From Roseibacillus sp. (GTDB lineage Bacteria; Verrucomicrobiota; Verrucomicrobiia; Verrucomicrobiales; Akkermansiaceae), in contig JBPOGI010000004.1 in NCBI GenBank assembly GCA_051251855.1, positions 384,001 to 448,000 on the forward strand: a stretch of DNA of 64,000 nt. The letters run 5' to 3'. A program made the position numbers and the translations under genes. Below, one piece after another: positions 1 through 64,000 of this stretch. The notes under the pieces were generated by a model. It worked only from the letters and a program-made list of their open reading frames with translations, did no database searches and was not told where the DNA came from. Position 1 is the stretch's first letter. Every line of letters begins with the position of its first letter.

Positions 1-390
1 GTAACCACCCGCCATCTCCATCTCAGTCCCCGCCTTCATCGCATCCGTCGTTCCCGACCCCACCAGCACCTCCGTCTGGCTGTCATTCCCGCCAATCCCT
101 TCCGCTGGCAACTCCTCCTTGAGGGTCTCTACATAGGCCTCAATCAATTCCGCATCCACTGGACCAGCACCAATGAGAGCACACTCTTCATTCGTCGGCA
201 AAAGCTCCCGCAAGAGCTCCCCGTTGTGGTTCAAATCTTTCGCCAACTTCTTAAGACCTTCTTCACTATTCGGGTATTTAATCTCGACCGCAGCGACCTC
301 TTCCAACCTAGAATCCCCCGAATCCTTGCAACCAACACACAGCCCTAGCAACAAACCCACAGACAATAGTAATCCAATCTTCTCAGCCAT
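1..390 (-). CDS. Putative lipoprotein, partial (runs off window start)
   Basis: Not in the ORF track. Read manually: open frame from ATG at 390, MAEKIGLLLSVGLLLGLCVGC-KDSGDS..., with a lipobox-like VGC and no stop to position 1. Confidence 0.75.
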   Translation of the reverse strand, partial: MAEKIGLLLSVGLLLGLCVGCKDSGDSRLEEVAAVEIKYPNSEEGLKKLAKDLNHNGELLRELLPTNEECALIGAGPVDAELIEAYVETLKEELPAEGIGGNDSQTEVLVGSGTTDAMKAGTEMEMAGGY

Positions 391-446
391 AATCCCAAGA
401 ATACAAAAACCATCCGCAACGGAAAGCTCACACTTCAAAGCCAGCC

Positions 447-2309
447 TCACTCCGCAAAAGCCATCACCTCAGACAAGCGGCTAAACGAAGGAAAAGTCAG
501 TTCTTGGCACCCCGAAGTGACAATCTTAATCACCCTCACCTCCCTCGGCTCAAAGGAGTGATTCACAAAGCTCGCCTCTCCCCGAGTCTCTTTCTTTGTC
601 GAACCTACCGAAATAAACTCTTCCCCATCACCCGAGACCAAGACTTCATACTCCTCCCAGCTCTGTCCCTGGGCTCGTTCGAAAATTTGAATCCTCGAAA
701 TCGAAGCAGGCTTCTTTAATTCAATCAAAATTTCCAAAGGCTCCGGCACGGTAGGATAGCCCAGAAAGTGATCGAACCGATCCGGAATTCCATTCGTCAA
801 TCGCTCCGGCCCAAAGTGCGGCTGACTCGCGCTATCCGAAGACGTCACTTTCGCCAAATAAGCGAGATTCTTTCCCTGACTCTCCGGAGTAGCCACGGGA
901 GTCTCCGGCAATACAAAGCCAGCTATCTTTTGCAAGCGAGGCAACAATCTCTCTTGCCGTCCCTGATAACCCGCAAAGTCACTCTCTCCTTCACGGTTCC
1001 AAGCCGCAGCTGCAACCGCCGCAAGGCGAGGCACGCATAACGGCAAGAGATTTTGCTCCCGACCCTCCCACCAAGGCATACAAAACCCCAACATACCGGC
1101 CTTCGATTTCGTTAGATGCGGCGTATTGTATGTCGCAAACTCGTGATTGATATGAGCAAACCTCTGTAGATCGAACTGATAACAACGTTTCACATCCACC
1201 GCCGTAAACATCGTGCGCGGATAGTGGTCCACAATATAGAGCGGGTCCCAAGAAGCATTCACTACCTGATAGCCTGCATCCAACGCCTGTTGTGCTAAGA
1301 CCTCGTTGCAACGCCAAATCATGTGAACCACATCTTCTGCCACCTTGTTCTCGCCCTCACCCAAATGCGGCCCCTCCCAAACTAAAGTTTGCTTGCCCTT
1401 CGACTTAATGAAGACATTCAAGCGATTGATAAAGTCGCGCTGAATCTCCTCGGGCACCCCGTAAGCTTCGTCCCCTCCCATGTGGTAATATGGCGTGCTC
1501 TTGAAGACCGAGAGCAGCTCCGAGATGAGAGTCTCTACCCCCTTCTGAGCTTCCGGCAGGGATGCCAGCTCAGTAGTGGTCTCCCCAAAAACCTTCGGAT
1601 AATACTTTCGTAAGATCGTCGAATGCCCCGGTACATCGAGTTCCGGAATAATGGTCACCCCGCGAGCTTGCGAATAGGCCTCTAACTCCTCGAAGTCCTG
1701 CCAAGTCCATCCCGCTTGCTCGCTGTAGAGTTTGGGAAAAGCCTTCGAAGGCCATGAAAACAGCTGATCGTCTGTGAGGTGAAGCTGGAGATAGTTCACC
1801 TTGTAAAACCACATCGTATCGATGACATCACGTAGCATTTTAGGCGAGTGAGGATTGCGCCCCATATCGACCATAAAGCAGCGGAAACGCTGATCAGGCC
1901 CATCGCCAATTATCCCTTCTGGCCACGCAATAGTATTGTCTTCAAACTTCGCCAATTGCAGCAAAGTGGCGGCGGCTTGAGCTGCCCCCGCAACATCCTC
2001 GGCCGTCACATCTACTCCCTTCTTGCCAATCACGATTCGATAACTCAATCCCTCGCCGACCTCCCCCTGACTAAAAGTCATCTGAGAGCATTCTCCCTCG
2101 GTGATAAAAAACGACTGGTCCCCCCGAGAAAGACTCTTCACCGCCGGCACCAAAACCGAGAAGCAGACCTCTTGAAACTCCGGGTCCACACTCAAGACCA
2201 CCTGCCGAAACTCCATCACCTCTTCGGTTAAATCCATCATCTTGGGAATCGGAACAACTTGAGAAAAAACCAAAACCTGACTGGCAAAAAGGAACAAGAA
2301 GAAGCGCAT
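447..2309 (-). CDS. Glycoside hydrolase family 20 (beta-N-acetylhexosaminidase-like) with C-terminal F5/8 type C (discoidin) domain
   Basis: Signal peptide; GH20 motifs FMVDMGR, LQLHLTDDQ, IIPELDVPGH, HMGGDE; C-terminal discoidin-like ...RLSEVMAF. Confidence 0.92.
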   Translation of the reverse strand: MRFFLFLFASQVLVFSQVVPIPKMMDLTEEVMEFRQVVLSVDPEFQEVCFSVLVPAVKSLSRGDQSFFITEGECSQMTFSQGEVGEGLSYRIVIGKKGVDVTAEDVAGAAQAAATLLQLAKFEDNTIAWPEGIIGDGPDQRFRCFMVDMGRNPHSPKMLRDVIDTMWFYKVNYLQLHLTDDQLFSWPSKAFPKLYSEQAGWTWQDFEELEAYSQARGVTIIPELDVPGHSTILRKYYPKVFGETTTELASLPEAQKGVETLISELLSVFKSTPYYHMGGDEAYGVPEEIQRDFINRLNVFIKSKGKQTLVWEGPHLGEGENKVAEDVVHMIWRCNEVLAQQALDAGYQVVNASWDPLYIVDHYPRTMFTAVDVKRCYQFDLQRFAHINHEFATYNTPHLTKSKAGMLGFCMPWWEGREQNLLPLCVPRLAAVAAAAWNREGESDFAGYQGRQERLLPRLQKIAGFVLPETPVATPESQGKNLAYLAKVTSSDSASQPHFGPERLTNGIPDRFDHFLGYPTVPEPLEILIELKKPASISRIQIFERAQGQSWEEYEVLVSGDGEEFISVGSTKKETRGEASFVNHSFEPREVRVIKIVTSGCQELTFPSFSRLSEVMAFAE

Positions 2310-2433
2310 TTCACCAGTCTACGATGCCGAGCGAGGAGATTCTCCCAACCAAAAGCAAAAATCATGCGTAGGAACGTTTTTGTGGCTTGCTTTTTCACGC
2401 TAGGAAAGAGAAGGTCCGCGCCCGCGAGCAACT

Positions 2434-2641
<208 letters not shown>

Positions 2642-2644
<3 letters not shown>

Positions 2645-2667
2645 ACCGCTGATAATTCAGCGGTTTT
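2642..2667. terminator. Hairpin / probable intrinsic terminator after tRNA-Pro and its repeat
   Basis: AAAACCGCTGA-TAAT-TCAGCGGTTTT perfect inverted repeat. Confidence 0.65.
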
Positions 2668-2688
2668 CGTATTTCTAGCGATCTCCTC

Positions 2689-2791
2689 GGAGAGGTGGCC
2701 TTTACTGCCGCCCACCCAACCTCGTCGATCCAACCCCGTCATTTTCCAACTACGGTCACATCACCCTAGCGGCAATCAAAGCCGCCGCTCC
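2689..2791. repeat. REP doublet (REPIN-like), family A, copy 1
   Basis: GGAGAGGTGGCCTTTACTGCCGC ... GCGGCAATCAAAGCCGCCGCTCC inverted ends; homologues at 6250, 7639/7696, 11690, 15377, 17687. Confidence 0.8.
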
Positions 2792-2929
2792 AAAACAAAG
2801 CGGCCGCCGAATCCTTTCGAATCCGGCGGCTGTCAAAACATTCCGATTCCGCACTCGCGGACGAAAGAAACTGACGTGCTATTACCCTTGTTATGAAGAC
2901 GAACCACGGCGTTCAACTCGCGGTTCACA
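2792..2929 (-). ncRNA. Candidate structured small RNA, copy 1
   Basis: Paralogous to 7416-7554 with compensatory stem changes; ends in GCCGCCGGATTC-GAAA-GGATTCGGCGGC plus U-rich tail. 5' end is estimated from the promoter. Confidence 0.72.
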
Positions 2930-2932
2930 GGT

Positions 2933-2961
2933 TCAGACTCTTCACATCACAAACTGTTCAA
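2933..2961 (-). promoter_or_regulatory. Putative ECF sigma factor promoter of sRNA copy 1
   Basis: TTGAAC-N17-GTCTGA; same boxes and spacing at copy 2, while the spacer sequence is largely different. Confidence 0.6.
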
Positions 2962-3228
2962 CTTTTATGAAGTATTTTTTCACGATCCCCAAAAATGAGT
3001 TTGTGATGGTGACAAAATGGTCCAAGTCACTCAATTATGGCTACAGCTCGCCCACCTCAAATTGAGGAAAGCCTGCATTCTCTTATCCGATGATGAGAGT
3101 AAAAACCGTAACCGCCGCCCAAAACCTCGGTAATCCTGATACCTGCTCATTCTCGAATGCCTTTGAAGAGCTCATAAGCTTCACACCTTCCCTGATGTGC
3201 TAGACCGATCTCCTACAAGCCCTCAATC

Positions 3229-4509
3229 TCACGACTTAGCCGCTGCCTCAATCTTCTCCTCGCGCTCATGCTGTTTTCCGAGATAAATGGCGAGGATCCC
3301 CCAAACCACCGCAATGCCAGCTCCTACTAACAGCTTGGCGGACAGATCTAACTTTAGAACACCCTCTGTGCCGAGAAAGACGAAAAACCAGACCCAAAAC
3401 ACGTCTCCCCCTCGATAGATAGTGACGTCAATGAAGGGCTTCGTTTTAAAGCGGGCCTCTTGGTCGACTCCCGTAAAGAGAATCTCCCGCGAAGGCCGTG
3501 TAATCGCGTAGTTTCCGGACTTTCGAAGGGTCTCCAAAATCAAGAAAACAGCGACGGTAGGAATAGTAGAAAAGAGAATGAGCGCACACGCCATAATGAA
3601 AGGGACCATCGCCAAAGCGGTTGCCAGCCCGAACTTGGCAGCAATTCGGTTCGTGGCAAAGAGACCAAGAAAGAAGGTCAACACGTTGACGATGATGTTC
3701 AGAGTCCCGAGAATCTTCTCTCGTTCTGGTCTCTCGTAGACAGAGAGAATATCTTTCTGCGCCAGGTAAAAGAAGGTGCCAATCCCTACGAAAATAAAGA
3801 TAAAACCCGCGATTCCAATCAGACGTTTGTGAAGCAAAAATTCGTTGAATCCTGAGAAAGGATTTCCACTCAGCTTCGTGAACTCTGCAGCCTTGGCACC
3901 AGGCTTGGTATTTTTATCTCTATCAAGAATCCCAATCAAAGGAATCACCACCAATAGAACCGCACTCGTAATGAGCAACTTCACTTCCAGTGGATACGCA
4001 TTGAGATATTTGGTCACCGCAAGAGAGCCTAAAATGGCGCCCGCACTCGCTCCCAAATTGATGAACGCAAAAATTCTTTTGGACTCTGACTTGGAATAGA
4101 GCTGGGACATGAAGCTCCAAAACACCGAAATGTGGAAGAGAGAGAAAACGCTAATCCAAACATAGAAAAACTTCCCTAAAAGCACCCGATCATAGCCGGA
4201 ATACAAGCCCAAGGCAGTCGCAATAAAGGTGAATGCGAAGAAGAGGAAAACCCCAGGAATCAGCCTCTTGAGAGACAAGCGAGCCGCAAAGACATTGTAG
4301 ATGAAGACCGCAACGATTGAAGAAAGAAAGGTGTAGGTCCAAAGCCTGGCCAACTCCGTATCGGTGAATTCACTCGATAACGAGTCCCTCACCGGTTTCG
4401 CGATCATGTAGGATGCCATCAGTAGGAAAATGAAGGCAAAGGAGATGATGGCTCCTTTGAACTCGCTAGGCTCAATCTTGGTAAGCCGTGTGAAAAAGTT
4501 TGGGTGCAT
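3229..4509 (-). CDS. MFS-fold transporter, NTP/NDP exchange (Npt/TLC, AAA) family-like
   Basis: About 12 hydrophobic segments; motifs KPVRDSL, SVFWSFM, RPSREILF, RFKTKPFID..YRGGD. Start chosen at MHPNFF (ORF extends to 4554). Confidence 0.85.
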   Translation of the reverse strand: MHPNFFTRLTKIEPSEFKGAIISFAFIFLLMASYMIAKPVRDSLSSEFTDTELARLWTYTFLSSIVAVFIYNVFAARLSLKRLIPGVFLFFAFTFIATALGLYSGYDRVLLGKFFYVWISVFSLFHISVFWSFMSQLYSKSESKRIFAFINLGASAGAILGSLAVTKYLNAYPLEVKLLITSAVLLVVIPLIGILDRDKNTKPGAKAAEFTKLSGNPFSGFNEFLLHKRLIGIAGFIFIFVGIGTFFYLAQKDILSVYERPEREKILGTLNIIVNVLTFFLGLFATNRIAAKFGLATALAMVPFIMACALILFSTIPTVAVFLILETLRKSGNYAITRPSREILFTGVDQEARFKTKPFIDVTIYRGGDVFWVWFFVFLGTEGVLKLDLSAKLLVGAGIAVVWGILAIYLGKQHEREEKIEAAAKS

Positions 4510-4547
4510 TATTGGATGTTTCTTAAGGGCTAAGCTATGGGCAGAAT

Positions 4548-5327
4548 TTACCAAGGAAGCTTCGAGCCATCATAGTACCAAAGCTGGCCTGACTGCTTGG
4601 GAGTCAGCTCTTCAATGACCTTTTTCAACTTCGGCATCGAATCCTCAGGCTTCAAGTTGCCCCGGTTCGTTCCCATGTCTGTCTGATTGTGCCCCGGCGC
4701 AACCACCGCCACGATGAATCCCTTTTTGTGGAGCTCAAAGTGCAGCGTGCGGGTGAACATATTCAGCCCCGCTTTCGAAACCCGGTAGCCATAAGCACTG
4801 CCCCCCTTTCTGCTGAGGATGCTCGAGCGAGTCGACATATTGATGATCTTCTTCCCCTGAGAAGCGTGCAGGTTCGGCATCAGCGCTTGCGTGACAAAAA
4901 TAGGCCCCATGGTGTTGACCGCGTAGCAGAGCTCCATCTCCTTACGAGTCAGGCTATCGATTCCATTCATCTTCGTCCCAATAGGATTGGGCCCAAAGTA
5001 ACCCGCGTTGTTGATCAGGATATCGAGAGGCTTCCCCTCCAAGGTCTTCGCCATCGCCGCAATGCTCTCTTCCGAGGTCACATCCAACGCCACCACAGTC
5101 GCGCCCGCCTCCTTCAGCTCAACCGCCTCCTCAGGCTTACGAGCAGTTCCGTAGACCAAGTAACCATCGCCCAAGAACTGCTTCGCCAACTCCAAACCCA
5201 AGCCTCTGTTTGCTCCGGTGATTAAAACAGATTTTGGATTCTCGTCAGTTTCCGCTGAATCTTGGCCATGTGCGAGAAAAGGCAGCGAGAGGAAAGCAAG
5301 AAGGCCGCAGAGGTAGGTTTTCATCAT
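4548..5327 (-). CDS. Short-chain dehydrogenase/reductase (CsgA/C-factor-like) with N-terminal signal peptide
   Basis: TGANRGLG, LINNAG, catalytic YRVSK, PGHNQTDMG. Confidence 0.9.
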   Translation of the reverse strand: MMKTYLCGLLAFLSLPFLAHGQDSAETDENPKSVLITGANRGLGLELAKQFLGDGYLVYGTARKPEEAVELKEAGATVVALDVTSEESIAAMAKTLEGKPLDILINNAGYFGPNPIGTKMNGIDSLTRKEMELCYAVNTMGPIFVTQALMPNLHASQGKKIINMSTRSSILSRKGGSAYGYRVSKAGLNMFTRTLHFELHKKGFIVAVVAPGHNQTDMGTNRGNLKPEDSMPKLKKVIEELTPKQSGQLWYYDGSKLPW

Positions 5328-5507
5328 TTTTAAGGTTCTGATTCACTCTACGTGACTGGGATGCGAAAACCTACCCACATTTTCCTGTGAAAAACCCACA
5401 TCCCGCTCCAGACCTGCTTCGCTGTCGAATTGAGAGGAAGGAATGAAGCCGCCCCGCTTGCACAATTCGACATTGGACTCCCTCTCTCCCTGCGCCAGAC
5501 TTCCGAC

Positions 5508-6245
5508 ATGCTTACCCCCTTTCGCACAGTCTTACTTCTCAGCTTACTCATCCTCCAAGCTTGCTCGCAAAGTAACACCACAACCTCAGCCGCCGCCAAA
5601 CTCCTCGGAGCCAACTGGACTACCATCGAGTCCTCCATCGCAGCCCAACGTCAAGCAGGCCACCCCAACTACGACCCCACTTGGCTCTACGTCGTCGATC
5701 CCCGCGCCCAACGCATGCACATCATCAACCGCAAAACCGGCCAGGTGAAAGAAACCTTCCGCTGCGGCACCGGCAAGCGTGGCCTCGGCATCGAAGACGC
5801 TCAAACCCCTCCTGGCTTCTTCACCATGGGCGGAGTCCGCATCGCCAAAAACGGCAACACCGCCATCCAAACCGGCGACTCCAAAAAAGGCGTCAGCGGC
5901 ATCTACGCCGAAATGCTCTATCCCCCTACTCACCCCGATCCAGAACTTCGAGGCATGGTTCCCAACGGAGTCGTCATTCACTCCTACAACCCCGCCGCCA
6001 GCGAAATGCTTCGCCAACGCCGCGCCCAACGCCTCATCGGCCGCGTCCCCTGCACCACCGGCTGCCCCGTCCCCGACCTCGAAGACGCCCCCAAACTCAT
6101 CCCCTACCTCAAGCAATCCGCCGGAAAATTCGATCCCAACGCCAATCCCAACGCCAATCTCCAAGCCCTCATTAACAGCGGCCAAGTGAAGCAATACCAA
6201 CGCAACCAACTCGGAGCCGCCATCTACATCCTCAACCGCCAATAG
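5508..6245 (+). CDS. L,D-transpeptidase (YkuD-like) family lipoprotein
   Basis: Lipobox LQAC; YVVD..AQRMH, CGTGKRG, TPPGFF, VIHS...TTGC (His/Cys catalytic pattern). Confidence 0.7.
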   Translation: MLTPFRTVLLLSLLILQACSQSNTTTSAAAKLLGANWTTIESSIAAQRQAGHPNYDPTWLYVVDPRAQRMHIINRKTGQVKETFRCGTGKRGLGIEDAQTPPGFFTMGGVRIAKNGNTAIQTGDSKKGVSGIYAEMLYPPTHPDPELRGMVPNGVVIHSYNPAASEMLRQRRAQRLIGRVPCTTGCPVPDLEDAPKLIPYLKQSAGKFDPNANPNANLQALINSGQVKQYQRNQLGAAIYILNRQ

Positions 6246-6248
6246 TAA

Positions 6249-6453
6249 CGGAGCGGCGACCTTTACTGTCGCCTGCCCAACCTCGTCCCAAACCACCCCG
6301 TCCTATCCAACCACTGGCCAAAAATCCGACCGCAATAAAGTCCGCCGCTCCCTCACTCAAAAACTCAAATCCACCCCAGTCCGTCCTCCGTGTTCACTCC
6401 CCGACCTCTGCGACTCTGCGTTGAAACTTCCAACCCCGTCCACCCCACCCAAC
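6249..6453. repeat. REPIN family A copy plus CTCTGCG-type repeat; ~200-bp imperfect direct repeat of 7695-7890
   Basis: GGAGCGGCGACCTTTACTGTCGCC...CCGCCGCTCC-tcactcaa-...GTCCGTCCTCYGTGTTCACTCC...GCGACTCTGCGTTGAAA...TCCAACCC shared with 7695-7890. Confidence 0.8.
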
Positions 6454-6470
6454 CCTTCAAACCCAGCCCC

Positions 6471-7391
6471 ATGAAATATCTCTTCTCACTTCTCCTCATC
6501 CTCCCAACCTCTCTTCTAGCCCAGGGTTGGGAGAAACTGGAGCGCTGCAAACTCGAAACAGATCGCTACGTGAACGGCGATAGTTTTTTCGTAAGCCACA
6601 AAGGCGACACCCACAACTTTCGTCTCTATCTCTGCGAAGTTCCCGATAAAACCAATAAATACCCAGACCGGATCGAAATGCAGGAAAACATCTTTGGAGC
6701 CGAGGAAAAACACCTTCTCGAAATTGGCGAAGAAGCCGCCGAGTTCACCGAGAAGACTTTGCGCCGATCCTTTACCGTCTACACCCAATGGGAAGATGCT
6801 GGCGGAGCCAATGACCGCTACTATGCCTATCTCATCTCGCGCGACGGCAAAGACCTCACCAAAGAACTCACCAGCAATGGCTTTTCGACCGCTTATCAGG
6901 AGCAGAGCGAATACTTTGATGGCACCAGCGCCGGTAAACTCTTCCGAGAAATCAAACGCCTCCAGCAAGAAGCCCGAAAAAAGAAAGTCGGCATTTGGGA
7001 ATTCTCCACCCTTCCCCAAGAAGCCCCCCTTCCTCCCGCCCCCTCTGACCCCGTCGTGTTAGAAGGGTCCATTCCAGCCACCGAAATCGAAGCTATCAAG
7101 GAGATGCTGGGCCAAACCGCACTTATTTCCGGAGAAGTTTCGGGCGTAGGCCAGACCCCATCAGGATCGATTACCTTCATCAATTTCGAAGGCAGTGAGT
7201 TCACCGCCGTAGTATTCGCAGATGACCGCGAAGCGATAGAAACGGAACTAGGAACTACCATCAAGGAGGCTCTTAAAGGAAGAGCCATCACTCTTCAGGG
7301 TGAAATTTCCACTCACCGAGACATCCCCCAAATCAAGATCACCGACAAGGCTCAGATTAATCCAGAGGCCAAAGTTGTAGAGTCAGAGTAA
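6471..7391 (+). CDS. Secreted thermonuclease (SNase) family protein with C-terminal OB-fold
   Basis: NGDSFFV, FRLY..EVP, RYYAY, QQEARKKKVGIW; Pro linker; OB-fold TFINF..FTAVVF...IPQIKI. Confidence 0.8.
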   Translation: MKYLFSLLLILPTSLLAQGWEKLERCKLETDRYVNGDSFFVSHKGDTHNFRLYLCEVPDKTNKYPDRIEMQENIFGAEEKHLLEIGEEAAEFTEKTLRRSFTVYTQWEDAGGANDRYYAYLISRDGKDLTKELTSNGFSTAYQEQSEYFDGTSAGKLFREIKRLQQEARKKKVGIWEFSTLPQEAPLPPAPSDPVVLEGSIPATEIEAIKEMLGQTALISGEVSGVGQTPSGSITFINFEGSEFTAVVFADDREAIETELGTTIKEALKGRAITLQGEISTHRDIPQIKITDKAQINPEAKVVESE

Positions 7392-7415
7392 CTTCATTCT
7401 TAGACTCCTCCCCCT

Positions 7416-7554
7416 AAAACAAAGCAGCCGCCGGACTCTTGCGAATCCGGCGGCTTGTCAAAACATTCGATTCCGCACTCGCGGCCGAAAGAAACTGACT
7501 TGCTACTTACCCTTGTTATGAAGACGAACAGCGGCGTTCAACTCGCTGCTCAAA
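7416..7554 (-). ncRNA. Candidate structured small RNA, copy 2
   Basis: Paralogue of 2792-2929; terminator AGCCGCCGGATTC-GCAA-GAGTCCGGCGGCT plus U-rich tail. Confidence 0.72.
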
Positions 7555-7557
7555 GGT

Positions 7558-7586
7558 TAAGACTCCCAAGTAGCCAACTCGTTCAA
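7558..7586 (-). promoter_or_regulatory. Putative ECF sigma factor promoter of sRNA copy 2
   Basis: TTGAAC-N17-GTCTTA. Confidence 0.6.
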
Positions 7587-7638
7587 ACAATTGGAAACTT
7601 TTTCATTTTTCCAACCCGAAGAGCCAAATGGCCCCCAT

Positions 7639-7890
7639 GGAGGGGCGACCTTTATTGTCGCCCACGCAACCTCGTCCTCTCCAACGATATCCCTCGGAGC
7701 GGCGACCTTTACTGTCGCCCATCCCACCCCGTCGAATACAACCTCGTCATTCTACAGCCACCATCACACGACCCCGCTTCAATCAAAGCCGCCGCTCCGT
7801 CACTCAAACTCAAAAACCATCGGTCCGTCCTCTGTGTTCACTCCGCGACTCTGCGTTGAAAAAAGTCCAACCCAGTCCAGCCATCCCACC
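7639..7890. repeat. REP half-site plus REPIN family A copy plus CTCTGCG-type repeat
   Basis: GGAGGGGCGACCTTTATTGTCGCC at 7639; GGAGCGGCGACCTTTACTGTCGCC at 7696 ... AAAGCCGCCGCTCC near 7798. Confidence 0.8.
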
Positions 7891-7942
7891 TAAAAAGACA
7901 TCACCTCGGCGACAATCAAGTCCGTCTCTTCAACGCGATTCT

Positions 7943-9121
7943 TCACTCCGCAAAGAGTCGAAACGCCACCCCCAGCGGAGCAGCTTCCTCATCGTCCCAG
8001 CGAAAATTAAACTCTGCCGCCCCACTCCGCTGACCCACCGCCACAACATCGAACCGAGTGAAATTCTCTTGAGCTAGGTCGTATTCCAAACGCCCAAAAA
8101 CCGTCGGCTCAAAAGTCTGTCCTCCCCCTTCAAGACGAGACACACCCCGCAACTCGATGACCTGTTTTCCACCTTCACGCGACACCTCCCTCACCGTCCA
8201 ACTCCCCTCTCGAAAATACTCTTTTCCTGCATTGCACTGCCCACGCGCACAATCCTTCAACGCCTGCTGCGAAATCTTCTTCACCAAAGATTGCGGCAAG
8301 GTCTTCGTCTCCCCTTTTGCCACTCGAAACAAGTCCACTTCTTCTCGTTTCAAATCAAGGAACCCCAAGTTCACCGGTCGTTGATTCCTCTCTGTATGCG
8401 GCAATCGATTCTCGCCACGTGGCAAATCTCGATACCCCAACTGCAACTTCAACCCACCCTTTTTCGGTTCTGCCCCCACAAAAAATGGCAGCTCATTTTC
8501 GGGCACGGCCTTCATCGCCTCTCCCCGCTTTCGGAATTCTAACAACGCCTTTTTCAGAATCTCAATGGTCCGGTCTCGATCCACCCACGCAAAACCACCC
8601 GCCAGATACTCTCCCTCCGCCGTCATACAGTAGGTCCCCTGGCAAGTAGCAGGCTTCTCCGGAATCAAATTATCAGGAGCATTCCGCCAATACGTCTCAA
8701 AGAGATTCGTGCTCTCAATCGTTTTCAACCACTGGCGATTAAACCAATCCGGTGGACGGAGATCCCAACACTCATCCGCCACACACACGAACTCCTGCGC
8801 CAACTTCTGAACCTGCGGGTCTGACCAGACCTCCCAGCGTCCCACGATACCATTATTTCAAGTCTCCCCCGCCGGATGCCCATTCATGGCCCACAACAGA
8901 ACCGGCCGCCCCAGCTCCCGTGCCTCCTCCGCCGCAAATTCCAACTCCCGATGCCAGCGAATCTGCCGCCAAGCCAGCTCATCCCCCTTCGGAAAAATGA
9001 ACTCCTGCCACTTGCTCAAATTCTCCGCATCCACCTCAGGGACCTCCCACTTCTCGCCTGATTCCTTTCCAAAAAGAACACCCACCAACAGGAGCCAAAA
9101 AATAAGAAATCGTCTCAACAT
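7943..9121 (-). CDS. Secreted thioredoxin-fold protein with in-frame TGA (8858-8860); candidate selenoprotein, 392 aa if read through
   Basis: ORFs 8858-9121 and 7943-8845 are in one frame, separated only by TGA: ...RPVLLWAMNGHPAGET*NNGIVGRWEVWSDPQVQKLAQEFVCVADE; hairpin 26 nt downstream of TGA. Confidence 0.75.
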
Positions 9122-9247
9122 CTCATCACCTTAGCTAACCCCGATTTTCGTTCAAGTGAAGAGCGCCGCCACAATCCCTCGGCAGGGATGCCCTCTCACC
9201 TTTCCTAAACCACCACAAATAACCTCGCGCTCTTCCCTCTGCCCATT

Positions 9248-11566
9248 ATGATACTAATCATTCGACTGTCAGGAAAATCATCACTCTTGTTTTGCGGGGA
9301 AACAGATAGCTCCCCCAAACCCCAACCGCTTCTTCCCATAAAATCGCGCATCTTCCTTAGCCTTACCTGCATGCTGACAATGGTGTCTCCCAGCCTCGCA
9401 GCGCCGCTCAGCTCAATCGATGGACTGAGCCAAGAAGCACTAGATTCACTCGTCGCTCATTACGATGCCAGCATTGGCGTCGCAACCAGCGGTCTCATGA
9501 AGGAAGTCGCGACATGGAACCCGGTTGATGAGGACGGCAACCAGCTCTCGAACAACCTAGGCCAGCTGATTCTCCAGGATAATTACGGTGCCCCAGTTGC
9601 AGGCCAAATCACCCAAAACTCAACTGGGAACATCGTCCAGTTCGCTGATCCTGAAACCGGACCACCTTACGAGGGTCAGCGCCTCGAAGGTCTACTTCCT
9701 CAGCTCGCAAACACCTCCAATTACACCATTTTCTGGCGCGGGCACTATGAAAACGAACACCACTTCCAGCACCTCGGCATGTATGCCTACAACCTCGGAC
9801 CTAACGTCATCTTCCACCAACGTGGCTATCATGGAAGCCCTTCGGAATTTAACATTCACGTGAGTAATAGCCCTAGCCCATTCGGCGATAGCATCACCCG
9901 CTTCGATGATCAGGACACCGTGTGGAGCACCGTTGTCTCGGGAGGCTCGCTCGCAGCCTACGCCAACGGAATCAATCTGAATGTGAGTGGCCGGGGAAAC
10001 CAATTTCATTCTGCCCCAGAAATCACTCTAGGAGCTATCGGCCCAAGCGGCTTCGACTTTGTGGGCGAAATCAAAGACCTCATCATTTTCCGCAGCGCCC
10101 TCAGTGATTCCGACCGCGCCCTCATTCGTACACACCTCTCCCCTCCCAAAGTCATCGTCACCAATACCAATGACTCTGGCTCAGATACACTGCGCCAAGC
10201 TGTCTATGATTCTCCGTCAAACACCACTATTACATTTGCCCCGAACCTCTCCGGGCAAACAATCACCATCCACGGGGGCGAACTATCGATCGGCAAAAAC
10301 CTCACCATCGACGCCTCTTCCCTCCCCGAGGGGATCACCATCAATGTGTCTGGCCAAAAGCGCATCTTCCACATCCAACCCAATAATGAAGTCTCTATGG
10401 TTGGCCTTACTCTTACCGGCGGCATCGCCTCTGGGAACGGCTTCCCCAACGACGTTGGGGGAGCGATCTACAACGAACAGGCGTCCTTGAAACTCACGGG
10501 CTGCACTCTCTTCGATAATTCCGCCACCTTTGGAGGTGCCATTTACAGTGATGGAGATTCCGGCAGCGTAACCCTAAGGCTGAGCCAATGCACAATCTCC
10601 GACAATTCCGCATCCGAGAGCGGCGGCGCCATCTACAGCAACGGCGATTTCGGGAGCGCGAACCTGAGCCTAAGCACATGCACCCTCTCAGGTAATTCCG
10701 CATCCAACAGCGGCGGAGGCATCTACAGCAACGGCTTAGAAGGAAGCGCGATCACGAGTTTAAGCGCCTGCACTCTTTCAAATAATACTGCCAACTTCGG
10801 TGGCGGCGTCTTCAGCCATGGCACAAGTGGCAGCGCGCCCTTGAGTTTGAACAACACCATTCTCGCCGGAAATACCGCCGCGATCTCCGGACCAGATTTG
10901 AAAGAGCTTCTCTCCGGAGCCACGACCACCGCCATTGGCACCAATCTCATGTCAGCCCTCAACGACGGACATGATCCTATCGATCTGAGTGAGGGCGGCA
11001 CCATCATCACTGGCGACCCAAATCTCTCCTCTCTCGGCCACTATGGCGGCCCCACTATGACTATGCCACCACTCCCTGGCTCCCCCGCGATCAATCCTTC
11101 CAATGATACGACCACCGACCCCGGAGGTACCGATCAACGAGGTTTCCAACGTTTCATTGGCGGAACACTCGATATCGGGGCGGTGGAGTTTCAAGGAGAA
11201 GCAGGTGAACTCGCCCTCACCTTCGATCTCGATCCCGATAACGACGGAATCTCTAATGGTCTCGAGTTCGCTATCGGCACCAACCCTATCCTTGCCGATG
11301 CCGGAGATTCAAAAAACCTTCGCATCGCTTCCGGAAACCAACCTCTCTTAACCTTCGGCGTCGATGACGAACAACAGAGCAGCATCATCCTGCGTCTCAT
11401 GCGTTCAACTGATTTGATGAGCTTTGATGAAGTGCTATCGAATGAGCAAACAGAATTTGTGGTCTTCTCTAACCAGCTTCTCAACTTCTTCGGCCTTATC
11501 CCACCACCAGGACAAAGAGAAAAAGCCTTCTACCGTCTCGAAGCTGAATTGAGACCCATTCCATAA
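9248..11566 (+). CDS. Secreted protein: LamG/ConA-like domain, CSLREA-like/GGAI beta-helix, choice-of-anchor Q, C-terminal FYRL domain
   Basis: [29 protein letters not shown]; repeated GGAIY; YGGPTMT...GSPAIN...DQRG...[31 protein letters not shown]. True start is probably downstream of 9248. Confidence 0.82.
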
Positions 11567-11768
11567 TCCCTCTGTAGGCGCGACAAGACGCGGAGCTGCG
11601 TTGGTAACAACGCGGGCGGGATGGACTTCGATGCGTGAGCAGCCCGCTTGCTCACAAAAGCAGCTCCGGTGCACGGCAACGGTATCAACCCCGGCGGCAA
11701 TAAACGCTCCAGTCAAATTCTTCACTTCAACGTTGGACGTTCGGCGTTCGATGTTGGACGTTCTCCCC

Positions 11769-12158
11769 ATGCCTTTCGAACTTGCCAGTGACTACGAGCC
11801 AGCCGGCGACCAGGCCCAGGCCATCGCCAAGCTCACCAAGTCCATTGAGGCCGGCAACAAGCACCAGACCCTCCTCGGGGTCACGGGCTCGGGCAAGACT
11901 TTCACCATGGCGAACGTGATCCGGAACATCGGCAAGCCGACCCTGATCATGTCGCACAACAAGACCCTCGCGGCTCAGCTCTACTCCGAGTTCAAGAACT
12001 TCTTCCCCAACAACGCGGTCGAATAATTCGGCTACTACCAACCCGAGAACTACATCCCGCGCTCCCACATCCTATTCGCAGCCAAAAAGTTCGTCACCAA
12101 TAGCAACAGACTGAAGGACTCGGTGCGCGCCATTAAAAAAGAGTGCGCCGAACAAGTA
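11769..12158 (+). pseudogene. uvrB: uvrB 5' fragment (85 intact codons, TAA, then decayed and deleted remnant)
   Basis: Identical in amino acids to UvrB 1-85 at 15487; TAC>TAA at 12024; then FGYYQPENYIPR and SHILFAAKKFVT...AIKKECAEQV matching UvrB ~91-102 and 238-269. Confidence 0.93.
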
Positions 12159-12300
12159 GGTCCCAAAAACTGCCCAATCCACCGCATTCATGTCCTCACC
12201 CGATGCAAGAACCAGTCCAACCGCAAGCGCAAACTCACCCAGCCTTCACCGAGACCTTCCTCCTTGAAAAATCTTGAATTCCAGCTACCAGAAAGTAGGT

Positions 12301-15075
12301 ATGAAATCGCTCGTCTCCTTTCTCGCTGTAGCTTCTCTCACCGCTACCCTCGCCTTTGCGGGCCTCCCCCTCCCCACGAATATTATGGTCACCAACACCG
12401 ACGACTCTGGCGTCGGTTCCCTCCAACAAGCGATTTTTGACTCAGTCCCGGACGGCTCCATCACCTTCGACCCCGCCGTCTTCAACACCGAGGCTAACAA
12501 GACCATCACCCTCACCTCCGGCCAACTGGTCCTTTCTGGAAAAGAGCTCACCATCGATGCCTCCTGCGTCTGCGGTATCACCCTCGACGGCAACGACAAC
12601 AGCCGCCTCTTCTCCCTCCAGTCCTCCGCTACCCTTACCCTCAACGCCTTTAACCTCACCCGCGGGAATGCGATCGATGGCGCAGCCATTCACGTCGATT
12701 CCGGATGCACCCTCACCCTGACCAATTCCGCTCTCTACAACAACGCGACCCCAGACGATGGAGGCAACTCCGGTGGAGGTCTCTACAACGCCGGAACTGC
12801 CACTGTTGAAAACTGCACCTTCTACCGCAACTTCGCCTGGCTCGGTGGTGCCATCCAAACAAACTTTGGAGGAGAAACCACTTTGCGCCACTGCACCATC
12901 GTCGACAACAGCTCCACCGACATCGCCGGCGGGGTCACTAACGGCGGCACTCTCACGATGGAAAACACCGTCCTCGCCCACAACGTCAACAACGCAGGTG
13001 GCAACCCCAACTTGGCCAGCTCCGGCCCCTTCACCTCTCTCGGCGGCAATTTCGTGAGAGACAATACCGGTGAAGCCTCAAAATTCCCCCTAAGCCCATT
13101 CGGCACCACAAACGCGAACGGCGACTACGCCGGCACCGCAGCTCAACTCCTCAATCCAGGCTTTATCACTTCCGGCGAAGCCTTCGGCACCACCGGCTAC
13201 CTCACCAACCACGGCGGCCCCACTCTCACCTTGATGCCCCTTCCTAACTCTCCCCTTATCGATAAGGCCAAACCCACCACCACTCCCACTCCGGACCAAC
13301 GTGGTGTCGCCACCCTCGCCCTCCGCGACATCGGGGCCGTCGAGACCACTTGGGACCAATTCCTGACCATTACCAGCCCCGGCACCACTCTCGATATCAC
13401 CGTCCCCACCGACTCCATCATCACCTTCCCTGCCGGAAATCCAATCTCATTCACCATCCCCGCAAGCTACGCCATCGACAACACCAATGCTGACGTCGTC
13501 TTGCCCAACGAAGTCAACTCCGGCTTCACCATCTCCCCCGCTCTCGGCTCGACTCAAGTCCTCGGCCTCTCCATCCAAAGTGGACCGTTCTCCGCCGATC
13601 TCAACGGAGCCCCCTCCTCCTTCATCCTCCTCGGCTCGTCAGACCTCAACCACTTCACCCCCCTGACTGCCGGACCAATTCCTCCCTTCACAGGCCAGAG
13701 CCAAACCCAAACCATCTACTTCACCCACTACCTCCCCACCTACGTTCACTACCGCCTCATCTTCCCACAAAACCACTTCGACAACGACCTCACTATCGGC
13801 GAAATCCAACTCCTCGGTGTCCCCGCCGGCATTCCTTGCCTTACCGACGTCACTCTTGCGCACGATCCAAACGGCGAGTCCGACATCATCATCGAGGCCC
13901 AAGTTCGCCCCGACCGCAGCTACAAAGTCCTTGCTGGAGACTCTCCCGACAACCTTGTGGAAGATGGAAACTTCAGCCCTGACTTGAGTAACGTCGAACC
14001 TTTCGCCTCCACCTACGTGCAAACTTTTAATAGTAGTCAAACCGTCCCCCAAAAACAATTCTTCCGCCTCCAGGAGCAGACCACCTGGCAAGCCACCACC
14101 GCCGATTCCACCCCCAACGTTGGCCAATTCACCTCCCTCGCCTTTTCCCCAGCCGGTCTCCCCGCCATCTCCCACTTCGACAATTTCGACCCCGGCCTCA
14201 AGTTCGCCGCCTTCGATGGCACTTCCTGGCAGAACACCACCGTCGATTCCACCGGTTCATACACCTCTCTCGCCTTCTCCCCCGCCGGACTCCCCGCCAT
14301 CTCCTATACTGACGAAACCAACTTTTCCAATGCAGCCCTCAAGTTCGCCTCCTTCGATGGTTCCTCTTGGCAAACTGAAACCGTCGATTCCTCCGGCAAC
14401 GTCGGCTGGGATACCTCCCTCGCCTTTTCCCCCGCCGGTCTCCCCGCCATCTCATACAGGGACAGCACCAACGAAGACCTCAAGTTCGCCTCCTTCAATG
14501 GCTCCTCTTGGCAAATCGAAACCGTCGATTCCTCCAGCAACGTCGGCTTGGACACCTCCCTCGCCTTCTCACCCGCCGGTCTCCCCGCCATCTCCTACTA
14601 CGACGTCACAAACGAAGACCTCAAGTTCGCCACCTTCGACGGCTCCTCTTGGCAAACCGAAACCGTCGACTCCTCCGGCAACGTCGGCAGATGGCCCTCC
14701 CTCGCCTTCTCCCTCGCCGGTCTCCCCGCCATCTCTTACTACGACGTCACCAACGAAGACCTCAAGTTCGCCTCCTTCGATGGCTCCTCTTGGCAACCCG
14801 TCACCGTCGACTCCCTCGGCAACGTCGGCTGGTATACCTCCCTCGCCTTCTCCCCCACCGGTCTCCCCTCCATCTCCTATACTGACGTCAGCAGCACCAA
14901 CCTTAAATACGCCTCCTTCGATGGCTCCTCTTGGCAACCGACCACCATCGATTCCACCGGCAACGTCGGCTTGGACACCTCCCTCGCCTTCTCCCCCGCC
15001 GGTCTCCCCGCCATCTCTTACTTAGACCTCACCAACATCAACGGCGTCCTCAAATACATCGAACTCACCCCCTAA
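12301..15075 (+). CDS. Secreted protein: CSLREA-like/beta-helix, choice-of-anchor Q, discoidin-like domain, FFRL domain, then 7-bladed beta-propeller repeat
   Basis: Signal peptide; VTNTDDSGVGSLQQA; HGGPTLT..SPLID..DQRG..DIGAVE; QKQFFRL; seven ~47-aa repeats. Confidence 0.85.
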   Translation: MKSLVSFLAVASLTATLAFAGLPLPTNIMVTNTDDSGVGSLQQAIFDSVPDGSITFDPAVFNTEANKTITLTSGQLVLSGKELTIDASCVCGITLDGNDNSRLFSLQSSATLTLNAFNLTRGNAIDGAAIHVDSGCTLTLTNSALYNNATPDDGGNSGGGLYNAGTATVENCTFYRNFAWLGGAIQTNFGGETTLRHCTIVDNSSTDIAGGVTNGGTLTMENTVLAHNVNNAGGNPNLASSGPFTSLGGNFVRDNTGEASKFPLSPFGTTNANGDYAGTAAQLLNPGFITSGEAFGTTGYLTNHGGPTLTLMPLPNSPLIDKAKPTTTPTPDQRGVATLALRDIGAVETTWDQFLTITSPGTTLDITVPTDSIITFPAGNPISFTIPASYAIDNTNADVVLPNEVNSGFTISPALGSTQVLGLSIQSGPFSADLNGAPSSFILLGSSDLNHFTPLTAGPIPPFTGQSQTQTIYFTHYLPTYVHYRLIFPQNHFDNDLTIGEIQLLGVPAGIPCLTDVTLAHDPNGESDIIIEAQVRPDRSYKVLAGDSPDNLVEDGNFSPDLSNVEPFASTYVQTFNSSQTVPQKQFFRLQEQTTWQATTADSTPNVGQFTSLAFSPAGLPAISHFDNFDPGLKFAAFDGTSWQNTTVDSTGSYTSLAFSPAGLPAISYTDETNFSNAALKFASFDGSSWQTETVDSSGNVGWDTSLAFSPAGLPAISYRDSTNEDLKFASFNGSSWQIETVDSSSNVGLDTSLAFSPAGLPAISYYDVTNEDLKFATFDGSSWQTETVDSSGNVGRWPSLAFSLAGLPAISYYDVTNEDLKFASFDGSSWQPVTVDSLGNVGWYTSLAFSPTGLPSISYTDVSSTNLKYASFDGSSWQPTTIDSTGNVGLDTSLAFSPAGLPAISYLDLTNINGVLKYIELTP
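14086..15072 (+). repeat. Seven ~141-bp intragenic tandem repeats (WQ..TVDS.GNVG..TSLAFSPAGLPAISY.D....LKFA.FDGSS)
   Basis: Near-identical nucleotide units, e.g. ACCTCCCTCGCCTTYTCCCCCGCCGGTCTCCCCGCCATCTC. Confidence 0.95.
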
Positions 15076-15289
15076 TTCCCGTCCCCTAGGTCCTCCGAAG
15101 ACCTCAAAGACTCACAATCGAATCTTCCGCGCTCCTCAACTCGGAAAAGAGCCTTCTTGTCCACTCATCGGCCCCCAAGCAATTCAGAGCCAAGACATCC
15201 GCAGTCGAAAAGCCCTCCTCTCTTTCTCCGCTTCTTGCCAGGTAAGAGCCCTCTAGACGTTACCGCGTAAAATCAGAGCGTATTCAAAA

Positions 15290-15361
15290 AACAGCGTTCA
15301 AATGAAGGAATGCCAGCGCAACCAACTCGGCGGTGCCATCTACATCCTGAATCGGCAGTAG
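15290..15361 (+). pseudogene. 3' fragment of the L,D-transpeptidase gene (copy of 6174-6245)
   Basis: NSVQMKECQRNQLGGAIYILNRQ* versus NSGQVKQYQRNQLGAAIYILNRQ* (18/23 aa, same TAG). Confidence 0.9.
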
Positions 15362-15376
15362 CTGGAAGGATGACCT

Positions 15377-15429
15377 CGTCCTATCCAACCACAGGCCAAA
15401 AATCCGACGGCAATAAAAGCCGCCGCTCC
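15377..15429. repeat. Right half of REPIN family A, 49/53 nt identical to 6299-6351
   Basis: CGTCCTATCCAACCACWGGCCAAAAATCCGACSGCAATAAA..CCGCCGCTCC. Confidence 0.88.
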
Positions 15430-15486
15430 GTCAAATTCTTCACTTCAGCATTGGACGTTAGGCGTTCGATGTTGGAAGTTCTCCCC

Positions 15487-17685
15487 ATGCCTTTCGAACT
15501 TGCCAGCGACTACGAGCCTGCCGGCGACCAGGCCCAGGCCATCGCCAAGCTCACCAAATCCATTGAAGCGGGGAACAAGCACCAGACGCTTCTGGGAGTC
15601 ACGGGCTCGGGCAAAACCTTCACCATGGCGAATGTGATCCGGAACATCGGCAAGCCGACCTTGATCATGTCGCACAACAAGACCCTCGCGGCTCAACTCT
15701 ACTCCGAGTTCAAAAACTTCTTCCCCAACAATGCGGTCGAGTACTTCGTTTCCTACTTCGACTACTACCAACCCGAGGCCTACATCCCTCGTTCAGACAC
15801 CTACATTGAGAAGGACTCTTCCATCAACGAGGAAATTGAACGAATGCGCCTCTCCACGATGGGCTCCGTCCTCACCCGCGAAGACGTCATTGTGATCGCC
15901 TCCGTCTCCTGCATTTATGGTTTAGGCAGTCCCGATGATTACGAAAGCGCAATGCTTCCCGTCTGGGTCGGCAAAGAAATCGGCCGCGACGAATTCCTCA
16001 AAGAGCTCGTCAACCTCCTCTTCGAGCGCAACGACATCGCCTTTGGCCGTGGCAAATTCCGCGTGCGGGGCGACGTCGTCGAGATCCATCCCGCCTACCT
16101 CGACGAGACCGCTATCCGCGTGGAATTCTTCGGCGACGAAATCGAACGCATCTCCAGCATCGACTCTCTGCGCGGCACCGTCATTGACCGCATCGAGTCC
16201 CACACCTTCTTCCCCGCTAAGCAGTTCGTCACCGACCGCGCCAAACTCAAGGACGCCATGCACGCCATCAAGAAGGAATGCGCCGAGCAGGTGGCTGCCT
16301 TCGAAAAGGCAGGAAAACTCATCGAAGCCCAACGCCTCAAGATGCGCACCGACTACGACCTCGAGATGATGGAGGAGATGGGATTCTGCCAAGGTATTGA
16401 GAACTACTCCCGCCACCTCACCGGCCGCCCACCCGGCGCTCGACCCTACACCCTGTTAGACTTCTTCGCCTCCAAGGACTTCATGCTCATGGTGGACGAG
16501 AGCCACGTCTCCATCCCTCAAATCGGCGGCATGTATGAGGGCGATCGCAGCCGCAAGACCGTCCTCGTCGACCACGGATTTCGCCTCCCCAGCGCCCTCG
16601 ACAACCGCCCGCTCAGATTCCCCGAATTCATGGAACAGACCATGCAACGTCTCTACGTCTCCGCCACTCCCAAGGTCTTCGAACTCGCCAACTCCCGACC
16701 CGACAACCACAGCTACCTTGACATCAAACGCCAAGCCCAGGAAAGCGGCCTCGACATTCTCACCTTAAAAAAGATGAAAGTCCGCACCAGCGGCAGCGAC
16801 GAATCCGTAGAAGACTTCGACCCCACCAAGCGCAGCACCCCTCTCGTAGTCGAACAAATCATTAGACCTACTGGACTCCTCGACCCCATCCTCCACCTCA
16901 AGCCCCTCAAAGGCCAAATCGACGAAACCATCGAACTCTGCCGCCAACGAGTCGAAAAAAACGAGCGCGTCCTCGTCACCACCCTCACCAAAAAAACCGC
17001 CGAAGACCTCACCGACTACCTCGTTGGAGTCGACCTCAAGGTGCGCTACCTTCACTCCGACATCGACGCCGTCGAACGGGTCGAAATCCTACGCGCCCTC
17101 CGCGCCGCCGAGTTCGATATCCTCATCGGCATCAACCTTCTCCGCGAAGGACTCGATCTCCCCGAAGTTTCCCTCGTCTGCATTCTCGATGCCGACAAAG
17201 AAGGCTTCCTCCGCAACGAGACCTCCCTCATCCAGACCGCGGGCCGCGCCGCCCGCCACGTCAATGGCGAGTGCGTCCTCTTCTGCGACAAGATCACCGA
17301 CTCCATCCAAAAACTCATCGACGTCACCGAATACCGTCGCGCCAAACAACAGGAATACAACGAGAAGCACGGCATCACCCCCCAAAGCGTGATCCGCAAA
17401 GTGCAAGAGAGCCTCCACACCTACGACGAGACCGCCAGCAAAGGTCGCAAAATCAACGCAGGACTCGTCGCCGAGGACGACATGCTTTACAACGTCACCG
17501 AGGTCCTCAACGAACTCGAAGGCGAGATGCAAGAAGCCGCCAGCAAACTCGAATTCGAACGCGCCGCCCACCTCCGCGACCAAATCAAACAGCTCAAAGA
17601 AAAAGCCGGCCTCACCGACAAACCCCGTCCTGACAAGTCAGTCACCTTCAAAAAGCCAAAGGCCAAACGAGCAAAAAAGAAGTAA
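15487..17685 (+). CDS. uvrB: Excinuclease ABC subunit B
   Basis: [59 protein letters not shown]-terminal UVR domain FERAAHLRD. Confidence 0.98.
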   Translation: MPFELASDYEPAGDQAQAIAKLTKSIEAGNKHQTLLGVTGSGKTFTMANVIRNIGKPTLIMSHNKTLAAQLYSEFKNFFPNNAVEYFVSYFDYYQPEAYIPRSDTYIEKDSSINEEIERMRLSTMGSVLTREDVIVIASVSCIYGLGSPDDYESAMLPVWVGKEIGRDEFLKELVNLLFERNDIAFGRGKFRVRGDVVEIHPAYLDETAIRVEFFGDEIERISSIDSLRGTVIDRIESHTFFPAKQFVTDRAKLKDAMHAIKKECAEQVAAFEKAGKLIEAQRLKMRTDYDLEMMEEMGFCQGIENYSRHLTGRPPGARPYTLLDFFASKDFMLMVDESHVSIPQIGGMYEGDRSRKTVLVDHGFRLPSALDNRPLRFPEFMEQTMQRLYVSATPKVFELANSRPDNHSYLDIKRQAQESGLDILTLKKMKVRTSGSDESVEDFDPTKRSTPLVVEQIIRPTGLLDPILHLKPLKGQIDETIELCRQRVEKNERVLVTTLTKKTAEDLTDYLVGVDLKVRYLHSDIDAVERVEILRALRAAEFDILIGINLLREGLDLPEVSLVCILDADKEGFLRNETSLIQTAGRAARHVNGECVLFCDKITDSIQKLIDVTEYRRAKQQEYNEKHGITPQSVIRKVQESLHTYDETASKGRKINAGLVAEDDMLYNVTEVLNELEGEMQEAASKLEFERAAHLRDQIKQLKEKAGLTDKPRPDKSVTFKKPKAKRAKKK

Positions 17686-17686
17686 C

Positions 17687-17756
17687 GGAGGGGCGGCCTT
17701 TACTGCCGCCCGCACCGGTCTATCAAAACCCCAGCGGCAATAAAGGCCGCCGCTCC
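17687..17756. repeat. REPIN family A copy between convergent genes
   Basis: GGAGGGGCGGCCTTTACTGCCGC ... GCGGCAATAAAGGCCGCCGCTCC. Confidence 0.85.
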
Positions 17757-17764
17757 ATGAAGCC

Positions 17765-18289
17765 CTACGGACTCCAACGCACAGCCGCACCCATCGCAAT
17801 CAGCGCTCCTCGCCGATGCCATTTCAACAGAGAATCTGGCATCGCCGACTCCTTCCCTTCCAGTGGCAACCGAATCAAAAGCGCCTCGGTACCATCCCAA
17901 CTGTAAAGCTTCAACCGAGCATAACCGCCTTCAGCATCGTGAAAGAAAACAACCAACCCATCAGGATTCCCCATTTTTTCGAAGAGCGCTGACATCTGCT
18001 TCTCTCCCTTCGTATTCAGCAACCGATCAAAAGAAATTTGAACCGCGTCGGACTTAAGAACCTGCAGCTCGAGGTCCTGCTCACTCCAGGGAAAAGCTTC
18101 CGCCAATTGAGGATCGAGATAAAGCGAACGCATGTCTTTCTCGAGCAGTTCCGCCAAACGCAAACTGGCCTTCGAGCGCTCTCCTGTGGTGGCATCAAGA
18201 AACGCCAAACTCACTCCCCTCGAACCGGCCCAAAGTGAAGTAGGCAGCAGAATCAACAACGCAAAGAGCCAGAATCGATAATTTTTCAT
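17765..18289 (-). CDS. Hypothetical secreted protein
   Basis: Signal peptide MKNYRFWLFALLILLPTSLWA; fills the gap between genes. Confidence 0.7.
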   Translation of the reverse strand: MKNYRFWLFALLILLPTSLWAGSRGVSLAFLDATTGERSKASLRLAELLEKDMRSLYLDPQLAEAFPWSEQDLELQVLKSDAVQISFDRLLNTKGEKQMSALFEKMGNPDGLVVFFHDAEGGYARLKLYSWDGTEALLIRLPLEGKESAMPDSLLKWHRRGALIAMGAAVRWSP

Positions 18290-18383
18290 CAGGCGGACGC
18301 TACTGGACATCGCTTAAAAACGCGAGGCCCTAAGCTCACTCTTTCTTGTCAGAATGGCCCCCAGCCCCTACCTCTCACAACCG

Positions 18384-18665
18384 ATGCCCTCTCGCGGACG
18401 CCACCAATCCACCTCCAAAGAATGCCGAGCGCTCCTCAAAAGGATCGAAGCGCTCGACGGAGTCGTCGCGGTCATTATCGGGCGTTCCTACGGCGGAAAA
18501 TCACTCGGCAATGGCCGCGCCACCGGAGCAATTCGCATTCAACGCACCGTCAGTGGTGGCTTAAAGGCCGTAATGCAGTCCGAGAAAGGCCTGCAAGAAA
18601 TCTACATCCGCACCCACCCCGACAAAGAAGACGATATCACCCAAGCCATCGAAAACTTTACCTAG
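18384..18665 (+). CDS. DUF2103-like small protein
   Basis: GRHQST...VIIGR...IRIQRTVSGGLKAVMQSEKGLQEIYI pattern. Confidence 0.65.
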   Translation: MPSRGRHQSTSKECRALLKRIEALDGVVAVIIGRSYGGKSLGNGRATGAIRIQRTVSGGLKAVMQSEKGLQEIYIRTHPDKEDDITQAIENFT

Positions 18666-18728
18666 GAGCGGCTTCAAAAATACCAAAAAGAAACGGACAA
18701 AGAGCGCCGTATAGTTTCCACTGCTTCC

Positions 18729-20168
18729 ATGACTCTCATCAAACACTCAGCGCTCGCCTTGCTGCTCACCCTCGCCAGCCTCTCGGCAGAAAAACTCCCT
18801 AACTTCCTCGTCATCGTTGTCGACGACCTCGGTTACATGGACATCGGAGCCAACAACCCTGACTGCTTTTACGAGACTCCACATATCGACGCCCTTGCCA
18901 AATCAGGGATGCGCTTCACTGACGGCTACGCCTCCAACCCCGTCTGTTCACCCACCCGCTACAGCCTCATCACCGGCAAATATCCCACCCAGGTCGATGC
19001 CACCAATTTCTTCAGCGGCAAGCGTGGCGGCAAATTCAATCCCGCCCCTCTCAACGACAAAATGCCCTTGGAGGAAGTGACCGTTGCACAAGCCCTCAAG
19101 GACAAGGACTATAATACTTTCTTCGCTGGAAAATGGCACCTTGGCCCCTCCAAAGAATACTATCCGCAAAACCGCGGCTTCGACATCAACATTGGCGGTT
19201 ACCACAAAGGAGGACCCTACACCGGAAAGAAATATTTCGCCCCCTTCAAGAATCCCGAAATCGAAGAAGAAAGTCCTGATGGCGAGCATCTCCCGACTCG
19301 CCTCGCCCGCGAGACCACCCAGTTCATCGACGAAAACAAAGACTCCCCTTTCCTCGCCTATCTCGCCTTCTACTCCGTCCACACCCCTCTGATGGGACGT
19401 CCCGACCTCGTCGAAAAATACAAGAAGAAGGCTGCATCCATCACTGGAAAAGAATTCGGAAACGAAGAACAAGTCTCTGGTAAAGGTGATCGGAAAGTCC
19501 GTATCCTACAGAATCACGCAGTCTACGGAGCGATGGTGGAAGCCATGGATGAAGCCATCGGCACCGTCCTTCAACACCTCGAAGCAACCGGCCTCGACGA
19601 AAACACCGTCGTCATCTTCACCTCCGACAACGGCGGCCTCTCCACTTCCGAAGGCCTCCCCACCTCCAATCTTCCTCTTCGTGGCGGCAAAGGCTGGGTC
19701 TACGAAGGCGGCATTCGCATCCCGTGGATTATTCGTTATCCCGGCGTCACCCAACCCAACACCACTAACGCCGAGCCCATCTCCTCCATCGACCTCTACC
19801 CCACCCTCACCACCGCTGCCGGCATCACCACCGAGCACTCCATCGACGGCATCGACTTGGCACCAGCACTCAAAGGCGAAGACCTCGGGCGCAAATCCCT
19901 CTTCTGGCACTACCCTCACTACAGCAACCAAGGAGGAATCCCCGGCGGAGCCATTCGCGAGGGCGACTACAAACTCTTTGAACGCTACGAAGACGGAAGC
20001 GTCCACCTCTACAACCTCAAAGAAGACATTGGTGAACAAAACGACCTATCCAAAGAGAACCCCGAACTCGTCAAGGAAATGCGCTCTCGCCTTCATCAAT
20101 GGTATCAGGACGTCGACGCTAAATTCCTCCAGAAAAAGAAAGGCAGCCCCGAGCCCTGGAAGCCGTAA
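18729..20168 (+). CDS. Formylglycine-dependent sulfatase (S1 family)
   Basis: PNFLVIVVDDLG, CSPTR, GKWHLG, FTSDNGG, YEGGIRIP. Confidence 0.96.
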   Translation: MTLIKHSALALLLTLASLSAEKLPNFLVIVVDDLGYMDIGANNPDCFYETPHIDALAKSGMRFTDGYASNPVCSPTRYSLITGKYPTQVDATNFFSGKRGGKFNPAPLNDKMPLEEVTVAQALKDKDYNTFFAGKWHLGPSKEYYPQNRGFDINIGGYHKGGPYTGKKYFAPFKNPEIEEESPDGEHLPTRLARETTQFIDENKDSPFLAYLAFYSVHTPLMGRPDLVEKYKKKAASITGKEFGNEEQVSGKGDRKVRILQNHAVYGAMVEAMDEAIGTVLQHLEATGLDENTVVIFTSDNGGLSTSEGLPTSNLPLRGGKGWVYEGGIRIPWIIRYPGVTQPNTTNAEPISSIDLYPTLTTAAGITTEHSIDGIDLAPALKGEDLGRKSLFWHYPHYSNQGGIPGGAIREGDYKLFERYEDGSVHLYNLKEDIGEQNDLSKENPELVKEMRSRLHQWYQDVDAKFLQKKKGSPEPWKP

Positions 20169-20220
20169 GCTTGGGATTATCCTTGCGGCCCCACGATGCC
20201 CTTTGCTTAGCTGCTAGGGT

Positions 20221-20973
20221 ATGAAAATACCTTTCTTCGCCCTTTGTTCACTAACTTTCACAGGCCTCTCTCTAGCTCAAGCACCCTCCGACTTCGATCC
20301 TCTTGGTGAGAACCTCAACCTCCCGAAGCAAATTCGAGTGATGGTGGAGTTCATAGAGGTCCCCCTTCCCGAACTCACTAAACTCCTCGCCGATCCGCGA
20401 AAGTCCGCCAATGACGGCGACCTCCGTGAGGCGGTTGGCAAGCTCATCACAGCCGGAACCGCAAAGCACTACGACACCCAACTTGTCATTGCACGCTCTG
20501 GTGAGACCGCAACCGCAGAAGCTATTCTAGAATACATCTATCCCACCGAATACGACCCCTTCGGCGCCACCAGCGGAAAGACTTCTTCAGAGTCATCTGA
20601 GAAGAACTCACCCACCCCTTCGGTCATCGTTCCTCCGACTCCCACCGCCTTCGAAACCCGAAACACCGGCGGCACTCTTGAAGTTCAACCCACCATCGGA
20701 GCCAACAATCATATCATCGACCTGCGCTTTGCCCCGGAGATTGTCGAACATGTCAAAAACGAGCTCTGGGGCGAGTGGAAAGGCCCTGATGGCGAAGTCC
20801 CCATCCAGATGCCCTCCTTTTTCAGCTCTCGCTCGAATAGCGGTCTTACCATGATTGACGGCCAATATTCTCTCGCTGCCACCGCCTCCATGCTCGGTGA
20901 AGACCAAAAGCCTGATCATCAGCGCAAGCTGCTCTTCTTTGTGCGAGCCGATATTCTGACCGTTGGCCGCTAA
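20221..20973 (+). CDS. Stand-alone secretin-like domain protein (resembles the C-terminal part of Amuc_1098-type secretins)
   Basis: ARSGETA..EYIYPTEYDP...PTAFETRNTGGTLEVQPTIG...IDLRFAPEIV. Confidence 0.65.
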   Translation: MKIPFFALCSLTFTGLSLAQAPSDFDPLGENLNLPKQIRVMVEFIEVPLPELTKLLADPRKSANDGDLREAVGKLITAGTAKHYDTQLVIARSGETATAEAILEYIYPTEYDPFGATSGKTSSESSEKNSPTPSVIVPPTPTAFETRNTGGTLEVQPTIGANNHIIDLRFAPEIVEHVKNELWGEWKGPDGEVPIQMPSFFSSRSNSGLTMIDGQYSLAATASMLGEDQKPDHQRKLLFFVRADILTVGR

Positions 20974-21000
20974 CAGCACGACAACAAAGGCCCCTGTCTC

Positions 21001-24000
21001 ATGTTTCGACTACTTCTCTTCGCCCTTCTATGCGGCCCTCTTTTCGCGGCCGATGGACAACTCCCCCAAATCGTCTGCCGCGATGCCCGAGGTCAGTCCT
21101 TTCCGCTCGACCTCGAACGCTTCGAGATGAAGGTAGCCATTCACGAGGACCTTGCCGAAACCACCCTCACCCTCACCTTTCGAAATGACACCAGCCGCCA
21201 ACTCGAAGGGGACTTCCTCCTTCCATTGCCCCCAAACTCCAATATTTCAAGCTATGCCCTCGAGGTGAATGGCGCTTTTCGCGAAGCCGTTGCCGTCGAA
21301 AAAGAGCGGGCCAAGCTCGCCTACGAAACCATCAAGCGCCGCGGAATCGACCCCGGCATCGTCGAGAAAGAACCCGACAACCTCTATCGCACCCGCATCT
21401 TCCCCATCGAACCCCGCAGCACCAAAAGCGTGCGCATCTCCTACCTCGAATATCTCTCCATCAACGGACCTCCTCCCTATCGCCCCACCTATCGCTACCC
21501 CTTCAACTTCACCTCCGAAGTTGGCACCATCTCCATTCGCATCGAAGAGCCCAATGAAGCCCTCATCGACCACCCCGATTTAAAGTTCATCGAAACAAGC
21601 GAAGGAGCCATGCAAGCCACCCTCCAAAACCAGACCCTCGCCGGGGAACTTACCATCGAGTCGAAAGACCCTCATCGTCCCAGCCTGCTGCTATCGAAAC
21701 AAACCAACAAGCAACAATTCGGCTACCTCACTCTCAGCCACAGCTCCCTTCACACCGCCGAATCACCCCTCGCTACTCAACACAATATTCCAAAAGACCT
21801 AAAAATCATCTGGGACGCTTCTCGATCCATGAAAGGAACCGACTTCACGAAGGTGCACGCCTACCTCGATGCCTTCTTCGAAAAATGCCCCGAAGTCATG
21901 GTGCAGTTGATTCTTCTTCGCAACACCGCTCAAGAAGCCGGGACCTTTTTTGTCAAAGAGGGCGATTGGAGCCTCCTCAAAAAGGCTCTTGAAGCCATCT
22001 CTTACGATGGAGCCAGTGACTTACAAAACTTCCTTGAGAAGGACCACGACCTCACCTTTCTAGTCACCGACGGCAAAATCACTCGTTGGCCTAGTAACAT
22101 CGCGGGCCTCGTTCCAGCTCAACCCATCGTCGCCCTGCTCACTGGCAACCACCATAACACCACTCTCAACCAACTCACCATTCGCTCTGGAGGCCACACC
22201 CTTTCATTACAAAACACTCCAACAAAGGCCGCTATCACACAATCATTTCAAAAGAACTTTCACGTAAGCTCCTCCCAACGTGGAATCACAATTCTCCCCC
22301 TTCCATCAAATAAGCCTCACGTCTCTCGCTATTTGCTTCGAGGCCGCTCCCTCGCCAATGCCAATCTTCAAGTCGCATTCGGAAAGAGCACCCTTCAACC
22401 CCTCGTCATTGAAAACTCCTCCGCTCCGTTCGATCTCCTGAATCGCCTCTCAGGAATCGCCACCCTCAGTCTACTCGAAGACCAAGCAGCATCCCCTTTT
22501 GAGATTATTGAACACTGTAAGAAGCACACCCTCGCCTCCGATCACACCTCCCTCATCGTCCTCGAACGCTTTCAAGATCATATCACTTTCCGCATCCCTC
22601 CTCCTGAACCCGATCTCTTGGTCAAGTATCAGGGTGCTCTGAGAAAGGCGGACTCCCGCATGCAAAAGGCTCTCACCCAGAACTGGGCGCATACTCTCCG
22701 CCTCCATCGACATCATTTTCCCGGAGCTGAATTCTTAGTCTTAGAAGACCTCCAAAGACTAAGAACCTTTACCGAAGCCCAAGATCAAGCCTTTGACCCT
22801 AAGGACCTAGACCCCCAAGTGACACAATCACTGGCTGACTGGAAGAAAGAGGCACACCAACTCCTCAAAAAACAGCAGATGAAGCCCATAGACGAAGAAT
22901 GGCTTAAAGAGACCTCCGCTTTGCGAGCGAAAGCAGCCGAACTTGGCAAGTTGACAGCAGCCCCCCGAGACACCGTCGCCATTTCCGTGCGAGGTTTTGT
23001 CAAATCTCCTGGCACCTTTCGCTATTCCAGCCCCATCACTCTGAAAGAAGCGGCCGAAAAATCGCGGCCCTTTTCTCAGGACAACCTCGGTAGGGTTGCA
23101 CTCTACCGATCGGGCACCAAGACGGTCTACAACACTCTCTCAAAAAACTACCAAGACCTTTCCCTACTCCCCGGTGACATGGTCGTCGTTGAAGAGTTGC
23201 ATCGTCGTTGGGCCGATTCGGATCCGTTTTTTGGGGGCGACCTACCCAGCCTAGAAAACGAACCAGCCGTGATCTCGGCTCCCCCGAAGGAACCCATCCC
23301 CTTACAAATCCCCACTTTCTCATCCGACCTCAGCGGAGAAAGTCATGCCTTTGGAAACCCCACCTCAGATAAATCGCAAGCCTCCCCCAACGAGCCTATC
23401 CCCATCGCTCTTCGTGCTTTGACCCTTCACAAAAAAGGCCAAGTTGAAGAAGCCCAGCAACAGCTCTCGAACTTGAGAGAACTCTTCCCCGGTAACCTCG
23501 CAGCACGGCGAGTCGAGGGCTTTGTCTTGGCGCATTGGGGAGATGCTCAGGCCGCTGAAAGCATCTACCATCAGCTCATCTCTCTCAACTCTGAAGACTC
23601 ACTCACCACCAGCCTTCTTGCACAACTCATGGTCACTCGGGATGAAACAGCGGAAGCCCTTGAAGTGTATCAGACCTTTATCGACGGCTTGACCCAATAC
23701 CAGAGCCTTCCCGCGACCTCCATCCTCCTCTCTGATCGCAACAACCTCCTTACGAATTCATCTGGAAATGCTCAACAAGAACCCCTCCCCCAAGACCTGA
23801 GAATCGTCATCACCAACCTCCACCCTGCACCGTCTTTCGCTATCTCGGTCACCGACCCTTTCGGACTCACTTCAGATCGACATAAACCTTCCCTTACCGG
23901 CGTCCTCATCAAGTCCACCATTGGACTGACTGAGGTCATTGACCGCGAGGCGAGCAAAGGCACCTACAAACTTGCAGCTCGCTGCAATCGAAAGCAATTG

Positions 24001-24123
24001 TTAGAAATCACCATTTACCGTAACTTCGGAAAAGCAGAAGAAAATGTTACTCGGCGAATCGTTTCGCTACCAGCAAGCGGTGGAAGCGAACTCACCCTCC
24101 TCGAGTCAATCGAGATACAATAG
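21001..24123 (+). CDS. VIT-domain protein with vWA-like, SLBB, TPR and C-terminal beta domain
   Basis: AETTLTLTFRN...LEGDF.LPLP..ISSYALEVNG..REAVAVEK (VIT); IIWDASRSM; SVRGFVKSPG...LLPGDMVVV (SLBB). Confidence 0.8.
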   Translation: MFRLLLFALLCGPLFAADGQLPQIVCRDARGQSFPLDLERFEMKVAIHEDLAETTLTLTFRNDTSRQLEGDFLLPLPPNSNISSYALEVNGAFREAVAVEKERAKLAYETIKRRGIDPGIVEKEPDNLYRTRIFPIEPRSTKSVRISYLEYLSINGPPPYRPTYRYPFNFTSEVGTISIRIEEPNEALIDHPDLKFIETSEGAMQATLQNQTLAGELTIESKDPHRPSLLLSKQTNKQQFGYLTLSHSSLHTAESPLATQHNIPKDLKIIWDASRSMKGTDFTKVHAYLDAFFEKCPEVMVQLILLRNTAQEAGTFFVKEGDWSLLKKALEAISYDGASDLQNFLEKDHDLTFLVTDGKITRWPSNIAGLVPAQPIVALLTGNHHNTTLNQLTIRSGGHTLSLQNTPTKAAITQSFQKNFHVSSSQRGITILPLPSNKPHVSRYLLRGRSLANANLQVAFGKSTLQPLVIENSSAPFDLLNRLSGIATLSLLEDQAASPFEIIEHCKKHTLASDHTSLIVLERFQDHITFRIPPPEPDLLVKYQGALRKADSRMQKALTQNWAHTLRLHRHHFPGAEFLVLEDLQRLRTFTEAQDQAFDPKDLDPQVTQSLADWKKEAHQLLKKQQMKPIDEEWLKETSALRAKAAELGKLTAAPRDTVAISVRGFVKSPGTFRYSSPITLKEAAEKSRPFSQDNLGRVALYRSGTKTVYNTLSKNYQDLSLLPGDMVVVEELHRRWADSDPFFGGDLPSLENEPAVISAPPKEPIPLQIPTFSSDLSGESHAFGNPTSDKSQASPNEPIPIALRALTLHKKGQVEEAQQQLSNLRELFPGNLAARRVEGFVLAHWGDAQAAESIYHQLISLNSEDSLTTSLLAQLMVTRDETAEALEVYQTFIDGLTQYQSLPATSILLSDRNNLLTNSSGNAQQEPLPQDLRIVITNLHPAPSFAISVTDPFGLTSDRHKPSLTGVLIKSTIGLTEVIDREASKGTYKLAARCNRKQLLEITIYRNFGKAEENVTRRIVSLPASGGSELTLLESIEIQ

Positions 24124-24124
24124 C

Positions 24125-26353
24125 TTAAACCGCCCTATGCGTCTCACTCTGTGGCGCTGGGGCAGGAGCCGGCATAGGCTCATTCTCACCTTTGGGTGAT
24201 ACTTCGCGAACTTCGGAGGGGTAGCTCACTGGTTCGATAACAGGACCTCGGTCTCCACGACGACGGCGGCGCCCGCCATCGTTCCAAATAAAACCAGTGA
24301 CATTCGCACCTGCCGAAACAAGGATTTCTCCCGTCTCTTTAAGGTGACGATACTTTCCTTTGCCCTTCTGAGCCACAAGATAGGTTGCTCCAATATGGCG
24401 AGCCACCGCCTGCACATCATCGCACTCGAGGGCCGAAGACATATCAAAAATCACACGATCAACCATGGGCGTAATCGCCGACAAAAGTTGGCGTAAGCCA
24501 GGACCAGAAAGCAGGTCCCCGCTATCTCCCTCAACGCCTCCAGTCGGCAAAAACCAGAGACCAGGCAAGCCCGTCTCAAAGAGAACCTCGGCAGGTTCCG
24601 CTTCGCCCATCAGATAAGCAGCTAATCCATGCCTCCCCGCGCGCTGTCGGGAATACTCACGACTCAATCCAGGCGAACTAAAGTCGGCATCGATCACCAA
24701 AGTACGGTAACCTTGCTTCACCATCGTTCGGGCACACTTCATCACGCAAAGCGTTTTGCCATCACCATCGAACGGACTTGCAAAAAGAAGGCTCTGCATT
24801 TGCTCCTCACCCTCGCGAGGAGTGGGAGTATAGCGCGCAAGGTGAGCTGGCCGATTGAGCATCGCCATTCCATCACCCGACACGCTCAGATCATTGATAA
24901 CATCTCGTCCATAGACAGGAAGGCGAGCCAGCATCGGCACACGCAACTTCCTTTCCAACGCACTTGGCTCCCGAACACGTGGATCCGATATTGCAAATAG
25001 AAGAGCAAGCCCCGTCCCTAACAGACCTCCAAGAAAACAACCTACCAAGACCAATCCCAATTTATTAGGCGCACTTGGCTCTACCGGCACTAGTGGGTGG
25101 GCATCCCAACTCAAGAACGAGGCACTGAGAGCTGCTCCAATCTGAGTTTCCTGCAACTGCATCGCAACCCGGGAATGCAAATTGCGATCAATCTCAGCCG
25201 CTCTTGTGAGCTGTGAGAACTCCTCCCTAATTCCCTCATCATTAATGGCATCAGTCTTCGCCTCCTCAACCAACCCTTTCAGCTCTTTTTCGCGAGAAAG
25301 CGAAACTTTCAAGTCGTTCTCGAGGCCCGCTTCAGCCTCAGCCAACACCTGAGCTAGGCTTTGCTCCAAGCGCTTCAATTCATTGTCGGCCTCAATAAAA
25401 GTGGGATGCTTATACTTGTAGCGCTCCTTGATTTTCGCAAACTCCGCCTTCTTGGCCGCAATGTCCCCTTCTAGCGCTAGCACCAATTGACCCCGCTCTC
25501 CTCGCGCTGCCAAATTAGGTGCAGAGACTCCATCGGGCCTTGCCGCCAATGCTCGAAACTGAGTATCCAGACGTAGCCGCTCATTTTCCGCTGTCGAGAG
25601 TTCCTGATTCAGCAATTCAAGCTTACTCGTCTGTAATCTTTCTTGGTCTCCGCTCAGTCCAAGGACCGAGTTCTCTGCTCGAAATTCTTGCAGACGCTTT
25701 TCAGACTCCACCATCTTCTCCCGCATCCGCTGCTCTTGCGCTGCCAACTGGGCAGTCGTCTTGGTGACCAAATCACTCCGGCCTCCATCCTGCCAATCCT
25801 CGTATTCTTCGACGATACTCTCCACAATGAGAGAGGCTCTTTGCGGGTCGGTATCTTTTACCTGAATATCCATCAGGCGAGTGCCCTTTCGCAACTCAAT
25901 CGAGACCCGAGAACTCAGCGTATCCAGAATCGCCTGAGGCTCGAGTCCGCCCGCTTGAAAAAGTGGGTCCGAAGCCAAATTATGTTTCTCCGCAACGCGC
26001 AACAGGACAGTTGCGGAGAGAAGACCTTGCTCCACCGTCTTCATCTTCTCCAAGTCGTTCGATCCTTCTTGCGCAAGAGGATTGCCCGAGAACACCTCTG
26101 GAGCCTTGGTCTTAATGTAGAGACTACCATACGACGTGTAGAGCACTGGCAGTGTGGAGACGTAATAGAACATTCCAATTGCGCCTATGATGAAGCAAAC
26201 CACAGGTATCCAACACCAGCGGATGACCGCATTTAGAACCTCTCGAAAATCAATCTTGGGCATCTTCGCAGCAGCTGGGGGCAAAGCCTGAGTAGGCTCT
26301 TGCGCCGTCTGCTCCGAAGGAAGCTGATTGGATTGTGGAATTAGTGAACTCAC
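24125..26353 (-). CDS. Polysaccharide co-polymerase (Wzc/GumC family) with kinase-like domain, no Tyr cluster
   Basis: Two TM segments around coiled coil, YKYKHP, PVEPSAPNK, GDGKT, VIDAD. Confidence 0.88.
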   Translation of the reverse strand: MSSLIPQSNQLPSEQTAQEPTQALPPAAAKMPKIDFREVLNAVIRWCWIPVVCFIIGAIGMFYYVSTLPVLYTSYGSLYIKTKAPEVFSGNPLAQEGSNDLEKMKTVEQGLLSATVLLRVAEKHNLASDPLFQAGGLEPQAILDTLSSRVSIELRKGTRLMDIQVKDTDPQRASLIVESIVEEYEDWQDGGRSDLVTKTTAQLAAQEQRMREKMVESEKRLQEFRAENSVLGLSGDQERLQTSKLELLNQELSTAENERLRLDTQFRALAARPDGVSAPNLAARGERGQLVLALEGDIAAKKAEFAKIKERYKYKHPTFIEADNELKRLEQSLAQVLAEAEAGLENDLKVSLSREKELKGLVEEAKTDAINDEGIREEFSQLTRAAEIDRNLHSRVAMQLQETQIGAALSASFLSWDAHPLVPVEPSAPNKLGLVLVGCFLGGLLGTGLALLFAISDPRVREPSALERKLRVPMLARLPVYGRDVINDLSVSGDGMAMLNRPAHLARYTPTPREGEEQMQSLLFASPFDGDGKTLCVMKCARTMVKQGYRTLVIDADFSSPGLSREYSRQRAGRHGLAAYLMGEAEPAEVLFETGLPGLWFLPTGGVEGDSGDLLSGPGLRQLLSAITPMVDRVIFDMSSALECDDVQAVARHIGATYLVAQKGKGKYRHLKETGEILVSAGANVTGFIWNDGGRRRRRGDRGPVIEPVSYPSEVREVSPKGENEPMPAPAPAPQSETHRAV

Positions 26354-26390
26354 GAGTAAAATGGGGGGAAATCGATAGCGATCGCGACGA

Positions 26391-26969
26391 TTAAAAGAAA
26401 CCTTCTGGCACCCAAATGAAATCGTCTTTCTTCAAAACGATGTCGTTCTTTTTACCAGAAATAATATCCTTCAAATTGATGAATTGAGCTTTGCCCGTCG
26501 AACCAGACGTCAGAGTAATTTTTTTGAGGTTGGCAACATCATTAGCGCCCCCCGCCATACTGATGACTTGCCTGAGAGTGAGAGACTGACCATGAGGCAG
26601 TGTGAAAACCCCAGGCCGGTTCACCTCACCATCAACACTCACGGTATGGATCTGCCGTTTGGTGATTCGAACAGTGACCTCAGGGCGGACCAAATAACCA
26701 TCCAACAACTTCTTCTCAATGAGAGTCTCCGCACTCGAAGTCGTCTTCCCCGCCAAGCTCACCGAACCAATCAAAGGAATCGTAATCGAGCCATCCTTCG
26801 CCAATTGCACATTTGTATTCAAATCCGGCTCGCGATGAACCGAAACACTCACCGTATCCGAAGACGAAATAAGGCCACTCATTCCAGCGTTAGGTGCCTC
26901 AACCTGCGCCACTACCGAACCCAGCAGGACAGTGAACATGAATAGACCCAGCGTAAAAAAATTTCTCAT
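26391..26969 (-). CDS. Polysaccharide export protein (OPX/Wza-like, Poly_export plus SLBB)
   Basis: DGSITIPLIGSVSLAGKT, YLVRPEVTV, VDGEVNRPG. Confidence 0.9.
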   Translation of the reverse strand: MRNFFTLGLFMFTVLLGSVVAQVEAPNAGMSGLISSSDTVSVSVHREPDLNTNVQLAKDGSITIPLIGSVSLAGKTTSSAETLIEKKLLDGYLVRPEVTVRITKRQIHTVSVDGEVNRPGVFTLPHGQSLTLRQVISMAGGANDVANLKKITLTSGSTGKAQFINLKDIISGKKNDIVLKKDDFIWVPEGFF

Positions 26970-26974
26970 TATTG

Positions 26975-28234
26975 TTAGAATCGGTAGTTCATTGAGACAC
27001 CCAGCTGCTGATTACTGTAGCCAAAGTCCGAGTCGGTGGAGTCACTCTTGGACCACTGATAGAGAACGACGAGCTCTGAGTCCTCACCAAAGGAGTAACG
27101 CAAAGACGGTCGCACATAGGTGATGGTATCCTCTCGTCCCGACTCAGGGAGTCCTGCAATACCAAAGTAATCTGTCGTCTCACGACCAACCTCGAGTCCA
27201 ACACTCCAACCATCTCGCAATCGCTGGTTGACTCCTGCCCGAATCCCCATGAGTTGGAAGTTCTCCCCTTCCAACGCAGCTGACGCCTCTTCCCGTCGAT
27301 AAGCTTCGAGGTAGAGAGCAGTCTTGGCCCGAGGTGTCCAATCTACGCGTGCCGCCAAATACGGCTCAACTCCCGATCCAACTTCATAATTGCGATACTC
27401 CATCCCTCCCTCTAAAGAAAAACTCACTTTGGAACGTGGACTCCAAAGAGCCTGTAATCCTAGCCGGTGAAACGTCTGCTTGCCCGAGCCATCGACCTCT
27501 ACTTGTCCGAAACGGTAAGCAGCTTCCACCTGCGTCTTGCGCGAGTGACGATAGCGAGCTGCGATCCCTGCAGATGATTGATAGAAGTCAAAGAAGGCTG
27601 GCTCTACCTGATCCACTACAGCCCGATCCGCAAAAAACTCATAAGACACCTTTCCCTTGGGGGTGTATGTCACTCCTGCGCGCCCCCCCCATTCGTGTCG
27701 ATCAGAAGCGCCTCCAATATCAGCACTGGGACTTCCAACCTTCGCCCAGCCTGCCGAATACGCGAGGGAAAGCGTCTTCCCTTTGACTCCGCCATCGACC
27801 GAAACACGATGGTCAATACGGCTATCTTCGGTTTGAGCAAAATAAACAATCGCTGCCGCCTCATAGGCGAGTCTGACCCAAGTGCCGTCTTTCGAGCCTG
27901 CAGTCCAACCTACGGAGGGCTCCAATTGAGCAACCAGACTACTGGTCTCGTTATCAGGAGTCTGAAAAATGTTGTTGTCGTAGGCGAGGGAAGAAACGAG
28001 GGAAATGTCTAACCCCTTCTTGAAGGAGACCTTTTCAGCTCCCTGACTCCGCACCGCACGACGATCCAGCTTATTATCCATGCGTTGGTCAGTACGACCT
28101 TGACCTATTGCCATGATAGAGGACCCCGCCAAACAGACAGAGACGATACCTGCACCACGAAAAAAGAATATTTTTTGGAAAAACGCCACGAAGATGGCCC
28201 AGATTATAAAATATCGCTCAAAAAAACAAATCAT
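26975..28234 (-). CDS. Outer-membrane beta-barrel protein of polysaccharide export locus
   Basis: YDNNIF motif, alternating beta strands, C-terminal ..VSMNYRF; start uncertain. Confidence 0.82.
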   Translation of the reverse strand: MICFFERYFIIWAIFVAFFQKIFFFRGAGIVSVCLAGSSIMAIGQGRTDQRMDNKLDRRAVRSQGAEKVSFKKGLDISLVSSLAYDNNIFQTPDNETSSLVAQLEPSVGWTAGSKDGTWVRLAYEAAAIVYFAQTEDSRIDHRVSVDGGVKGKTLSLAYSAGWAKVGSPSADIGGASDRHEWGGRAGVTYTPKGKVSYEFFADRAVVDQVEPAFFDFYQSSAGIAARYRHSRKTQVEAAYRFGQVEVDGSGKQTFHRLGLQALWSPRSKVSFSLEGGMEYRNYEVGSGVEPYLAARVDWTPRAKTALYLEAYRREEASAALEGENFQLMGIRAGVNQRLRDGWSVGLEVGRETTDYFGIAGLPESGREDTITYVRPSLRYSFGEDSELVVLYQWSKSDSTDSDFGYSNQQLGVSMNYRF

Positions 28235-28481
28235 TTCACACGACTTGATTAGTTTTCCGAATCAATATGTAGTTCACACCAAAACCAAACCGCCTAAAAT
28301 AATGCTTAACCAACTATAAACAAGTGATTTACAAACCCCACGGAAAAGGACAAGAACAAGGAAAACTGTTAACCAAATTTACGTATTTCTCACAACCTCG
28401 AAGTCTGTTCACTAAAAATAACAAGAATTATTTCCCGTTTCGCTTTACCCTACGAACCCTCTCTGGCAGTTCTAAGTAGCC

Positions 28482-29768
28482 GTGGATTACGTCCGATTTC
28501 ATTGCCCAGCTTGCAACCACCTCCTTGTCGTTCCTCCGGAAGCGGCCGGCATGACTGGTCCCTGCCCAAACTGCCAGACCACCATTCAAGGCCCCAATCA
28601 TTTCAATCCCCCCCAACCCCAGCCTTTGAATCCTCCGCAGGAGGACGTTCCTACTCTCTATCCCCAAGATCCTTCCGAAGTCGCTCTCTCCTCACCAGTT
28701 GCAGAATCGTCTCCTCCCGAAAGAGCTCCTATCGAAGTCAGTTCGCCTGCCCCGATACAAGAACAACCCGAGCCTGACCCCTCCCCCATCAGAGAACCTC
28801 TTCCAGCTTCGAAGCCTTATCCCAACCCTCTTTCCTCCAACCAACGACCATCAGGACTCACTTTTGCGCAGGCCTTTGCTCTCTGCTTCGTCTCTTCTCT
28901 CATCTTTTTCGCCCTTGGCTTTGTTTTGGGCAAGTCCGGCGCCGTCAAGTGGGACCAAATCCTAGAAAAAGCGAAAGCCCAACAACCTACAGCCTCCTCC
29001 GATACCAATCTCTCGACTGATAGGAAAGCTGCCGTCGACACTCCAATCATCCCTTTGGAAGTCAAACCAGCAGACCCGACCCAAGAACTGAGCACAGCCC
29101 AAGCTACCTTGGAAGCATTCCTCGCAGCAGATACTTGGGGTGCCCGCAATGCCTACGCCCTCAATTCGAAAGCAGTACTTCCCATGATGGCAGCGAACGC
29201 AACCGTTCATGGTGACGGCCCCATCCCTTTCGAATCCATCACCTTGCATACCGAAGGCCCCAATATGCGCGTGTTTTGGGTGAAGACCAACAACCACCCC
29301 CTTCCTTTCAGTGTCGTGATGCTCAAGGAAGACGACTGGTGGCTCGTAGATTGGCCTGGCTTTGCTGACTTTTACTATGACCGACTCGGCGCATTTTCTC
29401 GAGGTCGTGAAGGCCCGATGAAGGGCGTCTTCCGCGTTCTTTTGAAGGCTGCACCGGGTGAGACCTCGCCACTGAGCCCCTCCCGATGCCTTGTCCGAGC
29501 TCCTCACTCTCCCACATCGTATCAGGTCAACTCTCTTGCTGAATCGCCTGCCCGCCGCAAACTCGCCGAAATCTTCCAAGCCTACCAGCAAGGAGAACCC
29601 GAACGCTTCAAGGATGCAATCACCGGCGATGGAATTCCTCTCATCTTGGAGATTTCCCGCAGCGGGGCCCAGAATCCCACCCTACAACTTGAGCAGGTGA
29701 TAACAACCGGATGGCCTCCTCTCTCTGCACAGCAAACTGAAAAAGATACTTCATCACGCTTTTATTGA
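28482..29768 (+). CDS. Hypothetical membrane protein with N-terminal zinc ribbon
   Basis: CPAC...CPNC, Pro-rich linker, single TM, C-terminal domain. Confidence 0.75.
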   Translation: MDYVRFHCPACNHLLVVPPEAAGMTGPCPNCQTTIQGPNHFNPPQPQPLNPPQEDVPTLYPQDPSEVALSSPVAESSPPERAPIEVSSPAPIQEQPEPDPSPIREPLPASKPYPNPLSSNQRPSGLTFAQAFALCFVSSLIFFALGFVLGKSGAVKWDQILEKAKAQQPTASSDTNLSTDRKAAVDTPIIPLEVKPADPTQELSTAQATLEAFLAADTWGARNAYALNSKAVLPMMAANATVHGDGPIPFESITLHTEGPNMRVFWVKTNNHPLPFSVVMLKEDDWWLVDWPGFADFYYDRLGAFSRGREGPMKGVFRVLLKAAPGETSPLSPSRCLVRAPHSPTSYQVNSLAESPARRKLAEIFQAYQQGEPERFKDAITGDGIPLILEISRSGAQNPTLQLEQVITTGWPPLSAQQTEKDTSSRFY

Positions 29769-29827
29769 TCTTAAAATTGTGTTAATGAAAGGCCTCCCAG
29801 TCGATTTTCTTCACAAATCGATGTCCT

Positions 29828-31186
29828 ATGAACGAGGCCCCACTAGAACCTGGTGACGAAAACTCCCACCGCCGCAACCGCGCTATCACCAGCGCGGTTT
29901 TCACGTCTCTTGCTTCCAAAGTGGGAACCGTGGTCTTGCAGTTCGTGTCCATTCCTATTGCTTATCGCGCCTTAGGCGAAGAAATGTTCGGCCTCTACGC
30001 CACGATCGCCGTTTCTATCGGAACCATTATTCTCTTTCAGATTGGAATTGGACCAGCCCTGACGCATGGCATCTCTCGCGCTCTCACCGCCAAGGACAAA
30101 CTACTAGAGAAACAGTATTTCTCCACCTCTTGGTTTCTTCTGGTGCTCCTCACCCTGATCGGCGGTCTAGTTGCCGCTCTGGTTCTGAGCTTCGTCCCCC
30201 TCACCTTCTTCTTCGGAGACAAATACGCTGGTCTCGAGTCAAAACTTCTTCCCGGCCTATGGCTGGCCCTAGGCATTGTCCTCCTTGAGTTCATTCTCAG
30301 TCACACTGAGCGCGCTCGCGAAGGCTTTCTCCAAGTTCACATCAACAATCTCTTTGGAGCTGCTGGAAACATCCTTGGCGCAATTACGATTGCAATTGGT
30401 ATTCACTTCTTTCAAACCATTGAGTTCCTGATCCTCGCCATCTTCGGAACGCGCGCACTAGTTCGCATCGCCAACACCATCTACCTGTTTATCCAGAGGC
30501 CCGACCTCTTCCCGAAGATCAGCCTATTTGAAAAGCCACTTGCTCGTGAAATGCTCTCCGATGGTTTCGCCTTCACCGTCTCTCAGTCCTTAACAGGAAT
30601 CATTGAAATAAATGGCTGCGGCCTACTTGTAGCTCGTTTCGGAGGCCCTATTGCCGTAGGTCACTTCCAGATCCTCATGCAACTATCTACCTTGATGCTT
30701 GGGATCATCATCATGTTCACCACACCCACTTGGCCTGCGGTCGTCGACGCTTTCACCCGCCGAGATTTCGACTGGGTCAAGCGCGTCACCAAACGCCTCT
30801 GGCTTCTGGTTGGAGGATACTGCGGCGCCGTAGTCATTGGTCTTCCTCTCGTTGGTTCGTTTGTTCTCCCTCTCATTTTTGGCCCAGAATTTCAGGTGAC
30901 ATGGCAAGTGCTCCTCGCCTTCGCTCTCTACTTCTCGATCTCCTCATGGGGACACACCAACAACGCCCTCCTCATCGGTGTAGGCCTCGTCAAGCGAGCC
31001 GCCGTCTTCTCCCTTCTGGAAACCAGCATCCTGCTCATTCCCGCCGCGCTTGGCATCTACTTCTTTGGGCTTCCCGGCTTATTCACTGGCATGGCTATCG
31101 CGATGGTCGCCATCACAGGCTGGCTCTTTCCTCTCATGCTCATGAATCGAATTCGGAGCAAGTCTCTCACCCTCGCGACAATCTAA
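29828..31186 (+). CDS. Oligosaccharide flippase (Wzx/MOP family)
   Basis: About 12 TM; LGEEMFGLYA..IGIG pattern; located in glycosyltransferase cluster. Confidence 0.85.
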   Translation: MNEAPLEPGDENSHRRNRAITSAVFTSLASKVGTVVLQFVSIPIAYRALGEEMFGLYATIAVSIGTIILFQIGIGPALTHGISRALTAKDKLLEKQYFSTSWFLLVLLTLIGGLVAALVLSFVPLTFFFGDKYAGLESKLLPGLWLALGIVLLEFILSHTERAREGFLQVHINNLFGAAGNILGAITIAIGIHFFQTIEFLILAIFGTRALVRIANTIYLFIQRPDLFPKISLFEKPLAREMLSDGFAFTVSQSLTGIIEINGCGLLVARFGGPIAVGHFQILMQLSTLMLGIIIMFTTPTWPAVVDAFTRRDFDWVKRVTKRLWLLVGGYCGAVVIGLPLVGSFVLPLIFGPEFQVTWQVLLAFALYFSISSWGHTNNALLIGVGLVKRAAVFSLLETSILLIPAALGIYFFGLPGLFTGMAIAMVAITGWLFPLMLMNRIRSKSLTLATI

Positions 31187-31198
31187 TTCTACATCCTT

Positions 31199-32038
31199 AT
31201 GTCTAACTCCCCAAAGCTTCACCTTGCCTGTGGACGACGCTTTCACCCCGATTGGCACAATCTCGATTTCAGCCCTATGGTCGAGGGGGTAATTGTTCAC
31301 AACCTCACCGAGCCTCTCCCCTACGAGACCAGTAGCGTTGCCTGCTGCCACTCGGCCCACGTCTTAGGGCACTTTCGCAAGGAGCAAGCCGAAGCCTTCC
31401 TGAGCGAACAACTTCGTGTCCTCGAGCCGGGCGGCATCGCTCGCTTCGCCGTACCTGACCTCCAACAAGTGATCCACGAATATAGAGAACTGATTGGCCC
31501 CCTTTGCGAAGGCGACTACGACCGTGCAGCCGACTATGAATGGAATCAAATCGAACTCTATGATCAGGTTGACCGATCGTTCTATGGCGGAAAGATGGCG
31601 AAATTTCTCGCGCAAGATCCCGTCCCCAACCGTGACTACGTTATCAAACGTATCGGCGAAGAGGGGCGTGAACTCATGGACGCGCCGCATGATGGAAAAA
31701 TCGTTCAAACCAAGCTGAAACTCGAACATCTTGGCTACTACTTTAAAAAAGCTCGCCTCAAACTCACTCGCGGAGTCGTTCAAATCTTAGCAGGTAAAGA
31801 GGCAGCCCTCGCCTTCCACGAAGGCTGCTTCCGACGCTTCTCAGGCGAAGTCCAGTGGAAGGTCTATGACCAATATTCCCTCACACGCGACCTACTCGCA
31901 CTTGGATTCACTGACATCCGTCGCTGCCATCACGACGAAAGCAGAATCCCTGACTTTAAAGATTTCAGCTTCGACAGCGATGAGCAAGGCAACGAACGCA
32001 AACCAGAATCTCTCTATCTGGAAGCAACGAAACCCTAA
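31199..32038 (+). CDS. Class I SAM-dependent methyltransferase-like protein
   Basis: KLHLACG..WHNLD, SAHVLGH, RVLEPGG...AVPDL, SLYLEATKP. Confidence 0.85.
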   Translation: MSNSPKLHLACGRRFHPDWHNLDFSPMVEGVIVHNLTEPLPYETSSVACCHSAHVLGHFRKEQAEAFLSEQLRVLEPGGIARFAVPDLQQVIHEYRELIGPLCEGDYDRAADYEWNQIELYDQVDRSFYGGKMAKFLAQDPVPNRDYVIKRIGEEGRELMDAPHDGKIVQTKLKLEHLGYYFKKARLKLTRGVVQILAGKEAALAFHEGCFRRFSGEVQWKVYDQYSLTRDLLALGFTDIRRCHHDESRIPDFKDFSFDSDEQGNERKPESLYLEATKP

Positions 32039-32796
32039 TGAATACGCAGCGTCTCTACCGTGCCGCCCGCAAGCTAGTGCGCCCTCTCAGAAGACGCCTA
32101 CAGTCAGCACCCCCACCTGCGTCTCTAGATGACTTCCAAGAGTCTTCCCTTGTACTAGTAGCCCATCCCGACGACGAAGTCTTTTGCTCCGGCTTGATTC
32201 GCGAGCTTCTTACAAGGGGAAAGGAAGTCCACCTCGTGTGCTTTACCCGCGGAGAAGGCGGTGAACGTAGCCTCACCACCAGTGACGGTCCATTGGGGAA
32301 AATTCGCGAACAAGAGCTTTCCGAAGCAGCTAAAGTTCTCGACGTCTCCAGTCTCACTTTTCTTGATTTTGTCGATCCCGCGAGCAAAGACGGCCAACTC
32401 TCAGAGCCAGAACACGATAGCTCGGAACTTTTGGCAGAACTTGAAAACCTCATCAAAAAATTCTCAGTTACGAATCTGATTACCCATGGATCAAGCGGAG
32501 AGTATTGGCACCCCGCACACCTTTGTCTTCACCGTCATAGTCGCATCCTCAATCGGCGCCTTTCAGACTTACAACTCTGGACATTCAACGCATGGACCCC
32601 CGAGCACCGGCTCCCCAACGTGCTCAACCAAGATGACCAAGCCAGTTTAACATTTGAAACCTCAGCCCACCATAAAAGTCGGCTTCAAGCTCTTAGCTGC
32701 CATCACTCCCAGAGACAGGTTTTCGAACGCTTTGCCAAGGGAAGTGTCGCTGACTTCATCTCCCTGTCCAACACCGAAAGCTACCGTAAGTGGTAA
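32038..32796 (+). CDS. PIG-L family deacetylase
   Basis: VAHPDDE, TRGEGG, GEYWHPAH, HHSQ. Confidence 0.92.
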   Translation: MNTQRLYRAARKLVRPLRRRLQSAPPPASLDDFQESSLVLVAHPDDEVFCSGLIRELLTRGKEVHLVCFTRGEGGERSLTTSDGPLGKIREQELSEAAKVLDVSSLTFLDFVDPASKDGQLSEPEHDSSELLAELENLIKKFSVTNLITHGSSGEYWHPAHLCLHRHSRILNRRLSDLQLWTFNAWTPEHRLPNVLNQDDQASLTFETSAHHKSRLQALSCHHSQRQVFERFAKGSVADFISLSNTESYRKW

Positions 32797-32808
32797 CGAA
32801 TCTCCCCC

Positions 32809-34053
32809 ATGAAAGTTCTCTCACTCTCTACCTCGGATCTCTCAGGCGGTGCCGCCATCGCCGCCTCGCGCCTTCATCAAGGCCTAAGAGCAGACAACAT
32901 CGACTCCAAGATGATTGTCGGCGAAAAGATGGGCAGCGACCCGCATACCACCGCCCTCAATAATAACCTCACATTCTCCCTTCGACGGAACCTAGACCAA
33001 CTCCCCCTCAAATTTGAGAAATCACCTGAGTCGATCGGTCATCGATCACTCGCTTGGCTCCCCAATAAAAAACTGGCGCAAGCCGTCGCCTCGCAATCCC
33101 CAGACCTCATTCATCTTCACTGGACACAAAATGGCTTTATGCCTTTGAGCCTTCTAGAGAAAATCACAAAACCCATTGTTTGGACTTTTCACGATCTCTG
33201 GCCCGTCTGCGGAAGCCTCCACCACGAGTATACCAACGACCTTCGTTACCCAGAAATCTACAGCTCTCGCAACCGTCCTTCTTCTAGAAAAGGGCCGGAC
33301 CTCGACCGCCGTATCGCCAATAAAAAGGCACGCACCTACGCTCAACATCACATCGAAGCCATCGTTCCGAGTCGATGGATGGCCACTCAAGTCAAGAAAT
33401 CTCACCTCTGGCAGCACCGACCTCTTACCGTGATTCCTATCGGTCTCGACACTCAGATCTTTAAACCCGTGGATAAGGCTGCAGCACGCAACCTCTTAAA
33501 CCTACCACCAGGCAAAACCCTGATTCTTTTTGGTGCCATGTATGCCGGCTCCGACAAGAACAAGGGTTATCCCCAACTACGTGAGGCACTCGAACAACTT
33601 TCATTACCCAAAGACGAAGTTGAACTCGTCATCTTCGGCATGTCGGCGCCCTCTCCCGGAGAGGAACCCTTACCCTACCATGCTCACTGGATGGGTGTTT
33701 TGCGCGACCCCTATACCCTAGCTGCACTTTATTCTGCCGCCGATGTTATGGTCGTTCCTTCATTGCAGGAATCTTTTGGTCAAACCGCCTCCGAATCACT
33801 CTCTTGCGGAACCCCTGTAGTCTCCTTCGATACCTCTGGCCTCAAGGATATCGTCGATCACCAACAGAACGGCTACCTTGCCAAGCCCTTTGAATCTGCT
33901 GATCTGGCGGCAGGAATCCGCTTCGTCCTAGCTGATTCAAATCGCTATCAATCACTCTCCGCTCAAGCGCGAGAAAAAGTAGTCTCCACGTTCAGTCTAC
34001 CCGCAGTGGTGGCCAAGCATCGCGAAGTTTATGCAAAACAACTAGAAGCTTAG
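32809..34053 (+). CDS. Glycosyltransferase family 4
   Basis: GGAAIAASRLH, VWTFHD, PSLQESFGQTASE. Confidence 0.93.
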   Translation: MKVLSLSTSDLSGGAAIAASRLHQGLRADNIDSKMIVGEKMGSDPHTTALNNNLTFSLRRNLDQLPLKFEKSPESIGHRSLAWLPNKKLAQAVASQSPDLIHLHWTQNGFMPLSLLEKITKPIVWTFHDLWPVCGSLHHEYTNDLRYPEIYSSRNRPSSRKGPDLDRRIANKKARTYAQHHIEAIVPSRWMATQVKKSHLWQHRPLTVIPIGLDTQIFKPVDKAAARNLLNLPPGKTLILFGAMYAGSDKNKGYPQLREALEQLSLPKDEVELVIFGMSAPSPGEEPLPYHAHWMGVLRDPYTLAALYSAADVMVVPSLQESFGQTASESLSCGTPVVSFDTSGLKDIVDHQQNGYLAKPFESADLAAGIRFVLADSNRYQSLSAQAREKVVSTFSLPAVVAKHREVYAKQLEA

Positions 34054-35339
34054 GATTTCCCCTTCTGAGCCACATCCACGGTCAGCGCTCCCATTTCTAG
34101 CAGCTCACTGAACACCTCATCAAGGCGCTTCCTATCGTGGAGGGCGTGATACTCGGAGTAGCGCTGAGCGAGAGCTTGGCCATTCCAATCTTCACCCGCC
34201 AGAACCTTCCGAATCGCTTGCTCGCCTTCCGCTGCGTTGCCCTGCTCGATAGTGAGTCCCATCCCAAACTGCTCAACTCTTCCACCGACACACTCCCCGC
34301 GAGTGGCAATGAGAGGACGATGAAAAATCGCCCCTTTGGTGAGAGCATTGCTACTTCCCTCAAAATCTTCGTAGGCAGCATAGATGACGTCGAACACCTT
34401 AATCAGAGAATTAAAATCGGCCCCGTCATTCACTCGGTCACCAGGCAAATCAAGGTAGATATTATTGAGCTCACCTGCGTTGACGCGGGCTTGCACAGAT
34501 GCCACATAGGCCTGCTCTTCCTCGTTGCAAGTATCTTGAGCGTACTTTCCCGCTGCCACAAAAAACCAATCCTCTCGGTCAACTGTAGCCTCTGCGATCT
34601 TAAGCATCGTTATAAAGCCCTTTCTCTTCTCGAGGCTCACCATTCCAATGATTTTTCGGCCAGCAGCCTTCTTGATGATTTCCAGAGCAAAGGGACTGGG
34701 AACCTCAGGTCGTCCTTCATTGGTGATATCAGGAAACTCGACAATCTTCTTTCCACTCTCTTGAGCCATCACTCTCGAGAAACGCTCATCAAGCACTCCA
34801 ACCGCAACGAGATGCTCATTCTTCAAACTACGGTCTCCTTTAGCCGCTTTACGCACTGAGCTAAGAGATTCCCCAAAATGATGATTTCGGAAGTAGAGTC
34901 CCGACCACGGCACCCCAAGTTTAGACGCCAACTTCGTCGAAGGCTGAAAACGCAAATACGAATCAAGCCACGGCAAAAAGACAAAGTCCGCGGCATAGCC
35001 ACACTCTTTAGCGGTTTGGTTAATGGCGCTCTTGAGACATCGCCATCTCACCACAGTGCTTACAGGGTCGTGGTCTTGGCCCGGGCGAAAGTAAGCTTTG
35101 TCAGGATCATCCAATTTCCCAACAAAAACTCGTTCCTCGAAATTGACACCCATCCGTTTGCAGATAAGTCGCGCCTCCGTTTCAAACTGCTCTGGCTCAC
35201 GACAAAGGCCCATCACCCGATGCCCAAGACGCAGCAAGGACGCGGTAAACTCGAAAAAATAGGTCGGGTGATGACCATCCCAGCGGGGGTCTGCCAAGAC
35301 AACGGTCTTTGGGGTAGGATCGTTTAGGTTCATAGTCAT
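34050..35339 (-). CDS. Glycosyltransferase (GT-B fold)
   Basis: GHH..Y N-terminal motif, EKRKG, SSNALTK; locus context. Confidence 0.78.
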   Translation of the reverse strand: MTMNLNDPTPKTVVLADPRWDGHHPTYFFEFTASLLRLGHRVMGLCREPEQFETEARLICKRMGVNFEERVFVGKLDDPDKAYFRPGQDHDPVSTVVRWRCLKSAINQTAKECGYAADFVFLPWLDSYLRFQPSTKLASKLGVPWSGLYFRNHHFGESLSSVRKAAKGDRSLKNEHLVAVGVLDERFSRVMAQESGKKIVEFPDITNEGRPEVPSPFALEIIKKAAGRKIIGMVSLEKRKGFITMLKIAEATVDREDWFFVAAGKYAQDTCNEEEQAYVASVQARVNAGELNNIYLDLPGDRVNDGADFNSLIKVFDVIYAAYEDFEGSSNALTKGAIFHRPLIATRGECVGGRVEQFGMGLTIEQGNAAEGEQAIRKVLAGEDWNGQALAQRYSEYHALHDRKRLDEVFSELLEMGALTVDVAQKGKS

Positions 35340-35350
35340 ATTTTTCCTAT

Positions 35351-36550
35351 TTAGAGTTGCTGCATGAGGCTTTCAAAGCGGTCCCCAATCAATTTCACAT
35401 CAAAAGTTTTTTCGGCATAAGCGCGGGCTCTTTCTGCCATCGCCTCGGCCCGCTCGCGGTCATTATACAACGTCTCCGCGGCTTTCCAGAATCCCTCTTC
35501 ATCTGCGGGACCCACCGTTAAACCCGCATCCTCTTCACGAATGATGCGTGCGGCAAGATTGACCTCAGGAACAGCCAGAAGTATGGGCTTCTTTGCACAC
35601 AGATAAGTGAGAACCTTGCTCGGCACAGAGAATACACCCGCATCTTCCTCTAGAACCCCGGTAAGGACATCTCCACTCGCGAGCACTTGAGGAAGTTTGT
35701 CAAAGGGCTGGTAGCCAAGAAGAATCAAATTGGACAAGCCCTTGGCTTCTTTTTGCTCTTTCAACCAATCGGAGCCCATTCCTTCAGAAACCACGACCAC
35801 ACGAACATCATCGTTGTCCTTGAACTGCTCCGCAACTCCTAGCAACAGATTGGGGTTGTGCTTCATTCCCAAAGTTCCGGTATAAAGCACCACGAACTTT
35901 CCATTGAGACCTTGCTCACGAGCCCAATCATTGTCCTTAGGTTCAACAGGGAGGCTCTCTAAAGGAGCCCAGTTGGGAATGGTCGTCACTTTTTCAGGCT
36001 TCACCCCAAACTCATCAATCATGATAGGCTTAAAATCTTCCGTTATTGCCACGACGTGATCCGATGCTTGGAGATGCTTTCGGTCGATCCCCTTGTAGTA
36101 ATTCCCAATGAAGCCTCCGAAAATTGGGATCTTTTTCCTCACCAGTTTGTCCACTGCAATGCTGTAAAAATCTTGGCACCAGTAAACAAACTTGGCTCCC
36201 ACTTCCCGACTGCCACTGAGGACACCCGTTTGAGATTCGGTGGGGGTGTTTGCTGAAATTACCAACTCAGGTTTCCACTCGCGAATCATCTTGGCCGCAG
36301 ACTGGCCATACTCAATCTCCATCGCACGCCTCTTGATAAAAGAGTATTTGAATTTAGCGTAGTCTTCACTCATCGGAACTTCGAAAGAGTCGAAGCAATC
36401 GGGATCACTTTCGCGCTTTTGAAGCTCACCTCGTGGGGTTTGAAGACCACCCGCGTAAGCATGCCGGACCGTATGACCACGGCTCGCAAGCTCGCGGCTG
36501 AGTTGCACCTGGAATGGGTGACCAGCATAGTCGTGAACAAGAATTTTCAT
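35351..36550 (-). CDS. Glycosyltransferase family 4 (WcaI/WbuB-like)
   Basis: IPNWA, YTGTLGMKH, SVPSKVLTYL. Confidence 0.92.
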   Translation of the reverse strand: MKILVHDYAGHPFQVQLSRELASRGHTVRHAYAGGLQTPRGELQKRESDPDCFDSFEVPMSEDYAKFKYSFIKRRAMEIEYGQSAAKMIREWKPELVISANTPTESQTGVLSGSREVGAKFVYWCQDFYSIAVDKLVRKKIPIFGGFIGNYYKGIDRKHLQASDHVVAITEDFKPIMIDEFGVKPEKVTTIPNWAPLESLPVEPKDNDWAREQGLNGKFVVLYTGTLGMKHNPNLLLGVAEQFKDNDDVRVVVVSEGMGSDWLKEQKEAKGLSNLILLGYQPFDKLPQVLASGDVLTGVLEEDAGVFSVPSKVLTYLCAKKPILLAVPEVNLAARIIREEDAGLTVGPADEEGFWKAAETLYNDRERAEAMAERARAYAEKTFDVKLIGDRFESLMQQL

Positions 36551-36663
36551 GGAGGGGAAGAGCGGTCTTTCATCGACAAAAAGTCTGACGCGCCGCTGCG
36601 ACTTTACCCTATCGACAAGAAAATGAACACTACAAGTTCACAGAAATTGAATATCCACCAAAA

Positions 36664-37353
36664 CTAGGGAGTTCGGTCACGCTTACCAAAGATAGCCGAC
36701 CCAATCCTAACCATGGTAGAGCCTTCAGCGATAGCCGCCTCAAAGTCTCCGCTCATTCCCATACTGAGCTGCGGGAGAACGAGACCACTCTTGGATGAAA
36801 GCTGATCTCGAAGCTCTCTCACCTCTGCGAAATAGGGCCTCGCTTCCTCGGAGTTACGAACCGGCGGAGGAATCGCCATCAATCCTTGCACTTTGAGTGA
36901 CTTTAGATCGGCTAGCTCCTCTGCTTGAGCCAAAAGGTCGGAAGGCTCGAATCCACTCTTCGAATCCTCCCCACCCACCTTCACTTGGAGAAATATCGAC
37001 TGCTCAACGTTCAGTTCCCCAGCCACCCTAGCGACCGCACTCGCCAACTTGAGAGAATCAATACCTTGCAGGCAGGCGAACTGCCCTACCACTTTACGCA
37101 CTTTATTTCGTTGAAGAGGGCCAATGAGATGCCAAGCAATTCCAGAAGGCAGAAGCACTTGTTTCTCAAGCGCTTCCTGAACTCGATTCTCCCCCAACAT
37201 TTTTTGACCGGCTTCCACAACCTCGGCAACTACCTCAGCTGGGTAAGTTTTACTCACTGCCAATAATTCAACGTCACCAACAGAACGCCCAGATCTTTTA
37301 ACTGCTTCGCCGAGGTGCTCTTTGACCTCGGTCAAGCGTTGCGCAATCGACAT
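36664..37353 (-). CDS. yggS: PLP homeostasis protein, YggS family
   Basis: LAVSKT, GENRVQE, WHLIGPLQRNK, LSMGMSGDFE, VRIGSAIFG. Confidence 0.96.
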   Translation of the reverse strand: MSIAQRLTEVKEHLGEAVKRSGRSVGDVELLAVSKTYPAEVVAEVVEAGQKMLGENRVQEALEKQVLLPSGIAWHLIGPLQRNKVRKVVGQFACLQGIDSLKLASAVARVAGELNVEQSIFLQVKVGGEDSKSGFEPSDLLAQAEELADLKSLKVQGLMAIPPPVRNSEEARPYFAEVRELRDQLSSKSGLVLPQLSMGMSGDFEAAIAEGSTMVRIGSAIFGKRDRTP

Positions 37354-37370
37354 CTGCTTGAGACTAGAGA

Positions 37371-39629
37371 CTACTGAGTTTGAGCTTTCTCTTTGTCGTC
37401 CACCTTAGCGAGGTTGCCCTGCTCAGTAAACTGAATGAGATCGGCCAGAATCTGTATGCTCTCGCGCTTAACCGCATCAAGCCCACTTGGCCAATCTGGG
37501 GTATCATCAAGATCCGCAACCTTATCCTTCGCCACTCTCATATTGGCCTCAGCGTCGCGCTGCCTGTCCACTTCTTCGAGCTTCTCGTTGTCAAGATCGT
37601 CTAAAGTTAGTCGGAAAAACGCCATATTCTTGGCATCTTCTAGTTCCGTTTTTGCAAAACGCTCTCGACGCTCCTGATTTCGGGTATCTCGGCGCTGCTC
37701 TGACGCATCAAGCTCCTTTTGACGAGCTGCACGATTCAAGCTGACCATATTTTCCTCAATACGTTTTTTCGTACGGTCAATATCTTCCACGGTGTATGTG
37801 AAATCAATGCAGTCAGCTACACGGCCTTTGCTTTTTGCTGCGACCTTTTCAAGAAACAGGTTCTCACGATTCATGGGATTGAATCCCCGAGCTGGAGCAA
37901 TCATATCGTGCGGAAGGGCATGGTCCTGAAATTCCTCCCCGATCTCCAAAGCGTCAGTTAAAGATGGCAGGATGATGTCAGGAACAACCCCTTCGAGCTG
38001 GGTAGTACTGCCGGTAACCCGATAAAACTTCTGCACAGTCGCCTTCAACGTCCCTGCCCTCGATGAATCCTGAAAGAACTTGAAGTAACGCCCAATATCC
38101 ATCGGCTGCTGCACTGTTCCTTTTCCGTAAGTCGAGCTTTCACCTACAACAATTGCTCGATTGTAGTCCTGAAGCGCGCCCGCAAGAATCTCACTTGCAG
38201 AAGCACTCGTCTTGTCAGTTACGACTACCAAAGGACCATCGTATAGAGGCTTACGCATCGTCGACTCTTTGGAATCAACCGCTCCCCAACCCTGCTTCAC
38301 TTGAACGACTGGGCCACGTCCAATGAAGAGTCCCGTCATGCGGCGAACTTCCTCCAACGCACCTCCCCCATTACCACGTAGATCGAGAGAAATTCCATCG
38401 ACGCCCTCTTTCTTGAGCCGACTCACGAGTCGCTGAACATCCTTGTAGACGCTTGGATCTCCATCGTTGAAATCAAGATAGAAACTCGGAAGAGTAATCC
38501 AACCGATCAATTTCTTACTCCCATCGGGTTGACTCATCCTGATGATTTCAGCAGAAGCGGCTTCATCCTTGAGCTCTACTTTGTCACGTACGATTACAAT
38601 CTCGCGGACTTCACCTGGTGCACCGTCGGCTGGCTCAACCTTTAGGCGGACTTCTGTGTTCTGTTGCCCACGAATGAGTTCCACCACATGGTCAATCTTC
38701 ATATAGAGCGTATCGGTAAGGTCTCCATTATTGAGAGAATCAACACCGACAATGCGGTCATTGAGCTGAAGCTCGCCTTGTTTGTCTGCGGGTCCATTCA
38801 CCACAAGACCGATGATCTTAGTGGCTCCATCGTCTTCCCGCTGCAACAGTGCTCCAATTCCGATCAACTGGTTTTGAAGACTCGCTTCGAAGCGCTCCAT
38901 CTGACGAACGCTCATGTAGTCCGTATGGGGGTCGTGAGCTCTTGCTACAGCACTGAAAAAATAAGAGGCAACATCCTCTTCGTCTGCACCTTCGATATCC
39001 TTGAGAAAACGCTCATAACGCTGTTTGACTGCTTCTCGAGGGCTTTTCTCATCCTTCAGTGGATCCTCTTTGCCTTGCTCTTCCGCAATACGTTGAATGG
39101 CTTCCCTCCTCATTTCCTCGCTCAACACTTCTTCAGCGATTTGTAAGCGCCACAATTCTTGCGCCGCAAAGTCATCTTCAGCCCAATCAGCTTTGCGCCG
39201 AGAACGCATCACCTTCTTGTCTTCATCAAAATTGAATTTGGCGTTATCAGAAAGCTGCTGAGCAAATTGAACACGCTCGCGCACCCGCTCCACGAAACGA
39301 GAATAAATTTCCCCTGCAGGCTCCATGGCCCGTTCTTGGACCAAGAGTTGGTCGATTCGCGTCTCCGCCTTGGAACCGAAACGTTGCTCGAAACCAACAA
39401 CGTCCTCTTTTGTGAAATAGAGTTTAGATGGGTCCAAATCTTGAAGAAAATCCTCAAGAATCCGGTCAGTCATATCAGCATCAAACTCAAGACCAGCAAA
39501 GTGCTTGTTCTCAAGCATGCCGACCATCACTTTGCCAACATCATTAAAATCTGTTTTGCCGCTTAACACTCCAGGAGAGCAACTGGTAAACATCGCTATC
39601 GCCATGAGCGGGCTGGAAATCTTCATCAT
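37371..39629 (-). CDS. prc: Tail-specific (C-terminal processing) protease, S41 family
   Basis: DPHTDY, PDZ GIGALL, DLRGNGGG, SASASEI, TYGKGTVQ, KFYRVTG. Confidence 0.93.
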   Translation of the reverse strand: MMKISSPLMAIAMFTSCSPGVLSGKTDFNDVGKVMVGMLENKHFAGLEFDADMTDRILEDFLQDLDPSKLYFTKEDVVGFEQRFGSKAETRIDQLLVQERAMEPAGEIYSRFVERVRERVQFAQQLSDNAKFNFDEDKKVMRSRRKADWAEDDFAAQELWRLQIAEEVLSEEMRREAIQRIAEEQGKEDPLKDEKSPREAVKQRYERFLKDIEGADEEDVASYFFSAVARAHDPHTDYMSVRQMERFEASLQNQLIGIGALLQREDDGATKIIGLVVNGPADKQGELQLNDRIVGVDSLNNGDLTDTLYMKIDHVVELIRGQQNTEVRLKVEPADGAPGEVREIVIVRDKVELKDEAASAEIIRMSQPDGSKKLIGWITLPSFYLDFNDGDPSVYKDVQRLVSRLKKEGVDGISLDLRGNGGGALEEVRRMTGLFIGRGPVVQVKQGWGAVDSKESTMRKPLYDGPLVVVTDKTSASASEILAGALQDYNRAIVVGESSTYGKGTVQQPMDIGRYFKFFQDSSRAGTLKATVQKFYRVTGSTTQLEGVVPDIILPSLTDALEIGEEFQDHALPHDMIAPARGFNPMNRENLFLEKVAAKSKGRVADCIDFTYTVEDIDRTKKRIEENMVSLNRAARQKELDASEQRRDTRNQERRERFAKTELEDAKNMAFFRLTLDDLDNEKLEEVDRQRDAEANMRVAKDKVADLDDTPDWPSGLDAVKRESIQILADLIQFTEQGNLAKVDDKEKAQTQ

Positions 39630-39736
39630 TCGTAAAATTAACGATTCCAAGGACTATCTTGGTTCGGAATACTTTCCGTCAGTTCTCCATTATTGTCGAA
39701 TCAATTTAGAGAATACTGCCCAGCCAGAATGCTTTC

Positions 39737-40459
39737 CTATGGTTTGAGTGCCCTCGCCGCCTTTCTTTGGTCCACAATCCATCGCAAGTAGTCCTCCCTA
39801 AGAAGTTGTTCCGCCTTTTCAAAATCGATTCGCGCTTCCTCTTGGATAAAGCGTGGTGGTGGCACGGCCTTGCCGTTCATAAGGGTTACCTTAATTTGCA
39901 ACTTCTCTTCCCCGCGCATGACCGTCAGAGCGATAGCCTTCCCTGGAGCCGTTCCTCCAACGATCTCTTTTAACTTTAGACTTGGTGTTTCACCCGCAAT
40001 GCTCTGACCCTCAATTTCGGTGACGAGATCCCCAGCCTTCAATCCGGCTTTTTCTGCTGGAGTACCTTCAATAACCGCTTCGATGAGCACACCATCCTGA
40101 GGCTCTCTAAGATCTTCTAAGCGACCCTCTCCAAGAAGACGCCTCTCACCTGTTGACATCCGAATTCCTATAAAGCCAGGCCCCTGCTGAGGAATACTTG
40201 ATTTCTTAAGAGCAAAATGAACTTCCAAAAGAACTTTGGTCAGACGATGGTATTCCTCAGGATCTTCGCTCACAAGATAGCGCTGGAAAAGAGCCTCTGC
40301 CCTCTCTCCTTTCTCTGCTTCGTGAGCCCATTTTGCTAAATCCTTTTCCGCTTCTTGACGGAGACTGAAATCCTCCGACATCAGTTGCCTGCAAAGCTCA
40401 TCGAGATCGGCCATCAGCGGACTCGCAAGCAGGATGGAAAGAAGGATTAACGCTCTCAT
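39737..40459 (-). CDS. Secreted PDZ-domain protein
   Basis: GFIGIRM, GTPAEKAGLKAGD. Confidence 0.85.
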   Translation of the reverse strand: MRALILLSILLASPLMADLDELCRQLMSEDFSLRQEAEKDLAKWAHEAEKGERAEALFQRYLVSEDPEEYHRLTKVLLEVHFALKKSSIPQQGPGFIGIRMSTGERRLLGEGRLEDLREPQDGVLIEAVIEGTPAEKAGLKAGDLVTEIEGQSIAGETPSLKLKEIVGGTAPGKAIALTVMRGEEKLQIKVTLMNGKAVPPPRFIQEEARIDFEKAEQLLREDYLRWIVDQRKAARALKP

Positions 40460-40564
40460 GGGAACCTCCTAGTCTAGATCGGGAGCAGAACGATAGCAAC
40501 GAGAACACGAAAAAGGCAGGGAATGCCTTCCCTACCTTGCGAAATTCTAGAGTGAACTTAGGTA

Positions 40565-41137
40565 CTACTCGCCACCGGATTCCCAAGCTTTGACTTGGTC
40601 TACCTCAATGGTATCGCTTGGATAGATTTTTTCCAGCTTGTGTTTATCGTTAGTCCTTGGACTGAGAAGATACTTTTTACCTTCCCGATAGACACTCACT
40701 CGCTTCGTCGTCCCAAAAGTGTTAGGTCCCCCTGCTGCTGCAATCGCTTGCGCTAAGGTCATTCCACTCACATAATTAATCGGACCTGGACGTTGAACAC
40801 TACCCGAAACAGTTACCAACTGCTGCAAGTCTGTATCAGCATTTCCGATCTCTTGGATAATGATCGCTGGGGAGGTGTAAATTTGGGCGCTCTTGTAAGC
40901 CTCCTCAATCTTCTTCGCGAGACTTGAGGAGCTCATTCCAGCTGCACGGATCGTTCCAATCTCCCACAGACGAATGTTACCACTCGCATCAACGGGATAG
41001 GTGGCATTGATTCGGGCCTGCTCACCTGCTGGGACTCCCATTACTGTGATTTGTAACTTTGAATTCTTCTGAATTTGGGCAGCCAAAGGTTGCGCCCAAG
41101 TGACCACCGTTAGTAGGACTAGTAATAGTATTTTCAT
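40565..41137 (-). CDS. Polysaccharide export protein (OPX/Wza-like, Poly_export plus SLBB)
   Basis: YPVDASGNIRL..IGTIRAAG, VSGSVQRPG, AIAAAGG. Confidence 0.88.
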   Translation of the reverse strand: MKILLLVLLTVVTWAQPLAAQIQKNSKLQITVMGVPAGEQARINATYPVDASGNIRLWEIGTIRAAGMSSSSLAKKIEEAYKSAQIYTSPAIIIQEIGNADTDLQQLVTVSGSVQRPGPINYVSGMTLAQAIAAAGGPNTFGTTKRVSVYREGKKYLLSPRTNDKHKLEKIYPSDTIEVDQVKAWESGGE

Positions 41138-41155
41138 TTTGATTGCTCGTTAGGA

Positions 41156-43288
41156 TTAGTAGAGATCCGAATCTTCGCCTGCCGTTTGCGTAGGCTTGCT
41201 ATTTGCTTTCACAACGCTCTTGTTGCTGCGATTTTCAGGCTCTGCTGAAGGAGCGTAGTAGGTGTAGTAACTTGTGTAATATTGATACTGGTTGTCACTA
41301 CGAATGTCGACATTGTTGAGCACCACGCCGATCACCTGGCCACCGACGTTTTCAACAGCCTGCTTCACTCGCAACAGCATATTTCTAGGAAGTTTTCGGT
41401 GCTGAACCACAATCATGGTGAGGTCAACTTCACTCGCAAGTACGGAAGCATCACTTACGCCAAGAATTGGTGGTGAATCAATTAGGACGAGATCGAAGCG
41501 TTGCTTCACATCTTGAACGAGCTCTGACATACGTCGAGAGTTCAAGATACCAGCCGCATCCGCAGGCAATACGCCAGAAGGCATAAAGTAGAGATTATCG
41601 ACCGGAGTTTGGAGAATGACGTCTTCCAACATCAAGTCTGTGGTAAGATAATTTGTTAGTCCTACCGAATTATTGATATCAAAGAAGGTATGCAAGCGCG
41701 GACGACGAAGGTCAGCATCAATCATGAGGGTGGTATAACCGCCTTGCGCACAGACGTAGGCCAAGTTCACTAGGGTGGTAGACTTACCTTCACCAGCTCC
41801 ACCGGAGACGACGGTGATGGAGTTGTCTTCTGGATTCTTACGATTGAACTCAATGTTCGTTCTGAGAATACGATAAGCCTCGGCATCGGGGCTCATTCCA
41901 CTTTGCTTGTGAAGAACTCCCACATCCTTTGGAATCACTGCCAAGACTGGAACTTGAAGAAATCGTTCGACGTCTTCCAAGCTCTTCACGGAGGTGTCGA
42001 TGTATTCCAAAAAGAACGCAATCGCGATTCCAAAGATAAGTCCAATCACCGCACCCAGCACCAGATTGAGAGTCACTTTTGGGCTCACAGGCTTTAGACC
42101 CTCCTTAGGGTCTTCTTGAATCGTGATCGGCTCCCTTGGCGATCGTAATCCAACCCGCTCAGAGGAATGCTTCAACTTAAGCTCCTGAAGAAGAGCTAAT
42201 GAAGACTCATAGTCCCGAGTGGCTTCGCGGTAGTCGTGCATTTCAGTAGCCAGATCAACAAGCTCTGCATCCTTCTCCTCCCGAGTTCCCTCCATCACGA
42301 GCAATTGCTCAGAGATCATCTCATAGTTAGTTTGTAGACTCTCTCGTAGTGTAGAGACCGCTGCATCAAGGTCAGTTCTCAACCCCGAGAGCCTTTCTTT
42401 TTGAACATTCACTAACGGATGCCTCTCGCCAAGACCTGTTGCTTTCATTGCCTCCAATTCTCTACCTGTGCTTTGAAACTCACCATGTAGCTGCCTGACT
42501 GAGTTGTTATCAACAGGGAGTTCAGCCGCGTAGCGCAAAAGTTGGTCGCTATCGAGAATCTTAAGTCGATCGAGATAGATTTTATACTGATCTCTATTCT
42601 TTTTCATGTCGAAGGCATTCCGCTCTGCAATCATTTTGAGCTGAGTCTCCGTTGTCTGAGGACTATTATGTGATCCCTCAAAATAGGGCCTCCCAGTAAT
42701 CCTTACTATTGTATCTAAGACTTTACGCTTCGCCTCTACCTTGTCCTTTTGGTCCTCAATTTCCGCATCAAGAGCATCAAGTTGATTCTCAGCTCGCTGC
42801 GACTCTTCCTGATTTCTTCGATTTTGATAGGCCGTTGCAACTTCAGCCGCCACTTCGCGGGCAACCTCAGCATCAATATGTAAGACCGTAATCTCGATCA
42901 GGTCAGTTCCTGTTCTCTGCTTTGTCGATACCATTCCTTTTAGCGCAGAAACAACTGAGTCCTCATCCCGTCCCCATTTATTTTTTAAGTCGAGAGAGTC
43001 AGCGACGATTTTCAATGTCTTCGCTGCACTAATCACCTCAAACTGAGTTGCAAAATACTGTCTTGATTCCAAGATCCCTAAGTTGGATCCGAATCCCTGC
43101 CCAGGATTATTTACCTGCACTACTGCGGTGCTGGAATACTTCTTGGGCATCACCCGAGTAATTACGGCCGCTGTTAAAAAAACGAGCAGAAAAGTCAGAA
43201 GAATAATTCCATATCGATTCCGAAGTACCTGCCAGTAGTCAATGGCATGGAGGGAGGCTTCGTTGGAAGGTTGAGGGTTAGAGCTCAT
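41156..43288 (-). CDS. wzc: Polysaccharide biosynthesis tyrosine autokinase (Wzc)
   Basis: AEAYRILRTN, GEGKST, IDADLRRP, LIDSPP, Tyr cluster YQYYTSYYTYY. Confidence 0.94.
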   Translation of the reverse strand: MSSNPQPSNEASLHAIDYWQVLRNRYGIILLTFLLVFLTAAVITRVMPKKYSSTAVVQVNNPGQGFGSNLGILESRQYFATQFEVISAAKTLKIVADSLDLKNKWGRDEDSVVSALKGMVSTKQRTGTDLIEITVLHIDAEVAREVAAEVATAYQNRRNQEESQRAENQLDALDAEIEDQKDKVEAKRKVLDTIVRITGRPYFEGSHNSPQTTETQLKMIAERNAFDMKKNRDQYKIYLDRLKILDSDQLLRYAAELPVDNNSVRQLHGEFQSTGRELEAMKATGLGERHPLVNVQKERLSGLRTDLDAAVSTLRESLQTNYEMISEQLLVMEGTREEKDAELVDLATEMHDYREATRDYESSLALLQELKLKHSSERVGLRSPREPITIQEDPKEGLKPVSPKVTLNLVLGAVIGLIFGIAIAFFLEYIDTSVKSLEDVERFLQVPVLAVIPKDVGVLHKQSGMSPDAEAYRILRTNIEFNRKNPEDNSITVVSGGAGEGKSTTLVNLAYVCAQGGYTTLMIDADLRRPRLHTFFDINNSVGLTNYLTTDLMLEDVILQTPVDNLYFMPSGVLPADAAGILNSRRMSELVQDVKQRFDLVLIDSPPILGVSDASVLASEVDLTMIVVQHRKLPRNMLLRVKQAVENVGGQVIGVVLNNVDIRSDNQYQYYTSYYTYYAPSAEPENRSNKSVVKANSKPTQTAGEDSDLY

Positions 43289-43334
43289 TTGTATTTGGAT
43301 GCAGCAGTTGCTTGGGGCGCTTTACGCTAGGATT

Positions 43335-43381
43335 AAAAAAAAATCAACCCCCACGGTAAGTGACACCGGAGGGGTTGATTT
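43335..43381 (-). terminator. Intrinsic terminator between beta-barrel gene and wzc
   Basis: Minus strand AAATCAACCCC...GGGGTTGATTTTTTTTT. Confidence 0.75.
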
Positions 43382-43404
43382 GTTCAGATTTTGTAGTGGG
43401 AAAC

Positions 43405-44631
43405 TTAGAAAGTTGCCTGCACTCCTAATTGGACGCGATTACGATCATATTCACGGTCATCGAAGTCAGAAACAGAAGTCGTGAAGTTGTAAGAGCCTGT
43501 TAGGTAAAGGTTATCAGACATCTGATAACTAAACCCTGTGTTTAGGTTCAACAATCCCTCACCACCCTCTTGAGCACCAGGTCCACTTCCATCAGCAAGA
43601 TCCTCATAATCAGTCAACACGTAGTTTAAGCCTCCGAAAAGACTAAGTCGTGGATTAAGCGCGTAGGTCGCCTTGGCTCCAATTCGGAGGGTCTGGTTCT
43701 GCTCGAAGCGATGAACGATGCCATCTGAAACAAAACCTCGGTTCCAGTTCTCGTTTGCATAGCGAACGAAAACATTAGTGCTCAGCTGCTCTGTCAGACT
43801 TGACCGCAATGCGCCTTCGAAGAAAGGACGTGTGCGGGAATCGCCACCATCGGGCTCGTTAACTTGAACACCTGCACGAAAGACGACAGCGCTGGTTGGA
43901 CTCAGCCTATGCTCAACACCTCCAACGAGATAATGTGATGTCGCGTCGCCGCGCCTATCGCCATCATTAGAAGTCACACCATAACGATATCCAGCAGTTA
44001 CAACGGTAGCAGGAGTCAGACGGTAACGGAAGTCATGACGAAACGTAACCTGAGTGTAGTCAGAATCATCAATGTCATTGTAGCTCACTCCACCAAAAGT
44101 CACACCTGTCTGGGTTCCCAAACGGTCTGACCAACGATAGCCGACGGAATTGTTACTACTATAGCGGAAATATTCACCCACACGACGGTCACCACCAAAG
44201 CCATAACCGAAATCTGGCTCATTTTCCAAAGCCAAAAGATTACGGCTAGAGAAGCGAAGACGCTCACTGAAGCGATGAGTGAAGTTGAGGCCCAACCGAG
44301 CATCGAAAGTCGTAGAATCCACATTAGCCCCATCAATATCGTTCAGATAGTAACGAACTCCGAGGCGGGCGAACACTTCCCAAGTAGTTTGGGGAGAGAC
44401 ACTAGCCATATTTGCTTGAACAAATCCGCCAACGTAAGAAGAACCGTCAGCACCTCCGTCGAACAGAGGCGTTGGATTGTCGTCATACCCGAAATTCGCA
44501 CCCACAATGTAAGTCAAAGGAAGACTGCTGTCCGCCTCGTCATCATTTGGAGCAATACTGTAGAGCCCTTGAGCGGACACAGCGGCACAAGGAAGAAGCC
44601 CTGCAAAAACTGATTTTGTAAATAAATTCAT
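43405..44631 (-). CDS. Outer-membrane beta-barrel protein
   Basis: Signal peptide, GYDDN motif, beta strands, C-terminal LGVQATF. Confidence 0.87.
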   Translation of the reverse strand: MNLFTKSVFAGLLPCAAVSAQGLYSIAPNDDEADSSLPLTYIVGANFGYDDNPTPLFDGGADGSSYVGGFVQANMASVSPQTTWEVFARLGVRYYLNDIDGANVDSTTFDARLGLNFTHRFSERLRFSSRNLLALENEPDFGYGFGGDRRVGEYFRYSSNNSVGYRWSDRLGTQTGVTFGGVSYNDIDDSDYTQVTFRHDFRYRLTPATVVTAGYRYGVTSNDGDRRGDATSHYLVGGVEHRLSPTSAVVFRAGVQVNEPDGGDSRTRPFFEGALRSSLTEQLSTNVFVRYANENWNRGFVSDGIVHRFEQNQTLRIGAKATYALNPRLSLFGGLNYVLTDYEDLADGSGPGAQEGGEGLLNLNTGFSYQMSDNLYLTGSYNFTTSVSDFDDREYDRNRVQLGVQATF

Positions 44632-44664
44632 CTTAAAATATAATTCGAAATTTGATTCTAGGCG

Positions 44665-45234
44665 CTAGTCCTCTGTTGGAGAAAAATCGTCAGGAGTTTC
44701 GGAAGGTGGATGGAAGAAAGTTTCATAAAACGGGTCACCACCGGGACCACCCTTAACCAAAGGGCCGTCGAGAGGATCGCCAATTGCGATAGGCTCAATG
44801 GCATTACCCTTATCGAGGCCACCTTTACTGAGACCACCTTTAGAACTTCCAGCACTTTCACCGCTTTGAGGATCAAAAGAAGCCAAAACCTTCTGAACTT
44901 CGCTTACGGAGTCAGGAGCAACTGCAACAGCGCACTGAGCAATGAGAACCATTTCATCAGGAGAAGCAACAACGGCCACTTCAACAATTTGGCGGACAAG
45001 GTCCTTATCAGCTTCAGTCGCGATGATAGCAGCTTTTACAACTTCACAAGCGCAACCAGAATTTGCGGAAACTTGCGCTTCGACAACTTCGAGGACTTTC
45101 GCTTCGTCTGCTTTTACTGCCTTAGCAACAAAAGCTTGGATGTTTTTGCAGCTCTTTTCCGAATCGGCCGCGAGGACCGCTGGGGTGGCAGCCAAAAAGG
45201 CGGACACGAGAGCGAATTTCAGTGTTCTTTTCAT
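44665..45234 (-). CDS. Hypothetical secreted helical-repeat protein
   Basis: Signal peptide; Ala/Val-rich repeats with Cys; Gly/Pro tail. Confidence 0.8.
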   Translation of the reverse strand: MKRTLKFALVSAFLAATPAVLAADSEKSCKNIQAFVAKAVKADEAKVLEVVEAQVSANSGCACEVVKAAIIATEADKDLVRQIVEVAVVASPDEMVLIAQCAVAVAPDSVSEVQKVLASFDPQSGESAGSSKGGLSKGGLDKGNAIEPIAIGDPLDGPLVKGGPGGDPFYETFFHPPSETPDDFSPTED

Positions 45235-45277
45235 AATTTGTTCTCCTAGGGTGAACTGTTTTAGATTGTAGGGGGAA

Positions 45278-45348
45278 AGCGGGTAGAGGGAATCGAACCC
45301 TCATGATCAGCTTGGAAGGCTGGAGCTTTACCATTAAGCTATACCCGC
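45278..45348 (-). tRNA. tRNA-Gly(TCC), CCA not encoded
   Basis: GCGGGTA...CAGC-CTTCCAA-GCTG...GAGGG-TTCGATT-CCCTC-TACCCGC-T. Confidence 0.95.
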
Positions 45349-45489
45349 GCTTTCAAAGAACGTTTTACTTGCCTAACTAACAGACCGCAAGGCTTTTTTC
45401 AGTTCCTTTTCAACGATTTTACTTCGGACTTGAGAAATACTCAGAAACATAACCATCTTACTATTAATAAAATAGGAGCCAACAAACTC

Positions 45490-46242
45490 CTACAAGCCCG
45501 TTGGCAGCTCGAGAAACGTGCTTTTTAGCCCAAATTTTTCTTTCAGAACGTCTCCAATTTTCCTGACTCCAAAGGTTTCCGTAGCGTAGTGACCCGCGTG
45601 AATCACCGAGAGCCCCAACTCTTCTGCGAGCGGAAAACTCCAATGGGGACCCTCCCCAGTTAAAAAGGTTTCGATTCCAGCCCGCGCAACCAATTCGACC
45701 TCGCTTCCTGCTCCTCCAGTGATAACTCCCAACTTTCCCACCTTCTCTCTGGCACGAGTTGACGAAATGAGAGGGCCAACTTCTTTTGCAATGGTTTCCT
45801 CAAGCTCACCCCAGGTCCCATCCCATTGGCCAGCAAGCCCCAATTCTATCCCCTTCCAAGGAAGAAACTTCTCCTCTACTGAAAGCCCTAAACTTGCCGC
45901 CAAAAGCGCGTTGTTCCCCCACTCAGGATGAATATCGAGCGGGATATGACTGCTATAGATAGCTAACCCACCATCAAAGGCCGATTTAAGCTTTCGGAAT
46001 TGTCCTCCCGTCAACATCTGAACTCCCTGCCAAAACAATCCATGATGAACAACGAGAAGATCCGCCTCCTCGGTAACAGCCTTCTCAATCGCAGCCAAAC
46101 TTGCATCAACCGCGACTGCGACTTTATTCACCTCTCCCCCATTCTCGAGTTGCAGCCCATTGTGAGCACCCGAGTAGTCCGGGACCTCCGCTGTCTTCAG
46201 TTCTCTATCCAAAAACTCCACGATCTCACATAGCTTCGCCAT
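45490..46242 (-). CDS. Nif3-like dinuclear metal center protein
   Basis: NGLQLE, VHHGLFW, HIPLDIHPEWGNN, AGHYATETFG. Confidence 0.95.
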   Translation of the reverse strand: MAKLCEIVEFLDRELKTAEVPDYSGAHNGLQLENGGEVNKVAVAVDASLAAIEKAVTEEADLLVVHHGLFWQGVQMLTGGQFRKLKSAFDGGLAIYSSHIPLDIHPEWGNNALLAASLGLSVEEKFLPWKGIELGLAGQWDGTWGELEETIAKEVGPLISSTRAREKVGKLGVITGGAGSEVELVARAGIETFLTGEGPHWSFPLAEELGLSVIHAGHYATETFGVRKIGDVLKEKFGLKSTFLELPTGL

Positions 46243-46357
46243 GTTCTAAAACAATCCGCCTTCACGCGCCTCAGCAACCCCACACTTTGACCACCTTTGA
46301 GACTTGTCTCACTTTTCACTATTCAAAAAGCCCAGACCTCCCCATTAATCGGCCCCC

Positions 46358-47659
46358 ATGGCCGACATGCAAAACACTCTCGCCGCGCCCGCTTCACTAG
46401 AAGGCACTTCCCTTCATACCGGTGAAAAAGTCACTCTCACCCTCAAGCCCGCTCCTGAAGACCACGGATTCGTCTTCTGCCGCGTGGACCTCCCGGACAA
46501 ACCTCTTATCCCTGCCAATGTTGATTTGGTCGAAACCGTCGAGCGCGCAACCACCCTTTCCGTCGGGTCCACCCGGGTCCATACGGTCGAGCACGTCATC
46601 TCCGCCCTTGTCGGTATGGGTATCGACAATGCTCTCATCGAGATGGACGCCAACGAGCCTCCCATCGCTGATGGATCTTCAGCCCCCTTCGTCGAGCTCA
46701 TCAAACAAGCCGGCATCCAAGAACAAGAAGCTCCCCGCAAAACTTGGCACATTCGCGAGCCTCTTCACCTCGACCTAGGAAATGGCTCCCTCATCACCAT
46801 CGTTCCCGACAACAAGTTCCGCCTCACTGTCACTAACGTGGGTCGCAACGACCTTCACACCGAGCACTTTAGCTGCGAGGTAACCCCAGAGTTTTACGAA
46901 AAGGAGATCGCCCCCGCTCGCACCTTCACCTTCTACGAAGATGTGGCACCTTTGTTAGAAAAAGGGCTTATCAAAGGCGGCTCACTCGAAAACGCAGTCG
47001 TGATTCGGGGCGAAAATGTGATGTCCAAAGAGCCGCGCCGCTTTGGCAACGAGTTCGCCCGCCACAAAACCCTCGACCTTATCGGCGACCTCATGCTCGG
47101 CGGGAAACGTATCCTCGGACACGTTATCGCCGTCGCACCAGGGCACGGACCTAATGCCAAAATGGCTGCGCTCTTGAAGAAAGAGTATGCTAAGATGATG
47201 ACCTTTATCCCCCCAGTCATCATTCCCCAAGGAGAAGCAGTGCTTCACGTCACCGACATCCTCAAGATCCTCCCCCATCGCTACCCCTTCCTTCTCATCG
47301 ACCGCGTCATCGACTTCACCGACAAGACCTGCACCGCGATCAAGAACCTCACCTTCAATGAAGACTTCTTCCAAGGTCACTTCCCCGGTCACCCGGTCAT
47401 GCCCGGTGTCCTCCAACTCGAAGCCATGGCCCAAACCGCCAGCGTGCTCGTCCTTCGCATCCCTGAGAACCAAGGCAAAGTCGGCTACTTCATGTCTGCC
47501 GACAAAGTGAAATGGCGCAAGCCCGTCACTCCAGGCGACACCCTCTTCATCGAAGCCGAAATCGTTTCCTTCCGCCGCGGCATCGGCCAAGCGGAATGCC
47601 GTTGCTTGCTCAACGGCGAGGTGGCATCGAGCGCGACAATTAAGTTTGCGGTGCAATAG
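46358..47659 (+). CDS. lpxC-fabZ: Bifunctional LpxC/FabZ
   Basis: TVEHVISAL, ARTF, RHKTLDLIGDL; LPHRYPFLLID, FFQGHFPGHPVMPGV. Confidence 0.96.
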   Translation: MADMQNTLAAPASLEGTSLHTGEKVTLTLKPAPEDHGFVFCRVDLPDKPLIPANVDLVETVERATTLSVGSTRVHTVEHVISALVGMGIDNALIEMDANEPPIADGSSAPFVELIKQAGIQEQEAPRKTWHIREPLHLDLGNGSLITIVPDNKFRLTVTNVGRNDLHTEHFSCEVTPEFYEKEIAPARTFTFYEDVAPLLEKGLIKGGSLENAVVIRGENVMSKEPRRFGNEFARHKTLDLIGDLMLGGKRILGHVIAVAPGHGPNAKMAALLKKEYAKMMTFIPPVIIPQGEAVLHVTDILKILPHRYPFLLIDRVIDFTDKTCTAIKNLTFNEDFFQGHFPGHPVMPGVLQLEAMAQTASVLVLRIPENQGKVGYFMSADKVKWRKPVTPGDTLFIEAEIVSFRRGIGQAECRCLLNGEVASSATIKFAVQ

Positions 47660-47709
47660 CGCACGGAGAGGTAAACTTCGCTTTCGCACCAAGGCTCTCT
47701 TCCTTTTCT

Positions 47710-49242
47710 CTACTCTTTAATAACCTGACCAAAGGCGTCAACCAAGACCATCTCCAGTCTCAGAATATAGCGTTCATCTTCTGTTTTCTTCAGAAGGAAT
47801 TCCTGATGCACACCTTCACGATAGGTCACTCCACTGCTGAACTGGAACTTTTGTTGGTCATCGAAATCGCTCAACAAGCGCGCATCGTATAGGACTCCCT
47901 CCCCTCCTATGGTTGGCTGCGCTTCCAATTTCCATTTTCCTGATTCCCAATTCCAATTCACTTCGGTGGTTTCGCCGCTCCGCCCCGACAAAATCGATTT
48001 TGCAAGCATCTTCCTTTCTTCTCCACTCTCGACCAGCAGGGAAAAACAGGTCTGAAAATTCTTAGGTGCTCCACAATGCAATTCCGACAACATCTGATCA
48101 ACGAGTTCGAGCTGGTCCTTGTTCCGGAGTCCAGCGACCAGAAACCCCTGCAATCTTCCGTAGTAAACGAAATCTTCCTCGACCAAATCCACCCCAGAGT
48201 CCTCCAAGGATTTCCGAGAATCTACCCACTTCTGCGGTGGAAAGTATTTCCGAAGGATAGAAGGCAATTTTTCTTCGGCTGCAAGCTCTGGAATAGATGT
48301 TTCCTCACTATCATCGTCCGCAAAGGGATCATCAAAACTTGGTTCATGCAAGTGCACCGACATTACGCTTCCAACGTCCCAAAAGCACAAATACCTGCCA
48401 CCTTCATCACATCGTAATCTTCTGCCAAATCCTCGATTCAGAAGCACCTCAGGCACCTCCTTTTCTATTTCAAACAAATGCCAATCATGCATGGGGGGAC
48501 CACCAACGAGAATTGTCTCGGGCACCAATCGAGCCACTCGAACACCACCTTCGTCAATGACCCCCAACTCCAAAAAATAGGACGCTTGGTCGGCAATCAC
48601 TAGACCCGTGTTGAGAGCATACTTCGAGGACTTAGTCCCAAAGCTCCAAGCCAATTGAATATCATGAAAACCGTCTTGGTGGTCCAGCGTTGACTGGAAT
48701 TCGAGTTCACATTCCAACCCCTCTGGCCCCTTGAATTTTTGAGTTCCAACTTCCCCACTTCTGCCAACGCCCGCTATTCCAAAAAGTAGCCGCTTCTCTA
48801 TTCCGTCCCATTTTTTCTGCCAGTCAGTCCACCCTAGGCTTGCTTCCTCAACATCAAATACCTCCACTCCCAAACGAACAGTCTTGGGTATTATATCCAC
48901 CTTATGTCTTAGTTCTAAAATACTCAGCTCATGGGCTGGAGCTTTGGCCACCAAATATCCCGTTGTCTCATTGTAAACAATCCAGCCCTCGGCCGCGCCA
49001 ATATCCCAACGCCGATAATGTTCTGACAAGTCCCACAGCACATCGCCCTCATGGATAAACCGGCTCTCCTCAGGCTTCACCTCAGCAGCCACCCGTTCTG
49101 GCATCTCATCATCATACTCTGGCGCCAGCTCCATCCGAAACCGCTCGGGACCCAGCCAAAAGGCCTCAATCGACAACTCTTCCTCCGCCTGAAGAACCGA
49201 CACCAGCAGCAGCCAAAGAACAAAGAACCTCATCTTTCCCAT
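47710..49242 (-). CDS. Secreted protein with two degenerate (N3-like plus secretin-like) modules
   Basis: Internal repeat YNETTGYLVA...GRSGE...LEFQSTL and YGRLQGFLVA...GRSGE...LEAQPTIG. Confidence 0.6.
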   Translation of the reverse strand: MGKMRFFVLWLLLVSVLQAEEELSIEAFWLGPERFRMELAPEYDDEMPERVAAEVKPEESRFIHEGDVLWDLSEHYRRWDIGAAEGWIVYNETTGYLVAKAPAHELSILELRHKVDIIPKTVRLGVEVFDVEEASLGWTDWQKKWDGIEKRLLFGIAGVGRSGEVGTQKFKGPEGLECELEFQSTLDHQDGFHDIQLAWSFGTKSSKYALNTGLVIADQASYFLELGVIDEGGVRVARLVPETILVGGPPMHDWHLFEIEKEVPEVLLNRGFGRRLRCDEGGRYLCFWDVGSVMSVHLHEPSFDDPFADDDSEETSIPELAAEEKLPSILRKYFPPQKWVDSRKSLEDSGVDLVEEDFVYYGRLQGFLVAGLRNKDQLELVDQMLSELHCGAPKNFQTCFSLLVESGEERKMLAKSILSGRSGETTEVNWNWESGKWKLEAQPTIGGEGVLYDARLLSDFDDQQKFQFSSGVTYREGVHQEFLLKKTEDERYILRLEMVLVDAFGQVIKE

Positions 49243-49286
49243 GCTGCCTTTTTCCCTCCCTCACCACAAGAAGTCATCTGCTGCCA

Positions 49287-51206
49287 TCAATAGCTCACTG
49301 CAAGCCGAAAGAAGCGAGAGTCGTCCCCGCCTGCGAGAGAAGTAGAATACCAAAAAAGCCCACTTCCGTCGTTTTCTTCGCTGGCAGTTACATCGGACCA
49401 TACACTCAAATCAGTTGACGTCAGAACTTGGTAGGTCAATTCATTCGCCTCTTTTCGGAATTGAAATTGCGCCTCGTTCGCCAACAGAAACATACTGGGG
49501 GCCAATAGTGCATCGGCCTCGGTGGGATTCATTCCCTGCGAATATTCGATGAGATTGGGTACTCCGTCGCCATCCTGATCTTGCCCGTCTCCTGCTAGCG
49601 AAGTCCCATCAGGATCCTCGAAATACCCATCCCGCCACGACTGCAGCGCGCTGAGAAGTTCATAACATCCCACATCAACCCTTCCATCGGCGACGCGACT
49701 AGCGCCCGCAAAGTCCTTCTCCCCACCTGCCGGAGTGAAGGGAGGCGAAGGCTCACCCAAGTTTTTACAGTAAGATGTTTCCGCAAGCTCAAAGTTGGTC
49801 GCCAATGGACTCTGCCAAGGCACCGCAACAACAAACTCTGGATCGTGAAAGCTAGAGTTCACCTCACCCCCGACCGCCCCCCTCCAAGCGGCCAAACCAT
49901 TAAAGGAAGCGTTGCTACCCGACTCGTTCAATCCAAACTCGATGTCTCCCTCATCCCCTTCCCAGAAATAGACATTGTAGTCGAAGACATTGGTCGATGA
50001 GAAGGCCCGCTGGGCAGCTGTCCCGCCTTCCACGTAGTGAATCACCATCTGTCCGGTGTTCGTATTCGCCCACAGGATATTATTCTTAAAGGTGTTGTTC
50101 TCCAGAAAATGTTGCAGCGCAATTTGACCACCGTAAGTCACCCGAGAATCATTGCGAAAAAGAGTATTGTTAGAGACCTTGCACAACCGCGTCGTTCCCC
50201 GCAGCGCATCATAGCCACCCATAATAATCCCCGGCCCAAAGTTGTGATGCAGTAAATTGTTTCTCATCACAATTTCATCGGTGAACCCGCTCGCATTCTC
50301 ACTCGCTAGTTCAATCCCAAAGTTACAGCGATAGACCTGATTGCGCTCCACCACAATACGCGTTCCGCCATCCACATAGATACCTGCTGCCGACTCATCA
50401 CCACCCCCAGTCGTGAAGCCGCCCCCGTAGCCAGGGTTAAAGGCGGAGTCGATATCGTACACCACATTTTCACTACAAACCCCGTCCCTTGCCCGATCGA
50501 CCCCAGAGGGAGCGCTTCCTTCATACCCAATAAAGTCGATGCCGATATTGTTGCAATCATGGACACGGTTACCCCGCACCGTGAAGTTCGTCACATTTCC
50601 ATTCAAAACCACCGACTCACTTTGTCCCGTTCGCAAATCAGAAACTTCGTTCTCTTTCAAAACCAAACCATCAATCGGACTACTCGACGTTCCGTATACT
50701 GCGATTCCAAATCCATTGGCCGACAGGCTGGTACTATTTTGCTGAATGTGATGAACATGGCAGCCCGAAATCTGCGTTCCCACCCCACTCCCCTCCACCA
50801 AAATTCCTACCGGGGTGCTCGCACTTGCTGCCGTGGCATAATTCCGAATCTCTAGGTCCTTCACGTGGACATGACTACTATTCAGAATCGACACCAAACC
50901 TACTCGTCCCCCTGACGGAACTGTCAAAGACGTGCCATCAATCACCGCAATCTCATCTGGAAAGCTTCTCACCACAATCGGGTCAACGAACGTCCCAGCC
51001 TTACCCGAAAACACGAGTCGTTCCGCATAAACTCCTTCCCGTAAAAATAAGGCATCCCCCGCCTCCAGTTCTCCCGCAGCAAAGGCAAACGTCTTCCATG
51101 GAGTTCCTATCGCCCCAGAATCCCCATCATCTCCAGTGGGACTCAGATAATAGTCCGCAGCTCCTACAAAGGAGGCCATCGAAAAAAACATCACCAGAAA
51201 TTTCAC
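49287..51206 (-). CDS. Secreted right-handed parallel beta-helix protein with C-terminal FFRL domain
   Basis: YYLSPTGDD..GTPWKT, PbH1-like repeats, VDVGCYE, DQDGDGVPNLIEY, RFFRL. Confidence 0.85.
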   Translation of the reverse strand: MKFLVMFFSMASFVGAADYYLSPTGDDGDSGAIGTPWKTFAFAAGELEAGDALFLREGVYAERLVFSGKAGTFVDPIVVRSFPDEIAVIDGTSLTVPSGGRVGLVSILNSSHVHVKDLEIRNYATAASASTPVGILVEGSGVGTQISGCHVHHIQQNSTSLSANGFGIAVYGTSSSPIDGLVLKENEVSDLRTGQSESVVLNGNVTNFTVRGNRVHDCNNIGIDFIGYEGSAPSGVDRARDGVCSENVVYDIDSAFNPGYGGGFTTGGGDESAAGIYVDGGTRIVVERNQVYRCNFGIELASENASGFTDEIVMRNNLLHHNFGPGIIMGGYDALRGTTRLCKVSNNTLFRNDSRVTYGGQIALQHFLENNTFKNNILWANTNTGQMVIHYVEGGTAAQRAFSSTNVFDYNVYFWEGDEGDIEFGLNESGSNASFNGLAAWRGAVGGEVNSSFHDPEFVVAVPWQSPLATNFELAETSYCKNLGEPSPPFTPAGGEKDFAGASRVADGRVDVGCYELLSALQSWRDGYFEDPDGTSLAGDGQDQDGDGVPNLIEYSQGMNPTEADALLAPSMFLLANEAQFQFRKEANELTYQVLTSTDLSVWSDVTASEENDGSGLFWYSTSLAGGDDSRFFRLAVSY

Positions 51207-51325
51207 GCCCTCAAGATGCCCCCTTCACCTTCGGACGACAAGAAGACAACTCAAGCTCCCCTCAACCCCAAAATCCAAAGCCCCGTCCTTTGCATCTTCG
51301 CCTCTTTGCGGTTCAAAATTCTCCT

Positions 51326-51366
51326 CTCCGTGCTCACTCCGCGCCCTTTGTGATTCTGCGTTGAAA
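51326..51366. repeat. CTCTGCG-type dispersed intergenic repeat
   Basis: CTCCGTGCTCACTCCGCG...TCTGCGTTGAAA, similar to ~6385-6426 and ~7830-7862. Confidence 0.6.
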
Positions 51367-51444
51367 CTCGAAACACCAACTCACCCCCCCAAAATGAAAG
51401 CTATCAAGATTGTCGCCCTGCATTGACCTGCTACTCTCACCCCA

Positions 51445-52386
51445 ATGAGCACATCACCCATCACCTTTCAACCCCTTTACAAAACCCGTGTCTGGGGCGG
51501 CCGTGTACTTGAGTCCCGCTATGCGCGCACTCTCCCGGACGAACAGCCTTATGGAGAATCTTGGGAACTTGTCGATCGAGCTGAAGACCAGTCCGTGGTC
51601 ACTTCCGCCAACTTCAACGGCAAAACCCTGAACGAACTCTGGACCAACCACCGAGCTGAAATCTTTGGCGAAGGCCTCCCCGACTCCGAGCGCTTCCCTA
51701 TCCTCATCAAAATTCTCGACTGCCAAGACGACCTTTCCATCCAAGTTCACCCTCCCGTCGACCTCGCGCCTTCCCTCAACGGCGAACCCAAGACTGAAAT
51801 GTGGTATCTCGCTGGGGCCGAAGAGCGAGCCAGCCTTTACATCGGCCTTAAGAATGGAGTCACCCGCCAACAATTCGAACAGTCCATCCAAGAAGGTACC
51901 GTCGCCGACTACGTTCATCGTATTGTCCCTAAAGAGGGCGAGTCTATCTTCATTCCCTCCGGTCGTCTTCACGCCATTGGAGGAGGCAACCTCATTTTCG
52001 AGATTCAGCAAAACTCCGACACCACCTACCGCGTCTTCGACTGGAACCGTCTTGGACTTGATGGCGAGCCACGCGAGCTTCACATCGATGAGTCTCTTGC
52101 CTCTATCGACTTCGACGACTTCGAACCCGACATGGACACTCCCATTGGCAACACTCTCGCCACTTGCGAATACTTCCAAACAGATGAACTCAAGGTCGCT
52201 GCCGGGGAATCTCTTTCCAACCCGGATGAAAACACCTTTTCCATTTTAGCGGTGGTGAAAGGTCAGCTTGCCTCTGCTAAAGAGATTCACAGCGAAGGCG
52301 ATTTTCTTCTCTTACCGAAGGGTTGCCCACCACTCAGCGCCAAGAAAGATTGCACCGTTCTTCAAGTCACACTTCCGAAGTCTTAA
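51445..52386 (+). CDS. manA: Mannose-6-phosphate isomerase, class I
   Basis: VWGG, GESWE, FPILIKILD, LSIQVHP, KTEMWY, EIQQNSDTTYR. Confidence 0.93.
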   Translation: MSTSPITFQPLYKTRVWGGRVLESRYARTLPDEQPYGESWELVDRAEDQSVVTSANFNGKTLNELWTNHRAEIFGEGLPDSERFPILIKILDCQDDLSIQVHPPVDLAPSLNGEPKTEMWYLAGAEERASLYIGLKNGVTRQQFEQSIQEGTVADYVHRIVPKEGESIFIPSGRLHAIGGGNLIFEIQQNSDTTYRVFDWNRLGLDGEPRELHIDESLASIDFDDFEPDMDTPIGNTLATCEYFQTDELKVAAGESLSNPDENTFSILAVVKGQLASAKEIHSEGDFLLLPKGCPPLSAKKDCTVLQVTLPKS

Positions 52387-52507
52387 CGGACAATGGAACG
52401 CGAGTCTTCAGCTCGGTTCCCCCGAAAAAGTCGAGGCCCCACTGCAATCGTCCTACCGGTAGGGCCAAGTAAAAGCTCGCGGTCTATCCCACTTTTAGAG
52501 GACCCCT

Positions 52508-53473
52508 CTAACGTAAGCCCACTGCTTTTCGAACCCGAGTCAGCACCTCGTCTGCCTCTTCGCGAGCTCGAGCCGCTCCGTCAGCGAGAACTTTCTCAAC
52601 ATAGGCGTCATCCTTTTCTAACTCTTCACGGCGCTCTCGCATGGGGGTAAAGTGGTCCCAATAGGCATCGAAGAGGCGCTGCTTCAAATCGCCATAACCG
52701 AATCCGCCCGCCTCAAAATCAGCTTTGAGCTGGGCCTGATCAGCCTCGTTGGCAAAGAAGCGATAGAGGTCGAGAATGATGGAATTTTCGGTAGGCTTGG
52801 GAGCCTCAAGCGGAGTCGAGTCCGTCTCGATTTTCATCACCAGTTTGCGCATTTTTTTCTGCGCTCCGAAAATTGGGATCGTATTGTTGTAACTCTTCGA
52901 CATTTTCTGCCCATCCAGGCCAGGCACTTTCGCAACCTCATCCCGAATGCGCGCTTCCGGTAGCACCAAAGTCGCCTCCCCGAACTGGTCATTGATCTTG
53001 CCAACCAAATCTCGCGTCACTTCCAAGTGCTGCTTCTGGTCCTCCCCTACCGGCACCAGATTAGCATCATAGAGTAGAATATCTGCCGCCATTAGCACTG
53101 GATAGGCAAAGAGAGCATGATTCGCGGAAAGTCCTTTCGCAATTTTATCCTTATACGAGTGACACCTCTCCAAAAGCCCCATCGGACAGACTGTCGATAG
53201 AATCCAGGCCAATTCATTCACCTCGGGCACATCGGACTGCCGAAAGAAGAACGCCTTCGCTGGATCCAAACCGCAAGCTAGAAAGTCGATAGCCAGCTCC
53301 CTGACATTCTCCCGCAACGCCGCGGGATCTGACGTCGACGACATCGCATGATAGTCGGCAATGAAGTAAAAAGCCTCCCCCTCATCCTGAAGGCGCACCG
53401 CAGGCTCCATGGCTCCAAAGTAGTTGCCGATGTGGAGTTTCCCTGACGGCTGGAGTCCGGTAAGAATTCGCAT
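52508..53473 (-). CDS. trpS: Tryptophan--tRNA ligase
   Basis: GLQPSGKLHIGNY, YPVLMAADIL, VPVGEDQKQH, KMSKS. Confidence 0.98.
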   Translation of the reverse strand: MRILTGLQPSGKLHIGNYFGAMEPAVRLQDEGEAFYFIADYHAMSSTSDPAALRENVRELAIDFLACGLDPAKAFFFRQSDVPEVNELAWILSTVCPMGLLERCHSYKDKIAKGLSANHALFAYPVLMAADILLYDANLVPVGEDQKQHLEVTRDLVGKINDQFGEATLVLPEARIRDEVAKVPGLDGQKMSKSYNNTIPIFGAQKKMRKLVMKIETDSTPLEAPKPTENSIILDLYRFFANEADQAQLKADFEAGGFGYGDLKQRLFDAYWDHFTPMRERREELEKDDAYVEKVLADGAARAREEADEVLTRVRKAVGLR

Positions 53474-53584
53474 GGCGGTCTCATAACCAGCTTCAGCCAG
53501 TGGGGGAAGCGCGAAGGTTATCGGATTTTCAGGACTGCCGTGGCTTATTCTTAGACTAGCTCGCTTATTACAAAGTGCTTCCTA

Positions 53585-53677
53585 CTGGGAGCGCCGGTCT
53601 TTGACCGGCCCCAACGGTCCGATACAACGGTCCGACACTACGGTCCAGCAGGGCCGGTCACAGACCAGCGCTCTCAG
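53585..53677. repeat. REP doublet, family B, with three internal 13-bp tandem units
   Basis: CTGGGAGCGCCGGTCTTTGACCGGCCC ... GGGCCGGTCACAGACCAGCGCTCTCAG; internal CWACGGTCC.... x3. Confidence 0.8.
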
Positions 53678-53706
53678 TGCCGGTTCGGCCCCAATGCCCT
53701 CTCGAC

Positions 53707-53739
53707 AAAAAAGGGCCCCCGACATCATGTCGAGAGCCC
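53707..53739 (-). terminator. recA intrinsic terminator
   Basis: Minus strand GGGCTCTCGACA-TGA-TGTCGGGGGCCC-TTTTTT. Confidence 0.85.
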
Positions 53740-53772
53740 ATGTTATGAGATTGTTCAGTCCCTAATCGAAAA

Positions 53773-54819
53773 CTACTTCGCCATTTCGGCTTTCACTTTG
53801 TCCTCAATTTCGAGGTAAAGCTCTTCATTCTCCTTGAGCGCATTCTTGGTTCCATCACGCCCTTGGCCCAGTTGGTTACCGTCGTAACTAAACCAACTTC
53901 CTCGCTTCTGGACGATTCCGAACTCAAGCGCGAGATCCAACAAGGAGCCCACTGAAGAAATTCCCTCGTTATACATGATGTCAAACTCGGCCTCCGTGAA
54001 AGGAGGAGCCACCTTGTTCTTCACCATCTTAATTTTGGTGCGACTTCCCGTTACCACGCCATCGGTTCCCTTAATCTGGCCAATGCGACGAATATCAATC
54101 CGCACCGAAGAAAAGAACTTGAGCGCACGACCACCAGGAGTGGTCTCAGGACTACCGAACATCACTCCAATTTTCTCGCGGATCTGGTTCGTGAAAATAC
54201 AGACCGTGCGAGCCTTGGAAATATTCGCGGTCAGCTTCCGCATCGCCGCACTCATCAAGCGTGCTTGGGCGCCGACAGTGGTATCACCAATCTCGCCGTC
54301 CAATTCCTGACGCGTCACCAATGCCGCAACCGAGTCGAGAACGACGACATCGAGAGCGTTCGAGCGCACGAGAGTCTCACAAATTTGCAGGGCTTCCTCA
54401 CCTGAAGAAGGCTGGGAAATCAAAAGATCGTCCGTGTTCACCCCCAACTTACGAGCGTAGGAGGGGTCAAGCGCGTGCTCCACGTCGATAAATGCTGCCA
54501 GTCCGCCCGCCTTTTGCGCCTGCGCAATCGCGGTGAGAGTGAGGGTTGTCTTACCGGAACTTTCTGGACCGAAGACCTCGATGATACGGCCACGTGGCAG
54601 CCCACCCACTCCAAGAGCACGGTCAATGAGTAGGTTACCAGTAGGAATCGAGTCGACATCCATTCGAGTGTCGTCACCCAAACGCATGATGGCGGCTTCG
54701 CCAAAATCTTTCTGGATTTGGGTAATCGCAAGGTCGAGATTCTTCACTCGAGCCTGCTGGATCTTATCATCAATCGCAGCGGCGCGGGATGATTTTGCTT
54801 TCGGGGACTTTTCAGACAT
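53773..54819 (-). CDS. recA: Recombinase RecA
   Basis: [49 protein letters not shown]; start uncertain (54819 or 54849). Confidence 0.99.
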
Positions 54820-54875
54820 TTTTGGTTTTTCTTCAGCTACGGTGACCATGACGATACTTTTTGAGTTCGCCAAAG

Positions 54876-54904
54876 GTTTTAGCCCCCTCCTGACAACCGG
54901 TCAA
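54876..54904 (-). promoter_or_regulatory. Putative sigma70-type recA promoter
   Basis: TTGACC-N17-TAAAAC on the minus strand. Confidence 0.5.
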
Positions 54905-54912
54905 GAGAAAAC

Positions 54913-54941
54913 TGTTCAAATGATTATTGTTCTTCTGATTA
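54913..54941. promoter_or_regulatory. Two tandem imperfect Verrucomicrobia-type LexA boxes
   Basis: TGTTC-AAAT-GATTA-t-TGTTC-TTCT-GATTA versus the consensus TGTTC-N4-GAACA. Confidence 0.65.
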
Positions 54942-55964
54942 TTCAACAACAGGCTCTGGATTCACGGTCGGAGCCTTAGGCTTTTCTGCAGCCTCAGCCT
55001 CCTCAACAACACTGGGCTCTCCAGGCAACTCTACCTCTGCAGGCTGCTCCTGCGCCTCTTTTTCCATTTGGGCCTTCAACTCCAAATGCTCAGAAATGCT
55101 CTTCTTAATCTGCTCAACATTCTGGGTGAACTCTGACTCAGGTGCGAAGGTCGCCATTTTATCAATCTCGGCAAAAGCCTCTTCTTGTTCGCCTCGCTCC
55201 ACATGAACCATGACACGCCCCATCAGAATGTGCTGTCTCTCTTCCCCCTGAGGATCGTGCTCGGCGAGGAAGGTGTCCACTTGCTTCAGGACAGCATCAA
55301 AATCTCCAGCAGCGAGGTTTTCTTCGACCTTCTCTTCGAAGGTAGCCATGGCCTTAGCAGTCGCCATCTCGGCAATCATGCCCGTCTCATCTTCGGGATC
55401 GAGTTTCGCAAGTTCCGCTAATTCAGCGCTGAAATGCTCTTCAATCTCAACTCCCGCGAGAGTTCGTAAAAAGGCTACCAAAGCTCCTTTACGCGCATCT
55501 CCTTCAGCCGCCTTGAGATCAGTAAAAGGCTTACTGATTTTTTCGAGATGCTTCAGATAGGCTTCCGGTCCCCCCGCCTCATAGCCTGTGCGCGCAAACG
55601 CACGGCCCTTTTCATCAAAAAGCAAGACACTCGGGAATCCTTGGACCCCTAGTTTCTGAGCCAACTCCTCGTTTTTAGCCCGTTGCTCGGGAGCAATCAC
55701 GCCCTCAGCTTGAGGAAAATCGAGTTCGACTAAGACATACTTATCACCAGCCACCTCGAAGGCTTCTTGGCTAAAAACCTCCTCCTTCAGCTTGATACAC
55801 CAATGACACCAGTCTGAACCGGTAAAATCAACGAGCATCGTTTTACCCGACTCCGCAGCCGCTTTTTTTCCTTCTTCAAAGTCGCTCAACCACTTGAGCT
55901 CCCCTTGCGCAGCACCCACCAAAAGTCCCAGCGTTCCAACCGCTGCCAATAATCTATTCTTCAT
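54939..55964 (-). CDS. Secreted thioredoxin family protein (CHWC)
   Basis: DFTGSDWCHWC, GFPSV. Confidence 0.9.
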   Translation of the reverse strand: MKNRLLAAVGTLGLLVGAAQGELKWLSDFEEGKKAAAESGKTMLVDFTGSDWCHWCIKLKEEVFSQEAFEVAGDKYVLVELDFPQAEGVIAPEQRAKNEELAQKLGVQGFPSVLLFDEKGRAFARTGYEAGGPEAYLKHLEKISKPFTDLKAAEGDARKGALVAFLRTLAGVEIEEHFSAELAELAKLDPEDETGMIAEMATAKAMATFEEKVEENLAAGDFDAVLKQVDTFLAEHDPQGEERQHILMGRVMVHVERGEQEEAFAEIDKMATFAPESEFTQNVEQIKKSISEHLELKAQMEKEAQEQPAEVELPGEPSVVEEAEAAEKPKAPTVNPEPVVE

Positions 55965-56025
55965 TACTGCGATAGGACGCAGCTTGGCGGTGGATTAGTC
56001 AAATTCAAATCGTGCAAGCCGACAA

Positions 56026-56901
56026 CTATTCCTCGGCCGCCTGACGCAACTCTTCAGCTTTCTTGCGAAGCTCCTCAGATTTCTGTCGAAGATCTGCAGC
56101 GCGTTTTTCAAAGGCATCCACCTGAGGAGTCGCTTCCACTTTTTTCGCGTTGGGCGCTTCTGGTTTTGCCTTGGGCTTCTTGGCTGCGACTTTCTTCTCT
56201 GACTCCTGCACCTCCTTTTTCTGCGCGAGTTCGCGCGCGGTAGCTTCTGCCTTGTGAGCCTCGTTGTGAGCAGCTTGGGCCGCAGCCAAATCAGATTCTG
56301 CCTTCGTAAAAGCCTTTTCCGCCTTCGCTAAATTCAGGTGACTCGCCTCAAGAGCCTGCAAGGACTGCTGATGACCTGAGACTTTCTCGGGTTTCTCCTT
56401 CGAGACCACCTTCTCCGCCTTGGCTGCTTCCTTTGCCTTTTCCTTCTTAGGCTTTGCCGCAGGCTTTTCCTTCTTGGGCTGAACAGGCTTCACCGGCTTG
56501 GGCTTTTCATCAACCGCCGCCAAGGCTGCATTCGCACGCTGCTTGAGGCCCATCGCTTGCTTGCCAAGAGTCGTCGTCGGCTCCTCATCATGAAGCGCCT
56601 GCGCGGTCTTGGAGGCCTTTGCGAAATCGCGCGCACGCATCAGCGAAAAATACTGCAAAGAGAGAGCCGCCTGCTTTTGCTCAGCATCAAGACCCTCTTC
56701 CGAAAGATAGACGTCACACTGCTCCGCCGCCTTCCCAAACTTGCGGTCCGCCCAGAGCTTTTCCAACTCGCCACGAAGCTGCTCGAAACCATCCCCCTTC
56801 TCCACCTCCCGAGCTTGCGCTACCTCAGCCTTCTCCTCCGCCGCATAGCCCAAGGGAATCACGGAACCCATACAGATCAGACCAAGAATAAAAAATCGCA
56901 T
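56026..56901 (-). CDS. Hypothetical secreted Lys/Ala/Glu-rich protein
   Basis: Signal peptide; TPR-like and coiled-coil segments. Confidence 0.75.
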   Translation of the reverse strand: MRFFILGLICMGSVIPLGYAAEEKAEVAQAREVEKGDGFEQLRGELEKLWADRKFGKAAEQCDVYLSEEGLDAEQKQAALSLQYFSLMRARDFAKASKTAQALHDEEPTTTLGKQAMGLKQRANAALAAVDEKPKPVKPVQPKKEKPAAKPKKEKAKEAAKAEKVVSKEKPEKVSGHQQSLQALEASHLNLAKAEKAFTKAESDLAAAQAAHNEAHKAEATARELAQKKEVQESEKKVAAKKPKAKPEAPNAKKVEATPQVDAFEKRAADLRQKSEELRKKAEELRQAAEE

Positions 56902-57025
56902 AGCCCATCTTTAGGCCGCCCTCTGGATCGAGGCAAGCGAACAAGGCCAACGCTCTCGCAAACTTTCTCCAAAAGTTCTCGGTTCAGTCTGGACTCTGCT
57001 CCTTGGTTTCTGGTCTCTTATCGGC

Positions 57026-58411
57026 ATGTCTGAAACACGCATTGAAAGCGATTCTATGGGCGAAATGGCCGTCCCTATCGAAGCCCTCTACGGAGCCTCC
57101 ACCCAGCGCGCCGTCCTCAACTTCCCAGTCTCCCACCGCCCTGTCGATCCCTTGATGGTTCACGCCTATGGACTCATCAAACTCGCTGCCGCCCGCGCCA
57201 ACGGCGAACTCGGAGTCGTCGATACAGACAAAACCGCCATCATCGAACAAGCCGCGCGCGAAGTACTCGAAGGCAAGCACGACGAACACTTCCCCGTCGA
57301 CACCTACCAAACCGGTTCCGGCACCTCGACCAACATGAACGCTAACGAGGTCATCGCCAACCGCGCCAAGCAAATCGCCCCAGATTGCGGCGTCCACCCC
57401 AACGATCACGTTAACCAGAGCCAATCCTCCAACGACACCTTTCCCACCGCGATGCACATCGCCACCGGAATGGCGCTCAAGGATCTCCTTATCCCCGCGC
57501 TCGAAGGCCTGCACAAATCGCTCGTGCAAAAGGCACACGAATTCCACGACGTTCTCAAGATTGGCCGCACCCACCTCATGGACGCCACTCCTGTGCGTCT
57601 CGGGCAAGAGTTCTCCGGCTTCGCAAAGCAAGTCGAACGCTCCCTTGACCGCTCCCACAAAGCCCTCAATGCCATCTTCGAACTTCCCCTCGGTGGCACC
57701 GCCGTCGGCACCGGCCTCAACTGCCATCCCGACTTCCCCAAAAAGGCCATCGCCATCATCGCAGAAGAAAGCGGTATCGACTTTATCGAAGCTGAGAATC
57801 ACTTCGAAGCTCAAGCCGCCAAAGACGCCCTCGTCGAAGCTCACGGCCAGCTCAACACCATCGCCACCAGCCTCTACAAAATTGCGAACGACGTCCGCCT
57901 GTTAGGTTCTGGCCCTCGCTGCTCCATCGGTGAGATTTCACTTCCCTCTACACAACCCGGCTCCTCCATCATGCCCGGCAAAGTCAATCCTGTGATGGCA
58001 GAAGCAGTCACCATGGTCTCCGCTCGCGTCTTCGGAAACCACAGCACCGTCACTTGGGCTGGCGCCAACGGACACTTCGAGCTCAACGTCTTCATGCCCG
58101 TCATGATTGACGCCGTTCTTCAGTCTACTCGCTTGTTAGCCAACGTCGCCGCCATTTTCGATGAAAAGTGCGTGCAAGGCATCGTCGCCAACAAAGAACG
58201 TTGCGAGTCCCTCATTGAGAACTCCCTTTCCATGGTCACCAGCCTCGCCCCCATCATTGGCTACGAGCCCGCCAGCAAGATTGCCAAAGAAAGCGTCGCC
58301 ACCGGCCGCACCGTACGCGATCTCTGCGCCGAGCGCCTCGACGAACTTGGCATCGACGCCAACCAACTCGCCCTCGCCCTCGATCCCGGCACCATGGCGG
58401 GAGACAACTAA
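57026..58411 (+). CDS. fumC: Class II fumarate hydratase
   Basis: QTGSGTSTNMNANEV, SSNDTFPTAMH, GRTHLMDA, GSSIMPGKVNP. Confidence 0.96.
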   Translation: MSETRIESDSMGEMAVPIEALYGASTQRAVLNFPVSHRPVDPLMVHAYGLIKLAAARANGELGVVDTDKTAIIEQAAREVLEGKHDEHFPVDTYQTGSGTSTNMNANEVIANRAKQIAPDCGVHPNDHVNQSQSSNDTFPTAMHIATGMALKDLLIPALEGLHKSLVQKAHEFHDVLKIGRTHLMDATPVRLGQEFSGFAKQVERSLDRSHKALNAIFELPLGGTAVGTGLNCHPDFPKKAIAIIAEESGIDFIEAENHFEAQAAKDALVEAHGQLNTIATSLYKIANDVRLLGSGPRCSIGEISLPSTQPGSSIMPGKVNPVMAEAVTMVSARVFGNHSTVTWAGANGHFELNVFMPVMIDAVLQSTRLLANVAAIFDEKCVQGIVANKERCESLIENSLSMVTSLAPIIGYEPASKIAKESVATGRTVRDLCAERLDELGIDANQLALALDPGTMAGDN

Positions 58412-58448
58412 GAAAGAAGCTGGAAGCACCAGCTCCACATCAATGGTC

Positions 58449-59174
58449 ATGAATACGAAAACCTTCCTAACTACAGCCCTCACCACTCTTCTCGTAGGAG
58501 CTTCACCGAGTTTCGGGCAGTCTCTCAGTGAACAATTGATCGCCCGCGAGACCAATGGTTCGAAGATGGGCCCTGAGATTAAGGCTAAGTTTGCTAAGGG
58601 CATTGCTTCGGTCAAGGAGGCCGGAATCGTCGAGAGCGCCAAACAAGTTGGGGACCTAGCCCCCGACTTCACACTCACGAACGCCACCGGTAAAGAGGTC
58701 ACCCTTTCCGATGAACTCAAGAAGGGTCCCGTAGTCCTGACCTGGTATCGCGGCGGCTGGTGTCCCTATTGCAATATTGCGATGGCCGCGATGCAGGACA
58801 GCCTGCCAGAAATTCAGAAGGCTGGAGCGACCCTCATTGCCCTTACCCCAGAGCTCGCCGACAAGACCCTCTCCACGGTCGAAAAGAACAAACTTGAGTT
58901 CGAGGTTCTCACTGATCTCAATCATCAAGTAGCCCAAGAATACGATCTCCTTTTCAAGCTCACTCCCGAGGTCGAGAAGCTCTACGGTGAATTCTTCGAC
59001 CTCAAAAAATACAACGGAGCCGACGCCGGCACCGACACCCTCCCCCTCGTCGCCACCTACATCATCGGGCAAGACGGCAAGATTGTCTGGTCCTTCCTCC
59101 ACCACGACTACCACAAGCGCGCCGAACCTGCCGACATCGTCGCCTTCCTTGAGAAGACAAAGAAGAGCCAATAA
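58449..59174 (+). CDS. Secreted peroxiredoxin-like (AhpC/TSA) protein
   Basis: GDLAPDFTL, YRGGWCPYC. Confidence 0.9.
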   Translation: MNTKTFLTTALTTLLVGASPSFGQSLSEQLIARETNGSKMGPEIKAKFAKGIASVKEAGIVESAKQVGDLAPDFTLTNATGKEVTLSDELKKGPVVLTWYRGGWCPYCNIAMAAMQDSLPEIQKAGATLIALTPELADKTLSTVEKNKLEFEVLTDLNHQVAQEYDLLFKLTPEVEKLYGEFFDLKKYNGADAGTDTLPLVATYIIGQDGKIVWSFLHHDYHKRAEPADIVAFLEKTKKSQ

Positions 59175-59235
59175 AAAGAACTGGGACAGCGACTTTGCAA
59201 GCTGCTCAGAAAGGACCATAGTAGGCTTCGATAAA

Positions 59236-60243
59236 ATGAAAGCTGTCGCCTACCAAGCATCCCTTCCCATCTCCGACCCGAACGCCCTTCTTGATGTTGA
59301 TCTTCCTGCCCCAGAAGCCACAAGTCGAAACCTTCTCGTTCGAGTAGAAGCGGTCTCTGTCAATCCTGTCGACACCAAGATCCGGCTCCGCCAAGAACCA
59401 GCCGAAGGAAAATATGCCGTCCTCGGTTGGGACGCCGCTGGCGTCGTCGAAGCGGTCGGCTCCGGAGTCACCCTTTTCAAACCCGGTGACAAAGTTTGGT
59501 ATGCCGGTGCCATTGACCGTCCTGGCTGCAACAGCGAACTTCATCTCGTTGACGAGCGTATCGTAGCCAAGATGCCAACATCACTCAGTTTCCCCGAGGC
59601 CGCCGCCCTCCCCCTGACCACCATCACCGCTTGGGAGATTCTCTTCGATCGCCTTCAGTTCAGCTCTTCCTCGACCGGCAACCTTCTCATCATCGGAGCC
59701 GCCGGTGGAGTTGGATCCATCATGATTCAACTCGCCAAGCAACTGACGAACCTCACTGTCATCGCCACCGCTTCCCGTCCCGAAACACAACAATGGGTCC
59801 GTGACCTTGGAGCGGACCACGTGATTAACCACCGCAATGCCCTGGACCAAGAACTGAAGGCTCTCAACATTCCAACCGTCCAAGCCATCGCCACCCTCAC
59901 GAACACCGACCAACATCTCCCCGCCCTCGCCGAAGCCATCGCCCCGCAGGGAAAAATCGCCATCATCGACGATCCCGACACCCTCGACATCATGCCCTTC
60001 AAGACCAAAAGCGTCTCGTGGCACTGGGAACTCATGTTCACCCGGTCCCTCTTTCAAACGGAAGACATGGTCAAACAACACCAACTCCTCACCAAAGCGG
60101 CCAACCTCATCGACTCCGGTAAGATTAAAACAACTCTCAACAAAACCTTCGGCACCATCAACGCACCCAACCTCCGCAGTGCTCACGAGCTCATCGAGTC
60201 CGGCCGATCTCAAGGAAAAATCGTTCTTGAAGGCTTCAAATAG
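59236..60243 (+). CDS. Zinc-type alcohol dehydrogenase-like / quinone oxidoreductase family
   Basis: VSVNPVDTK, GWDAAG, GAAGGVGS, HWELMFTRS. Confidence 0.93.
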   Translation: MKAVAYQASLPISDPNALLDVDLPAPEATSRNLLVRVEAVSVNPVDTKIRLRQEPAEGKYAVLGWDAAGVVEAVGSGVTLFKPGDKVWYAGAIDRPGCNSELHLVDERIVAKMPTSLSFPEAAALPLTTITAWEILFDRLQFSSSSTGNLLIIGAAGGVGSIMIQLAKQLTNLTVIATASRPETQQWVRDLGADHVINHRNALDQELKALNIPTVQAIATLTNTDQHLPALAEAIAPQGKIAIIDDPDTLDIMPFKTKSVSWHWELMFTRSLFQTEDMVKQHQLLTKAANLIDSGKIKTTLNKTFGTINAPNLRSAHELIESGRSQGKIVLEGFK

Positions 60244-60358
60244 GTTATCTGCCATCGCTCACCGAACAACCCTTGGAAATAGATCCGAGCGCTATCCTGC
60301 GTAATTTGAAGAGGATAGCCTCCTTCGGTGACGCTTCGGAAGAAAGCGCTAGGCACCC

Positions 60359-60922
60359 ATGAAACCACTCCACGGAATTCTTCTCGTCCTCATCGGACTC
60401 ATTTGTATTCTCTTACTGCAACAAATCCCCCTGACGATATGGAAAGAAAAACCTTCGCTAGTAGGATTTGGAGCTAACAAAGAGGCTGTCCTAACTCCTA
60501 AAAAGCCCCTCACACGAACTCCCGAGGGCGCCTCTCGAGAAGAAGCTAAACCTCTCCAAATTGCAGAAGGCTTCAATCCTGAACGCCCCCTATTCAATCA
60601 AAATCTTCCAACGGCGGTGCAAGTCACCCCCCTGAGGTTTTCTACCCTAAAGACCGACAGCCCTTTCTACTTTTTTCATAGCAGCGAACTCAGCCTACCC
60701 CCCGAAGAACGCCTTCGACTCCAAGAAAACCTCGCGCCTTTCCTTAGCACCTTGTTCAAAGCATTCGGACACCAAGCCTTGGTCCTCGATGCCGATGCCC
60801 TTTCAACTACCCAGACCCCGATTCTCGTCTACGGAAATCAATCCCTAGACCTCACCCCATATTTAAGTAACGCCCTGCAGCAAAAGCAGAAAACAACCTC
60901 TTTAGAGGCAAAGGAGCATTGA
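60359..60922 (+). CDS. Hypothetical membrane-anchored protein; C-terminus resembles OmpH/Skp core
   Basis: N-terminal TM; LVLD...STTQTPILVY....DLT. Confidence 0.6.
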   Translation: MKPLHGILLVLIGLICILLLQQIPLTIWKEKPSLVGFGANKEAVLTPKKPLTRTPEGASREEAKPLQIAEGFNPERPLFNQNLPTAVQVTPLRFSTLKTDSPFYFFHSSELSLPPEERLRLQENLAPFLSTLFKAFGHQALVLDADALSTTQTPILVYGNQSLDLTPYLSNALQQKQKTTSLEAKEH

Positions 60923-61022
60923 TTTTGCTCTCAATCTCTGGCTCCGTCTTGGCTCACAGTATAGGCACTCAAACCACCTCTGGTTGTCAATTTTCAAGCT
61001 TCAACCTCAGAACTCCTTTCAC

Positions 61023-61736
61023 ATGAACTTTCTCAAATCCGCCCAGTCACAACTCAACTCTGACACTCTCAGCGGCCTCGCCGAACAACTGGGGATCGAG
61101 AGTTCCGTCCTGCCCCAACTCATCCAAGAAGCGCTCCCCTCTCTCTTCTCTATCGTCCACAATGCTGCCCTCGACCCTTCCAAGTCAGCTCTTATCACCC
61201 AATACCTGACCGACACTGACGGCAGCATCTTAGAGGACCCCAACGAAATGCTTGCCGAACACGGCCCTGATCTCACTCGCGGTGGTAAAACAGGACTTGC
61301 CAAGCTACTCGGCCCACAACTCACCGACTACATCGCTCCCCTCGCCAAATCCACCGGACTCGGCGAAGGAAAAATCGCTTCCGCGCTCGGCACTCTGGCG
61401 CCCTTCGTCTTTGCCCTTCTCGGCCAACAGACCAAAGACGCTACCGAGCTTCAGGCCCTCCTCACCCAAGAAGAAATTCCAGCTCCCGTACCAGACTCCA
61501 AAATTCAGCACAAAGAGGAAGCGCCCCAAAAATCCTACCTCCCCGACCCCTCTAAAAAGAAAGACAAACGCCCCTTCCCCAAGCGCAAAGCCCTCCTCTT
61601 GGTCATCGCACTAGCCCTCGTGGCCGCCCTTCTCTTTTGGCTCATCGATACAGGAGTCATCCCGCTTCCCAACGCCGCCAAACCCATAATCGAGCCCAAC
61701 CTTCCCGCCCCTACCACCTCCTCCCAGTCTCCATGA
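61023..61736 (+). CDS. DUF937-like domain membrane protein
   Basis: LAEQLG..DGSILED..LLG..LAKSTGL..LAPFV; C-terminal TM. Confidence 0.72.
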   Translation: MNFLKSAQSQLNSDTLSGLAEQLGIESSVLPQLIQEALPSLFSIVHNAALDPSKSALITQYLTDTDGSILEDPNEMLAEHGPDLTRGGKTGLAKLLGPQLTDYIAPLAKSTGLGEGKIASALGTLAPFVFALLGQQTKDATELQALLTQEEIPAPVPDSKIQHKEEAPQKSYLPDPSKKKDKRPFPKRKALLLVIALALVAALLFWLIDTGVIPLPNAAKPIIEPNLPAPTTSSQSP

Positions 61737-62077
61737 AAATCACCTCAGCAAATGCCCCTTGGAGCGAGGTCTCCCACAACTCCGCCATCAAGAAGCAAGT
61801 CTTCCTCGCCAACGGAGAAGTCCCCCACATCACCCAATTCGCGCGCTCCGTTTTCCAACCCAGTCAAGTCGCTTCCGCCCACTCCCACGATGACATGTGG
61901 GAAGTCTTTTTGGTCACCAGCGGAATTTTAACAATTACCATCGACGGTATCGCTCATGAATTAGAAGCCGGAGCCAGCATCACCTTGGCTCCCAACGAGA
62001 CTCATGAACTCCGCAACGATGGCAGCGAGGAACTCCACCTCACCTACTTTGGGATCGAAGGCCCTCCTCAGGAATAA
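61733..62077 (+). CDS. Cupin domain protein
   Basis: HSHDDMWE...PNETH. Confidence 0.9.
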   Translation: MKITSANAPWSEVSHNSAIKKQVFLANGEVPHITQFARSVFQPSQVASAHSHDDMWEVFLVTSGILTITIDGIAHELEAGASITLAPNETHELRNDGSEELHLTYFGIEGPPQE

Positions 62078-62092
62078 AAGGTCCTCACCATC

Positions 62093-62506
62093 GTGAAGAT
62101 CTCACTTTCTACCATATTAGGAATCCTACTGCTTGGAGGCGCAATGGCTTTGCACTTTCTTAAAACGCAAAAATCCGATTCTAAGACGCCGCTCCCCTCC
62201 AAATCCGAGGCGAAACAACTCTCCTCGTCGGCTCACCAGTTTGCAAAAGCTTATACAAAAAGCGAACTCTCTCTCATCCGCAGTAAAGCCAAGCCTAGTA
62301 GCCCCGTAAAAAACTTTCTAATGGCAGAAGGACTTGTCCTCGCCAGCAAAGACAAGCCGCCTGCGGAAAGAAGGAGAGCCTTGATCGAGGCGCTCTCCAT
62401 TCTCCAAAATCTTAGCGACCTGACTCCGAACTGGGAATCAGAACTCGTCGAAATGCGGTCCGAACAAACCGTCATTGCCATTCTCGATTTACAAGGGAAC
62501 TTCTAA
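62093..62506 (+). CDS. Hypothetical protein
   Basis: N-terminal hydrophobic segment; operon position. Confidence 0.65.
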   Translation: MKISLSTILGILLLGGAMALHFLKTQKSDSKTPLPSKSEAKQLSSSAHQFAKAYTKSELSLIRSKAKPSSPVKNFLMAEGLVLASKDKPPAERRRALIEALSILQNLSDLTPNWESELVEMRSEQTVIAILDLQGNF

Positions 62507-62527
62507 CTTTCGATTGCCGCAGCCTGC

Positions 62528-62794
62528 TCAGTCGCGCTGAGATTTCCCCCAGCGCCATTTAGGTGGCTCCCCCTTGAGGTAGCAAACCGCCAAGAGAAAC
62601 GCGGTCAGCACAGTGACAGCCACGAGATACAGGAAGAGATGAGTGCTCGGGTTCACGATGAACGGCAAAGCCACAATCCCCAAGAGGAAGACGGAAAGAA
62701 CAGACCAACCCTGCCATCCTGAAGGAATCCCCCAACCCCAGCCATACGACTTTGCTGGAAACCAATAGGATTTTTCATTTTTAGACTCACTCAT
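62528..62794 (-). CDS. Small two-TM membrane protein
   Basis: YWFPAKSYGWGWG.P..WQGW ... KGEPPKWRWG conserved-looking motifs. Confidence 0.8.
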   Translation of the reverse strand: MSESKNEKSYWFPAKSYGWGWGIPSGWQGWSVLSVFLLGIVALPFIVNPSTHLFLYLVAVTVLTAFLLAVCYLKGEPPKWRWGKSQRD

Positions 62795-62991
62795 ATTTCG
62801 CGAATTAACCCCTCTAGCATGCCATCCCGAAGTCACAGCAAGCAATTCCAAAAACAGCTCATCATTGCAAACGGAGGATTGGTGCCAATGGAGAATCAAT
62901 CGGCGAAACGTCTCCTCCCGATAAGGTGCCCACTTGAAGAGTCACTCCTTCCCTCCTCGAATCAGGCTCCCCATGTGCCCCTACTTGGCGA

Positions 62992-63789
62992 CTAAGACTT
63001 TAAGTTAATCGCCGCATTGGGAAGATAGGCTTGCCGAGAACTCCCCCGAATCAACTGCGCTGCTTCTTGCCGCCTCCTCTCTCTTCGTAGTCCTTTGATG
63101 AAAACAGTCATCCCGCGCCAGATCCCACGGAAGAACTCACGATCCGTCGCTCCAAAATTCTTCAAAGCCTGACCGTGGTTTATCCAGAGCACTGTCCCCG
63201 CCGCTAACCCCCGGGCTCGGAAATAGCTCTCCCAAAGCAACCCATAACTTCCCCCCGCTCCCGCCAACCGAGCTCGATGAAAGGCAATATGGCCCGCCTC
63301 ATCCCGAACGATCAATTTGCACATCCCCTTGACCGCGGCATCAGGGCAATGACGCCGTAGCATCTGATAATAAACGTGACTGGTGATCTCGGTCAGGAGA
63401 AGCGCGTATAACTCGAACTGCACTCCACCCCATTGCCGAACCTTGCAAAACAGCGAGAAGCTCCAATGCTCCGAAATAGAAGGGACATCGAACCGTTGTA
63501 AAGCATCCCCCAAGAGGCGGGAGTGCTCTTCTTCCTCCTTAAACCAGAGAGTGACTAGCTTTTCCAGATCCTCATCCTTTCCCAAAAAATTCTTTTGGTT
63601 CCAAGAAATGAGAGAAGCAGGACCACCCCCGTCACCCAACTGAAATTGTTGGAGAGACCTCTTCAATGTCTCGAAAGCTGGGCCCTCCAACTCCAAGGGA
63701 GCCTTCCAATCAGGCTCTTCACGATGCTGTTGATTCTTCGCAAAGTGCGCCAGCCATTTTCCATAATCCATTGTGTTTCTCTTCTTCAT
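62992..63789 (-). CDS. Ferritin-like (diiron) domain protein
   Basis: QFQLGD, EEEEH, LTE..Y, RDEAGH. Confidence 0.82.
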   Translation of the reverse strand: MKKRNTMDYGKWLAHFAKNQQHREEPDWKAPLELEGPAFETLKRSLQQFQLGDGGGPASLISWNQKNFLGKDEDLEKLVTLWFKEEEEHSRLLGDALQRFDVPSISEHWSFSLFCKVRQWGGVQFELYALLLTEITSHVYYQMLRRHCPDAAVKGMCKLIVRDEAGHIAFHRARLAGAGGSYGLLWESYFRARGLAAGTVLWINHGQALKNFGATDREFFRGIWRGMTVFIKGLRRERRRQEAAQLIRGSSRQAYLPNAAINLKS

Positions 63790-63914
63790 CAGGTCCCCAT
63801 GAAAGCGGCTCTTTGTGAAAACAGAGGGAAGTGAAAGTGAAAAATCGATGAACGCTGCCGCTCTCCCACTCATCCCGACTTGCCCCCAGCGGAAAAATGC
63901 GCCAAAAGCCCCGC

Positions 63915-64000
63915 ATGTTCGAAGGCACCTACACCGCTCTCATCACCCCTTTCCGCAACGGCACCGTTGACTACGACGCTTTCCGCGCTCTCATCGACCG
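63915..64000 (+). CDS. dapA: 4-hydroxy-tetrahydrodipicolinate synthase, partial N-terminus
   Basis: MFEGTYTALITPFRNGTVDYDAFRALID. Confidence 0.85.
   Translation, partial: MFEGTYTALITPFRNGTVDYDAFRALID

Follow-up and report, generated by a model that had tools for sequence, protein, structure and literature searches.

Paralogous copies of an apparently undescribed sRNA gene family, probably under an envelope-stress sigma factor, in Roseibacillus and related Verrucomicrobia

The window, a 64,000-nt stretch of a Roseibacillus contig (JBPOGI010000004.1), contains two copies, A and B, of what is apparently an undescribed sRNA gene family in free-living Verrucomicrobia. Judging from comparative sequence evidence, these RNAs are probably expressed under the control of an envelope-stress sigma factor, and they probably block mRNA start regions, which in many relatives would include that of the sigma factor's own mRNA. 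The explanation as a whole, in which A and B are paralogous antisense sRNA genes driven by the sigma factor g1214, is a probable one, as is the view that A and B form a subtype confined to Roseibacillus within a multi-copy family of free-living Akkermansiaceae-type Verrucomicrobia. The Roseibacillus-like genome carrying the window is called G000 here; A, B, D and E are among its five sibling copies.

Layout of the two copies

A and B are 89% identical over 150 nt (E 6e-49) and share the same order of elements: a TTGAAC-N17-GTCT promoter, a 5' hairpin, an unpaired linker, a middle hairpin and a terminator.

2792-2928, minus strand: copy A, predicted sRNA of ~137 nt (predicted 5' end about 2927-2929; folding z -3.56)
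2956-2961, minus strand: copy A ECF-type promoter, -35 box TTGAAC (PWM score 30.8, genome rank 3)
2935-2938, minus strand: copy A -10 box GTCT, 17 nt from GAAC
2900-2927, minus strand: copy A hairpin 1, loop AGUUGAACGC at 2918-2909 (folding and 14-copy alignment)
2876-2899, minus strand: copy A linker, containing an anti-AUG stretch (CUUCAU) and the derived seed AACAAGGGUAA
2832-2875, minus strand: copy A hairpin 2, cap CCGC-GAGU-GCGG (folding)
2792-2830, minus strand: copy A intrinsic terminator and U tail (stem scan and covariation)
7416-7553, minus strand: copy B, predicted sRNA of ~138 nt (predicted 5' end about 7552-7554; folding z -4.79)
7581-7586, minus strand: copy B -35 box TTGAAC (PWM score 29.0)
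7560-7563, minus strand: copy B -10 box GTCT (sequence)
7525-7552, minus strand: copy B hairpin 1, loop at 7543-7534 (folding and covariation)
7500-7524, minus strand: copy B linker, containing an anti-AUG stretch and the seed AACAAGGGUAAG
7457-7499, minus strand: copy B hairpin 2 (folding)
7416-7455, minus strand: copy B intrinsic terminator and U tail (stem scan)

The preliminary description had placed both copies here, with pairing-preserving stem differences, the loop, the linker, the CCGC-GAGU-GCGG hairpin, GAAA and GCAA terminator loops, and GAAC-N17-GTCT boxes enclosing spacers that differ between the copies; all of this is borne out by the sequence, in which TTGAAC lies at 2961-2956 and 7586-7581 and GTCT at 2938-2935 and 7563-7560. 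A scan for sigma-70 promoters returned zero sites at A or B. With a promoter and a terminator visible for each copy, it is very probable that A and B are transcribed as separate units, and we interpret them as paralogous genes for trans-acting sRNAs of ~135 nt. In four RNA runs, which matched just the tRNA and did not reveal the organism, no contig covers A or B, a result that weighs neither for nor against transcription. A and B are each flanked by REP-like repeats.

Structure and covariation

The folding z-scores listed above are for the minus strand; the plus strand of A reaches -1.41. The longest two stems between 2500 and 7900 are the terminators of A and B. Across 14 aligned copies, hairpin 1 has 9 pairs with 100% of cells paired, the terminator shows two-sided changes in 7 of 13 pairs, and two-sided changes occupy 30 cells, a count reached in 0 of 500 shuffles, which supports the earlier claim of a structured RNA. 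The GAGU hairpin is the mere tip of hairpin 2, which spans ~44 nt and whose lower stem (alignment columns 70-74/92-96; 48% paired) is out of register in alignment A3 and so lends no covariation support. The cap reads CCAC-GAGU-GUGG in genus g11. The family core is mostly unpaired in predicted folds; when the full-length RNA is folded to minimum energy, however, AACAAGG of the linker pairs with the U-tail, so the linker may be partly closed. Hairpin 1 begins 7 or 8 nt past GTCT in 65 of 104 family elements.

Distribution of the family

The preliminary description had noted two siblings. The family is far larger: G000 has five copies, and the promoter-plus-core pattern occurs in 87 of 261 family genomes, with at most six copies per genome, while a reversed-pattern control gave 6. 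In a test not selected on the pattern, an element lies upstream of 12 of 30 loci chosen solely as surA/ppiD-like orthologues, in six genera. None of 183 genomes outside the family matches one strict promoter-plus-core pattern, which diverged members could escape. Exact-pattern scans of collections were too narrow, true members making up one of three genome matches and none of 57 metagenome matches. Rfam 15 covariance models found nothing but tRNAs at or above the gathering threshold in the window and 20 family loci, in keeping with the earlier view that the RNA belongs to no recognised family.

The conserved piece is AAGGGU(GAAC), as opposed to the loop or to CUUCAUAAC taken by itself. The linker core AAGGGUGAAC is kept family-wide while the stems vary, and A and B carry a derived form of it, AACAAGGGUAA. 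The loop and the GNRA terminator loops are invariant between A and B only; the other copies have UUGGAACAC loops and GAGU or GGGG terminator loops. All four orientations of flanking genes are found around the elements.

The promoter and its sigma factor

Family promoters have RpoE-type -35 and -10 boxes at fixed spacing. When G000 was ranked genome-wide with a PWM trained on family promoters, the top five sites were the five sibling copies, and the best sites together comprise these five sRNAs and about four protein genes. The candidate sigma factor, g1214 (G000:C1:1686792-1687394), lies outside the window. It is an RpoE/AlgU-like ECF protein whose best matches are TIGR02939 (RpoE) and PDB 6in7/1or7; since its TIGR02939 score of 126.5 is under the cut-off of 236.15, it is termed RpoE-like and not RpoE.

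A family-type promoter precedes 12 of 30 g1214 orthologues, compared with 1/30, 1/30, 0/30 and 0/16 in control gene sets. The RNA was found in 17 of 38 genomes with g1214 and in none of 22 without it; among further RNA-positive genomes, g1214 is present in five of five and the promoter stands at g1214 in three. An autoregulatory site is absent at the g1214 of G000, at the other g1 orthologues and at all g8 orthologues examined. Because of the autoregulatory sites in orthologues and the co-occurrence, we consider it likely that g1214 reads the promoter, and the shared promoter lends weight to the ECF control first suggested from the boxes alone. The D of the DxxR rule goes with -12G (PMC3397946); this rule was given no weight because -12G is common to both promoter types.

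Candidate targets

The linker between hairpins 1 and 2 would pair with C-rich start regions that lack a Shine-Dalgarno (SD) motif (ACCC...AUGAA) and block initiation without Hfq, a step that we hold to be likely. Start codons were taken from our own gene calling, and pairing was ranked by duplexfold with our own accessibility term. In G000, seed matches in start regions number 33 versus 13.5, with 3 of 150 permutations as high, a modest enrichment.

The mRNA of the sigma factor itself may be one family-wide target, closing a negative feedback loop, a step slightly more likely than not. Seed pairing with the g1214 5'UTR beats shuffles in 7 of 23 genomes of RNA-bearing genera and in none of six others (control gene sets 0/18, 1/19 and 1/19), and in five new genomes p was at most 0.02 in three; related genomes are not independent, so the p-values overstate. 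For A and B themselves, pairing with this UTR shows no gain over shuffles in G000 (p 0.17-0.19) or G030. The best match of A and B is g1395 (rank 1 for B and 4 for A; accessibility-weighted rank 3), and this A/B-specific match is gone in g1395 orthologues. The seed of A and B is shifted, and their target set is probably different in part.

In Roseibacillus, mRNAs for polysaccharide synthesis and PEP-CTERM proteins may also be targeted, siblings D and E matching best. Two polysaccharide-synthesis genes in this genus have start regions complementary to the core. WcaJ-like 5'UTRs carry one to three GTTCA sites in five of six Roseibacillus genomes, and at least two such sites occur in 7 of 3541 G000 genes. 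The start region of an epimerase gene is an outlier by ~8 standard deviations in G000 and is complementary to sibling D over 23 of 24 nt in G089; the match is present in only 4 of 28 orthologues.

These matches in 5'UTRs support the earlier proposal that the linker is antisense to start-codon regions. A MicA/RybB-like set of outer-membrane protein (OMP) targets is not evident, as signal-peptide or outer-membrane mRNAs are not generally enriched. Pairing energy is unshifted for PEP-CTERM or signal-peptide genes (19/54 vs 32%), leaving it unsupported that mRNAs of PEP-CTERM or secreted proteins are targeted in general, and signal-peptide genes were not enriched when whole-linker duplexes, hairpin arm included, were ranked. 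Four of five real start-region matches in other genera looked secreted. FadL was rejected as a conserved target, with a match in only 1 of 26.

Alternative explanations

It may be, in the manner of CsrB, that the RNAs are real and ECF-driven yet act as decoys for a protein (e.g. an RRM protein) through AAGGGU/UGAAC, the UTR matches being secondary. RRM proteins are encoded in five of five genomes, the family is multi-copy, UGAAC is repeated in the loops of A, B and D, and conservation of the core far exceeds that of any single target match. We nevertheless regard a decoy as unlikely: the UTRs bear the complement of the core and not the core itself, the epimerase duplex is near-perfect, and CsrA was found in none of five genomes (control positive in 3/14).

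The elements could instead be cis-acting attenuators or leaders of a surA/ppiD-like gene, with A, B and the others as duplicated leaders. Of 104 elements, 18 are immediately upstream of such a gene in the same direction, and the U tail of copy E is weak. However, a convergent gene faces 31 of 104 elements, tandem arrays exist in which each element has its own promoter, B is convergent with an SNase gene and the next co-oriented gene is 690 nt from A, all of which makes this quite improbable. An equally poor prospect is that the core mimics an SD sequence, binding the 16S anti-SD and parking 30S subunits under stress. Pairing of the consensus linker with the 3' end of the 16S rRNA comes to about -15 kcal/mol in five of five genomes, a value that is not special because other 16S sites score better; the copy B linker reaches just -7 to -9, and SD use is rare in G000, with an SD-like motif at 1.6% of called genes.

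Slightly less probable again is that a second RpoE-like sigma factor, g0879, reads the promoter, the RNA mechanism being otherwise unchanged. It adjoins sibling D, which is divergent from it at four Roseibacillus loci, and has orthologues in 34 of 40 family genomes. It is disfavoured by the promoter ranking, by orthologue-upstream counts (1/30 loci vs 12/30 for g1214) and by co-occurrence (p 0.067 vs 1e-4 for g1214 in the same 40 genomes); moreover, G041 has g0879 but not g1214, and no copy was found there. Finally, it is very improbable that the elements are genes for small peptides, antitoxin RNAs or repeats with no function: some g8 copies start with AUG, a few encode a 10-residue ORF, and the REP-like repeats flank A and B, but only 4 of 53 elements have an ATG that shares the frame of the internal ATGTAA, ORF lengths are scattered, antisense ORFs range from about 10 to 92 aa, which led us to reject peptide coding, promoter spacing and synteny are conserved, and the stems covary.

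Relation to known systems

By analogy, the paralogous g1214-driven sRNAs preferred here would work like MicV, VrrA and FoxI, yet are not homologous to them. The cited parts of the literature describe MicV and VrrA of Vibrio cholerae and MicA, RybB and MicL of E. coli as having RpoE-type promoters, several sRNAs with one common pairing sequence, and repression near start codons, the last being predicted here (PMC10335731, PMC5736990); MicV and VrrA lower rpoE mRNA, a negative feedback (PMC10335731). Those sRNAs, as described there, need Hfq, whereas Hfq was found in none of five genomes here (control positive in 5/14). The present family has no sequence or Rfam match to them, its seed is internal between two hairpins, its siblings are true paralogues (at most six per genome), and no OMP-centred target set is seen.

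FoxI of Fusobacterium nucleatum, in the account cited, is likewise a sigma-E sRNA in an Hfq-less phylum, with a promoter (GTCWAA -10, AAC -35) close to TTGAAC-N17-GTCT; it is a single sRNA in a regulon exceeding 100 genes, unlike the five sRNAs among the top sites of G000 (PMC9546586). The streptococcal csRNAs are described as multi-copy, under one regulator, with the regulon's strongest promoters, no Hfq, and, between stem-loops, an unpaired CAU-containing stretch antisense to start regions. They differ in being driven by the CiaRH two-component system and not an ECF-type promoter, in having an anti-SD seed where the present one is G-rich (core AAGGGU) and fits C-rich SD-less start regions, and in their hairpin number, the present family having three (PMC3091779). 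The FopS family of Bacteroides thetaiotaomicron also comprises paralogous sRNAs with start-codon-proximal binding (predicted here) in an Hfq-less, RRM-containing phylum; it is described with housekeeping-sigma promoters, a 5' single-stranded seed and terminator only, SusC targets and, unlike the present family, an Rfam entry (PMC11697453).

Significance

The literature surveyed says almost nothing about post-transcriptional control in Verrucomicrobia. A tentative and rather doubtful extension is that the output of the ECF sigma factor is mainly RNA, its regulon being dominated by a growing set of paralogous sRNAs whose G-rich anti-ACCC seed reads SD-less starts without Hfq and has co-evolved with the sigma factor's 5'UTR across genera, the A/B seed being split between loop (UGAACG) and linker (AAGGGU) and binding targets at two sites. 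The proposed circuit is complete and testable, with sigma factor, promoter, sibling sRNAs, seed and candidate targets in cultured genera. If true, it would mean that the sigma-E sRNA arm reaches into the PVC superphylum, would show how sRNAs work without Shine-Dalgarno pairing or Hfq and, in polysaccharide degraders that abound in sea and soil, would tie surface polysaccharide synthesis to envelope stress.

Two predicted sibling RNAs in the window

The preliminary description reported two diverged sibling stretches, and both are found in the sequence as described: copy A (2792-2928, minus strand) and copy B (7416-7553, minus strand), 89% identical across 150 nt (E 6e-49). Read on the minus strand, both are predicted to form hairpin 1, then a linker, then a second hairpin of ~44 nt with CCGC-GAGU-GCGG as its cap, and finally a terminator and its U tail (folding z against shuffles, -3.56 for A and -4.79 for B). 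In the full-length fold of both, AACAAGG of the linker is closed by the U tail; their core comprises AACAAGGGUAA in the linker and UGAACG in the loop. The promoter that they were said to share, TTGAAC-N17-GTCT, does lie 5' of both, with unlike spacers. Both copies lie in intergenic DNA: A is flanked by an MFS gene and tRNA-Pro, and B is convergent with an SNase-domain gene. The 3' end of this tRNA-Pro is repeated exactly (29 nt; 2492-2520 and 2616-2644) around a ~95-nt insert; one RNA-run contig carries a similar insert.

BLAST-type searches found copies in seven of nine genomes of the genus, and a close copy is present in a record from an uncultured Roseibacillus sp. (L035), a genus assigned to Verrucomicrobiota by NCBI. 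In G000, the genome in which the window spans C8:384001-448000, a third copy, C (C1:1011366, plus strand), is 67% identical. One relative, G030, carries two A/B-type copies in tandem, 271 nt apart. Several families of REP-like intergenic repeats (2688-2791, 6249-6405 and 7638-7849) flank both copies in the window and lie between them, and may be tied to the separation of a pair that is tandem in G030.

An alignment of 14 copies shows pairing in 100% of hairpin-1 cells and 97% of terminator cells. The proposed stem covariation held up, with 10 pairs changed on both sides and 30 cells observed (reached by 0/500 shuffles; slid controls, 0-10 cells); since the aligned copies are kin, this count is supportive rather than a probability, and it does not extend to the lower stem of hairpin 2, which is out of register in the alignment. 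Genus g11 keeps the promoter and the hairpin-2 cap, the latter as CCAC-GAGU-GUGG.

A wider family

A promoter scan of G000 returned two more units, with different stems, the same layout and the linker core AAGGGTGAACA:

C1:1225583, plus strand: copy D, divergent from the ECF gene g0879
C6:206358, minus strand: copy E, upstream of a SurA/PpiD-like gene

Within this wider family, A and B form a derived subtype. Its search pattern, TTGAAC-N17-KTCT-N35-65-RGGGTRAA, of which core positions are part, is present in 87 of 261 genomes of the family that we take to be Akkermansiaceae (reversed control, 6), and a few matches look like chance; a similar pattern occurs in 0/183 genomes outside it. By genus, the counts are 34/35 in g8 (presumably Luteolibacter), 18/31 in g15, 16/35 in g11, 7/35 in g5, 0/36 in g3 (presumably Akkermansia) and 0/20 in g20, with up to six copies per genome, often in tandem.

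Fetched loci supplied 104 distinct elements, with a median length of 133 nt among the 91 to which a crude finder assigned a terminator. Every one of 85 strong-terminator elements folds at z < -2, values inflated by choosing these elements by terminator. The core flanks UUUUCAUGU and ACAGCA lie outside the search pattern, and neither strand of the elements holds a conserved ORF. Neighbouring genes occur in all four orientations, which fits trans action. In a selection-free test of 30 loci picked solely as surA/ppiD orthologues, promoter and element were upstream in 12, spread over g1, g8, g9, g11, g15 and g20, with the full core in 11; this site is probably the ancestral locus.

As the suggestion of an unrecognized family would have it, Rfam gave no sRNA match for the window or for 20 family loci. 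The literature covered, to which subscription papers do not belong, holds no description of such an RNA in its accessible parts; two 2026 genome-language-model preprints make no mention of it in the available main text, and their supplements might list it. By analogy, the family would work like the sigma-E sRNAs MicV and VrrA, which have a common pairing sequence and lower rpoE mRNA (PMC10335731), MicA, RybB and MicL (PMC5736990), and FoxI, which acts without Hfq (PMC9546586); its build resembles those of the csRNAs (PMC3091779) and FopS (PMC11697453). By sequence, it belongs to none of these.

Promoter and candidate sigma factor

When G000 is scored with a weight matrix built on 93 family promoters, the five RNA copies take the top five places, a partly circular result; the next sites precede a 68-aa ORF, an OmpA-domain gene, an NlpC/P60-like gene and a gene with a PEP-CTERM-like tail. 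A 140-aa anti-sigma-like gene (C1:166556-166978, minus strand) has no adjoining sigma and lies directly upstream of the OmpA-domain gene with the family promoter. The E. coli sigma-E -35 element is GGAACTT (PMC3326320), and the Fusobacterium sigma-E promoter has AAC and GTCWAA (PMC9546586).

Sigma70_r4_2 matches above cut-off number 26 in this genome, several of them not sigma factors. An ECF promoter before its own gene is the mark of a cognate sigma. At orthologue loci of g1214, an RpoE/AlgU-like ECF sigma, the promoter is present in 12/30, with 17-nt spacing, and in three other control gene sets in 1/30, 0/30 and 0/16; it is absent upstream of g1214 itself and of its orthologues in g8 and the rest of g1. 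The best NCBIfam match of g1214 is TIGR02939 (RpoE), below cut-off, and its best PDB matches are AlgU-type 6in7 and sigma-E 1or7. The RNA pattern occurs in 17/38 genomes with g1214 (21/38 counting all evidence) and 0/22 without, and a prediction test found g1214 in 5/5 further RNA-positive g15 genomes, with the promoter in 3; kin are not independent in either comparison. The RpoE-like g0879, beside D, is disfavored as partner, with the promoter at just 1/30 orthologue loci.

Candidate targets

Our own gene calls (3546 genes) include an SD-like motif in 1.6%; start regions are G-poor, with AAA or AAG as second codon in 886 genes. The linker had been described as antisense to start-codon regions, and it is indeed the reverse complement of a G-poor AUG-AAA/AAG-type start. 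The B and D linkers pair more strongly with start regions than with upstream windows, unlike 40/40 shuffles, partly because the linker contains CAU. Genome-wide seed enrichment in start regions is only 2.3-fold, and PEP-CTERM and signal-peptide genes as groups give no pairing shift. Five genomes searched for Hfq and CsrA yielded neither; all five encode RRM proteins. The 16S anti-SD region of G081 (L293) reads GATCATCTCCTTT, versus GATCACCTCCTTT in four other genomes.

With loci lacking a usable ATG dropped, the g1214 5'UTR matches the consensus seed better than dinucleotide shuffles in 7/23 genomes of RNA-bearing genera and 0/6 others (controls: g0879 0/18, ppiD 1/19, fadL 1/19). These UTRs contain GTTCACCCC in g8, CACCCTTAC in g15 (p <= 0.02 in 3/5 new genomes) and CACCCTTTGT or CCCTTGTT, matching E, in g1 (3/4 at p <= 0.02); those of g9, g11 and g20 give no significant seed match. 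Seeds of A and B are significant on the sigma UTR of G061 and not on those of G000, the genome of the window, or G030.

The NDP-sugar epimerase gene g1563 pairs with the consensus linker at -39.9 kcal/mol (background -12.3 +/- 3.4), a match kept in 4/28 orthologues, all close Roseibacillus. Upstream of g1563 (L297), an inverted repeat, TTCAAG-N5-CTTGA, conserved in four Roseibacillus genomes, is a possible transcription-factor site. The WcaJ-like priming glycosyltransferase gene g0045 has repeated GTTCA sites in arrangements that differ between orthologues (seed match p <= 0.05 in 5/8, and 5/6 within g1). The PEP-CTERM gene g1395, ranked 1 for B and 4 for A with a second site pairing with the loop, retains GTTCAC in 4/5 close orthologues and in its paralogue; its A/B-specific match is not kept in orthologues. 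FadL was discarded as a conserved target (match in 1/26).

GTTCAC, the seed complement, often lies exactly 6-7 nt past a sigma-70-like -10 box, which is where the mRNA 5' end is predicted (L295/L296; g8 g1214 loci L459-L465). It may alternatively reflect start-site preference rather than selection by the sRNAs.

Other features

At C11:235031-235480 of G000, a second, unrelated tandem sRNA family lies behind an ECF operon, with another promoter and the linker GTTGTTGTT. No other 8-mer is as enriched in G000 start regions as the complement of this linker, ACAACAAC (16 occurrences against 3.4 expected, with a peak at -20 to 0), which points to targets of that family.

In the window, the only interruption between two called ORFs at 7943-9121 (minus strand) is one TGA, in GHPAGET*NNG; together they make up a single frame of 392 codons with a hydrophobic N-terminus, a candidate selenoprotein. 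Folding of the 71 nt past the UGA is no stronger than that of shuffles. A short, uvrB-like ORF (11769-12026), its N-terminus of the helicase type, duplicates the first part of a full-length gene lying 3.7 kb downstream (15487-17685), and a 933-aa repeat protein is encoded between them.

Proposed mechanism

We regard the sRNA family of A and B as real; its sequence, structure potential, distribution, promoter sharing and complementarity are observed. Transcription, sigma dependence, repression by the siblings and the stress itself are what we infer. The RNA runs showed no coverage of A or B, and the organism was absent from them. Most likely, stress would release g1214 from its neighbor g1213, a candidate anti-sigma by gene order, and the freed sigma would transcribe all of the sRNA siblings. 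Their linker would pair across C-rich start regions and block initiation, so that both sigma synthesis and surface-polymer synthesis would be damped.
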